Counted from the stretch's first letter, positions 1-64,000 are shown. The stretch: DNA of 64,000 nt from Blasia pusilla (GCA_050084515.1 CM114271.1:4836001-4900000), one strand, 5' to 3'. Numbers and translations are program-made. Notes: generated by a model not told the origin, from the sequence alone.

Positions 1-44
1 ATGTAACGATGTGTATGCGCACGACAACCTACATAAAGAATAAG

Positions 45-1930
45 GTAGGATAGAGTGAATAAATACATGATAGTCATGGAACTTCATGTTGCCCAACTTT
101 TTCTTGGCCACATACGTTTTCAACTCCCCACAATATTATGAAGGCTTTTTTAAGGCCTTAATCCTTGAAAGGAAAATTTTTAACTCATGAGGAGAGAGGA
201 CATAATCTGGTAGAGGTGTGACAAGAGACCCTCTGCGTTTAGGATTTGGTTGAAGCCATAATGGGGTGACACTCGTCTTGCTTCCATATCTCATCTCACT
301 TTCACTGTATCTTAAAGGCCAAAGATAGTCTTCAAGATATTCTCAACAATGTTTTTTTCCATATGCATGAAATTAAATGTATGTTGAATGAGGAGATGTT
401 GATTTTTTTATCAAAGAATCAACTTTTGAATATCGAAAGACCAATCCATCATAGAGAAATAAAAGTTCATAAGCTCAATCATTCCAAGTGTAGGTTGGTG
501 GATAGTTCCCAATAAGGTAAGTCAAAGAGAAAACTCCTCCTCTTTACTCCGGTTCTTTTATACGGATCATTGGGATCGTCCTCTTGACCCCCACTCTTAT
601 CATACATGCGCTTTTCTTCTGCCCATTTCAAGATCTCCTCCACTGTGATCCTCTCAAATGATGTATTAAGCTCGCCACTACCATTAAAGTGTATGCTAGA
701 TTGTCTTTCCCTCCATAGATGATATGAAGGTACATATCTTCTATGGCCCCCAAATATCGACTTCCCACATTCCTTGATAAAATTTGAATCCATTCTTGGC
801 CCACAAATTGCGCAAATTTTGATTTCCCACTGGACTTTGCCTGCAATAGTACCATATGTTGGATAGTCGTTTATTCTCCAAAGTATCATGGCTTTGAATG
901 TAAACTCCCATGGCCCATCTGGTTTTCTAATATCATGGAGTTTAAAACCTCTCCATAACTCCATAAACTCTTCCACTAATGGACCAAGATAAGTGTTGAT
1001 ATTATTTCCACCTACACTCTCCTTCCATTGTATGAAGAGGGCAAGCACTAAAAATTGTTTGTAACCAAGGAGGTAATTCATAATTTACGAACAGTGTTGG
1101 CCATATATACCAAGAAGTCGACTTATCGAGGCTCTTGTGCCGAAGACCCTTTGCACAAAGTAGGGATTTCCCCACCTACTTAAACTTGGATTGGTCACAC
1201 TTAGGAAAAACCAAATAATCTTTCAAGTCCCCACGAAACAACACGCATCCCTTTGGACATGCATGGTAGGAATTATAAGTCATCCCAAGCTTTCTTATAA
1301 GCTTATTGGTTGCATAGTAACTAGGTGGAACATGGTCAGCAATACTAGTTTTCCAAGAAGCTTCAAATTTTCATCTATAGCAACATTGGGAACATTGTGG
1401 GTTGCAGCGGCATTGAACAACAACATCACAAAGCTAAGATTGAAGTTTTAGATCCTAGAAAAGTGGCTTACAAGCTTTAGAGAGCTCAAGGTAGTCTTCT
1501 TGCGGTGCTGGAGTGTTGTATTGGTTTGTTGAATCGTAGGGAGCACTATCTTCATCACGTTCATCATCCCTCAACTCACTATCTCTATGGCTCTCATGAA
1601 GATGGTCATATTGAGTGAACTTGTCTCTTAATATCCTTTGGACATCTATGTTGGGATCCTCTTAATTGTCGGGCTCATCTGGTGAGGATGTGGCATTGGG
1701 TAATCCATCTCGGGTCTTATTTTACCATTTTTGTTACTTGGTCCTTGAAAGACTCTCTCTGGAGAATAGACCATTCCTCATCTATGGAGTCCCATTCTTG
1801 GTTATTTCTTGGGGTTCTAAAGAGGTGAAACCGCTCAAACTTTATAAGGTGTTCTTCAACCCTATGTAGAGAGAGATAAGTCTCACCCATACATTGATTA
1901 TAGGGGCACCTAACTCTCTTTAGACCCAAC
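45..1930 (-). mobile_element. Degenerate CACTA (En/Spm) TNP2-like transposase relic
   Basis: Minus-strand fragments in the expected order: RCPYNQC...HLIKF (transposase-associated domain, 1717-1929), WPTLFVNY.LPPWL, YLGPLVEEFMELWRG...FKAMILWRINDYP (Transposase_21, ORF 479-1081), HTFNFMHMEKNI (~340-400), LGNMKFHDYHVF (~60-110). Frameshifts and stops between blocks. Confidence 0.88.
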
Positions 1931-3699
1931 TTATAAGCTAAAACCTGCTCTTTCGCTACAATTTATAATCATGTGCAAGCACTCGTTACGGATGATCAAG
2001 GGCCAATCTACCTCGGGAGGAGCTTTGCGGTATCATGGTTGCTCTAATGAACACACCGACCCAAATAAATGAACAAGGTGGATCGAACGAGAGTGGACAT
2101 ACATAGTATACACTTAGACACGCATAGAGATGAATATATATAGGTGGAAGTTTTACTGTTTCTACCAACATTCAAGTATTAAAAAAAATGGGAAAAAGAA
2201 TATGATGGGTTTTGTGTATATCAATGAGGATATCTATAGTTTGATATTTTTGAGATCTCCGGCCGGAGCTTAAAGCATTTCTCTCACATCGTCCGTCGTA
2301 CCCAATTCTCCATGATTGATAGCTCTCTGCAATTCACCTCATTTTTGGCATGAGTTGGCATGTGCTGACCAAAAACCCTTATTCATCCCATGAAAATTAG
2401 CTATACAAATCACACCATACATCGCTATTGTGTGAACGAGCTATTTATTATCACACTACATGTATTGTTGTTTCTAAGCCCATGTATAGTAATGGTTTCC
2501 CATAAGGTGGTGGGTCGACTGGGGTATGGATTATGTGAGAGTAGATAGGCTTCCTTGCAAAACTACGATGATATCACATGTCTTATAAGACATACTTGGC
2601 ACAAATCAAAGATTGAATGTTGACTTTCTCTCTAAACTTGGTATCTCGAGCAAAAAATGGGAAATCATTCCACAAGGATAACAAATAATTTCACACGTTA
2701 AAAATGCAAAAGTTTGATTTCTTTCAAATGTTCTACTTACCAAACTGAATTCTGGTGGAATCAAGTAAAAAATCCCTATTGCTTTAGGGTTTTCAGAAAA
2801 TGTTGGGATTCTTAGGTTATTGTATGTGATATCCAGACGGATGGATTTATGTTTCCATGTTGGGATTCCATAAGAATCCCAACCTATTGCTTTAGGGTTC
2901 TTTGCAGTTGGGAATGAGTGCACAATGCATATTTGCCACGATATTGATGGTACATGAGAGGCATTTATGGTGAGGATATGCTTAACTTTTTGAACCAGAT
3001 TCATAGTGTGATTAAAACAAAGGGTGCAAACATCAAATTCTCCATTGAATTATGGCATATTAGACTTGATTCCACCTTCACATTCTTTGCCCCTTATTGT
3101 CTTCACCAACATTTTTTGAAAACCCTAAAGCAATAGGCTGTTGAAGAAAATGTTGCTTTATCCTAAACCTCTACCCAATTATCCTTTTGATAGTTTTTGG
3201 GCAATTTCTTGGTATGTGCTGATGCATTTGTCTATATCTTTGGTGCGTTAAAATTTCATTTTCATAAGCTTTCCAACGCCACCTTACTTGTCCCAAATGC
3301 ATCTTGGATCTTGATGTTATGACCTAAACTACAATAAAACCCCAAACGCTAGTCAAGTTCAAATTTCGGTTCTTATCCTCTTTGGCAATCCACTCTTCTT
3401 AGACTATAATCTTCTCAAGTCTTGGTTTGCATTTGGTCCACATTTCCTGAATCGCGACCGTTAAGAAACGAAACACTGAACTTTACTCGCGTCTCACATC
3501 TCATGTTTCCTTCAAGAGACTTCTCTGATACGAATCCATGCTACTGTGAGTTTTCTAGAATCCTGATGTTTCGCATAAGCACATGTTTGGTTATTAGGGC
3601 TGTGACAACAAAGGTGCTAGATGTATGAAGAGAATAGATCATATCAGGTAGATGTGATGGCTATTTGGCATTAGGGGATCCGATTACCAATTAGAGAGG

Positions 3700-4350
3700 C
3701 AAACGCATTGTCGCGTCTTTTAGGATAGATCAGCGAGATCTAGTAGAGCGCCTTCGGAGATACTGGTGGATAGCCTCATGGGGTGAAGGATGACCTACTA
3801 AGGCCACGGGTAACCCGAGAGAGCAGGTTTCCCCTTCGTTTCGGATCATTTGGAGCCATATATAGAAACCTACTATTTTGGGTAAGTTTCAATTTGGAAT
3901 ATAGTTGAATTTCTATTTTGGGAACTAGCCCTTGACCCGCTACAACAAATCAAGAACCAAAGAGGTGACATGCAAGCAAAGATTACTGAGGAGAGAGCTT
4001 GGGAGAGGGAAGGGGGTATATCTCCAAGAGAGAGTAGTTTAAGAGCTCATTCTCTCTTTGTTGAACCTCTTGGCATGAGGCGGCGGAGCTATGGTCCTCC
4101 TTGCCTTGTGTGTGTAACCCAAACCTCTCATTACGAGAGTGGATTTCGTTTGACATGAGATAGAGAGAGTGCACACCATAGAATGCTTGGTGTGAGATGT
4201 TGATGTGAGATTGGATCGATTTATTGGAGATATTTTGGTGCTTTTCGTCTGGTTGTTTGGATGCCATGAGTTAGCATGGGATCGTGCGTGTTTATGTGTA
4301 TGTTCAATGACAACGATGTTTGTTGTGTGGCGATGTGTATACCCACGACA
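3700..4350. repeat. Dispersed repeat family A (LTR-like), copy 1
   Basis: Block atagatc..agatctagtagag.gccttcg...tttccccttcgtttcgg.tcatttg...gagctcattctctctttgttga recurs at 46200-46860 and 55825-56160, with weaker pieces near 45230-45460 and 47660-47700. Confidence 0.8.
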
Positions 4351-6532
4351 ACATGATCTTGGTGAAAATGCGTAAATATATTTTGTTCATGTGTGGATCT
4401 ACACGTGTGTCCGGAAGATCAATATTGCGTGTTGTATAAATATGACCAACAATATGAATTGTGTAATGATGTATGTACCCACGATGCGTCACTCAAAAAG
4501 CACATTTTTGGTTACTTTAGAGTGGAAAATAAAATTGAGACGGGAAGGTAGGGTGACCTGGTAGCAATAGGACCACTCATTTCCTTCCAACGGGGAACAA
4601 ATACGGGGACGGAAGAAATTGGCGTTTAGTCCACACGAGTGGACTTTATTGAATAATAATAATAACTTCTTATAAACAAAAAAATAAAAATTTGATATCC
4701 TCCGAAAGAAGACAAAAACCTCCTTCGGACGTCCCTAAAAATCGTCGTTCACAGAAACGGGAGCCGTGTGTAGGTACCCGTTTCTTCAAAAGGGCATTCG
4801 CCGTTTCCACGACTCCCCGGGGGCCTCCCAACTCCGGCAGTGAGTGGCCCTAATATCCCATCCCATAAATGCCGTGGGCAGCTTATTAGTAAGGCTAATC
4901 GAACAAGATAATTTCCTATAGCCAATTTTTTTTGACACTTCTAGTTTTATAGTCTACATTAAACGGTTATTTGAAGAGAAACTCTTAAAATTTAACATAC
5001 TTTTGTTGTGTCACAAGTAGATAGTGGCCACGCATGAAGGCCATGTGTCCCAAATTTTTTACCATCACACAAGATATTGAATGGGAAAGTCGAATAAATG
5101 GTAACAAATACTGGATAGATATATGTATTTGGATAATAATTGGAAAATAAAAAGAAAATCCATCATGGTACGAAAATGAAGGAAAGCGAAGTCAGAACTA
5201 AAAAAACGAACTAGAATTTAGAGCGCGTATTATTAATAATTCTAAGTACAAGCAATTCCCTAAGCAAGACACGTGGTTTGAAGTGGAATGCACGATGGAC
5301 GAATCCGTATGAACGAAGTAAAAATGAAGGAAAGCTGTTTAAGTAAAAAGAACTAAAAAACGAACTAAATTTAAGAAGCTACGTGGAGCGCTGCTGAATG
5401 AGGTAGCAATTATAGCACCCGGCATGTGTGTTCCCTTGACCCGTCGCTAAACAAGCCCCTTTCTTGCTTGCTTCCACTGGACGACGGACGGTCGGTCCCT
5501 ATCAAACTTGACAAGCGACTTTGGATCACGAAAGGCTGCGACAAAGATTCTAGAACCTCGCGAAGGACGGGTACGTTCTCTAATATCGGGACGACGGTAC
5601 AAGGGGTGAGTCGTATAAAAAATGATTTCGGGCGAAGCCGCGGAAGACGGTAGCAAGTGGGAGGTACGTTTAGGCTCGATCTCTGACTGAGATCGAGCCG
5701 TCGGAAAGGATCGAACGGACATAAATGCCCGCTCTTCTATCACGTGGTTACAAGTGGAGGAGATAGGGCAGGATCGACGGATGATACGGTGCCAGGTCGT
5801 AGAAGTCGCGGTCAATATTCTTGGATGCCAAGGTTCTTCCGAGGGATGGTAATTAGGACTCCAATTAAGCCGGGGCCCACCCCTAGATTAGCTTCCGCGG
5901 TGTGGGAACGGCTGGGAAATAGCCCGATTAGCGAGCGGGTGTTGAGTAATTAGGAGTCCCCGGCGTAAGACGTCGGACGCGGTTCAAGGACTCCAGCCGC
6001 AGCGCTGCCGCGGAGGCTCCCCGAGGAAGGAAGGAAGGAAGAAAGAAGGAACGTGTTTACAAGGGCGACATCGGACGGCCCATGTCCCAGGCTGGGCGGT
6101 GTCAGAGCAAGAACACCGTGAGATCAGGCGCCAGCTTGCTAGCTTCGTAACTAAGGAGCAGCTGCCGAGAGTGCTCCTGCTCTTGGCACGCTTCCCTGGC
6201 AGCCTCTCTGCCGTGCGTCTTTGTGTGTGTCGTGTCCGGGACGAGGAAGGAAGGAAAGACGAGGGGATTATTATCTGTGGAGGGCAAAGTGCGGAGAGCG
6301 CAGCGTTTGAGAAGGAGGAGGACGAGGACGAGGAGGACGAGGAGGAAGAGGAGAGGAGACGGCGAGCCGGAGCTGCAATTCGTCGCGCTGCGGTGGTGGA
6401 TTGGGGAGGAATTTGTCAGCGGGAAGGAAACCTGCACATTTCTGAGGCAGGGCAGGGCCGTTGTGAGAGGGTGGTTCAGGTAGTGTCTGTTTTTCGACGG
6501 AGCGGAGGGCGGAGAGGTTGGTGTAGAGAGGC

Positions 6533-6725
6533 GGAGGAGGAGGAGGAGGAGGAGGAGGAGGAGGAGGAGGAGGAGGAGGAGAAGAAGAAGAAGAAGAAGA
6601 AGAAGAAGAAGCAGAAGAAGAAGGAGGAGGAGGAGGAGGAGGAGTAGAAGAAGAAGAAGAAGAAGAAGAAGAAGAAGAAGAAGAAGAAGAAGAAGAAAAA
6701 GGAGGAGGAGGAGGAGAAGAAGAAG
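6533..6725 (+). repeat. Compound (GAG)n/(AAG)n purine microsatellite just upstream of the TAF15-like ATG
   Basis: About 190 nt of nearly pure A/G trinucleotide repeats with only two pyrimidine interruptions. Confidence 0.97.
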
Positions 6726-6750
6726 CACTGTGGATTGGATTGGGAGGAAG

Positions 6751-9700
6751 ATGGCGGACAGGGAAGTGCATTCGGATCACGGGGGATCGAGCGGACATCA
6801 TCACGCGCAACATTCGCATAATCACCGAGAGAGGGACTCGCACCATGAGAAGGACAGAGATAAAGAAAGGGATAGGGATCGATCTCGGGAAAGGGATCAC
6901 GAGAAGGACAGAGACCGAGGACGAGACCGGAACAGAGAAAGGGAAGTGTATGGGGATAGGAATGGGCATGGGCACGGTGTGCCGAGTAGCATTGTTCGCA
7001 TTGTCGAGAGCGGAGTGGGATTTCGGAAAGAGTCGGCATATGAGGGGGATGATGCGGATCGTGGTGACGATAACTATGATCGGGATCACAGATATGGCTC
7101 TGCAGGTTTGGCTTTTAAATCGCTCACATGGCTAATGGATCTTTCATCGATATTCCCTGGCAGTTTTCTTTTAGAACGAGCGGTTGTAGGAGGGCCAGTG
7201 AATGTTCTGTAGCTCAGCTGGTCTTCCGGGAAGTATTTAGCGCCCCTCAAATCTTTGGAATCATCTCTGCTGCTTCGTCTCGTTGAAGCAATCCCTGGCG
7301 TCTCATTGAATCAACAACTGGACCAAGAGAAAGCCTGTTTGTCACCTTTGGTTGTATTTAACTGGAGCAGTAGTTGTGGCTTGCTAGTTTTTGACTTTAC
7401 TAGCTCTTCATTTTTGCCGCCTCTGGCTTGGGTCCTTCAGCAACGATTTGGAAACGCTATTTAGTAACGCTGTTTGGACACGGATCGAAAGTTTATCCCT
7501 GCAAAGTCGGCCTTTTTCGCTGACTAGGGGCCGAGGGCTCCCAAGGCAGTCTGCAAGACATTTATCTTCGTGACCAGCTGGAGAAGCGGACTAGTCTCGG
7601 AAGTACGCGGAAGTGATGTCGTAGGGGGGAAAAGCTAGCTGTCGGTTGGACTTGGATTGCTGCTTGATTCTTCTGACAGGTTAGCGTACAACATGCATGC
7701 TCTGGGCCATGGCAGCCGGGCTGACAGGGGAGAAGAGTGCCGTGGGTTGGGGGTCGGATTCTCGCCGTAGGCAAGTCTGGGCAAGTGTCGGCAATCACGG
7801 AGAAGTCTTCTTGTCCGGTTTTGTGGTAGCCTGTTCTCTTGAGACGGTGTTTCAATTGAGCGAGCTTGGTATGTGCTTTGGACTGGACTATTGGACGGTA
7901 ATGCATTAAAGGGAGTTGCAGGTAGGCCTTAGCCTTGGGCTAGAGTAACGAGTTTGGGACAGGAGTTTATGAGGGATAGGTTTGCGCTGCTGACATTGAC
8001 GGAGCATATGCGCAACTCACGTTTCGCCTCCATATGCTGAACCTTCCCGGTGGGGCACTTGGGTTTTGTCGGCTGTAAATTCACAAAGTCGATCCACCTT
8101 AAAAAGATGGGGCTGAGCCTATGGTAATAACGTAGATTGTGAAAAAGGCCGGTTGTTGACCAGGTAATGGATTCCGATTTGTGTCGAGGGGACAAAGGTT
8201 GGATGGAAGGAAGGATGAGAACTTGTCAATTTTGTGTGCCCAGATAAAGGTGGGAAGAGCTTATGGTACGAAGCTATCTATGTGAGAATTCTGCGATATC
8301 TGTTTATCATACAATATGGAAAACCATCTGAGGGGGAGTCACTGGTAGGATCATAAGGTTTGAGAAAAGTCTGATGGGTTGAGGACGTATGTGAGCTTCG
8401 GGCAACGAAGTAGAGGGGGGTGGGGGGGGGGGGGCTGGGAAAGAGGTGGCAAGAACTGTGTACTGCATTTGGTTGTCAGTGTAGCACTGGGCCCATGGAG
8501 TGTTTGTAGGCAGGTGCTACTGCAATGAGGCAGATGAGACTCTTGAGGTTTTGGCAGCAGAGTTACTTCGAGCACTTTCTGCTGCCACAAATTAATCTCA
8601 AGTATCTCTTGTAATGTCCCAACAGCTTGATCTCACCTTCAACTTTGTTGGTTGGTTGGCATGCATTGAAGGACCTGTCAGTCCCGTCTTTCGAGATTTG
8701 TAAGCGAATCCACGCTCACAGTTGCCTCTCTGTTCCGGGTTCGTGTACATAAGTGATTGCTTTAGGTGAACCTCGAAATCGTAAAATTGTTCTAAACGTA
8801 AAATTACCCTTCAACGTTTAACAGAATACTTCCTCTGCAGGTGGTGCAAACGGGAGTGCCGGAGTAGATACCATCTTCATATCGAACTTGCCAGATACTG
8901 TTACAGAAGAAGGCTTAGCAGCATTACTCAGCGAAGCAGGAGCTATCAAGGTCGTATTCTAATTTGAACTTTTGGCCACTTGCGAATTTCTGTGCAGTCC
9001 TTCAAATCCGGGCCCTCGTGTAATTTGGAGAGATTTTAAGGCTGAACGTTGTGCGTGTTTTAAAATTCTTCGTTTTTTCTTCTAATTCGTAGATTTTGTA
9101 TTCCACAGATAGAGCGGAAATCTGGGTTACCGATACTGAAGCTGTTTAGAGACAAAGAAACAGGGGCTCAAGAAGCGGAGGTTGTTTTGGATGATCCTCG
9201 GTCTGCAACGGGGATTGTTAACTGGTTTAACGGTAATGCCGAATCCAGACTTCAATATATTTCTGTCCCATCGTGGATAAGCCGCGACCATGGTCTCTCT
9301 TCATACTTCCTGTAGTCAGCAGATCACACGACGGCCTCGTACGAACCAAAGTCACCCGGAGGCAGTTATCGAGATTTCCTTTCGTAGTCACGGGTATTTT
9401 AGAAACCGTTTGGTTTTCTGCTGTTAGGTGGGAGCAGTCTGCACTAGCAAAAGTCCGAATCCCAAGTTGATTGTGTTCTGTTTACTTGGGAATATTATTG
9501 GTCTTTCTGCAGTGGTTAACACATGCTACCAATTGTACCAGGTTACGAATACAAGGGAAGCAAGATACAAGTTTCCCTCGGCCATGCTCCTATCCCTGGC
9601 TCCAGTCCCAGCTTCCGGGACAGGCGTTCAGGCTCTTACGGAGCGGATTACGACAGAGACAGAGACGTTCCATCACGCGGTCGAGGTTACAGAGGCGGGA

Positions 9701-10903
9701 GAGGTCGGGGCAGGCATTCTGACCGTTTTGCCCATGTACCGCCCAACCTGGGAATTGGACAGGGTTTGCCTCCTTTCGGACGTGGATTTGGAGGAGGAGG
9801 TTATGGTGGGATTGTGGACGACTTCCCAGCTGGAGGAGAGAGCTTCGGCCGTAATAATCCTAACGTCACACCCAGAGAAGGTGACTGGATTTGCTCGGAA
9901 CCGACGTGCGTAGCCCTACCCCTGTTCCTTTCAAGCATTGGCCTCGTTCTTCCTAGGTCACGGAGAGCAGTTAGTCCTCGTAATCTCTGGCAGGATTGTG
10001 GCCCTGGCGTCTAAGAACGTGGGAGCCTTCGTGGTTATTGTCCCTTCATGAAAGTTGTATGCCGGAATCAGAGCTCGCTTCGGGATTTAAGAGGCTACAG
10101 AATCTTGTCACCTATGCTTCTTGTGGTTGCTCTCCGTTGAGTTCATATGCAATGCCGGGCCGGCGTCCAGCTCGCTTCCGGAATCGAAGAGTTCGGATTC
10201 TCGTGACTGACAGATGCCGCTGCGCAGGTGTGGTAATCTGAATTTCGCCCGGAGGACACATTGCAACAACTGCAACAAGCCTCGTAGGGATATGGTCCTA
10301 GGTCTCGGCGTCGGCGGGCCTCACAGCGGAGGTGGCGGTGGGGGCGGTGGGTTCCGAGGCCCTCCGCCACCATTCATGGGCGGCCCTCCTCTGGGCCATG
10401 GAATGGAGCGTGGCATGGGGGGATTCGGTGGTCCTCCCGGACCTTGGGGGGGCCGAGGAGGAGGCGGGGGTGGACCGCGAGACTTCGACCATGGATTGCC
10501 TGGGCGTCTGGGCGATCGCTTCGATCATGGTCTACCTACCCGTCTAGCTGACAGGTTGGACTTCAGGCCAGGTAGACACCCTCGAGATCGGGAGGACTTC
10601 CGTGAGCGGGAAGATTACCGCGACAGGGAGAGATTCGAAAGGCCTACTTTTGACTCCAGGGCTTTCTACGACGGTGGCGGACCCAGGGACCGGGAGAGGG
10701 AGGATCGATACCGCGAGAAAAGAAGCATGGAACGAGGGGACCCGAGAAGCGAGAGGCGATTCAGCTCTCCCTCGAGGACTCGATGGACCAGAGACATGAG
10801 GGAGAGGAGTCGGTCGCCTGTGCGCAGCTTGTCCAGGGAGTACTACAACAGGCGAGACGATAGGCGCGATGACAGAAGGGATAGAAGAGATGAGATGTAT
10901 TAG
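6751..10903 (+). CDS. FET family (TAF15/FUS-like) RNA-binding protein: RD/RE-rich N-terminus, RRM, RGG region, RanBP2-type zinc finger, RD-rich C-terminus (~542 aa)
   Basis: Exons 6751-7105, 8841-8950, 9109-9232, 9542-9905, 10228-10903, all GT-AG and frame-consistent (1629 nt). RRM reads DTIFISNLPDTVTEEGL...IKIERKSGLPILKLFRDKETG...DDPRSATGIVNWFNGYEYKGSKIQVSL, with the FUS/TAF15-type extended loop. Zinc finger [30 protein letters not shown]. Confidence 0.9.
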
Positions 10904-11194
10904 AAAAAGGGCACCCCTATTCTCTATGTATATTTCTCTCATTTCTAGGTGGTGAGGTCGTTGTCTCACCACGCCTCAGACCCTGCGCACTCTCAAGTTA
11001 CACTCCGGTGTCCTCTTTGTCGTGCGTCGCTTTCTAAGACTGCCGCCAAGTGCAGAGGGAGTCCAGTCTAGGGGAGTTTCACTTTCAGAGATATCAATCG
11101 AAATCCTCTCTAGAACGCCGAGAGCTTTGCACGAAGTAGTGAAGCACAATGTGTGAAGGATATGTTTTTGCTACCGTGATGACTGGTTTAAGCT

Positions 11195-11370
11195 ATTGCA
11201 ACGTCTCTTACCGTCACTACCACTTTTCGCTCACGTGGATTGGCGTGGCGTGCTTGCTTCTGCATTTCCCTCGATTTGGATTATGCCATTGCAACGTCTC
11301 TTACCGTCGCTACCACTTTTCGCTCATGCGTGGATTGGCGTGCTTGCTTCCGCATTTCCCTCCATTTGGA
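11195..11370. repeat. Two-copy ~90-bp tandem duplication downstream of the TAF15-like stop
   Basis: attgcaacgtctcttaccgtc.ctaccacttttcgctca...tgcttgcttc.gcatttccctc.atttgga at about 11195 and 11288. Confidence 0.9.
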
Positions 11371-12580
11371 ACGTTTAGAAGAAATGTATAACCGTTTTTC
11401 ATTGCAAAACCCTGGCTCCTTCTCGGACGGTACAATTCTCCTGGCGGATTAATCTGTCCACATCCCTGATGGATCTGCGGAGCCGTGTGAGATGCATTTG
11501 CACGTGTTCGCTTGATTACACGAATTACCATTGCTGGTTTCATTGTCTCTTCAAAATGGTTTTCCTCGACACCCGATAATTTTTGCTTAGTAGCCAATAT
11601 TTCTTACCACTTAAGTTCCGTGCGTAGTTCATACTCTCTTAAATCCGCAGAACTTAGGTGTCCGGGTTGGTAGGTCGCGTAAGTGGAAATAATAATGTCG
11701 CACTCTATCGCAATGCCAACACGATCAATGAAGTTAGTGAACTCGTCTGCAGATCGCGATGGTGTAACTGCAAAAGCAATTACACCACCAGCAACGACTT
11801 CGACTGCTTAAAAACTCCAGAAGATACGGCTACATCGCCTACACAATCAATCACGTAGGGAGAACAAGCAACGGGGAAAAATTCTCAGTCAAACCTCATC
11901 CCATAGCGACAGCTTTTCTGTGCTTCAAAATTTTCAAAAATCACAGGCGTTCTATCGTTGACAATTTCCCCTGGCCTCTTCTAGACGGGCGCGCTCTGCA
12001 ACTTCCTCAATTACTCACAGGCGTCCTCGTCGTCACCCTCTCATCTACCCTTGAGCTCCTGTCTAAAAGCGCTACTTCTGCGCATGTCATCTCTCCCAGG
12101 TCCGGAAGCTTGCGCGCTTCCCATGTAGTCCGTATATGCTCGAGTTCTCTGCTGTGGCCAACGAGGAAGCAATATACAGTCTATACGATTCTCCTCTTTT
12201 GCGAGGGAATCGTGTGGAATGGTCGTGGATCGCACTCGCACCACAAATAGTTGATGCGATGTCCATCACAGAAAGATCTATCGGTGCAGCGAGCGCAATA
12301 GTATGTAAGTACTTGAATGCATGTTCCGGGTCCACAATCTCCGTCAAAATTTTCACGCAGATCTTCTGCATTCTCGCTGCCTCGACTACGGCTTGGCTCT
12401 GAGTTTTTGCCATCCCTTGACGATGGGCACTAACCTCAACGATTGATTGATTGCTTCATGTTGTTCGTTTTCAGCCGAGTCTACTATAGATGTTTCAACT
12501 GGGCAGGGAGGCTGCGAGCACAGAGATGCAAGTCTTTGCATCTCGTGGGAGTAAGATTTTAGTCATGTGGATGCTGCCGG

Positions 12581-15500
12581 TCATCCTTCGCCTGCGGTTT
12601 CGGAAGCTGGATGCTCTTGTCCGAGTGCGTCGGTCGCTTGCGATGGTTTTGAATCCACAATCAGCGCTTCCTGTTGCCTGCCTTGTGGCTCCTGCCTTCC
12701 CGTCATCCTGTGAAGTTCATGGATGTGCTTCGCCTCATTCACGAACTCGGCCAGATTCCGGACTATTTGCTGTCGCGAGCGCTTGCTCTTGTGGTGCTTG
12801 TCCGCCACCGAAGGCCCGCCTGCTACGTGATCTGCAAGGGAATGGACAGCTAGTCTTCTCCACAGGCTCAACTTCTGGCATACCCCCTGTAGACAACCGA
12901 CCACCAAGATTCAGAAATGTTTTGAGGAAGCGAACGCATACCTCCTTTCACGGTCTACTGTCTCTCTCTTCATGGACATGCGATCTATCTTCTCCAGAGG
13001 CTCAGTCTCTGGTGTCTCCATATCCTTTCACGAAACACATCCCTAATTTGATGTATGCTCGGAAACCGGAAACGAAAATCAATGTACACTCGTGAGTGCT
13101 GCAAATCATGGTCCACCTTCAAGGGCCGATAGGTCCAATCGGATTCCCCGGAACAATGGCTGTCAGCTCCACCAGCGTCGTCACCGTCACTGCTGTTGAC
13201 CGGGTTCGTGAAGGAGCCCAGACTTGTAGCGCTTTGAGAATCCGCGTCTCCGGTCTCTTCCGGAGGGTCATCTCGAGCAGTGCTCTTCTGAAACGTTCTT
13301 GGATACAGGCCGTACTCTGCCCCAAGTGCGATTCTAGGAGTGAGAGGGAACAGATGTCCCTCCGTGCTGAAGATATATCTGCAAGCACAACCGATGGAGT
13401 CAGACTTGTGTTCCACGCACAGCCGATCGATCCTCCATTTGAGCAAGTGAACGAGTCGCGAGTTACTTGTAAACTTACGGATAGGGGCCATTCTCCACCA
13501 AGTTCTCACCGCCTACGGCCAAATCAAAGAGAAGCCATAGGTATTTGACCTGCGAGGCCAACATACACACAAAAATCCCCTAGTCAAGTTCTCGAGCGAT
13601 GGCGTCGTCTGCATGTAAGGATTTTTCATGTTTGACAGATGTGAAGGCAATCCCGAAGTAAACTCGTTTACTCGTGCGGGGAAGACGGAGTTTTTTTTCT
13701 CATCTAAGACTCATCATTAGGAGGGAAAGAGGCGAAAGATAGTTGCCATTTCGCATAGAGCAAGCCACATCCGATCCGAAAGATGACGGAGGCTCTGTTT
13801 TCTTTCACACTTGATGTTCCTCACCGTTTCAGCGAGGAAGAAGCTCTCCATATGATCCTCCTGTTCATGTGACTCCACGTCCGCAATGTGGCAGTAACCG
13901 CACGGGCATCTCGCTCCATATTGCAGACTTGCGACAATGTCCCGCCCTACATCCAGGTACCTGCATTCAGTTTTCAGAGCTTGTTGTCATTTCTCATCTG
14001 TTGCCTACCAGGCGGGCGGGGGTGTGGTGGTATGGGAAAGTCAAGCTTTCGCAATTCCTATACATCGACATTCATATGATCTGGGCGTAGCTGTCAACAC
14101 GTTCCTCATATAATCTTCTCAGCGCAGTAAGCTATACTTTCTTGCGATCCAGATGAAGGATAGATCAGTCGAGGCTCTTCATCTCCGATGCATCAAGATC
14201 TTTGCGCATCTAGCTTTACTTTCTTAAGATCCGGAAGACAGAGCTGTAAAACCTTCCTCAATTCCACTACATATAATCATCTCTACGTGTGTAGCTCTAC
14301 TTTCTTAAGGTCTGGGCGAGGCGAGGGACAGAGTTGTCGAGCTTCCTCAATTCCACTACATCCCATCTTCCCTGCGCTTGTAGCTTTACTTATGAAGGGG
14401 CAGAGCTGTCGACTTGAACTTTACTTTCTTGCGACCTTCCTCAATTCCACTATACATGATCTTTGGAAAGCATATAGCTGAACTTATTGAAAGATCTTGG
14501 AACAGGCTAGCAGACCAGGGGGAAGGTAGGTTGTGGAAGGAAAATAAATCTATGGCTAATGTCAAAGGAGGATCCATCCGAACAAAGGCTTCACGTGGAT
14601 ACTTACATGGGATCTCTGGTTGCTTTGTACAGCAAGTAAGTGCTCTCAATGAGTTCTGGTCGCAAAGGGTAGCTCCTTTGACCTGGCTGCACAGCCAAAG
14701 AAAAACGAAACCAACTCATTAGAGCCTTTAAGATCAGAAGCGAAGTAGGCCTTACTCGGAAAAAGGAGGAGCGAAAACCTGCCATTGTTCAATCAATCAC
14801 TTCACACCACAAGAGAGAGCCTACGCACCCATCGATACAAAGGGATGAGCAGACCCAACCCATCCCCTTTTTGTGTATCCAGGAAGATGCCACGGGGAAA
14901 ACAGAGAGGAACCAGAATACACCAGATGTGATGGCAGTGGAACAATGGGGAGCCAATTTGAGACCTTCTCTCCAGTCACAGAAACAATGCCATAGATTCC
15001 CAGAATGAAGAGGGTATGGCACCACCTTGTCATACCTGAACATTCAATGTAGCTAGGTTGAAACCCTCGGGAGTGAAGCCGAATCGTTTCCAAACAGCAA
15101 AAAAGGCTTTGTGGGTACGAACTGCAGGTTCGACATCCCCAGCCAACACCTTCATGGAAGACATCATGCAGGTCAATGTCATTAACTTGAGCGGTGAAGA
15201 CTAGAATTACCCAAATCATGCGTTTTCTCTTGTGAGAAGGGTGACGAAACTCTGGCCTGAGCACGCTTGGAAAGACTTGGCCTAAGGACAAGAAGATACC
15301 TGGAGTCCAGGCCAAAATGCTTGAAGACTGTTGAAAAGAGGCCACACAACGACTGCTGAATTCATGTTCACCTCCAGATACCTTCCAGCCAAAGAAAAGA
15401 ACGATGGTTGCAGTTAATTGAATGCCATAATGAAAACTACACATAGAACTCTGAAAAGTGGAAGCAACTGGCAGTCGCTGCTTCTCTTACCATGGATCAT

Positions 15501-18500
15501 TGAAAAGGTAGAGCATAACAGCTTTATAAGCTTCCTTGAACATGTACAAGTACTCGTCATCACCGAATAGGAGATATGCCTGCAGTTCATTATGACGCGA
15601 TGATTAGTCTCAACCATGGGAGCAAATATTGAAGACCGCACTATTAAACAACGAAGAATCCTGTTTGATCCCCTGAGTATACCTTGAGAAGATACTCGTA
15701 AAAAGAGTCAATACTCGTTCCTATCCCAGCATCCTGGACAAGTATAACACCATGAACGACGTCATAATCACAATACATCAATGAATCTTTGACACTGGTT
15801 GGAACTCAAACTGTTGAAGAGTGGTGGGGATAGTGTTTCTGTTGCAGGCAGTAGAAGTGCTGTTGGATGTCTAAGGTCTAGCTTCTATTTCTTCTCTTCC
15901 TTCACTCAATGGATACTCCTTGCTGCATCCTTGCTAGATGTAGGAAGTTATGCGTTTCATGAAGAACTCATATCCATTTCTTGAACATGCACACAGACAA
16001 GATTTGGCACCACAAACTGCAACCGAGGGAATAAAGGAGACCTCCAGAAGAGTGCAAATACCTTGTGAGTCCACTCCCCTGTAAAGACATTAATGTGTGC
16101 GCCAACAAGGCCTAGTTGTGAGCGTTGTGCCCAAAGACCTTGGACTGACTTCCTTGCAACAGTTTCAAATACTGTAGCAAATGCCCCATGTACAAAGCAC
16201 ACCAACAGTCAAAGATCGCTCAGATATGCTTAATTATAGTTGCTGTCAATTGTGAAGTGAAAAATGTCTGTGTGGAGAGCGCAGTACCAGTTCTAGGAAG
16301 ACTGAGGCAGTTTGCATCAAAAGAGTTTGGTGCCTCTAGACTTTACAGATGTCCATATTCACATTCAAAAGGTAACCTTTAAACCTTCTGAGTTTGAAGT
16401 CATGGTTGGGGTTACTACCTGGATCTCCAGTTAATCGGCTGAGGACGCCAAACTCAAGAGTTAAGGTGCCGCCTCCTGCTGTAGATGTGACCTGCAGTAA
16501 GACCGCCACCAACTGTCATGTTAAATAATGGGGACAAGCCAATAACAAGCGAAAAACTCACTCTCTCACTTGAAAAATGCTGTACATCTTCACTACAACC
16601 TATCCCAAATAGTTCGTTTACAGTATCTTGCTAAGACATTTCTGCAAACGTCTTCCCTGCAAACATAGAATCAAATAAAAAATCCACACTTACAGTCTGT
16701 CTTGTAAATTGATTCCCCATAAGATTTCTAATCCCTCTCATATGGCTGACCCCAAGGAAGCTCCAGTCTCCTTGACATTATTGAGGAGTGGAACCTCTGG
16801 ACCAGAGAAATTTCATGGACTAGTTCCAATCAAATTTACTTCCCACAGAACATGATTTCTTTACACCAACCGTCTTCTACATAGTTTTGAGAGTTGGACA
16901 TTCATGGGCACAGAACAAGAGATACGCTTGATCCAAATTAACAAGTAGCACTCTATAGTAGCGTCTGGCTAGTACCTAGAACAGAGGGACATCAGTTTAC
17001 GAATTTAGAGTGAGATAGCTGCAAAAGGGGCTCGCCTTGCCTGGCTCTCATCGTCACTGACACCATGAAGAAGATTGACAGAACCATATGGTATGCCTGC
17101 ATTTGAGGGACATGCACATGTGAACTTTAAAGACCCCGATCGGAAGAGCAAATAAGAATAAGGTATAAGCAGTGAGGGAAATAGGGAAAAATCTAGTTAC
17201 AGGCTCTCATCCTGGAAAGGATGAGAGTCACACTATCCTAAACCCTATCAATCTGAGCCACACTGCCTCCCATAAATATTATACAACTTGACAGGACTCG
17301 AAATGGGAACAGGAAGCAGAGTCCTAGAGAAAAATTTGAAGCTCAGCTGCCCACATACAATTGAAAGTCGACATACATCTTTTTTGCCATTGTTAGGAAA
17401 TTCTTTTCTATCACTGCAGAGCCTTGCATAGGTCATGGAGTTCAGTGTTTACCTGTGGGGGTCTCGAATGCAGGTAGTAGACTCCGACCAAGATTCTCTG
17501 CGAGCTTGAGGAGCTCGTCTCCATATCCATCTACCATCATTCCCTGTAGAAACAGCATGACCAGAATGTCCAATTAGTACCCGTTCTTTGTCCTCAAGAA
17601 ATTCTGGCACTCAGACCTCTGCAAGATTCCTGGGATCCATTTGAGGTGTTCAGACAAGGCTTTTCATGCACTTCTATCAATTTTGTACATGGGTGGAGCT
17701 ATCTGGTGCCACACAGTGCACATTTGAATTCTTGTAAATCCTGGTGTTACAACAGTGCCGTGTCGTGAACATTCTTAAGATCTTCACAAGAACAAGATCA
17801 TTGAGGAAATCCCTCGCCTCAGAAACTTGCATCCAGTACCCAGGGCATGGGTGATCCATGCCCTGGGTAGCACACTCGTGTGTACCTACCATGTGTGTGG
17901 ACTTTGCAATGCTAGCAGGTTTAAACCTTGGAAATACATGGACTAGAAACCAGTGGCAGCTGTATAGGAATGAAATATGTGGATTATAACGCAGTTCATT
18001 CAATCAATCTCTCAGCCTAGTCTTAGAGAACAATGCCAACCCAGGGCCCAGCAAGGTTCTTTTACTGGTTGATTTTTCACCAGCAGAAAGCATCTTAAGC
18101 TGTTCTTTTTATGTGTGATTTCTGCCAATTCTCTAAAAATTTAACAAGCAAAACTAATTCTCCAAGTCAGAATTTTGCCTAATCTTACAGATCTCCCTCA
18201 GATATCTTCAAAATGAGTCAGCTGGGTCTACAAAGAATGTGTGTACAAGCTGGGCCGAGAACTAGCCCCTTTACTATCCAATGGCACACAGGAATTCTTA
18301 AATCATGATTCATAGTTTTTACTTAGAAAATCCAAGGGAAGACAGCTTAACCACAAGGACCCTTATTAATCAGAAAGACACTCATACATATGACAGGGAT
18401 GTGGAGAAACCTATCAAAGAGACTCAAATTTGGACACGCATCTACCAAGGGGACTGCTTTCTGATAATTCATTCAGTAGCCTTGATTCATTGCCCAAAGC

Positions 18501-21500
18501 TGCTGCACTGGTAAGTAATGTCTATTGGGGATCCCAATCAGGTAAAGTAGATGGTGTGGTGAAGAGTTTCTTGGTTGACACTTGGAAGCTCCACACAAAC
18601 ACGTTGTTTGGTGTCACAACGTGTTTGTGTGGAGAGTGTCTCCCTCCTCTCATATGGTATCTTCTTCACTTGCTTCTCTCTCTCCACCCATCCCAGTCTC
18701 AAGCACCGTCCAACCAGGGCGCGGGGTCTATGGTCGCAAGGCTACGACAGGCACTACTTAATGAGTACAGTCTCTCTCAACACGTACATGTGGATCCCAA
18801 GCACATTTCATTGCATTCATTCCCATCACAGCAGAAGAAAAGCGTCCAACCTCAGAATCTAGTATCCGGCAGCTAAGTAGATGAAGTGAGTGAGATTCTT
18901 ACTGTAGAAACATCACTGGCAATAAGATGTCCAGAGAGTAGACCACCAAGCACACGAATTGAGGTCTCAAAGACTGACACGGTTTTGTTCTGCACAAGCC
19001 AAAAAAAATTTATCATGCATCCCACAGGAGTTAAAAGTCAGCAGAAAGGCATGCCCTTAATGTTGGGAGATGCTGTAAGAACATAGTAGCTTGGAGTTTA
19101 CTATATGGAATAGTAACTTATAGAATTACTGTAGTAACTCAGTGTTTTACACTTAGTAAATAGTAATTGGTTGTTACCATAGGATTACTATGGGCGGCAG
19201 ACCCTAATCCTAAAACCTAAAACTTAATCTTTTGGCTGGATATAACCCCTTCTGGGTGCCCTGCGAATTTACATTCTCTCACCCCTTTTCGTACAGAACT
19301 CTCTGATTGAGCAGCACTGAGTGTGGTTTGCTTACCTGAGAGGAGTGTGTTCTTCTGACCTTAGTAGTGCAGTGGGCTTCTGCTAACAGACTGAGTGGTC
19401 TGCTGACCTGAGGGGTTCTGTTAGTCTTGTGGTGCAAGGTGTCTAGTACTACTAACCTGAGTGGTTGCTATTGAGATGTCTACTACTACTAACCTGAGTA
19501 GTGGTTGTTGCACTAAGTGTCCTTGTGAATGCTAGGTAGTCTGGTGGTACAGGTTGTCTAGTACTTTTCTCTACAATCTAACCACTCAGGTTAGATTGTA
19601 GAGACCTATGACAACAGGTGGTTGACAGGACCACTGCCACAGGTGCTCGAAACAAAACACAACAGCTGTAGGACCATTCAAAAGTGAGCCTACAAATTGT
19701 AATCAGTTTAGTGATCGACAACTGAAGCCATCACTGTGGGCAACCTCTTGAGAAATTAATGCTACGTCTCAAGAAAGGCTAGTGGCGAAGGGAGAAAGTG
19801 GAAGAAAGTAGAACACCTAAAACCCACAGGCAAATGACAGATTCATACCTTATCAAATCGAAGATTTTTTCCGAGCCAGGTCACAGCATCACTGAACCGA
19901 GCATGATCACCAAGAAGTGCTAGCATGTCCAATGCATCCACCTGGAAACAAACCAGTGTTCTTGCTGTAAAAACATAGTAACTTGGAGTTTACTATAGTG
20001 AAAAGTAACTCTGAGAATTATTATAGTACTTTAGTGTTTAACCACAGTAAATAGTAATTTCTTCTTACTATAGATTTACCTCAGTAATTCTGAGAATTAC
20101 TATAGGCGGCAAGCCCTAACCCTAAAACCTAGAAACTCATCCTCTTGGCTATATATAACCCCTTGAGGGTGCCCTGCGAAACTACATTCTCTTACACCTT
20201 TTCATACACAACTCTCTGATCTGAGGAGCTGATTGAGCAGCACTGAGTGTGCTTTGCTTACCTGAGTGGATTGTGCTTCTGACCTCAGTACTTTAGCACA
20301 CTGAACTACTACTAGACACCTTGCATCACAAGACCATGTAGTTCAGTGTGCTTCTACTTACAGACTGAGGTCTGCTGACCTCAGGGGTTCAGTGAGTCTT
20401 GTGTTTGCAAGGTGTCTAGTAGTACTAACCTGAGTGGTTGCTATTGTACTCAGTGTGCTTATGAATGCTAGGTAGTTTGGTGGTACAGGTTGTCTAGTGC
20501 TTTCCTCTACAAACTAACCTGAGTGGTTGCTATTACACTAAGTGTGCTTGTAAGAGCTAGGTTGTAGAGAAACTCTGATATTCTAAAAGTTCTTAGTATT
20601 TTTCAAGACTTAAAAACCAATCCTTGCGCAAGGAAATGCCCATCTCTATCTGCTCAAAGTTGTTCACATCTATGAGTAAAACAGATAGAGCAAAGGGATG
20701 ACATCTGTTAGAAAAATGTGAGATAATACTGACCAGGTAGCCCTTTATAACCTGCATCCCCTAATGCATGACCAAAACTCAAACGCTCATTCCGTTGACT
20801 GCACTGATAAAACAAAGCGCCTTCTACTGCATGAGAAGAACCCCTTTGCTTGGGTGCACTGCTACTTTCTGCCCTAAACGATTGAAGCCGCGGTCAAAGG
20901 AGGAAACCCATGGGCACACCCGATAAGGGAGTGGTCATTCAGACCCACCCAAGGGATCTACAAAATGGGCCAGTCTCATGGCCATGATCACTTACCAGTG
21001 TCAAAGTGTACTCGCCCAAAGAGTCTTCACCAGAACAGCTCAAAGGCCGCAATTCATCTAAAGGAAAAGCGTGCAGCATGTAGTTGTCAAACGCATGGTA
21101 GAACATCTCCCGTACCTGCATCAATCCAGTTCAAATTCAGATGGATTTCACCACTCCCAGCAAAGTCCCTGAAGAGGCACAATGCACGAATAGAGGACTG
21201 GAGATCCCATCCAATAAAAAAAACAAGTGGGGCTCAAAGAGCCAACCAGGTCCAGGGCCACAACCAGCACGACTGAAAAGAAAAAGGGGGACCCCTCAAC
21301 AAGATAACTTCACCAACAGCAGAATACACAAGGAATGATTGAGTGAACTGATGTTTTGTCCTCGGGAACCAAGATGGCCATTGGACTTTAATCACAGTAC
21401 TTGTAGCACCAATGCATGCCAGCTCAGACAAGACAAGTGATCACAAAAGAAGTCAGTGCTTTCCCAAGAAGCTGACTGTTCCAAATGTTCAACTCCGGCA

Positions 21501-22855
21501 ACCTCACACTGATGAATGAATTTAGCAAATTAAACCTGCTTCCCACAGGGTATGTACTCACTTACAATCAGCGCAGGGCCATAGGAAGAGGTCACGAAAG
21601 TCAAATCTCATGCTCTCATGATAGCTGCGATTGAAAATATGGGCCTGGCTCTTCAAACGTATGAAGGACCTAGCTCTTTCAGAGCGGGCTCTGGAAGAAT
21701 TCAGGGAAGTCCATGGTAGAATTCTCATGGTAGCTGCAATATAAAAGATAGAGCTCTTCATTGTCCAGTACCCGTGATAATTGGAATGGGGAATAGCCAC
21801 ATGACATCTTCGGTCTTTCCCCGTGTTCCAATTCCAAGCCTCACGAGCCGCATCAGAATGTGATGGGCGTTAATTGGAAGTCGAGTAGCTTAGCTAACTG
21901 GAGATGCGAGAGCGGAGAAGTCAGAAGCTTGGGCAGTTGATCTCCCAAACATTCTTGAGAGCAGTTTCTTCTCAAGGTTTCCTTGAATCAGTAGGAACAT
22001 TTCTCAAAGAAAAACGCAATCCATTCTCCAAGAAACGCAACCCATCCTCTCATCCAAGAGTCCCAGCACAACCGAAGCACAGATCGACAGGCTGAACTTC
22101 TTGGACGGGCTCTGAACTCCAGTCGGGCCGCAAGATAATGCGAGCTCGTTCCTTCAGTGTCCTTTTTCTTCCGAATTCATTCTTCACTCCAGGCTCTGCA
22201 ATCAGAACGCTTCGTTCTTGGTCGCAGAGCGCCATACCAGCAGCGCAATGGATTCTGCCTCAGCCATCCCGTTCGATTCTACGCATGCCCGATCCCCCCC
22301 CCGAATCACAATCTGCGTCGCCGCATAAACAGTTCCCTTTCGTCCGTCCACGCACATCCTCAGGAGCCACCACAATCTCCGATCGCGTAAGAGAGGCCCG
22401 AGAGCTCAGGATCAGAGAGAGAGAGGAATTGAGCTGCGATTAGGACGCCAAGGATGGCACCGCGATCGCGCGAACGATTCAGTCCCACCGCCCGCCTGAG
22501 CTCCCCTCCATCGAACCAAACAAGTGCGCCCCAACCGCATCACCACAATTCCCCTGATCTCGTAAGAAACTGTCCCTTCCCGTTCCCTCCTACCCCAACT
22601 CCCAACTCCCATCATCATCATCATCATCATCCACCACAACAACAACGACGACGACGACGACGACGACAGCAGCAGCAGCAGCAAGAAGGAATCAGAGAAA
22701 GGGCAAAAGGAGCGCACCTCATCTCGGAGCTCCGCAGCTTCGGAAGGCGTGACAGAGGCAGCGGACACAGAGTTGCACATCGCCATCACGATCACGATCA
22801 CGCCCACCACGATACTTCTTCTCCGCATTTCCGAGCACTCCATGACTCCACTCAT
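12581..22855 (-). CDS. MNS4: GH47 class I alpha-mannosidase, EDEM-like (MNS4-type ERAD mannosidase), ~652 aa, 17 exons
   Basis: Exons 22855-22718, 21115-20996, 19941-19849, 18989-18903, 17543-17453, 17096-17041, 16491-16419, 16171-16062, 15733-15683, 15579-15491, 15381-15300, 15149-15036, 14686-14607, 13960-13825, 13549-13479, 13378-13117, 12886-12581 (1959 nt, frame-consistent). Motifs: signal anchor, [99 protein letters not shown]. Confidence 0.95.
14100..14480 (-). pseudogene. Decayed ~80-88-nt repeats resembling cysteine-type LRRs (F-box/LRR-like) in MNS4 intron 13
   Basis: 3-4 imperfect repeats (tagct.tactttctt...cttcctcaattccacta). Minus-strand translation with frameshifts gives [13 protein letters not shown]/..PDLKKVKL and CIGDEE. 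Confidence 0.4.
19074..19613 (+). mobile_element. Solo-LTR-like element, copy 1, in MNS4 intron 3
   Basis: Starts TG(taagaac), ends (tatga)CA, internal TATA-like tataaccc; strongly similar to 19966-20580. No clear TSD. Confidence 0.65.
19966..20580 (+). mobile_element. Solo-LTR-like element, copy 2, in MNS4 intron 2
   Basis: Starts TGtaaaaacatagtaacttggagtttactata and is colinear with copy 1 through gggtgccctgcgaa, gattgagcagcactgagtg and actaacctgagtggttgctatt. Confidence 0.65.
22610..22686. repeat. Compound trinucleotide microsatellite (CAT/CAA/CGA/CAG) near the 5' end of MNS4 intron 1
   Basis: Visible directly in the sequence. Confidence 0.9.
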
Positions 22856-23279
22856 CGCACCCCAACACACACGCCTCTCACTCCATCCTCCACCCCACTC
22901 GACCTTCCGGCGTTCCACCCATCGCTCAACCTTTCAATCGCTGCACCACTCCTCGCAATCCTCCCATCATTGAGTCACGCGCAAGCGATTACGCACTGCA
23001 GCGCTCATGGCTCCCCATACCTCCTCCGCCCACCAGCACCAGCACCGACAACACACACACAGACACGAACACTCGAGAGGAGAGTGGCAGAACAGTTAGG
23101 ATTCATGGAGTTTTGGGCATCCCCTTGTGCTTTGACTTGACTCACACACGTACCCGTGTCACCCATCTCACGCTCGTCCCGGGTGCCGTGCTTGCACGGG
23201 TGAAAGAGAGTTTCATAAGAGTTTGCGTGCTTTCAGTTAAAAAAGAGAGACACATGTCAAAAAGGATGATGTGGTCGGG

Positions 23280-24110
23280 GGAGTTATGCACCGCTCAAGC
23301 ACTCTCCCATCTATATTATTACGGGAAAGTGTTTTCTTGACTTGCAAACATTTCTATGCTTGACATATGACAATTGGGTAGTAAAAAATGTTTTTTATTT
23401 TACTGAAATCTTAGGGAGAGATGCACCCCTCAAGCACTTTCCGAGTATATTATTATTGTAGAATGTCTTCTTGATTTGCAAACATCTTTTTGCTTGACAT
23501 ATGCGATCGACAATAAGAAAATATTTTTTATTCTACTGACAGTAAGAAAATGTTTACCCTCTATGGGCAACAAGAAAGAAGTCTTATGTGCAACATGAAT
23601 AGTCTTTTCACTCCCGTGCATGGCACGGGCTGCCCGCTAATATAATCTAATAGAAATTATAATGGAACCATAATAATATACAGACACGGACCATAATAGT
23701 ATAGATTCTTATGATCTCGTGTCCGTGCACAACATCAATCGTACTTTTACATCGACCTATGGTATGTATGTGAGGATTTTAAATTAAAAACTTAAGTCTG
23801 GGAATGAAAGGACTAATGGAAATGAAAGGACCGATTGCACAAAAAATAAATTTCATACAATAGAAAAATATTTTCTTGTTGCACGATTGTCACATGTCAA
23901 GCAAAGAGTCGTTTGCAAATCAAGAAAGCATTCTCCAATAATAATATAGATTAGGGTAAGCTAATGTTGTGCACGTTGTTCATAAAATAGAAAATAATTT
24001 CTTGTTGCGCGGTTGCCAAATGTCAAACAAAGAGGCGTTTTCAAATCAAGAAAGCACTCTCCGATAATAATCTAAATTATGGTAGGCTAGTGTCATGCAC
24101 GGGTTTAACT
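23280..24110. mobile_element. Non-autonomous Helitron/MITE-like repeat cluster upstream of MNS4
   Basis: A ~110-bp unit (tgtcaagca..gag..gtttgcaaatcaagaaagca.tctcc.ataataatataga) occurs twice on - (23290-23560) and twice on + (23860-24090), and also at ~31290, ~38320 and ~48075. Helitron-type 3' end: hairpin CCCGTGC-ATG-GCACGGG (23613-23629) followed by CTAA|T (23637-23641). Confidence 0.5.
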
Positions 24111-24476
24111 TGCTTTTCATATTTGGCTCCATTTTAGTTAATTTTTAATTAATTTATTGATTGAGGCATAATATTAACTAGTTTACGGCCCTTTGAGAGG
24201 GATGGGAGAGAAAATAATTAGTAAACACAGGTGGAGGAATGTGGATAGCCTAGATGGAGAGGGAAAAAAATAGGGGAGTGTCTCTGGGGATCAGAATTTT
24301 CAATTATATGTGTGTCAAATGAGTTAATTTATTCATAAGAAAATTGTTATCCTAAATGAAAGTGTGATGTAAATTTGGGTTGTAAGATACTATAAATTCA
24401 GGTTAAGGAGAGGATTGATTTTTCTCATATTCATCCTAGTTTGAAAAGTTCATACCAAAAATGTATTTTTACCTAG

Positions 24477-24631
24477 GTACCCATTTAAGCGTGTGGGAAA
24501 ATATTATTTGGGACTAATTAAAGGAGACTGTGCATACTATGCATTGGCACCTTCTGGGTACCCATTTAAGCATGAGGGAAAAGATTCTTTGGGACTAATT
24601 AAGGAGACCGTGCATACTATGCATTGGCACC
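24477..24631. repeat. Two-copy ~80-bp tandem repeat
   Basis: gtacccatttaagc...tttgggactaattaa(a)ggagac.gtgcatactatgcattggcacc present twice. Confidence 0.9.
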
Positions 24632-27600
24632 TCACTGGTATGATATAGTGGGAGAAGCCGTTATGATACTTGAAAGTTAAATGGGGCAAGAATCCATGAA
24701 ATAAAATGGTAGATGAATAATTGAGAGAATATATAATAGATGTGGTAGGGAAAGTTTGCGGATGGAAATTTTGGAAATATGATGTAAGATACAATACTTT
24801 TTTTGAAATATGAAGGAAAAAGTATTCTTAAATAAAGCATTGAAAATTCAAGGAGTGAGGCATGGCATATAACAAGAGGAAAAGTAGAAGGAAGACTCAA
24901 TCATCAAAAAATGAAGAAATATGTATTAACAAGATTTTTTTTAGAAAAGATAGTTCGGTATTGAAGAAGAAAAAGGGATAAAACATAGGTGAGCTATGAT
25001 TATTCTAGAATGAACAAGGGAATATTATTAGCATTTGTTGAAAACTACTAATATATACTATTATGGGAGAGCTTTCAAACACCTCTCCTTGTGACCCTTG
25101 GTACTCTTAGCTAACAGAGTTATGACACAAGCCACTTAAGGTCACTCGGGGTCCATTAAGTTGTTTTGGGAAACACGTTGGGGTGCTACTCAAGGGGTTA
25201 TGTGCAAGATCGGTTGATTGTGGATATACATGCCAAAAACAAACATAGATGTATAAGTCTGGACATATCCACGAACATGGATTGCAAAAGGTGGGGCGCA
25301 TACTTATAGCTCATGATGGAAGGCAAGTGAAGGACAAGCGGGGAGGGAGTGGAGGTGGAGGGAAGAAGAAACGCGAAAGTATGAAACACGAAAGCAAGTG
25401 GGGGAGGGGAGGAGGGGGCATGAGAAAGAAGGGGAAGGTAGGGCACACATGGACAATCTTGTCATAAGATGGACTTTGTCCACAACAACCTTCGTACGCG
25501 CCATGGATGGATGGTAGACAGAGACAATATCACAATAGACTCTATAGCTCAGTGATGGTCTAATTTCAATAACCCACAATTTATTATTTCTAATCCATGA
25601 ATCGTACAAGCATCAACTAGTATGGTATTGAGAGTGAGAATCCTTCATCATAAGAAAAGGTGATTGGAAAACTTACTAAGGGAAAAAAAGGAAGGGAAAT
25701 CAAACATTTAATGATCTTAGTTTTGATATAAGAGAGCTTATGTAAGCTCTCCTATGAATAAAAGAACCTTCCATGAAAAAAAAAGAAGAGGGATACGGGG
25801 AAAAACTATGAAATCTCTCATTCAAATCCCTAGCCTAACCCAAGTAACATGTTCAATCTAACGGCAAAAATTGGGACACATACGAAAATATCCACGTGGC
25901 TATCCTCATTCTCCTCTACGTCCGGGGACGACATGCCGTTGCGAGATGCTAGAGCGAGGTGCAGGCACCTATAGTAGGGGCCGTAACTATGATCTTGTAA
26001 ATAACAGAGAGTTCTCTACAAAACTTTGTTGTCAATTCTAATTTCCATGAAATTAATTCTTTTAAAAATATATAATTTTGATCTTTTATGGTTTAAAAAA
26101 ATACAAGAGAGGCCCTAGAGTATTTAGCTAGGTATAAATGAAGTATGTCTTTAGTCATGAATGACTTGCTTGTGAGGGGTTCGGTCGATAACTAAGCTCG
26201 TTTACCAAGTCAAGTCACTCTTTGAGTGGCCCTACTTAGACTAAGGTCCCATGAGACTACTGTTTGCACAAGATTTCTTAAAATGGTTGCAAATACGTGA
26301 CTTGGTTTATAAGGAAATGGATATTAGTTTGGTCGTAGAATCCGGTCTTTAAATTTTGACTCTATGATTACGTGTAATTATGATTTCATCTCTATTGTAG
26401 GGTAGGACCAAAAACCTAGGTTAGGATCATGAACAAATATTAAATGGATGGAAGAAGCTTTACTCAAAATGGAACATGTCGGGTTCTCAAGAGGAATCAT
26501 GGTTTCTCAAAGTCCTTGCACTTATAATTTTTGAAGATACATGTCATTACGTAGCATATTCACCCTTAAGCTTCTATTTTTTTAAGATGTTGGGTCCTAT
26601 TTCCATGGGTATCCATGAAAAAAAAGTAAAGTTATATATCAAATTTGACAATTTTTCAGTGTGGAAATTTTTTGATATCTCCAGTGTATCTATACCATGG
26701 AAAATATTGCATCCAAAGTTTCTTAATTTCTTTGTATCTCGAGAAATTATTTAAGTTTTGTGTGAGAGGCTTATGGAGGACCATGCAAACAAGATAATTT
26801 TATTATGACTCGTAGAAAAAAAAACATATACCTTTGATATCATACTCCTAACCCTATGGATGTTGGGCTGATACCTCCCACAAACATTAACATGTACCAT
26901 ACTCTTAGTTGTGTGGTGGACATGCCTCAAGGATCTTCTTGAAAGAAGAAAGTGTTATTAACTTCTTTGGGTTATTTTTATCTTTGTAAGAAAGTCTACT
27001 TAAGATATTGCATGGTTAAAGGCCTTACCATAAATATTACAAAACTGCACTTATACATTTTTGGCCATTTTACAAGTGCTAGCAACCCCAACACGATGGA
27101 TATACACATGCAAGGCAATTGCAATTGCACCATTGTGATTTTGAGCCACACTTTGCGACTACGACACAACTCTAAGGTGTTGTTTTATTACACTTTCAAG
27201 ACAGTCGCAACGACTCGCAAATCATCCACAATCCAACCGTAAATAGTTGCAACACAGTTGCCCAGTACTTGGACTTCGCTTGCAAAGAGCATCTAACTTG
27301 TGATTTTGTGTAGTTGCAAATAAGTTGCAAAGCAGTGGTTTCTTTTACGCTCATTTTTGCTTCATTTGGACTCATTTTTGGGTCTATGAAACATATTTTC
27401 AGGGGGGAATTTTCTCCTTCCAATTGTTTCTTAAGAATGGTTTTTCTTTTCTCCCTCATTTCAAATTTTTTGGAAAGAAAAGATGGAAGATAATAAACTT
27501 CATTCATTAATATGTCCCTTAACATAAAAGAAAACTCCCACCCAAAACATTCAGGGTTAGCTCCACTATAGAAAGAAATTAGTTACAAAGTGAGAAGAGA

Positions 27601-28846
27601 ATTTTTGGAAACTAAGGAGGAAAAGCGATAATAGAGCGGATTAAAGGCAAAAGGGGAATTTACAGCCAAGAATTGTGTCGAGACTCACAAAGTAGTCGTA
27701 ATTTGGGAGTTCTCAAACTTACAAAATGGTAAGTGGGGAACTTGGGGCTTAGGTGTGAGGTGACACAACCAGACTTTGCAATTTCATAGCAATTGGTAGT
27801 TGCAATATTACATACAACTACCTTGGGGTTGTCTTGCCACTAGTATGACTCACAAATAGCTTGCAAGTGCCAGGACTCGCCAAAAAGCCGACACTTGCAA
27901 GTTGTGAATCAATCATAAATGAGTTGCCAGTTAGTCGCACGACGGATGCAAAGTTTATAATTGGACTTGAAAATTAGCCACAAGCAACAAAAAAATCCCT
28001 TGTAGTGTTAGAGGAAACTCAAAAGACGACAACTGATGATAAACGTAGGTGCATTACACATGCATGCTAATATCAGGTATGTGAACAATCCAAAAGTTTA
28101 CCAAAGGGGGGTTTCCCTTCTTGATGGTATCTATTGAGGTAGTTAACATCACATTAAACAACTTGATAAACACTCACTTCTTGAGTAGGGGCTACTTATC
28201 CCAAATAGAATACGTTGATATGTGTGTGTGGCACAGTAACCCAAGGATCCCTTCGGGCTATAATATTCTTTGAAAGTAGGTTCTATCATTGGATGTCAAG
28301 AGATGATATTCATGGAAAAATGGTCATTATATAAACAACGAATCTTCAACTTGAGTAGCAGTTTCATATGTATATATGTATGTATGTATGTATGTCAAGT
28401 TCTATTAAATCAAACAAACGCTCTAGAGATCAATTTAGGGTTGTATCTAATCAAATGATGTATCTTAATCCTCATCTAGTAACAAAGGTATATGGAAAAT
28501 ATTGCATGTATTAATTAATAATCATTGGATATCATTGAATTTCAATTTTGAATGGATGCTTATTTAGAGTATCACTAGGATATGGTGACGACATGCTCAT
28601 TATGGTATTGAAAGGTATTTTCTACAAGAGGCTTAATATTGGGCCTATCTCTATAGAGTGGGTGCATACAATAAAGAAAAGTCATTTCTAGTCAAACGTG
28701 ACTATTATATTGATAATTACAACGATAAGATCCTCTATAATGTCCATGATGATTCTTGCTTATGCTTTCTTGCATAAGTTAATGTATATTAATTTCAAAA
28801 TTATATTAGAGAAAAAAATGTTAGCTAATATACATTGAAATTAATA

Positions 28847-28850
<4 letters not shown>

Positions 28851-28906
<56 letters not shown>
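28851..28906. repeat. (TA)n microsatellite
   Basis: About 28 perfect TA units. Confidence 0.98.
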
Positions 28907-28910
<4 letters not shown>

Positions 28911-29039
28911 AAGATGATACGAAATCCATTGCAACCTACCTTAATTTTTTTTCTTCTGGCTCATATATACGGATATTGCCTTAAGATATTCAATATAGTT
29001 TGATCTCTTTTTGTAGTGTGCTTGGTGTGGATTCTTGTA

Positions 29040-29716
29040 TGGTCAACAAATTGGGAGTTCCACTTTATAGAGAGAAATTTTGATCATAGTAATTAAAAAA
29101 TAGAATAGTTGTTGTGCGCTACACAACATACATCGCTGGTTACATCCACACCACACAACTTCGATCTTCCCTACACACGGATAGATCCACACATGTACAG
29201 AAATCAACTCATACATATACATGATATCACACAACAAAAATAAAGAGTAGTAAAAACGACAGACCCGGTCTAAAACTCCACTCCTCAATCTCCATCAACA
29301 TATCGAGCCTCAGCCACCCTCTGCTATCAAGGAATCCAGACGCTAGCACTCAATTCTAACTCAAACACACAATCAAGAATGATAATCCAACGGCCCAACA
29401 TGAGAAAGATGGTTTGGAAAAGCCATCTTCCTCCCTTATATAGGGTTAGGAAGAGCCAAAAGGATCTTCCCCTAAAAATAGCTATCCTCTTAGTAACCTG
29501 TGCGCACAGGTTACCAGGAGCGGGTGGCCTGCTCAACAAGTCACCCGGCTGTGAAAGACCTCAACATGAAAGTTGTTAGAAACTATGTTTCTAACACAAC
29601 GGATCTATCCTCAACCTCATCCGACACTTCGGAACGAAGTTACACTCCAGACACTCCGCTGGCTGCTATGCCCTATCCACCATAGATCTCGACCTATAGG
29701 CTACTCAGATGTGACA
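29040..29716 (-). mobile_element. Solo LTR of family B (related to 60242-60900)
   Basis: Reverse complement starts TGTCAC and shares gtgtaacttcgt.ccga...gtcggatgaggttg and agattgaggagtggagttt.....cgggt with the 60242 copy. Confidence 0.65.
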
Positions 29717-31675
29717 TAGTATTCAAAAAGGAGGTTTGAGTTCTTATACTTTCTAAGGTCTTCTTTATAGTGTTAGGATTCTAGATTCTAACTTTTAAAG
29801 AGTTTGAATTTAATACCTTCCTTATTTGAACTCATCAAGCTAGTTTGTCCCCTTAATATAAAAATGTACATCTCTTCTCCACCTTGTTTTGTGATTCCAC
29901 TTTCAATCTTGTATCTAGTTGTATGTTGCGGAATCTTGCTGCCCTGATGTATGTTCTCGTTATTGATTTACATCCAAGTAGGCTTATATTAACCACGGAT
30001 TGGGTCAACCAGCCTTGCGTCTCCTGAGTCTAGGTCTCAGCTTACTCGTTTCTTCATATAGCACTGTTATGACACCCAACAAAGAAACTCCCTTTCAAAT
30101 ATAACAAGAAATCGGGAATGTTTACATGCTGCATTATCCCATCACCATCGTGAAGCATCTGAGACCCCATTTGAGTGTTGGTCCCATGATCCCATGCAAC
30201 TACCGTAGCAAGCAAGATCTCAAAAATAGGTCGTAATTTTCTCCCTAGTATGTTATTATAAAAATTCTAACTTCATTGCAAATTAGGATCCTTGATTTTT
30301 AACTTTTCAATCCAATCAAATTCAGATTTTAGACATGACCATTAATCTTATTGGACTAGCTGCTTATCCAATCTGATTAAGATTGTAGATGTGATCCCAA
30401 TCCCATAAGACAATTCTCTTCATACAAATTTTGAAATTCAACGTTTTGGGGTTGAATTCCAAAGGGATCCGAAAAAGGAAAATATTTCTTGTTCAAAATT
30501 TAGAGGGAAATAAAGAAAGACAAACTTCTTTCTTGGGGTCCCAACATTTGTTTTCAACCCCAAAGAGGTGATGATTTGACATAACTTGTAACTAAAGGTA
30601 TGGTAGTGGTTATAGGGCTTCTTTGAGCAACTTTCGGATGAATTTTGAGCTCTCGCTCCTAATTCACATCATAGCTATAAGAGTATGCTCCATATGTCAC
30701 AACTCCAAAAAGGCACACCTATAGAGGTACTCAATAGAAATCTATATTATGAAAGGCGGATAAATAAAGTTGCAAACATCTTTATGTTGGACTCATGATT
30801 GTGGGACAGAAAAGAATATTTTGGTAACACGAACAACAAATTTTTCTTTCAAATCTATAATTATAAATAATTAATTCACACTTGTGCACGCCACATATAT
30901 GAGTTCATCCTTATTAATATTTGAGACATATCTCTCAACGACATATATCTCCTTGACATTTCCCTCATATTATATTATCTATCTCATCTAATTAGTTAAT
31001 CATATCTAACAAAATAAGAGCAAAAGAGTGTATCAATGATTCTAGATCCACGACACGGGCATTCTCTCATCTATAATATTATTAGCAAAAGGGTCTTAGT
31101 AACAAATGTTTATGTACTGGATACCTATCCTTTGGGGTTGTCTCTCGGCTTGACACTTGTCCCCTCTAGTTTCATCTAACTAAAGTATTGAAGGAATAAA
31201 ACGGTGTTTGAAGAGTTAGTACATAGCCCGTGAAGGGATTCAAAAAAAAATTCTTCCTTCCCGTAGTATGTGAAATATTTGCGTAATGTCCAATTGTCAC
31301 GCGTCAAACAGAAAGGTGTTTGCAAATCAAGAGGGCACTCTCCCATAACAATATAGATTAGACTTAAAGGAAGACTTCTTTCACCCCCGCGGGACACCCT
31401 GACCTATCCTTCATGGTTGTCTCTCGTCTTCGCGCTTGTCCCCTTTAGTTTCATCTAATTAAACTAGATGAGAAGGAAGACTTCTTTCACCCCCGCGGGA
31501 CACATCCATGTCCCCCACTTGCTCGTTATTTATGATAGTGGAAGTCCCTTAGGACTTTATTTATTTTTAAAAGAAATTCCCAAAGAATTTTGAACTCCCG
31601 ATTGACATGACAAGTGCAAGAAAGTGCTCCGATGACGGTCTTTTGCCTCACCGTTCTCGAAAGCTACCATCTTTA

Positions 31676-31902
31676 GAGAGTTTCTGTCAAGCTCTTGAGA
31701 GCATAAGAGGCGAGAAGGATTATCTTCGTGAGGATATGCTCGAAAGATCAAATGGGAGAGTTTCTGTCAAGCGCTTGTGAACAGAAAAGCGAGAATGATT
31801 ATCTTCGTGAGGATATGCTCGAAAGAATTCCTGTCAAGCGCTTGTGAGCAGAAGAGGCGAGAAGGATTATCTTCGTGAGGATATGCTCGCTAGATCAAAT
31901 GG
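31676..31902. repeat. Three-copy ~75-bp tandem repeat
   Basis: ctgtcaagc.cttg.ga.ca.aa..gcgagaa.gattatcttcgtgaggatatgctcg present three times. Confidence 0.9.
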
Positions 31903-34600
31903 CATGCGAGGGAGGCATGATGCATATAATCGTAGCTCGTCACGTTTTTCTGTCATGAGCATTTTGAATGTCGTGGAAGACGAAGGAATGAATGAAGGGC
32001 CGCGAGGATTTTTACTTCGGAGGTTTGCAGCAGCAGAATAGCAGAATCACAACCAACGCAAGCCTCGCAGGGAGACTGTTTAAGGTCAAGGGCGTTCCAC
32101 CAAACATCGCGCACGGCTGTAAGAATTCACCATTTCCATCCTGGCGCAAACTAGGTATGAAGCTGACTGAGGAAGAGAAGACCCTACGTCTTGCTCGCCA
32201 TGAACTGACATACATCAATGAAAGGAAACCGGACGATCTGGGCCTAGCTATTGCTGGTCATGCAATATGTCGAGATAACGGGGACCTGCGTTGATCTGGT
32301 TATTACCGACCATGGAATCAGTGGGAAAGGACCGCGAACTCTGGTTCATACTGGCCTTGAAATCAATGGAGAACTGTTACGATTCCTGACCAGCTTCTTC
32401 ATTTCCTTGTAATCTCAAGACAGCGAACCCTCGCTCTTGGAATCCATGACTTCACCGAGGAGAACACTACGGTACACTGGTCTAGGTCCACCTGAGTCGT
32501 GGTAACCAGAATGGAAAGGATGTTTTTCCTATCGCAGAGCGTGTGAAAGATTATCGCGCACAGGGGATAACATCGATCCTCCTGACTCGATAGAACCGTT
32601 TGAAACGCTGTGGCACACAAATCGCATGGGTATCAGATAGGAAGGTCGTGTCCAACGAACGAGTTGGCTGTGTTTCGCGCACACCTGAGCGGAATTAGTT
32701 TGTGTGAACAAGGCAATATCGTATTCACAATCCCCACATATGACCCGTAGTACCGTACAGCCTAGGAATGGAACTGGATGCAGCGACCAAGCGCGGGCAG
32801 TGCATGGGAGAACGGACCAAGGAGGGGAGAACGGCAGGATGTCGTGAATAGTTTCCAGGTACTGAAGGTTTCCCATAGCAGACTGAGCGTATTGACCACA
32901 TGAGATTCCGTCAGCTGTTCGGGATTGTAAGCTTCCATTACAGGTAGGTTCGAAATCAGCGGAGTAGCGCAGTTTGAGGTGGGACTACCTGACTCGTCTT
33001 TGCTAAGTCTCTCCTCATGTTGGGCTCCCTGGTTGAGTGTATGGCATCGGGACTCCATGGCTTCCTGTCGTTAGCTGGGCACTCTTCTCGATGGGCCTAA
33101 GAAACCGGTCCGAATTCCTCGGGTTTCTCCCAAACAATCATCCTAAGATAGCTTTGACCAGGCAATGTGCACACGTTACGATGTCAGTCGAGAGGAGTTA
33201 CCGTTCGCTCCACATTAAACCCTGGAAGCCTACTCAAAATCCAAGAAAGTGTATCCCTCCCACGGAGGCAAGTTGCAGTGATAATATACACAGGAGATGT
33301 CATTACAGATGATGTTGCTACTCGAACTAGGCCAGGAGGCACAACTACCGGAACTCGAATGAGTGTATGAGAGGTAATACCTTCTGTACTGAAACCGACA
33401 TTTAGCGAATTACCCATCACATCATAAATAACTGGGACAGGGCTCCGGGCTACAGGCATATGGCCCCTAGCATCTATCTATCGAAGTCTTTCAAACACTG
33501 CTTTGCCTTCTTCTATCTTTCCCATCTGTGCAATGCGCACAGTCTCCTATCGAACTCTTTAATTGATTTACATTTAATCAAGACACCGTTCTGCATAACC
33601 TATATTCAAAAAATGGAAAGGAAAAGACATGCTTTCCGATCATCCATATGAACTTTCCACGACATAACAAACTCGTCTGCCTTCAAGTGAAACTGAATCA
33701 TCAGTGTCACATCGACATTCCAGCTCATGACTGGCTCATGTAAACACCACTCCCTGCCAAGGATTCCGATACAACAGCTGTGCACACTTCAAGTAGACTT
33801 TCCAGATATTGGGCCACGGTGCAGAGCTCCCGGACACTCGTGGATTCTGCACAAAACCACCAACATGTAACCCAAAAAGTCTCAGTTGTACAGTTACGAA
33901 TGACGTGCAGGATGGTAGAATAGATACAGGACTCATTGGCAAGATGTCAAAGAGCATCCCCACACAGACGTAATACAAACAGCAATACAAGGTATACCAT
34001 AACCAGGTTCACAACCACACTTTTCATTTCTCACTGACTCTAGGCAAGTCTACTTCAAACTCTGCATGAGGATAAAGCTCAGGGTTCTAAGCACCCAATG
34101 GCACTAACTAGAGATGAGGTCTTCACTCCAATCCACAACTACTCGAACATTTAGGTACCTACTAAATTATCTCATTACACAATCTCATACACACGGTTCC
34201 CACAATGTGTGCCCCTAAGAACACAAAAGGTGATTAGAAATGCTGACAAACCCAGGCATGTGATCATTGCGTACACTATGCTTTGAATTACTCCTAATAA
34301 AACCAACGTGAAAAAATTACAAGACGCTTAGAATCTACAACCAATTTGGGGAACAAATGCTAAGAGGCAAGTGTTAGCTTTGACCACACTCCGGAAAGTG
34401 ACAGAGAAGGGTAGAGTGATTGAGACGGGAAAAGATCAAGAATCAACCATGGGCACGTTCTCAACAAAAATGCTGCGGCCAGCACACCATGGCTTCCCAG
34501 TGACTTCAGCGACCAGATGCGACTCTATTCCTCCTCAGCATCTGTTGCTGCAAGAAAGACTCAGCTCAGCTTGGAAGAAGTCTCAAAGCTTCACACTTAC

Positions 34601-36679
34601 TCATAGTGCAGTAGAAACAGTAAAACGCTCTCTTGTTCCTCTAATTTGCATCTCTGGTCCCCTGTAAGAAAAGCATCACGGTCCACATTTCTCAGCTGAA
34701 GCAGAACAGAAACTACGTAGAGAAAAACGCAGCATCCCCCTACGCAAAACAGACTCAGAATGTTCAAGGTGAGTCCAACGGTTGTCATCTCATCCAACTC
34801 CACGAAGAATGACGGGGCTTTAGGAACACAAACCTCCGAGAGAATTTGGTGTCAAAACTTCACCACTCTTGAAACGTGATATCAAACACCAGTCAAACCC
34901 ATTGGCCCAACTGCAAGACATGGCCAATGACTGCCATTAGTACAGTCGCCTGTGGCCGACTGTAGAGTCAAAGAGATAGTTTTGTCAAGTAGAAGAAACA
35001 TTGCAGGAGCCTCGACTGCAAAATCAGCAAATCATTCCAGGAAGAGCCGGATGTAAGACCACCTGTTCAATAATTACTGAATTCTCAAAGACCAGTAAAT
35101 TGTTCCTTGTCAGACGTCATAAATAAGCCCATAACCAAACCTGGAACAGACGCGATTACTTGAGTGAGCTTCCCCTAAGAGGCCTTCTTGCCATTTGCCA
35201 ATAACGGTGGGGCCACCAATCGGGATTGACAGCAACGAATCAACTAAAAGCAACGAAGTGAAAGCAAAGAAGTGACGCGCTTACCTTGAGGCTTGATGAT
35301 GATTTGTGCTTCGATACCATACTGCGAGAGGGATACTGATGGAGCCACAGTGACCCAAGTATCAGAAGACTTGTCTTTGAGCTGAACCCGAACTTGAGTA
35401 TTTTCCTCCTCCCAGTAAACTGACTTGAAGCTATCAATCAGGTCCTGGACAGTATCGCCAGTGAGGTGAAATAAATCATCAAAGTCTTCTTGGCCGGATC
35501 GTTTGATCTTCAGCTTGTACGTCCGATCTGTAGCCATTGGCCTTCGTTGACTATCCCTGTGAGACAAATACACAATCACCTGCCGGGTTTAGAACTGGCT
35601 CGACGCTTAAATGATGGTTGTGATAGATGCTTCCAGTCACACACAGGGCGACACCCGACGTCTTCCGAGCCAACAGTAACAAGTCCTCGTGGACTCAATT
35701 GCAACTACTTTCAGACTCATCGAGAGAGAGCAATTCTTGCTGAACGTTGGCAACCCTCACAGGCAGACATACACTGGGTCTCTACTCCCTGCTACTAACC
35801 CAAGGCAAAGCAAGGTCCATGTGTACGAAGTCTCGCCGACCAAGATGGGTAGCCAGGCACCACAGGGTTCTTGCAATGGCAGTGCACAAACATAGAGGGG
35901 CAATTGACGACCCGTTCAGGCCGCTGTAACCTGAAAGGTGCAGTGGGTGCAGTGGGCTCATACCCGGGCCAAAGAATGAGCTGCTTGTTCGTTCCGACAG
36001 GCATCAATTCTGGAACACACGGAGTGTGCAAATGGCTCCTCCTACGCTTCCGGGTTTTCTTCCCAGCACCACCACGTGGTTTGCTACGCGGACTCGCAGT
36101 GTCTGCCTCATTTTGGCTACAAAAAGGAGGCGTTCCCACTCCGTCGGGGAGATCAACCCCCGTTCCCGTTACCAGAGGGTCGGCACCATCGGGCTCCTTG
36201 CTATCCGAAGTGTTATCGGCGCCTTCTGTCAAATCCAGCTCTGACTTATCTAAAGTTCCACCAATTCTCGGACTCCTCTTGCCTTTCAATTCACACATGC
36301 GCGAGAACCATTGCCACTTGCTAGGCTGCGAATTGGCGTTGAGACTTTCCTTTTCTTGCCGAAACCGTTTCTTCAACCCGTCCAACTTATTCCTACACTG
36401 CTTGTACTCGAAAAAGGGGCCCCCTTCCGGCACACAACGCTTGTTCAGATTATCCACCACCTCCTTCCAATCCTTCCCTCTCAAATTCTTATGCTTCACC
36501 GCTGCATACTTCTCCGCGAAACAATCCAGAAACGTCGCCACCGCTACATCGGTCCACTCCGCAGCTCCCTTCGCTCCCCCTGCACCTGTCTCCCCTGTCA
36601 CCAAATCCCTAAACCTCAACCCCTCCCCGTTTCCTACTCCGTTCCCCATTCCCATCCCGCTCGCCATTCCCCCGTTCAT
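34601..36679 (-). CDS. Trihelix (Myb/SANT-like DNA-binding, SIP1/ASIL-like) transcription factor with a putative C-terminal ubiquitin-like domain (~394 aa)
   Basis: Exon 1 36679-35931 encodes EWTDVAVATFLDCFAEKY...LRGKDWKEVVDNLNKRC...YKQCRNKLDGLKKRFRQEKE...SKWQWFSRM (trihelix W-W-C pattern). Exon 2 35556-35285 is phase-matched (AG|G). Exons 3 (35243-35141) and 4 (34661-34601) are frame-consistent but less certain. Confidence 0.8.
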
Positions 36680-39600
36680 CTCTCCCCCTCCTCCTCCTCT
36701 TCTTCTTCTTCTTCCTCCTCCTCCTCCTCCTCCACCACTCTATTCTCCAATCCCCGTGCTCCTCCACTCCATCTCCTCCCGTAATCCCCCGCTCCTCCTC
36801 CTCCTCCTCCTCCTCCTCCTCTCGCAGTGCAGTGCGCTTCTTCACATTTCCTCGACAGAAGCGGCTCCTCGTCCTGCTTCATCGCCATACACCGAACCCG
36901 CCAGAGTCCCACACGGAGGGACAGACAGACAGCTCTTCCTGCCTTCTCTCGACCGCTGCTCCGCCTCCTCCGCTCCCTTCCCTCTCCTCTCTTTCTCCCC
37001 TCCCTTCCCTTCCCTTCGCTTCCTTCCCACCGTCCTCTGGCGCTCTTGCTCTTGCTCTTGTGCTGCATTACTTACTCGCTGCTGGCTGGAGCCTCGCGAC
37101 CTTGCTGTCGCGTGGGGGCCGTCGGATGCGGATCGGACGGCGAGGCGGGGCTGCGGCGTTGCGTCCGGAGCGGTCCGATGGCCATCGGACGGAGGGCGCC
37201 TCTCCCTTGGAAGCCACGCACGCGGCCCGGGAATGACACCGTTCTTGCTCCTGCAGTACCCGACAGTTGTCCAACAGACAAACGATCATCTTTCCGCCCG
37301 TCCGGTGTCCCTCCGTTAACGTGGCTGCGCTGCCGTATGACGGGCCCGTAGGGACCGAATCGAGCGTGCCCGTATGGCAGACCCGCTTTACAGCGTAGAT
37401 CTCTCCATCTGACGGTCCCTCGCGTCATCTCGAAGTCCGCCCCTGTAGGTCACTCATTGCCCGTTAACCGCCCCGCCCCGCCCCACCCCACCGACCCACC
37501 CACCCGCGCCCGCACTCATTTCCATCGCCTTTTGGCGGCCCACCCTTCCTCCTCCTCCCCCACCCTTCCAACCGCCATTCCCCCGCTATCTCCCCTCTAT
37601 CTGAGCTCCCTGCTTACTATAGCTACCGGCGCTTCGGCGTCGGGCGGCACCCCCACTGACCCGCCCGCCCGCCCGCCCGTCCGTCCGTCCGTCCACGCTC
37701 GCCTTTCTTGCATGTCTTGGGACTCGCAAAAGCCGGGCCTTCATGCACTGTACTTCAAATACGTGCCTTTTGGAAGTTTCCGTCCGTCCAATAGTTCGGA
37801 AGCGTGTTGTTTCACTTCACTATACTCCTAAACCGGTAGCTGCCTCGAACTTTCACTGCCTCCATTTATGTTGTTTGGAGGATCCCTCGTTCGCGAACGG
37901 GTACTCGCGCTAGCTTTTCGGGCCTTTATTCCTCTCCATTTATGTCGCCCTGAGCGCTTTCCGAGTGCGGACGGACTCTCCAGGGAAACAAACAATTAAC
38001 TTAATAAAAAAACGTTTCCTATTATAGATACAAAAGAGGGGGGGGGGGCCATAGAGAGAAGAAGAAAGAATGGGGCATTTCCTTTGGAGGAGGGGGGAAA
38101 TAGTTGGGGATGACAGAAATTATTTGTGTGTGTATGATGCCATTGCATTTTTGGTGTGGGATGTTTTTTTCCTGCACGGCCTTTCCTCGGCTTACCATGA
38201 ACTAGGCTTTCATGGATTAAGAACGAAAGAGAACTAGTGGGCAGTTCGGGAGTGAAGGGATTCATAATCTTACACACAAAATCTTTTTCCTGTTGTCCGT
38301 GGAGAGGGAAAAAATTTCTTGCTGTCTGGTTGCCACATGTCAAGCAAAGAGGTGTTCACGAATCACGAAAGTACTCTCCAATAATTACATAGATCAAGAC
38401 TCCATGAATTAAGAACGAAAGAGAACTCACTAAGAAGCAGGTGAAAGAAAACCCTTAAGGAATACAAGAAAGGGGATTCAAATAGTCGAATATGTGAAGG
38501 CCATAATGGGCCCCTAAAAAGAAAAAGAGGTACCCCCTAAATTGAGACATGGATTAAGACAGATCGGCCCTTGGTGGTGGAGGCAATTTTATGGCAAAAT
38601 CGCAAATCTTATGGCCCAATCTCTAACTGTTTCGAGAAGATTTGCGATTATTTCCATGTCATTTGTTCAAGACAAAAAAAAAACCTTATTTCAGGAATAA
38701 ATAGATGAACCATTCTATTCACTAAGGCACAAAGTGTTGATGGAATGAGAGTGATTTGCCATAGAGTGGAGCACACTTTTCATGTGTAGGCTAAAGTCGA
38801 TTCACTATGGAGTAGGGTTTTATCAAATGAGATGGTGCATGGGCAAAGCATAGGGATGATTGGTTAGGGTTTAGGATTGAATTCTTGATCTAGGATATTT
38901 TCATTATCATGCCAAGATAGATTTAGCATGAGACGTTCTAGGATGAGTTCATGTAATATTCAGCCCATTTCAAACTAATTCAAGAAATAAATAAGATGGG
39001 TCCAAGCTGGAGATAAAACTCCACCGTACATGATACACATAAAAAAATTCTAATATTTTCAAATAATAAGTAAAAAAAAATCATGTAATATTAACAATAA
39101 CATTTGGACATAAATTTATATGTTTGGTGACTGCAAATTCAACATGACAGTAGACACACTAAATTTTCATTGCGCCCACCGCACTAACATCTTTTCGGAT
39201 GTCTCTCATTTTTCTCGAGAACCCCTAAAAACATATTGAACACCTCCATTTTTTTTTTGTGTATGCCTAAGGGAAGAAAAAAAATATGAATGTATAGCTA
39301 ATGTAAAATACTTTCTTTTCCAAACTTAAACCTGTTGGAAAAAAAGCTAATAAGTTATTCCTCACAACTTTTCTTTTATATTTTTATTGTTCTACTCTTG
39401 ACTTTTCTAATAAATTTATAAATTATTACTACACCGTTACACGGCCTAATGATATTATAAGTTATTTTTTTATTGGACCGTAACATTAGGACGATAATAC
39501 ACACGATAGATTCTTGTTACAAGTGATTGGATAATGACTACGTCTAAACTTTCTTCATAAGACAATTTAGTCTTAAAAAGGGTCAATTAAAAAAACTATA

Positions 39601-41599
39601 TTCTAAAATGACTCGTAATAGTAGAAATAAATGACATAATTTTTTAAAAATACAAGACGAGTAATCATTATAAGAAACTGCATTACAGTAGAGGTTATAT
39701 TTTTCATATTGTCTCATCAAGTTGTAAACACGTAATAAAATTTTTAAATAAGAAGTAGTATTTAAATTACCTAATTTTGGACATATGTGAAATTTAGCAC
39801 TCTTCCAATTTTAATATAAAATATAAAATTTCATATACAAAGAAGAAAGTTAAACTTAATAGGGTATATTCAAATAGACTTTACTCATACATTTATTTAA
39901 TAGTATGAAATAATTTAAATTTAATATATATATAATTATATAATTATATAATCTGTCTCACTTTAAACTAAGCACGTCCTAGATGTGTCTTACCAAATAT
40001 TTGCTCTAAATTCCACGCCTTTCGCCAATAACTTTATCATTTCTCTAATATAATAGTGAATATTTATTACCTTCCGTTTTCTCACATGCGATAGCAGTGG
40101 GCCACTTCCATTTATGATTGCCTCGTCTTTTAAGCTCAGCTATCTTTTATTTATTAAATTTTAAATATTTTTTCTTACCATTTATTTGGAAAGACACCTT
40201 TATCCTTAGCCCACCCTTGATGGACGTACTTCTTAGTTGTGGGGTAAACGTAAGTGCAAGGTATTTTCTTTTCTTTTTATTAAATAGAAAATACCTTGTT
40301 CCAAACTCATGGTGTCTATGTTTCATCCATGGTGAAGGTCCATAATATGACTATGTCAATATGTGCATGAATAAGGATGTAATATTTCCATTGTTTTCAT
40401 AGAGGTAAGTTTAATGATCGGCACTATGTTTGATAGCAAAACTTCAGAAAACCTAGTGTGCTGGCCGATGATTTGGGTGATGTGCATGTTAGAGGTGAAG
40501 AAATCCTAAGTCAGGTTTATGAAATTTGATGCGTTGTAAAAAAGTTTCTTGTGCAAGTTGTATGACAAAATCACAATATAATAAATACATTTAATCCAAA
40601 GAAAGGAAAAAAAAATGGTGTAATGCAAAGAAAAGAGTTTGGATCCATATATGGATCGGTAATCCATCCAAGCTTCCAGACCTAAAACACTTCCAACATT
40701 CTTCATTGAGTGGCACGGCACATATTTGCTCAGTGCAGTTTCCCATTAAAGCTACTTAAATGTAAAAATTTACGTCAAGTGAAAATGCTCATATGTTGCT
40801 TTATGTGGAATTGGAGGATTTGTGCATAATGGAAAGGGCGACGTATACGAATAACCTATCTCTAATGAAACTCTAATTAATTTTGAATCCGACTTGTGGT
40901 ATCACATTATGAGCAGACTATAAAAAGCACATGTAACACATCTTCATTACTTTAGTATTACTAAAGTAATAAATACAAAGGAAATATTGAAGTTTAATAT
41001 GGACCATAATGATAAAATAAAGCAAACCAAAATGAGGGGACAAAATTTTTAATTCCAAGATTTGTGGTGAACATAAAAGGTAAATGTATACAAATAGGCA
41101 ATCCATTATAAAGCTTGCTTTGCGGGATCATGCAACAGCGAAAAATACTATGTATAAGATAGAAAAAAGCATCCCTAGAATAGACCTTATAATATTTAAT
41201 AATGCACGAAGTTGAAAGTAAAAACAATGTGCATGCGTGACTTTCTGCTAGAGAAAAAATGGAAATACAAATATGTAAGAGGGCACTAATCATCTTGAAA
41301 AGAATAATAACAAATTATATAAGCAAATATTCATCACAAATTTATGACATTCGTAGCACAATCCCAAACAACAATGCAAGGTATCCATGTATGAGATCAA
41401 GGATGAATATGAGTTTGATCATATACTTATAAAGTGTACACTCTAGGCTAGATGAAGGCTCTTTTGACAATCATAATAATAACCAAAATGTGACTAAAAA
41501 CTTTCCATATTATAATTGAAGCCAAGATGTGGGTTTGACTATTATTCTTTTATTATTGTAAATGGCTAAGTTCATGTCCCTCACATTAGCAAGGCCTTG

Positions 41600-44000
41600 G
41601 AAGGCAAGTCTTGATCACATGTCAAAGTAAGAGAGGCCTTCGTGTGGCTCACAAAAGCCAAAATCTAGAGTAGCTAGTTGTAAGACTAGACTGGGTTGCC
41701 AAACTTGTTGTGGGACTAATGCCAGTGAAGATGGGCATGTGACTTCCAACTAACCTTAGGAGAAAGGGGCCCTAGTCGCTTGCACGATAGTGGATTAGGG
41801 TAGAAAAGTAAAAGATCCTTGACCCACGTTTCGAGTCAATAGCAAGAAGCAAGGAAGTCGAGATAGATAGACAAGACGCCATGAGAGAAATTGCAAAACA
41901 TGAGGGTCAGAAAATCAACCATTCGACGCCAAATGGCGTTGATATGAGCGTCAGCCATGAGATGCAAAAATATGCATGGAGATTCTAAAGACAAGACACA
42001 TGATTAGTTGGATCTTTGAGACTCAACCCAAGTCTTTGGATCGCAAGACTCAAGGGTGGGATCTCTTCAAGAGATAGCAAGGAGGAGTAGGGGTCAAACT
42101 CTATAATAAACATGCACATGCTTATGGAGATCGAAGAAGTGATTCATGGATATAGGTGAAAGTCCCACTCCCTACATGATCTCTTATTCCATCCTTGATG
42201 CAAATATGTCATGACCCTCATAACCAAACTTGCACCAAAGCATAACATTAGAATTCTAGTAGGCTCACACAAGGATGGAAGTGCGTTAGAGTCTCACAAA
42301 TGAGGCATGAATTGCAAAAGGGTGACGCCAACCTTGAGGGGCCTCTCAAACGATGAAGATCATGACCTACCACAACAAGACTAGATATCAAGCAGCACTT
42401 GAGAACAACTCAAGCCCCACAAGAAGTGGCCTAAGAGGATTTTTCAGAAGGTAAGGAGGGGTGGAGATCTCTAGAGTTATATATAAGGGGAAGGGTCTCG
42501 GAAGATTTTTCAGAACCGGAACCTTACCTTGGACAACCATGGAGGTGAACCAAGGGTACGGAATGGATCGAGAGATTAGCTTCGTAGTTGGACACAAAGC
42601 CAAATCCATGTGGGACAGTTATGAACACCATCCTTGGACCTTGACCCGTGATTGAGATATCTTTTCTACGGCATGTTTATTATTTTGGTTAGGCATAAGA
42701 AAAATCCAATAGCACTTGCGACGTGTTTTTAAAAGGAATTAAGAACCATTTGAGAGTTCAGATGGCGCCTTAAATCAAAGGTAGACGCGGAGGTATTGAG
42801 TCTTGGTTAGAGACTCCTTCAAGGTCCATTAGTAGTTGGGATTGTCAGACATACAAGCGCCATTTAAGATTCCTAGACTATCAAGAAAGTCTTTCCCAAG
42901 TCTTTAAGGACTGGCCTATTTTGGAGAGTGAGGGGTTGGGTTTATATTTGACCCGCTCAAGAGACACAAGGCTAGTTAACCCTAAGTGTGGCTAATATGA
43001 GTGTGTTTGGGTGCAGATTAGTAAGGAGAGCGTGATGTATTGAACGCAAGCTTCTACGACAGAAAGGATCGACGCTCAAGGGGAGTAGGCACGTGACAAA
43101 AGAAGTATTACCTTATGGAAATTTTCTGCCAATTTGTGAAAAAATTGCAAGGGAACTTTTTTAGAATAATAAGTTAGCAAGTAAAAGATTAGAAGAGGCT
43201 TTGAAGAATTATTTTATTAGTAGAGAATATTTGAGGAAGCCATGGAATGGAAACTCTTACAAAGAGGAATCTATAAAACTCTAAAGAAGAGGAATCACTT
43301 TCCTCCAACCCATTTGGATTGATAATGGATGAATATATCATGACCCTCATAACCAAACACATTCCAATACTAAACACTAGATTACTAGAGGGCTCCTACT
43401 AAGATGGAAATATGTAAAAATTTCACAAAAGGGTGTCTCTTGCTAATGTGATATATATGTAAACTTTTGCTTTTATTTCTTCAAAATTATCCCTTGGTTG
43501 GAGGCAATAGATGTCTATAACTTCATACATATAAGGGGGAGGATCTCTAAGATATTTTGGAGTTCAAATCACACTATAAAAACCTTGGGGTTTGAACCTA
43601 GATTGTGGGGTTGGTGTTGGAATTTAGACAACAAGCCAACTTGAAGTTGGATTAGTCTAATTTTGGACCGTATAGTGTTTCGATTAATTACAGACTTATT
43701 TTAGGTTCATTGGGATACTATGACCATTATGCATGCTAGAGATATTCAGGTCTCTATAATATAAAGGATCTCCTTTCACAATCTTTATTTTTTTGGGAAG
43801 TGAGGGCTTAAGTTGGTATTTGACCTCATTTAGGAATGATGAGGTTGAGGGGTAATCCGAGTCCTAGACTCCAGAGACATAAGGCAAGTCAACCCAAAAT
43901 GTGACTAATACAAATATGTAGGTGCAAATCAGTAGCGACTTCATTAGCATTTTATAACTTGTATCACAATATTGACGTTCAAGATTGTAAGTACGCAATG
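41600..44000. mobile_element. Decayed LTR-like fragments (two related segments)
   Basis: Shared motifs atgaccctcataaccaaac (42211 and 43341) and atataagggg (~42482 and ~43528); no intact ORFs. Confidence 0.45.
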
Positions 44001-46199
44001 ACATTGGCTTGTAAGTTAGTGGTGAGATTTTTGGTATTTGGGTCCTAATTAAGGGTAGTGCGAGTGGTTGCATATTTATATTAGCTATTCAAGAAGGCAT
44101 CAAGATTACTATGGGGAAAAATTAGAGTTACCACCAAGGTACAACATAGACTATATCATCCTCAAGGCCCTCAACACTACAAAAGGATCAGAACCTTGAG
44201 ACACTCTATTGTGACTGTAAGAAGGGAGGTGAGATTACATTGAGGCTTAGAGATGTCCTTTGGAATACTCATTATAGGAGGTCATTTGTGATATGCTACC
44301 TTAGAAATAACATGTGAGTACATGTAATCATTCTCTTTTGTATTAGATGCCACATTATTGAGTCGCACGCATTTAGTGGTTCCACTTGAGCTAATGAGGC
44401 AGAAAAATGAAAGCATATATTACACGGATCAATCTCTTATAAGAGACCTTTTCTTATTGATCATGCATCTCCTCTATTATTGGGGGATTATATGTAGAGA
44501 AATTTGAGGAGAGTAGATATAGTACTTAAGATGGATAGTGACATGCGCATAAGGATGGTAATTTTTATGTAGAGACTATCATGGAATACCTTGTATCTAT
44601 CCTAAAGTTAGATCATTTGGAGCCTATATTTACATATCAAACCCCGAGAATGAGATTCGTGATGCTTTGCAACTATGTGGCTTAGAGTCTATTGAGTAAA
44701 GAGTGGGACAAGATTGATAAAAAGATGACAAATTCATGTGTATTTGTTGTGTTTTTTTATGCATATCTCTTTGTTAAAGCATGTTGTATATATGTTTTGC
44801 AAAAATTTGAGAAAATGTTTCCCTTTGCAAATTAGGAGCTTCTTTTATTAAGATTTATAGATTTTAGTATAATTCATATATATCCAAAGAAGAAAAATAA
44901 TTCTACTTAAAATATCTAGCGCTATGCAAATTATATCTAAAGATCCAACTAAATTCTCTTGGGTGTGTCTAATCGTTCATGAAGAGATACTCAAGGATTC
45001 ACAAATTTTCCATTCATTGTGCCTAATTTCTTCCTTTCTCTCAACTTCACATTATTGAAGATCGGCCTCATATAAAAAATGTAATTGATGTCACGTCAAT
45101 AGTCCTACTTTAGAGAGTATGTGTGGCATGCCCAAAGAGATGGCGATGAACATCCTTAACTGATTGGGAATTGTGGAATCTCCGTATGAAGGTTAGTTTT
45201 AGTCTACGGCCCATTTTGCACTGCACTATTTAGAGGAAATCCTATTCTTGGTAATTTTCATCTTTTGGGAATGATTAATTTTAAGTTATTATGAAGAAAG
45301 ATTCACCTTGATCCCTAGTGAGTATTATGGTTAGAAAGATAACTGATTTGCACATGTTATCAAGGAGAGATCTCAAGAGAGAGCGAGATAGGAACAAGGT
45401 ATATATGGTGGATAGAGAGTTTGAAGTGCTCATTCTCTCTTTGTTGATCCTATTTACATGAGGAGGCTCAACATCTATAAGAAAAAGTTTGAGAGATTGA
45501 ATGAATTCCAGTTTGGAGTAAGTTATCCAATCTTAGATAAGTGGAGATTCATTGATAAGTGTTAAAGAATGTGTATATAGATTCTCAATGACCATTAAGC
45601 TATATGTAGAAAAAGAAGGGAAATCATATGTTTCTAGGTCACTAATGGGTATACACCGAGCACGAGGGACATCCAAATTCCCATTGCTCAACCTATACCA
45701 TAAAAAATCAATTTTAAAGGACTCTAGTTTATACATTATCAAGTGTATCATTTTGCAAAGATGTTCATGAATCAAGTCATGCATTGACCAACTCATGTGA
45801 TACTTTTATCAGCTTCTTACCTTGCCCTCAGTCCCTTGAGTGGGTACACCCTTATTCTCTTAAGGTTAGTCTTAAGGCGCATGTCCATCTCAAGTAGAAT
45901 TAGCCCTACGGTAGGTTCTACCACCCTTTTTGGTCTTATGAGTAGCTGATCTCAATGCTAGGTTTTGACTTTGGTGGATCCTACTAAGATCTCTCTTCCT
46001 TTTTCCTACAATCATAACTTGTACTTAGGTCACAACTAGCTCGAGTGCTTGAATTTAACTATTTGTGATGCCAACACATTTCCATCCTAGTATGAGCCTA
46101 CTCGAGTTCTGATGTTCCACGTTGGCACACATCTAGTTATGAGGATGGGATAATACTAATCTATGATGGATATTTGATATGATGCCATATATCGTGTTG

Positions 46200-46860
46200 A
46201 CTCCATCTATCACATCTTTTAGGATAGATCGGTGAGATCTAGTAGAGTGCCTTCGTGAGTAGTGGAGGATAGGTTCAAGAGGTCGAGAATGACCTGTTGA
46301 GGCCCCATGAAACTTGAGAGAGTAGATTTTCCCTTCGTTTCGGCTCATTTGAAGCCATATTGAGAAACTTACTATTTAAGGTAAGTACCATTTTGAGTAT
46401 ATGGTCAACTTTCTATTTTTGGTAAGTGGCCCTTGACCTCCTACATTAGTTCAAGAGCCAAGGAGGTGACTTGGGAGCAAAGGTTACCATGGAGAGAGCT
46501 TGGGAGAGGGGAGAGGTATATCTCAAGGAGAGAGAACTTGAGAGCTCATTCTCTCTTTGTTGAGCCTCTTGGCAAGAGGCCGCTTAGTTATGGTGCCTTG
46601 TCTTGTGAGTGTAACCCAAGCCTCTCATTAGGAGAGTGGGTTTGGTTTGACATTGAGAGAGACATGTGAGAATGCACACATGTGAGAACTATGGTGTTGT
46701 AAGAAAGATTAGATCTTAGTTTATTTGAGCTATTTTGGTATTTCTTGTCTTTTATTTGGATGCCATGAGTTAGCATTGGATCGTGTGTGTGTGTGTGTGT
46801 GTGTGTGTGTTCGGTCATAGCAATGTATGTTGTGTAGTGATGTGTATGCGCACGACAAAT
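46200..46860. repeat. Dispersed repeat family A, copy 2 (includes a (GT)n tract at ~46783-46810)
   Basis: Colinear with 3700-4350. Confidence 0.8.
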
Positions 46861-49715
46861 CTCTCACTAGTGTTCTTAAGATAATACGGATGTGTACTAG
46901 ATGTATATAAGATAGTTAGTCTTAGATATGGGCTAGTTGGAGTGACATGGATATCAAGAAGACCACAAAAAATATGGCTCACTAGCCATCTGGCATTTTT
47001 CCTCCGTAAATCATAAAGATATATCACCATAGGAAGGAATAGATAGTTATCTTGAGTTAGAGAGACCTAACCTTCCCTCTAACTCTTAAAGCTCTAAAAT
47101 CGCTCCTTGGTGATTTGAGACCTTTAACTCATTGGTCGTGTGTGTTTGGTTTTTATCATAAAGTCTAATTTTTACGTCTTTGAGCTTGTTAGATGGTGAC
47201 CTTTATATATATATATAGATAGATACGTATGTGTGTGACATTTGTTGGGTCATTCATATAGGGGCATAGAGTATCTATTTGGAAAGAAGAATTCATGCAC
47301 GTATCGCGATAGGATAAGGAGGACTTGTTGAGGAGGTGGAAAACTTGAATGTGGAGATTTTCCCCAATTTAGGATTTATTTGGGATTATTTGGATGAACT
47401 TACTATTGCCCTATTTCTAGCATAGTTAACTTCCCAATACAAAAGATATCCCTTGTGTCTAGATCCTCGATAAAGAGTGAAGGTTAGAAAGGTGCTAAAG
47501 TTATCAAGGAGAGGAAGAGGTTATATGTAAAGGAGAGAGAGCTTTGGGATTCTTTCTTTATTTGTTGAGTCTTCTTCCATTTAGATTGGATATAACTTAA
47601 CCTCCTCAACAAGAAGAGAATAAATAGAATGAATATAACTTAAATTATATTCACTCTTGCCAAGCCTCTCATTACAAGAGTGGATTTGATTTAGGATACC
47701 ACCGAATAACAATGCAACCAAACCAACCCTCATCGTAAAGAAATCCAAATCTAATGCATATTAGAAACAACGTTTCCTAGCCTATAATTGGAAGACTAAA
47801 TTGTACATAGATGGGCCCTTTTAAGACTCCATGTGGAACATACTATTCCTCATGGCCCAAGGTTTAGAAAGATTATCATTTCCCCATGCCACCTCCTCTT
47901 GCTCTATAGATCCTTAACAAATCAAAATTTCCAAGATATTTTCAATGTGGTTCCATAAAAACTCCCAAAAAAGTGATATGTTTACACATATCACCAAAGT
48001 GGGCCAACATATCACCAAAGTGGGCCAACATTTCACTCCTCTAATTTATTTCTAGTTGACAATAACATGTGAAACATTGTCTACATGCCCAATCTCCTCT
48101 TGTCAAACATAGAAGTATTTGATAATCATGAATGCGCTCCCATGATAATATAAATAAGATACCCCTCTTTCAATGTTACAATTAAAAAAAACACTTTAAA
48201 TTTTTTTATAAAAAAATTAATTAAATTATATGAAAATTGAGCTGAGGGAATACTAGAAACAAATAACTAAAATTTAACGAACTACGGAGATAAGATTGAG
48301 GAGCATAAACTGATCAATCTCCTTAGATAATCTCCACGACCGCCCATCTATTCAATAATGGCACGAACACAAAAGTGACAATTTTTCTTAAGAACTAAAC
48401 TAAAATACGCTAATGTATACGAGGGACACTCGTGAGACCACCAGAAGAGGACGCATTCCTGAGCTTCACGATTGGTCAGCCGTACGATCGGTCCGTGCGT
48501 AGACGCCCGGACGGAGCCGACACTGAGCTGTCCTCCATTTTCCGCTGCGGTATCACTACGTCGGTCCACGTTTTCGTATCGCATGCCAGCCTCCTGCAGT
48601 ACGGCACTGGTATCTGCGCCTCATTGTCCGTTGACTGCGCCATGGAAGAAGGTGGCTTGACCGGCACGTTGCGGGTTCCATGAGGACGTCCAAGAGAGAA
48701 CGGATGTGGGACGGAGAGAGGGAAGGAGGAACAGCAATCTTTATCGCGCAGGACATGGCGGTGGCGGATCTACAAGGGCCTGCCGTCGCCGGGAAATTGG
48801 AATCTGAGGACGTGAGATCAACCGGAGTACTGCCGCACACATTCTGGGTGGGTTGACTGTTCCCGTGCGGTGCTGGGGGAACTTCTCACGAATGTAAGCT
48901 TTTACGGTACCGGGAGAATGGGCAAGACTGGGAAGTCGAGAATCAATGAGTAGTCATGATAATTGACCGTATCGGAGAAACATGAACTTTTGTAGGAACT
49001 TCGACGGAACTATATCGAGCCGAGAGTGAACTGATAGATGATCGGTCAGCCAGTGATTCGGTAACCACAGCTCTCGAAAGTATTCCAATGGCGTTGAATC
49101 AGGTTAGGTGAGGACCTTGCCTATTGTGCCAACATCACAAGCTGCGCAAGGCATTGTGTATTTGTGTAGGTCCATATCACCCAACATGGTAGAGCGGCAC
49201 CTGTGAAATCATAGTTCCATGGCTCATAAGATCATGCAAGGTTCACTTCGACGCAAGATTTCTGCATATGGTACGCCATCATTTGGAACGGAACGTCCTT
49301 GTCATAGAAACCTCATTTGAAGTGTATCCTGATTCACATTGTGATTGTGCTATCTTGGGGGTGTTCTCAATTCTGTCCTTCCCAGATGTGCCCCAAGCAA
49401 AATCTTCGCCAATCTAGATCTACAGACGAACAGTTATACAGCATACTCAAGAATATTAGGACACTGAGCTGACGTTCCATAATGTTACACCTCTGAAGGT
49501 AGAATTCTAAGTGCGTTGAGCAATTCAAGCTATTCAAAGTGGATCTCATTGTACACTCACATCATACAAATGCATCCAATAATGCCTATTTCTTGAGTTT
49601 GGGCTCTCCATCAATGACATACTGATAATCTAATTAATAATTGACCTAGAATTTTAGTACAAGCTTGCTCTTTTGCAAGCTGTGTGACTATTGCCCTCTT
49701 TTACAAGTTACGGGA

Positions 49716-52700
49716 CTATTGCCCTGACCGCCGCTTCCTCACAGAGTCCTGTATACAATACAAAGACTGAGTTTCTTCCCAGGTGACAAGATTCCCCCAC
49801 AATTCAATAATCTGCTCAAACAAAGATTACTGGAAACACAAGGAAGTCTCTTACAAGCACAATCAGCTATGCCCATCAACAACACACTCTTGCTATAAAT
49901 CCACTCCAGAACTAAGAAAAATTCAGAGTCTCAGCTTCATGAAAGGTGCATGTGACAAACCCGTCCGGCAGACATTGCTATCCGACTCCTCCTCTTGGGC
50001 ACTTCAGTGCGCTTCTCTGCAGCTGCAAGTTTCCTCAAGCTTGCTCTGTAGAGTAACAGTGTTCTCCCAATCTTTCCCACAGTCTGCCCTCCAGTTTCCT
50101 CCTCCAATTGTGATACAATTGCAGGCATTTCATCTGGGCAGTTCTCCAGTACTTTCACCTGATTTCAAAGGAAAATTACCAAATGTCAGAAAACGCACAT
50201 GGTACAGATCATCAGTACCGATTTCATAGGGAACTTCTCAGACGTTAAAAGAGAGCATATGATAGGGTTATCCAGTCCTATATCTTGTTTAAAAGCAAAA
50301 CTATCAGATGTCACAAAATACACACGGTACAGACAGGGCATGTGATAACAACTGTATGTTATCTAATTTCCTCCTGTAAAAGTTAAAACCTTACCTTTAT
50401 TATCTCATTAGCCTCCAAGGCATCACTAATTGAATTAACAACAGATGCACTCACCCCAAGCTTCCCAACCTACGGTCCAACATACGAATCCTTGAGTTAG
50501 GAGTCACACATACAATCTGAAGTCCATCATGGCGGTAGTACTCATAAAGCTGACACTGAACTCAAGTTAGACTGGATTTAATGCATCTCATCTCTTGTAA
50601 TAGTAGGTTACCTGCAATAGAGTAGCTTTAACTTCTCAGCCAGACTAACAACAACCAAGCTACCCCATTTACATCATAGCTCTGAAATTGATGGGTGAAA
50701 TGCTTCCTGCTGAAAGGCAACAGACTCCTGAATATATTTCAGGGTATGTTCACCAGACACATGAAATGACCTCTATACCATAATAGTCCTCACCACTGAC
50801 ACCGATCACAATACTTACAATAATGGGAAGAAATTTCACACTGAATAGTTAACTCCTTTATCGGGATATACTAAAGGTTGTCCACTAGCATCAAGAGAAG
50901 AACACTTCCAATAGATGTATGATGATTGGAAAATAAGGCAATTCTAAAGCATATAACAGATACAGCCACAGCTTCAGACAGGTCCTTGTCTGGTATTCTC
51001 TGAAACTGACTCCAAGAGTGGGAATCAAGTTTTAGGGTCCTAGACCGCACTATTAGATGTGCACCTCCATGCAGAATAGTCTTGTTACATGGAGGTGCAC
51101 ATCCAATAGTGCCCTGTAGACATGCTTGTTTCCAGCATTACATAAAATTCCTGCCCTCTGGTAGTAAGTAGAGTATCACTGATATCTCCGCATTTCTCAT
51201 GGGATGATTACCAAGAGGAGGCCCAAGCCTTTCTGGGAAGATCTCACCAAAATTTTCCTCCTTACGTGCATGAATCTTTTCTCAGGTCATGATCGCATAA
51301 AGCTCCCATGAACCACAGCACTTCCACATCTATAACTACTCGTGGCTTGAGCTCAGATGGAGTATAACTGATTTCTCAGTACTTCTTAGAGGTTGTTCAC
51401 CAACATCAGGCCAAGGCCTTTTAGGGACAAGGTCATCATCCTTGAAATCAGCCTCCCTACAGTTAACATTAGGGAATTATTGACAACCTGGTCACCTAGG
51501 ATCCTACACTGCCCGCACGGCTTCAAAATATGCAACTACTACTGTCCTCTGATATGACACAGCAGTCCCAACCAAGTTCTGAGTACTCTTAGAGGTTTTC
51601 CATCAACATCAGCCTCTGGCCTGTTCACAACGATGTTATCCTCCTTAAAATCAATTACTCCAGCTGATGAGAAAGTTTCGAAGAACTTGCAAGAAACCTT
51701 CGCTGCCAATGCAGCACCATGATTTTCTTCTACAGCTATCTTCTGCTGGGACACAGCGGATCACTAATGACTTCTCAATACTGCTTAGAGGTTGCTCACT
51801 AATATAAGACGAAACCCTTCTCATAACACAATTGTCAACCCTACCAGTACATGACAAGCTAGAAACCTAAAATATCCACTCACCCTCATGGTCTACAAGA
51901 ACTTGCATTTCTGTTACGGCACACTCAATTGATTTCTCAGTACTTCTTAGAGGTTGTTTACCGACATCGGTCCAAGCCATTCCGGAACGAGATCGTCATC
52001 ATTGAAATCAACCTCCCTCAAAACAAAATGATCCCCTAAGAAGTATATTCAAATCTAGAAGCCTCCGATATCTACAACCTGTGAAATTCAGCACATGACA
52101 AGCTAGAAGCCTAAGATATCCACACACCTTCATTGTCTAGAAGAACTGGCACTTCTACTAGGGCACGCTTACTTGATTTCTCAGTACTTCTTAGAGGTTG
52201 TTTACCGACATCAGGTCAAGACCATTCCGGAACAAGATCATCATCATTGAAATCAATCTCCCTCTAATTTACGCGAATCCCCTAAGAAATTAATGAAAAT
52301 CTAGAAGCCTCCAATACGTGCAAAATGTGCAAACCCACATTTTGTTCTTTGCACAGAGTTGCATCAAGTTGAACTGGTTCCTCCAATATTCTTACAGATT
52401 GCACATCCATGTCAGGCGAAATCCTTTACCCAACAAAGCTAGCATTTTCAAGATTAGTGTCAATTCCTTCTAGGATACAAGATCTGCTGGAAAGATCTTT
52501 TACTCACACAGCTTAAGGGTTGGCACTGCTCTCCCTTTGTAAGGATTAAATACATTTCTACCATTACATGACAAGCTGTAGGACTCAAATATCCATGCAC
52601 CTTCACCATCTACAATAACTCACGTTTCTGCTAGGAAACAACACGTTCAATTGATTTCTCAGTACTTCTTAGAGGTTGTTTACCAACATCAGGATCAAGC

Positions 52701-54602
52701 CTTTCTGGAACATGATCATCATCCCTGAAATCAATCTCCCTCTTGCTTACAAAGATCCCTTAAGAAACGAATGAAAACCTAGAAGCGTCCCTTTTCTACA
52801 ACGCATTATAACACAGAACTCATCCTTCAAGCTCAGTTCAACAAGTTGAACTGGTTCCTCCGTGCTTACAGATTGCACCCAAATCAGGCCTTATCCTTAA
52901 CTCAGCAAAATTTGCATTTACGAGTTTAGTATCAATTAACAAGATCAACTAGAAAAATCTTGTACTCACACCGCTTTATAATTTACAACTGCTTACCATT
53001 AAAAATGCATAAAATGAATCCCAACCAGTACATGACGAGCCAGGAGCCTCAAATATCGAGGCACCTCCACGGTCTACAATAACTCACGTTTCTGCTAGGG
53101 AACTGCATATTCAATCGATTTCTCAGTACTTCTTAGAGGTTGTTTACCAACATCAGGTTCAAAGGTTTCCGGAAACAAGATCGTCATCCCCGAAATCAAA
53201 TCCACTCTTGTTTACATAGATCCCTTTAGAAATAAGTCATAAGAAGCCTGCGTTACCTACAGAACGTGAAAACCCACAACTCGTCCTTTACAAGGTTTCG
53301 GCGAGTTGAACTGGTTCCTCCGTACTTCTTACAGTGTGCATATCTACATCAGCCGGATCCTTTACAGAATAAGATTATCAGTCTTGAGATAAAATATCAA
53401 TCCCTCGATGAAAACAAGATCCGCTGGAAGGATCTTTTACTCGCACCGCTTCACACTTTACAACTACTCGCATTAGAATAGAGTGCAGCCCGTCTAAATG
53501 ATTTGTCAATACTTCAAAAATGTTATTGACTAACTTCAGGCAACAACCTTCCAGGTACCAGATCATCATCCCAGACATCAATTTCTCACCGTTACAAACC
53601 GCTTAATGAAAAGAATACTAAACTGGAAACCATGATTATTAAGGTTAACCACAGTCTGCAACAAATCTTTCACTCAGACAGGTCTCCGAGAGTTCTACTT
53701 CTTAGATATATTTTGTCGGCATCAGGCAGACGCCTCCGCGGAAAATGATCATTCGCGCTCCCGCTAGTAGACATCCCTCAGTGACTACGGGTTGAGCTAG
53801 CGAAAACTCCATATTCCAGGACCATTCAGAGTGTATGCCCTGATTCATTGTTTCTTATCTAAGATCACTTGTGGCCGACAATTGCATGTTAAACTCGACC
53901 ACATTCGTCGTATGTGAAGCAACAAGCCACTATTAATCACAGGTTCTTAGTATCTGGCCATACACGGGATCATGACACTAACATTTCACATGCTCTTATT
54001 GACTAATTAAGCAAGACATGTCAGGGAGTGACACAGTTCAAGTAACTGCGTTGAACATTGGCATAAGGTACCAATCACTACACCAACATTTCTCTAGTTG
54101 GAAGGTGATTCACGACGAAGGTCAAGTCTCAAGGAAAAATTTGACAAAGCTTCCGCCAGCACTGAAGTCTACAACGTGACAAGCGACCGATGCGAATTCA
54201 TAAAATCTTGGAGCTGAATATCAAAGGATGCAGGAAAGCAGTTACACACAGAGGCACCTGCTGCACGTTTATATCTTTCCCGAGTTGATGCGCGTACGCC
54301 CGGAGCTCCTTCTTCTCCTTGTTTCCGAGGAGCTGGAAGCCTTTGCTTCCAACATGTCCTTTGTCATCTTCGACAGCTGGAATTCCCAATGCCGCAGTCG
54401 TCACCCAGCCGTTAGCTCGCCCTGTCGAAGTCGATAGCGCTCGAGAAACGCGAGCTCTCAAAGCCACCAAGGAAGAAATCGGAATCCGAACTTCGACCCA
54501 TGGCAACCTCGCAAATGTTTGGGATTTTGTGGAACACAGTGTAGTCGGCTTCACGGCGAGATATGTGCAAAAGAACCGCTCGGTTGCTACACCCATCGCC
54601 AT
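49716..54602 (-). CDS. Single CRM-domain (CRS1/YhbY-like) RNA-binding protein with a transit-peptide-like N-terminus (~216 aa)
   Basis: Exons 54602-54258, 50469-50395, 50158-49961, 49748-49716 (last exon less certain). Spliced domain LGNKEKKELRAYAHQLGKDINVQQ|VGKLGVSASVVNSISDALEANEIIK|VKVLENCPDEMPAIVSQLEEETGGQTVGKIGRTLLLYR matches the YhbY/CRM pattern (GxxG, ELIKVK-like, IG.T.LLYR). N-terminus is S/T/R-rich and poor in acidic residues. Confidence 0.9.
51047..51112 (-). other. 25-bp-stem hairpin in CRM intron 1
   Basis: Minus strand: GCACTATTGGATGTGCACCTCCATG-16 nt-CATGGAGGTGCACATCTAATAGTGC; the only non-Watson-Crick position is a G-U pair. Confidence 0.7.
51368..51451 (-). ncRNA. U61: Box C/D snoRNA, U61/SNORD61-like (18S rRNA 2'-O-methylation guide)
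   Basis: CTGATTTC-aagg-ATGATGA (C)...CTGA (D')...AACCTCTAAGAAGTA-CTGA (D)-GAAATCAG: terminal stem plus a guide antisense to 18S ACUUCUUAGAGG. Confidence 0.8.
51929..52011 (-). ncRNA. U61: Box C/D snoRNA, U61-like
   Basis: TTGATTTC-a-ATGATGA...CCGA (variant D')...AACAACCTCTAAGAAGTA-CTGA-GAAATCAA. Confidence 0.78.
52173..52256 (-). ncRNA. U61: Box C/D snoRNA, U61-like
   Basis: TTGATTTC-a-ATGATGATGA...CTGA...AACAACCTCTAAGAAGTA-CTGA-GAAATCAA. Confidence 0.82.
52650..52735 (-). ncRNA. U61: Box C/D snoRNA, U61-like
   Basis: ATTGATTTC-aggg-ATGATGA...CTGA...AACAACCTCTAAGAAGTA-CTGA-GAAATCAAT (9-bp terminal stem). Confidence 0.85.
53115..53199 (-). ncRNA. U61: Box C/D snoRNA, U61-like (variant C box ATGACGA)
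   Basis: TTGATTTC-gggg-ATGACGA...CTGA...AACAACCTCTAAGAAGTA-CTGA-GAAATCGA. Confidence 0.7.
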
Positions 54603-55824
54603 CGCCTTCCACGCTACACAATCCGCCTAGTCCTCAATCACCGGCGCTTACGCGCTCCTCTCTCGAACCGCTGCATGCGTATACTCTTGTGGATGGCAAA
54701 ACCCTGCGCCCCTTTAATCGTTGAAGGTTGTCTCTGTGTGCCCTAACTTTATTCGTCGGGGACGCCTTCGTCCTAAACTCAGGTTTATCGAATTTTAGGG
54801 CGTTTAGGGTCCTTTCACGGGTTAATTCGTGGGTACCCTTAAAAAAAATCATATTTATACCCTAAAGTAGTGGACGTTGTGCCCATAACAAAATAAAACA
54901 AAAAAGCATATGATACCCTTATTTTATTTTATTTTATTTTCTAGGCTATCCAAGTGTCCTATGGCACACTTTTGATAATTGCTTTCTCCCCACCCCTCTC
55001 AGGACCCGGTCCCATGCGGCTGAGGTCGTCATGACTCGGCCCCATGGTCGCGGAGGTTTGTTGATCTAACGGATGAAATTGTTGGTACCTGAACAGAATT
55101 CGCGACGTCAATATGCATGGCGCGAGGTTTGCGGCCGTATCACCACCTATTTCCAACTGACGAGAAAGAGATAAGCCTACGATCGCAGTGACTCCCTCTA
55201 CGACCGTGCAAGGAGTCGACAGCATGGGACCGGGTCATCAAAAGGCCACATACTTGTTTTAATAGATACTTTACTTACACTTGAAGGAGACCTAGGAGAT
55301 GCGCCACTATATCCTCTAGCACCTCGCATTCAAAAGGAAATAAATAAATAAAAATGTTATGGATATGCCATAGAACCTATGCTTGGCAAGAATCGGTATT
55401 CTTTATAAAAATAGCGTGTTGAGAACGTGTGAATTTCGTTTGAAATCCAAAACTTTAGTCAAATTTCAGACGAGAAAATTGGGTTTTCTTAGTTAAATTT
55501 TAAAAAAACTGGCTAGAATGACAACATTTCTAACTGCCTTGAAAGTTCTCTCGAAAAATAATCGATGTGCCTAAAAATATTGCCCGAGTACCTCGTAGGA
55601 CGTGATTGCGCATCTCCTGAATCGTCGTCTAGTGTAAATTATGGTATCAAATATAATGAAACATCCTATTCTAATGCTTGACTTTAAAGTAGGCTTTAAA
55701 GTGAAGCATCCGGAAGACGTCGTGAGACTCATGTCTGGTTATATGCCTTATTAGGGTTCTTTAATTCTCCTCCATAAGGGATACGACGATTTCTAGAGGA
55801 CTAAACCCATGTCACGTATTTTTA

Positions 55825-56160
55825 TATAGATCGACAAGATCTAGTAGGACGCCTTCGAGGATAAAGGAGTATAGCCTCATGAGGTCGAGGATGACTTGCT
55901 GAGGCCACGGGTAACCTGAGAGAGGAGGTTTCCCCTTCATTTCTGCTCATTTGGAGTCATATATATTAACTTAATATTTTTGGTAAGTTTCCACTTCGAG
56001 CATAATTGACTTCCCATTTTGGGAATTTGCACTTGACCTCCTACAGCAGGTCAAGAGCTAAGGAGGTGAGTTGTGAGCATAGTTATTGTGGAGTGAGCTT
56101 GGGAGAGCGAAGGGGGTATGCGCAAGGAGAGAGACCTTTGAAGCTCATTTTCTCTTTGTA
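55825..56160. repeat. Dispersed repeat family A, copy 3 (truncated)
   Basis: Colinear with 3724-4060; ends where the non-LTR relic begins. Confidence 0.75.
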
Positions 56161-56249
56161 AACCTAACAAGTGTGCTCCTTCCAAAGGGTTTTGATAGCC
56201 CCTTTAGGATAAAAACAAGGCCTACCTAAGAGGGTCAAGCGGAACCCAT

Positions 56250-59200
56250 AAGAAGTACCAAAGAAGGGGAACTCAAGGAGTCAAGAATGTCAAGGCCACT
56301 CTTGGCCCAGGTGAAAGAAAGAAGGTGGTGTCCCCCCTACAAGCTAAACTCACAATAGTAGAGATATCAACTATGCCTAGAAAAACATGACTACAACTAA
56401 GAGGGCCCATAGTAGTAGTATCTACTACAGTCTTAGCTCTCCTTAAAAGCCCATTGTCTTGGGCACGCATCAAAGTCATGGAAACCAACTGCCCACTGTA
56501 AAGAATCACAATAGTTAAGGATAACCCATTTCTTGTGAGTGGCAATCCTCCCATCCCCAATTAGACAGCCTGCCGTAGGCGCACCGAGAGGATTCAAACT
56601 TTGGCAATACTCATAGCGTGTCAAACAAACCATCGATGGTTGGGGGAGAACCAACCAAATTTTCATTGTTGTGGCATAAGTAAGTGGTGCGATACAGAAA
56701 ACAAAGATAAGGGAGCGAGTTCCCGACCATGAACTTGACCCCTTTCACAAGCCAAGAGCAAATACATGCCAAAACCTCCGTGGGAATATCCCCATTAGAC
56801 ATAGTGCCTCCAAAGACTGCCTCAAAGTAGGCTTCCATCAAAGAAGATTGGAACCCACAGTGACCATAAGTAACGTAAGCGGAGAAAGTGGAGAGAATGG
56901 CTCTTAGGCTAGCCTCAACTACAAAGGAATCTATCTACAAGCATGCGCCCCTGACCTCTCATCCCCAATTGGACAGCCTGCCGAAGGCGCACCGAGAGGA
57001 TTCAAACTTTGGCGATACTCATAGTGTGTCAAACAAACCATCGATGGTTGGGGGAGAACCAACCAAATTTTCATCGTTGTGGCATAGATAAGTGGTGCGG
57101 TACAGAAAACCAAGAAAAGGGGGCGAGTCCCCAACCATGAACTTGACCCCTTTCACAAGCCAAGAGCAAATACAGGCCAAAACCTCCGTGTGAATATCCC
57201 CATTAGACATAGTGTCTCCAAAGACTGCCTCAAAGTAGGCTTCCATCAAAGAAGATTGGAACCCATAGTGACCATAAGTAATGTAAGCGGAGAAAGTGGA
57301 GAGAATGGCTCTTAGGCTAGCCTCAACTACAAAGGAATCTATCTACAATCACGCACCCCTGACCTCTCATCCCCAATTGGACAGCCTGCCAAAGGCGCAC
57401 CGAGAGGATTCAAACTTTGGCGATACTCACGATGTGTCAAAAAAACCATCGATGGTTGGGGGAGAACCAACCAGATTTTCATCGTTGTGGCATAGGTAAG
57501 TGGCGCGATACAGAAAAGCAAGATAAGGGAGCGAGTCCCCGACCATGAACCTAACTCCTTTCACAAGCCAAGAGCAAATATAGACCAAAACCTCCGTGGG
57601 AATATCCCCATTCGACATAGTGCCTCAAAAGACTGCCTCAAAGTAGGCTTCGTTTAAAGAAGATTGGAACCCACAATGACCATAAGTAACGTAAGCAGAG
57701 AAAGTGGAGAGGGAATCTATCTACAAGCACGCACCCCTGACCATGGGGCACTCTAAGGAGTTGCGTCCTAGTAGATCCTCAAACACCTATAGGATCTTCC
57801 TATCAAAAGATCTAAGGAGGGTTGAGAGTTTACTAGATATCCATATACTTCTAGTGAGATAACTTGGACATCAAGGAAAACAAGAGAAAATATCGTAAGC
57901 AACTTAGGGATCACCAATTCTTATAAAATCATTGATGTGGAGCATATCCTTAGAAAGGGTGTCGCCACAAAACTTAAGAAAAAATCTTGGCTCCCACTTA
58001 GGACTTTAAAGATGACCTCTGACACATATCATGAATCCATCGTGTTAATGAAGATCAATGGGTTGGCATGATGGAGACTATCTTGCACTTTCCCATCTTC
58101 ACCGCTAGGCTAATATGTGCCAACTCAATAGTAAAGTGTTGGAATACATGGAAAACTAGATCTCTAGGGCCAACAATATAAGTATCATTTTCCGATGAGC
58201 ATGAGGGGAAAATGCAACCTGGGAAAGCTTCCACCATAAGGAGAACCACTCGATAATAAGCCAAAGGAAAAAAAAAAAAGTACCACCTATGGGATCATCT
58301 TGCAATTGCTAAGTATTGGTGGTGGACTTCAACATTGTGACCTTCTCCTCAAGCTAACCGTGATTGAAATAAAGGGTCTAAGGGGTCCCATGAAAAGCTT
58401 ATACGAAGGGAATAAGGCTCGAAATGGGTTTACTTGTGTTTCTCAATATCACAAGCAAGATAGCTGCTTGTGATATTGAGTCATTCCCCACATCCACTTG
58501 GACAACCACCCACTCAAGACATCGAGACATGCCCTCAAACCTAATTTGACTATCTCTTAGTCATGCCCTCAAACCTAATTTGACTATCTCTTAGTCAATT
58601 GGCGTGGCAACCCCAAATTAATGCAGATTATAGTATGACTAGAAAGCCTAATTGAATTGCAAAGCAATATTCTGATTCACAAATAGTGATAGCACTTCAT
58701 CTTTACATGGCTATCAGATGAATCCCTCCACCCTCCTTCGACAATGCCAAAAGTTGCCATGGCCCCAAGACATGGACCATTGATACCGGTACTCCTCCCT
58801 AAGCTAGATGAGAGGCAACTTGGAGCAACTAGGAAAATCCACTAATAGAGTCCTCAAGAGGAAAGAAATCACGAAGATGTTCGTACATTTTACTTAACAA
58901 AGACTCGATTACAAACTTAGTGCTCGTGCAAAGAGGAATGGGTTGAGGAAAAAAACCATATGGGGTTGGAAGTCATACAAAAAAACTATAATGTTGACCA
59001 TTGGGTGAGGATGTAGCCTCTTGAGAGTATAAAGAGTAAAAATTGTTGAAAGCGCCATGCCAATAAGATGAATAGTGCAATCACAACTTGTGAGTACTCA
59101 CATGCGTCCAAGTATCCTACTTTGTTACAACCTGGCTACTACAAGATCATCCGGAGAAAACCAAGTCAAGCGCTATCTTATGCGTATGCCACAAACTTGC
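56250..59200 (-). mobile_element. Degenerate CRE-like (restriction-like endonuclease) non-LTR retrotransposon
   Basis: Decayed motifs in order on the minus strand: HVLGPWQLLALSKEGGGIHLIA (cf. LLAL.K..GGVRPIA), H*FGVATP...GLRACLDV (cf. QFGV..GG.E), QDDPIGG (QGDPLG), NDTYIVG...VFQHFTIELAHISLAVKMGKC (RT 5-6), then IWLVLPQP...YEYCQSLNPLGAP..GC..GDGRIATH (CCHC knuckle-like) and a possible RLE segment. Confidence 0.7.
56545..57745. repeat. Internal 408-bp tandem triplication
   Basis: Near-identical ORF-track peptides offset by 408 (56888/57296; 56611/57019/57427). Confidence 0.95.
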
Positions 59201-59455
59201 TATAAAGAGACTCCCAATCACCCCCTTGATTAAAAACATGTCAAACAACCCACGACCTCTCTATGTTCAGCCTTCCCTCCCTTGATATAGTAGAGACACT
59301 TTCGTGAAATGAGACGTCACAAATACCATCCGAGCTCATCTATAGGATCAAATGGACTCCGAGCTAGGGGAAGAAGGAAAGCATGATAGAGTCCATCAAG
59401 AATATCATGGGAAATCCTATAGAATAACCTTAAGTCTCAAAGAGACTTATGATGT

Positions 59456-60900
59456 TGTCACATATTATTTCGACGCAGGTAGAGTTCTATCGTGTCGACG
59501 GAATAGAGAGTCAGCAGGTTGTTCAGGTGTAACTTCGTCCCGAGATGTCGGATGAGGTTGGCGACATGTCTGTTTTGTCGGGAACGTCATTTATGGAGAT
59601 TTTCCTATTTTGGTCTTAGTCTGTCATGTGACGTGTTAATCGAGTCAATGGCCACCCGGTAACCTATGCATGCAGGTTATCGTTGGGAGGGTTATTTTTG
59701 GTGTTGCTGATGCAGATTGTCGAGAGAGAGCAGTCGGGTGTAAGAGGAAGTGTTGTGTCGGGTGTACATGAGCGAGTGTGTTGAGAAAGAGGAGAAGAAA
59801 GCTTTAGGGCTTGCAGCCACTGGGGGCTATCAAGTAAAGGGAAGCTAGGTTGGCTAGGGTTAGGTCGTATAGGTTATAGAGGTAGGTGCCTCAATTCGGA
59901 AGGGGATAGCATAGAGCTAGGGCCGCGTAGACCAGATACGTTCGGGCTTAGAAGACAACCGCGTGTAGGGTGGAGTTGAAGTATAAGCTGCACGGGTTGT
60001 TGTTGCATAGGGTAGTGGACCCAATGGGAGGAAGGCCGAGGCCAAAGGTAATCCGACATACGGAGGCCATAAGCTTGTAGTCGACGGAGTAAGGAAGTGT
60101 GGGGGTAAGTCCGGAGGGAGGAGAGGAACCCGTAGAAGGAAGGAAGTCGGACGGAGGTGAACCGAATGAGGATAGCTGTAGACAGAGAGGGAGCCAGGGC
60201 TGCATAGGGCGGTGTGCCTTGAGCTCCAAGGACATTGGAGGTGTCACCTCTTATTTCGACGTAGGTAGAGTTCTATCGTGTCGACGACGTAGAGAGTCAA
60301 CGGGTTGTTCGGGTGTAACTTCGTCCCGAGATGTCGGATGAGGTTGGAAACAGGCCTATTGTGTTGGGAACGTCGTTTGTGGTGATTTCCCTATTTGTTT
60401 TTAGTCTGTCGGATGATGTGTTGATGGAGTCAACGATCACCCGGTAACCTGTGCACGGAAGTTAACGTTGGTAGGGCTATTTTTGCAGGAAGAGCCTTTT
60501 GGCTCTTCTCAAGGGCGTAAGAGTGGGAGAGATGGCTTTCTCAAGCCATCTTTCTCATGTTGAGCCTTAGGAGCACCTCTCTTTCATAAACGTGTGTGGA
60601 TGTGAAGGAGTTAGGGTGCTAACATCAAGATTCCCTCATAGTAGAGGATGGATGTGTTTGATATGTCGACGTAGATTGAGGAGTGGAGTTTGAAGCCGGG
60701 TGAGCCATTTTTACTACTCTTGATTTTACATGAGAAAGATGCAAGGGGGAAGGGAATTTGTCGTTTGCACGTAGGCAAGCGAGTTGCCTCGGTGGGGAGC
60801 TCCTAGAGATGCGTGTGTGAAGTTTTGTGTGTTATTTTTGGTTTAGAAGGTTGTGGGCAGAAGCGACGTCCATTTTCTCAAATCTAGTTGGTGCAGGTTG
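59456..60900 (+). mobile_element. LTR family B fragments: two LTR 5' ends (59456 and 60242)
   Basis: ~240-bp direct repeat beginning TGTCAC...ttatttcgacg.aggtagagttctatcgtgtcgacg...gtgtaacttcgtcccgagatgtcggatgaggttgg. Confidence 0.7.
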
Positions 60901-62859
60901 ACGGGGGACAGCAGCAGAGGGTATCGTATAGTGGGGCAATGATGTTCGCGAGTGTATCGCCGACGTCTAAATAGCAAGTGTCGGCAAAGTCAAGAAGAGA
61001 AAGAGAAGGTTTGGGAACAGTAGGCGCCATGAGAGGGGCTAGTGAGGGTTAGGTCATAATCGCCTCAATTTAGGGTAAGGTCGCGCAGGGGACGAGTCAG
61101 GTCAGACAATGAAATCGCGGCCATGAGGACCAAGGCGCATAGGGTGGCATGCGCGCGTTGAAGCTCCAGGGACGAGTTTGGAGGGACTTTGGATTCGGGC
61201 CGCATAGGGCAGCGTCCCGACTTGCCAAGGAGGGAGACATGTGGTAGAGACTCGGGAGCGTTTAGCCTGGCCAGCCACATAGGGTGGCGTGCGTGAAGAG
61301 AGTGAGTTTATGATGGAAGGGAGGTACGGGCCACGGGTTGAAGGAGGAGCCATTAAGGCTCCGGGGTCTTAGGGGAGGTACATTCATACGTGCCAAGTAA
61401 ATGAAAATTCAAGAGTGCGGGAGGGGAGATTACGGGAAGGAAGCAAAAGGAAGAGGAGCCAGGGAGGGCCAGGGAGGGCTCCTCTAGGAAAGAAGGAGCA
61501 GCGGGCCGGGTCCGGGGTGTTTTTTCGTGACAACGGGTACATTTCCGGTCCCTACAAAATCGAGCGACAATTTTTGAAGATTTCGTCATTCCATCCGGTT
61601 AAACAGATACGAATACAAGGACACCCTCCCTAAACCCTCGGTTTTTGGCCGGTAAGTGACAATCTGAATCGGAAATTCTCAAATTCTTCCGGCCAGCTCA
61701 ACAAGTAACCCCGGTTCTCCCCGGACATTGGGCCGGGTGTAAGCGGTGCATAGGGAGGCGTGGAGGCTCTCATTAAAGCGGGTCCAAGGGAACGTGAGCT
61801 ACATATGGCAACGTGTCCATGTTCGGGAGGGCATGGCAAGTGCAACATGAGTAAGAGGAGGGAGGGAGAGCCCTCCGTAAAGAACCGTGCTGGCGGGAGA
61901 AGAGGGTAAGGAGTTGACGGAGTTAGGAAAGAGTTTGAGAAGACGTGAAGGGAGATTTGAACGAGTTTGTGGTTGATCGAGCTACATAGTTGAGCGACAT
62001 ATGGGGTGTAGGGGAGCAGGTCAAGTTGCCTACGTGGTTGAATAACATATGGGGTTGGAGAACGGATGTGGTAGGCAGGCTTACCAAGTCAAAGGTGACA
62101 TTGTAGACGTGCTTTCTCTTTGAGTGTTTGATGTGGTAATTTTGGGTTACGTAGTAGGAGAGATTTTTGGTGCCTTGGTATTTCCAAGCACGGATCACGA
62201 TTTGTGCGGGAGTGTGATTTGCGGCTCCTAGAGAGTTTTTGGGATGTGTTTTTGCAAGCATGGATGGGATTCACAATGGGATTTGCATGTTCAATTTGAC
62301 TACGAGCGGGAGGGATGATTTACACAGATAGTTTGCAGAGAGAGTTGGGATGGAGTGTTACTATGTTGATGCCGGCAGATAGTCTACATCCGGTGATGGG
62401 AGGTTCGACATGTTGGTCGAGGAGAGTGTTGTGCCGCGGAGGTTGCCACATCACATGGAGGAGTGAGTGTTGACGGTGTTGTAGGTTGGAGGGCGTGATG
62501 AGGTTACCCATTTGAGTCCCTTTTCCCGCACTTATCTTGTGTCATTGAGGGTTTTGGATCAGGTAGTAGCTGGTGTTAGATGGTTGCGGCGATGGTGACG
62601 AGTGTAGACTCCTTTCATGTGTAGCATGTTGGTGGATATACGACGGTTGCTGAATAGGGGTCACGTGTATGACCCGAGAGTGTCAGTTTTTATGTGAGTT
62701 AAGTGGGAGGCTCATAGTGAGCCCGAGTGTTGAGTGTGCGTGAGGCCGCGTGTGTCATCATGGGATTACGATTAGCGTAGGTGAGTTAGTGAGGAGTGTG
62801 GGAGACTCTTGGTGAGTCTAAGTTCTTGAGCGGGTGAGACATGGTTGTCATCACGGCGT

Positions 62860-64000
62860 TCTTCCAGTGAACCACCGCGAACAACTCTTTCTTATGAGTG
62901 GGCCATCTCCTTTCGGTGTCGCTAAGCTTCTTGCTCTCGTATGCTATAAGTCTCGCTTTTAGCACCAACATTCCTACAATCGCGAAATTACTAGCATCAG
63001 TGTGCACCTTGAACGGTTGGTCAAACTCCGGAAACTTCAGAAGTGGTTCCTGAGAGAGGATCTCCTTGACTCAATTCAACGCTTTATCCACTTCCTTGGT
63101 CCATGTTGTGTTGTCAAACTTGGCGGTCCAATCTGTGAGAGGTTTCACTATTCTCGAAAAGCTCTTCACATATGTCCGGTGAAACCGGATCGCTCTGATG
63201 AACCTCCTCATCCCCTTCACAATGGAAGGCGGTTCCCATTCGGCAATGCGCTTACCTTCCCCATATCTGGACTTACTCCGTATGCACTAACCACATGTCC
63301 CAAGAACTTGATCTTTGTCAAAACAAACTCATATCGCATACACGTTATCCGCATTCGCATACATCTTATTTGCCTTGAGTTTCTCAAACACCATCTTCAA
63401 ATATTGATCGTGCTCCTCTAGTATTCTCAAATAGATGAGTATATCATCTATATAGATGATCACAAACTCGTCCGTATCCTTATGAAAAGATGGAGTTCAT
63501 CAAAGTGGTGAACGTAGGAGGAGCATTAGAAAGACCAAAAACCATTACCACAAACTCGAACGAACTGTATCTCGTCCTACACGGAGTCTTCTCTACATTC
63601 GCTTCGGCAATCCGAACCTGATAATATCTTGATTTCACGTCAATCCGATTGAAATACTAGGCACCTGACAATCAATCAAAGAGTTCATCTATCCTCGGAA
63701 GAGGATAGTTGTTCCTTATGGTCACTTTATTCAGCGCTCGGTAATCAACACAGAGTCTCAACTTTCCATCTTTCTTTTTCACGAAGAGAACGGGCACTCC
63801 ATAAGGTGACTTGTTAGTTCGGATGTAACCCCTTTCTAGGAGTTCACCCAACTATTTCCTTAACTCAGCAAATTCTTTTTGATTCAACCTATATGGTGCC
63901 TTTGAAGATGGTTGAGATCTGGGCATCACCTCTATCTTATGATCAACCACCCTATGTGATGGCAACTCAGTCGGAAGCTCCTTAGTCAATACATATCCAA
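62860..64000 (-). mobile_element. Ty3/gypsy pol relic (reverse transcriptase and truncated RNase H); continues past the window end
   Basis: HKIEV...APYRL...[64 protein letters not shown]...IAYESKKLSDTERRWPTHKKELFAVVH. In-frame stops are present. Confidence 0.93.

Follow-up and report, generated by a model that had tools for sequence, protein, structure and literature searches.

Does the repeated sequence in the first intron of a CRM gene, on the minus strand of the 64-kb stretch of DNA analysed here (the window), hold working box C/D snoRNA genes of one family, or only the remains of such genes? The initial annotation had proposed about 13 tandem units, about five of them intact, on the strand of the CRM transcript. 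This observation is confirmed, since the minus strand has 13 homologous units (51177-53777) that can be aligned for about 100 nt, and five of them have all the elements of a box C/D snoRNA (Table 1). Judged by these elements, the five units u04, u06, u08, u09 and u12 are plausible genes and the other eight are decayed. The length of about 85 nt that had been given for the repeat unit is correct for the box C/D body (83-85 nt) and not for the period: each unit combines this body with a spacer of about 105-160 nt, which gives a repeat period of about 190-245 nt and double units of 383-478 nt.

The array and its host intron

The host is an intact gene with a single CRM domain, whose nearest relatives are proteins of Marchantia and Riccia. 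Its splice sites are canonical, its exons are colinear with the Marchantia and Riccia orthologues, among them a 223-aa CRM protein of Marchantia polymorpha, and exon 3 is 71-75% identical to the Marchantia and Riccia proteins. As had been claimed, the array lies in sense within a single intron of this gene (intron 1, 54257-50470; donor CAG/GT at 54258/54257, acceptor AG/GTT at 50470/50469), and the five intact copies are on the same strand as the CRM gene. Two further features of the intron are a perfect 27-bp hairpin and an unchanged 18-nt block, GGAGGAACCAGTTCAACT, which three B-type relics share at the site of the former box D and 3' stem.

The 13-mer CCTCTAAGAAGTA occurs exactly five times, always within the array and on the minus strand. 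With up to two mismatches it has 11 matches in the 64-kb window, of which eight belong to the array on the minus strand, and this count of 11 was reached by 0/100 shuffles. A profile built from the five intact copies alone finds six of the eight remaining units (E of 7e-5 or lower) and one more, u07B, at an E of 0.14; it misses u05B, which was joined to the array through a higher-order repeat alignment. The profile of all 13 units, run over the whole 64 kb, gave no additional copy with E < 1, and when both strands of the whole window were scanned with a simple C/D search, only array copies came up. Tandem Repeats Finder (TRF) does not report the array, which is therefore not masked as a minisatellite by this program, contrary to what the initial annotation had expected.

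Table 1. Array units with intact or decayed box C/D elements, and parts of the host gene, in order of transcription.
Feature	Coordinates	Strand	Class	Search result	Elements and remarks
Exon 1	54258..54602	-	host CRM gene	tblastn vs Marchantia/Riccia, residues 6-123, E 3.9e-19	start codon to first part of CRM domain
Intron 1	50470..54257	-	host CRM gene		GT...AG, 3788 nt; holds entire array
u01	53681..53777	-	decayed relic	profile E 6.9e-5	stem 2/8; K-turn core gone; box D site CGGA; guide 11/13
u02	53496..53592	-	relic	profile E 1.9e-11	box C kept; box D TTGA; guide 9/13
u03B	53308..53402	-	B-type relic	profile E 1.9e-7	without box C; box D site CGGA
u04	53115..53199	-	intact, 85 nt	snoU61 30.7 bits	stem 8/8 including one U-G wobble; guide 13/13; CTGA
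u05B	52848..52937	-	B-type relic	by alignment	no boxes
u06	52651..52734	-	intact, 84 nt	snoU61 34.5 bits	stem 8/8; GATGA; D' CTGA; guide 13/13; CTGA
u07B	52371..52467	-	B-type relic	alignment and intact-only profile, E 0.14	
u08	52173..52256	-	intact, 84 nt	snoU61 36.7 bits, E 8.7e-6 (top score)	guide 13/13; CTGA
u09	51929..52011	-	intact, 83 nt	snoU61 34.6 bits	canonical AUGAUGA; stem 8/8; guide 13/13; CTGA
u10	51766..51857	-	relic	profile E 1e-7	without box C; guide 12/13; box D TTGA
u11	51570..51660	-	relic	profile E 3.6e-9	guide with 1-nt deletion; box D CTCA; K-turn core GAGGA
u12	51368..51451	-	intact, 84 nt	snoU61 27.9 bits	stem 8/8, outer U-A to C-G; GATGA; guide 13/13; CTGA
u13	51177..51271	-	relic	profile E 1e-6	3'-most unit of the array
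Exon 2	50395..50469	-	host CRM gene	74% identity to Marchantia residues 123-149	25 codons, mid CRM domain
Exon 3	49961..50158	-	host CRM gene	Pfam PF01985 E 7.3e-8	C-terminal half of CRM domain; 3' end approximate

Box C/D elements and constraint

The five intact units all combine a terminal stem of 8/8 bp, GATGA 3 nt after the stem, an identical 13-nt guide and box D CTGA, and box D is lost in 8/8 relics. The box motifs given in the initial annotation hold in full only for box D (5/5 intact copies). The exact box C ATGATGA is found in 4/5, the exception being u04 (ATGACGA/GGGATGA), which keeps the GATGA K-turn core and has ATGACGA as its second-register box C. D' CTGA is likewise present in 4/5, since the D' box of u09 lacks one T and reads CCGA. 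In u08 the canonical AUGAUGA starts 1 nt past the 8-bp stem. When box C is read in the register compatible with a K-turn, its position 2 is U in two of the five copies and G, not the usual U, in the other three.

In K-turn geometry, the terminal stem brings boxes C and D together. The stem of the intact copies follows directly after box D and ends 3 nt ahead of GAUGA, with 40/40 cells paired; stems slid to other registers pair in 17-60% of cells, and the true register beats all of them. The covarying outer pair that had been described is present (C-G for the copy that ends at 51368, a U-G wobble for that ending at 53115), but this covariation is a single compensatory event that 96/500 shuffles equal, and hence it is insignificant alone. 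The terminal stem is found in the minimum free energy (MFE) fold of four of the five intact copies, including u06, and the fold energies of the intact copies are no better than those of shuffles (z -0.66 to +1.65), as is usual among C/D snoRNAs.

We compared changes at the putative functional positions with those elsewhere. Among the intact copies (n = 5, pairwise identity 77.6-92.9%), 3/38 functional columns are variable versus 23/47 others (Fisher P 3.9e-5), and 3/190 functional positions differ from their own consensus versus 35/230 others (P 2.5e-7), in a test that is partly circular, as the intact class was picked by the features tested and the consensus was drawn from those five copies. 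None of the 17 guide and box D columns of the intact copies has changed (0/17). In the eight relics, 102/304 functional and 141/368 other positions differ from the consensus (P 0.23), which shows no bias. In the intact copies, changes are thus strongly depleted at the putative functional positions, and the relics have no such depletion. Gene conversion might also keep the 3' halves of the copies similar.

The pattern of changes bears on whether the whole array might consist of dead or dying pseudogenes, with the working U61 gene at another place in the genome and the five intact units as merely the youngest duplicates, not yet decayed. Such a history would agree with the 8/13 units that are clearly dead, with Rfam scores under threshold, with the non-canonical box C position 2 in 3/5 copies and the lost D' box of u09, and with the 92.9% identity of u09 to u08, which indicates that these two are recent duplicates (u09 lies within a 244-nt duplication). 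We nevertheless regard it as unlikely, since the intact copies as a group are not young (at 77.6-92.9% identity, about half of their non-functional columns are variable, 22/43), their changes avoid the guide, box D and the other functional positions, the relics show no comparable bias, and the sole change in the outer stem is compensated.

It is more improbable still that the copies are expressed but have a main role other than that of an intron-derived 18S guide, whether through a promoter of their own, regulation of host splicing or expression, or other small RNAs. Plant snoRNA clusters with independent promoters are known (described in part of PMC7671301), and both the invariant 18-nt run of the three B-type relics and the 27-bp hairpin could be read in this way. 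However, the constrained parts of the intact copies are exactly the guide, the boxes and the stem, which fits a guide function, and the B-type units have neither box C nor box D nor an Rfam match. The 18-nt run stands on a background of 60% invariant columns, and 236/20000 column shuffles produced a run of 18 or more, a P of about 0.012 that is weak for a block picked after looking. As for splicing, a comparison of the spacers between array units revealed no conserved acceptor-donor pair, and a splice-like GTGAGT motif follows u04 and u06 but not u08 and u09.

Family assignment and predicted target

The initial annotation had named U61 as the family. In agreement with this, 5/5 intact copies score best, among the Rfam families, with plant snoU61 (RF01170, in clan CL00067 together with SNORD61), and these five are the only Rfam matches of note, lower-scoring overlapping matches of the clan being reported as left out. 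All five align over the full length of the model (positions 1-84 of 84). The family is named when Rfam is searched in E-value mode, with E from 8.7e-6 to 3.4e-3 in the 4-kb region and from 1.4e-4 to 0.054 in the whole window, where four of the five copies are below 0.01 and the fifth is at 0.054. The gathering mode gave 0 hits, the best copy reaching 36.7 bits against the snoU61 cut-off of 55.

The guide and box D fit the snoU61 consensus, and the likeness to plant U61 (AtU61/U61.1) comprises the same guide core CCUCUAAGAAGU adjoining box D, a similar 5' half, into which the match reaches (AUCUUGU.CCGGA), and the same predicted target, Arabidopsis 18S Um1384. The array copies differ from the plant family in their scores (27.9-36.7 bits, with the curated cut-off at 55), in the base preceding box D, which is A here and U in the family, and in a middle region that is shorter and divergent. 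With animal SNORD61, the array shares the clan, the intronic location and a predicted target that is equivalent, human 18S Um1442. In humans, SNORD61 occurs just once, within an intron of a protein-coding gene, whereas one intron here carries 13 units, five intact and eight decayed.

The 13-nt guide does not vary among the five intact copies, is the same as that of the U61 family, and is the reverse complement of a motif in green-algal 18S sequences, which is printed in appendices of PMC8125830. Lying upstream of box D, it would pair with the conserved 18S motif (U/N)ACUUCUUAGAGG, and by the D+5 rule fibrillarin would methylate the second U of ACUUC. The guide hence predicts 2'-O-methylation of the 18S U that matches Arabidopsis Um1384 and human Um1442. 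Two RiboMeth-seq papers on Arabidopsis assign 18S Um1384 to AtU61 (tables of PMC8053127 and PMC8583080), and a table in PMC8583080 sets it beside human 18S Um1442 as the equivalent site. Plasmodium snoR01 (RF01583) has the same guide and box D (CCUCUAAGAAG.UCUGA) and gives weak matches to two copies (27.9-28.3 bits, E only 4-5), its body being AT-rich and otherwise without similarity to the array copies. This match supports a conserved putative target, not membership of that family.

In summary, the array RNA probably corresponds, in the liverwort lineage, to plant U61 and animal SNORD61, and the array is probably an intronic, same-sense cluster of paralogues shaped by local tandem duplication, birth and death. 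The earlier interpretation as a U61 snoRNA amplified in one intron is thus supported. A chance resemblance in an ordinary intronic satellite, for which the TRF-negative result, the irregular spacing and the empty Rfam gathering search could be cited, is already close to refuted by five independent matches to the same family (E down to 8.7e-6), by the correct order and spacing of boxes with the stem abutting box D and GAUGA 3 nt away in 5/5 copies, by a guide that is the same in plant, animal-clan and Plasmodium families, and by a motif count that 0/100 shuffles matched.

Processing, history and comparison with other clusters

Going by established snoRNA biology, the host pre-mRNA would carry the array, and Snu13/15.5K would bind the K-turn that boxes C and D form beside the 8-bp terminal stem, after which NOP56, NOP58 and fibrillarin would assemble. 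The spacers would then be cut by endonucleases and the ends trimmed by exonucleases as far as the protected stem, which would yield 83-85-nt RNAs from the five intact units, while the relics would be degraded along with the intron. This follows the processing model for polycistronic and intronic snoRNA clusters of plants, as given in parts of PMC2875012 and PMC7671301. Because five intact units lie on one host transcript, it could supply the same guide as many as five times. In the likely history of the array, a unit of about 190 nt was amplified early on; later, a block of about 470 nt with one good and one already-dead unit was tripled, and finally the 244-nt duplication produced u08 and u09.

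Angiosperm clusters usually mix different snoRNAs; compared with these, the array is homogeneous and unusually long. In Chlamydomonas, many homologous clusters stem from small local tandem duplications. U61 of rice and Arabidopsis is grouped with snoR14 (and U56) in a mixed cluster, according to a section of PMC5122169, whereas here 13 units of one RNA occupy a liverwort-like intron. The intronic clusters of plants and green algae, as in rice and Chlamydomonas, also have several snoRNA genes per transcription unit, in sense and in a host intron, and parts of PMC2875012, PMC7671301 and PMC5122169 describe the processing of polycistronic precursors and families formed by local duplication with decayed fragments. 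The rarity ascribed to the array in the initial annotation was overstated, as the same three sources, in the portions that treat plant and algal snoRNAs, present them as typically locally duplicated multigene families, often clustered or intronic. Duplication, clustering and an intronic position are familiar traits of snoRNA genes in plants and algae, so that the array is a fairly ordinary case of local duplication, and it leaves the knowledge of snoRNA function or organisation unchanged.

Each copy of SNORD115 and SNORD116, the mammalian imprinted arrays, has an intron to itself within a repeated non-coding host, whereas a single intron of a protein-coding gene holds all units of the array described here, with no conserved splice sites between them. 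SNORD115 and SNORD116 likewise consist of one box C/D snoRNA in many tandem copies (a passage of PMC2875012 and the abstract of PMC2766290), but they are orphan snoRNAs, while the array units carry a predicted canonical rRNA guide.

A more far-reaching reading, to which we give little chance, is that the array is the main or only source of U61, kept in multiple copies by selection for dosage (five guides per transcript), and also a nursery, from which the B-type relics and the 27-bp hairpin would have been recruited as small RNAs or as splicing regulators of the organelle-directed CRM host. If this were true, the modification of cytosolic ribosomes would be linked to the expression of a maturation factor for organellar RNA or ribosomes.

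U61, clustered with snoR14, is said to appear in mesangiosperms in a passage of a 2016 survey (PMC5122169). The presence of a U61/SNORD61 guide in a liverwort-like lineage would support an ancient origin of the Um1384/Um1442 guide. Five probable U61-type snoRNA genes that the standard thresholds of Rfam miss entirely are annotated here, and as the gathering search is blank at this locus, bryophyte snoRNAs can escape routine pipelines. With intact and decayed copies adjacent to each other, the array is a compact natural experiment that can show where selection acts on a C/D snoRNA.

A homogeneous snoRNA array within a host intron

We found 13 units on the minus strand at 53777-51177 that are mutually alignable over approximately 100 nt, five of which carry all of the expected features (Table), and this confirms the array of about 13 units with about five intact copies described in the initial annotation. 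Ten units were grouped as one family by repeat finding, with start-to-start spacings of 162-478 nt, and a ~470-nt repeat, in which every block pairs one A-type with one B-type unit, joins the relics u03B, u05B and u07B to the array. With a profile built from the five best copies only, six of the remaining units were recovered at E ≤ 7e-5 and u07B followed at E 0.14; u05B was missed by this profile. There are five exact occurrences of the 13-mer CCTCTAAGAAGTA in the window, all of them minus-strand and inside the array, and when up to two mismatches were allowed, there were 11 matches in the window, compared to 1.96 expected (at least 11 in 0 of 100 shuffles). No further copies were detected outside the array at E < 1 when the whole 64 kb was searched with the 13-unit profile. 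It had been anticipated that a repeat masker would hide the array as a minisatellite, but Tandem Repeats Finder reports nothing there, since the copies are too diverged and their spacing is too irregular.

The array is intronic, and its host, a protein-coding gene, has the same orientation. In a 223-aa protein of Marchantia polymorpha, residues 6-123, 123-149 and 147-213 correspond in order to the three exons of this gene, which are also colinear with a Riccia sorocarpa protein. Intron 1 falls at the position corresponding to the Q122-V123 junction of the M. polymorpha protein. A search of 5.8 billion proteins gave three matches, all from liverworts (71-75% identity).

Coordinates of the host gene, the intact snoRNA copies and the B-type blocks (window positions)
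Feature	Position	Strand	Description
Exon 1	54602 (ATG) to 54258	minus	
Intron 1	54257-50470	minus	GT...AG ends
Exon 2	50469-50395	minus	75 nt, supplies missing middle of CRM domain
Exon 3	from 50158	minus	C-terminal half of CRM domain, Pfam PF01985 E 7.3e-8
u04	53199-53115	minus	intact by stem, GATGA, guide and box D
u06	52734-52651	minus	intact by stem, GATGA, guide and box D
u08	52256-52173	minus	intact by stem, GATGA, guide and box D
u09	52011-51929	minus	intact by stem, GATGA, guide and box D
u12	51451-51368	minus	intact by stem, GATGA, guide and box D
B-type 18-nt block region	53297-53327	minus-strand sense	
B-type 18-nt block region	52837-52867	minus-strand sense	
B-type 18-nt block region	52360-52390	minus-strand sense	

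The same intron also contains a perfect inverted repeat (51047-51113, both strands) with arms of 27 bp and a loop of 12 nt, located some 60 nt downstream from the last relic. This repeat is unique in the window and folds in its 121-nt context with an MFE of -58.5 kcal/mol (z -7.98). It was rejected as MIR394 or mir-5984 (28.3 and 28.0 bits versus cut-offs of 60 and 95, respectively) and may represent either a foldback insertion or a hairpin RNA locus of recent origin. Elsewhere in the window, a U6-like match at 20587-20688 (minus) was rejected as a U6 gene, as its score of 22.1 bits is below the cut-off (44) and its ACAGAGA region is broken; the match probably reflects either chance or a decayed fragment. 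There is also a 408-nt tandem repeat (56547-57711, 2.9 copies, 93% matches), whose minus strand contains recurring open reading frames (approximately 107 aa) that match nothing in Pfam, and a Ty3/gypsy-type retrotransposon pol fragment (62789-63851, minus) with RNase H-like domains (PF17919, E 1e-17; PF17917, E 1.5e-13), which is adjoined by reverse-transcriptase-like ORFs. At 6533-6725, where the sequence is GC-rich, a long GGAGAA/AGA-type microsatellite yields long poly-E, poly-R and poly-S reading frames.

Anatomy of the 13 units and probable constraint on the intact copies

We then scored each of the 13 units for its features, and the result was sharply bimodal. All five intact units have a terminal stem, TTGATTTC...GAAATCAA, paired at 8/8 bp, GATGA exactly 3 nt past the stem, a guide conserved at 13/13 positions and a box D CTGA directly adjoining the 3′ stem arm. 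Box D is lost in all eight relics, where the position reads CGGA, TTGA, TGGA or CTCA, and in most of them box C and the stem are also gone. In a K-turn, a 3-nt bulge separates the stem from the sheared G-A pairs, and in the register that fits this geometry, box C reads AUGAUGA (u08, u09), AGGAUGA (u12) or GGGAUGA (u04, u06). The ATGATGA heptamer is exact in four of the five intact copies, u04 reading ATGACGA or GGGATGA depending on the register, and the D′ CTGA is likewise present in four, with u09 lacking one T. The terminal stem is paired in 40/40 cells, compared to 17-60% of cells in slid registers. As noted initially, its outer pair covaries, with a compensated U-A to C-G change in u12 and one wobble in u04, a single event among five sequences that was equalled by 96 of 500 shuffles. 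The single-strand folding z-scores (-0.66 to +1.65) are uninformative for C/D snoRNAs. When both strands of the whole window were searched for RTGATGA followed after 45-130 nt by CTGA, with 6 bp or more of terminal stem, only array copies were found.

Among the intact copies, 3 of 38 functional columns (stem, GAUGA, guide and box D) are variable, compared to 23 of the 47 remaining columns (Fisher P 3.9e-5), and for the guide and box D, the figures are 0/17 and 22/43, the intact class being defined by the tested features themselves. Measured against the consensus drawn from these same copies, they carry changes at 3/190 functional positions versus 35/230 elsewhere (P 2.5e-7), while the eight relics carry 102/304 and 141/368, respectively (P 0.23). 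The per-copy binomial P for conservation of the functional positions ranges from 2.5e-4 to 0.08. In an alignment of two adjacent blocks of about 470 nt, 30-column windows reach their highest identity, 97%, over the guide, box D and stem, and the others range from 43 to 85%. By chance, 38 positions would rarely stay nearly unchanged in copies with differences at 7-20% of their other positions; gene conversion may be an alternative source of the likeness among the intact copies.

The B-type units were considered as a second snoRNA species and rejected, as they have neither box C nor box D and no Rfam match. They retain an unchanged 18-nt block, GGAGGAACCAGTTCAACT, where box D and the 3′ stem once stood, and no function is evident for it. 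No other invariant run in the three-way B-type block alignment exceeds 8 columns, and runs of 18 or more occurred in 236 of 20000 column shuffles. Upstream of each B-type unit, a conserved spacer element (53413-53468, 52938-52993 and 52476-52531) contains a GTGAGTA-like motif followed by a short palindromic hairpin, AAGATC...GATCTT, and may act as a cryptic splice donor or as a processing signal.

Family assignment and predicted 18S rRNA target

In the gathering mode, Rfam gave no match in the whole window. In the E-value mode, however, the five intact copies were the top matches, all full length and all to the plant snoU61 family (RF01170), at 36.7, 34.6, 34.5, 30.7 and 27.9 bits. Their E-values ranged from 8.7e-6 to 3.4e-3 when 4 kb was searched and from 1.4e-4 to 0.054 when the search covered the whole window. 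Since the curated gathering cut-off is 55 bits, the family is revealed only by the E-value mode, and the copies, at 36.7 bits or less, therefore fall outside formal Rfam membership. The U61-like interpretation proposed initially is supported. Plasmodium snoR01 has the same guide and weakly matches two of the copies. The snoU61 alignments show identity in the guide and box D and also in the 5′-half AUCUUGU.CCGGA, and hence homology is favoured over convergence on a guide.

The guide is the reverse complement of UACUUCUUAGAGG, and counting five nt upstream of box D selects the second U of ACUUC, in agreement with the initial application of the D+5 rule. The predicted methylated base would thus be this U within the ...CUUCUUAGAGG motif of 18S rRNA. 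In Arabidopsis, a RiboMeth-seq table assigns 18S U1384 to U61.1 (PMC8053127), and a further table assigns Um1384 to AtU61, with Um1442 as the equivalent human site (PMC8583080). ACTTCTTAGAGGGAC is printed in microalgal 18S rRNA genes in appendices A and D of PMC8125830 and the variant GCTTCTTAGAGGGAC in its appendix E; from the sequence, the guide U at the variant position would pair with A or G alike.

Putative processing and comparison with plant U61 genes

In plants, both independent and intronic snoRNA clusters are transcribed as polycistronic precursors, from which the mature snoRNAs are freed by endonucleolytic cleavage and exonucleolytic trimming (PMC2875012, PMC7671301). By analogy, the Blasia array may be transcribed as a polycistronic precursor and then cleaved and trimmed, in which case snoRNP formation would shield the five K-turn-capable units, and the relics would undergo degradation. 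An organization with one snoRNA per mini-intron, separated by short exons, was rejected, as splice-like motifs are not conserved across the units.

The snoRNAs of plants and Chlamydomonas are reported to be mostly multigene families born by duplication, and their clusters to include decayed fragments (PMC7671301, PMC2875012, PMC5122169). In rice and Arabidopsis, U61 is listed in a mixed cluster with snoR14, and according to this 2016 survey, U61 in that cluster appears in the mesangiosperms (PMC5122169), whereas the Blasia array is homogeneous, with 13 units. No earlier account of liverwort snoRNAs was present among the literature matches listed, and the supplementary alignments and heat-maps of PMC5122169 may list bryophyte U61; the matches for local tandem duplication of snoRNAs, or for intronic clusters with tandem duplication, likewise included no relevant report. 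Given the known duplicated families and the mixed angiosperm clusters, an array of 13 units of one kind in a bryophyte-type genome counts as a new instance, of modest novelty and not as a new kind of system, and it widens the lineage in which U61 is seen.
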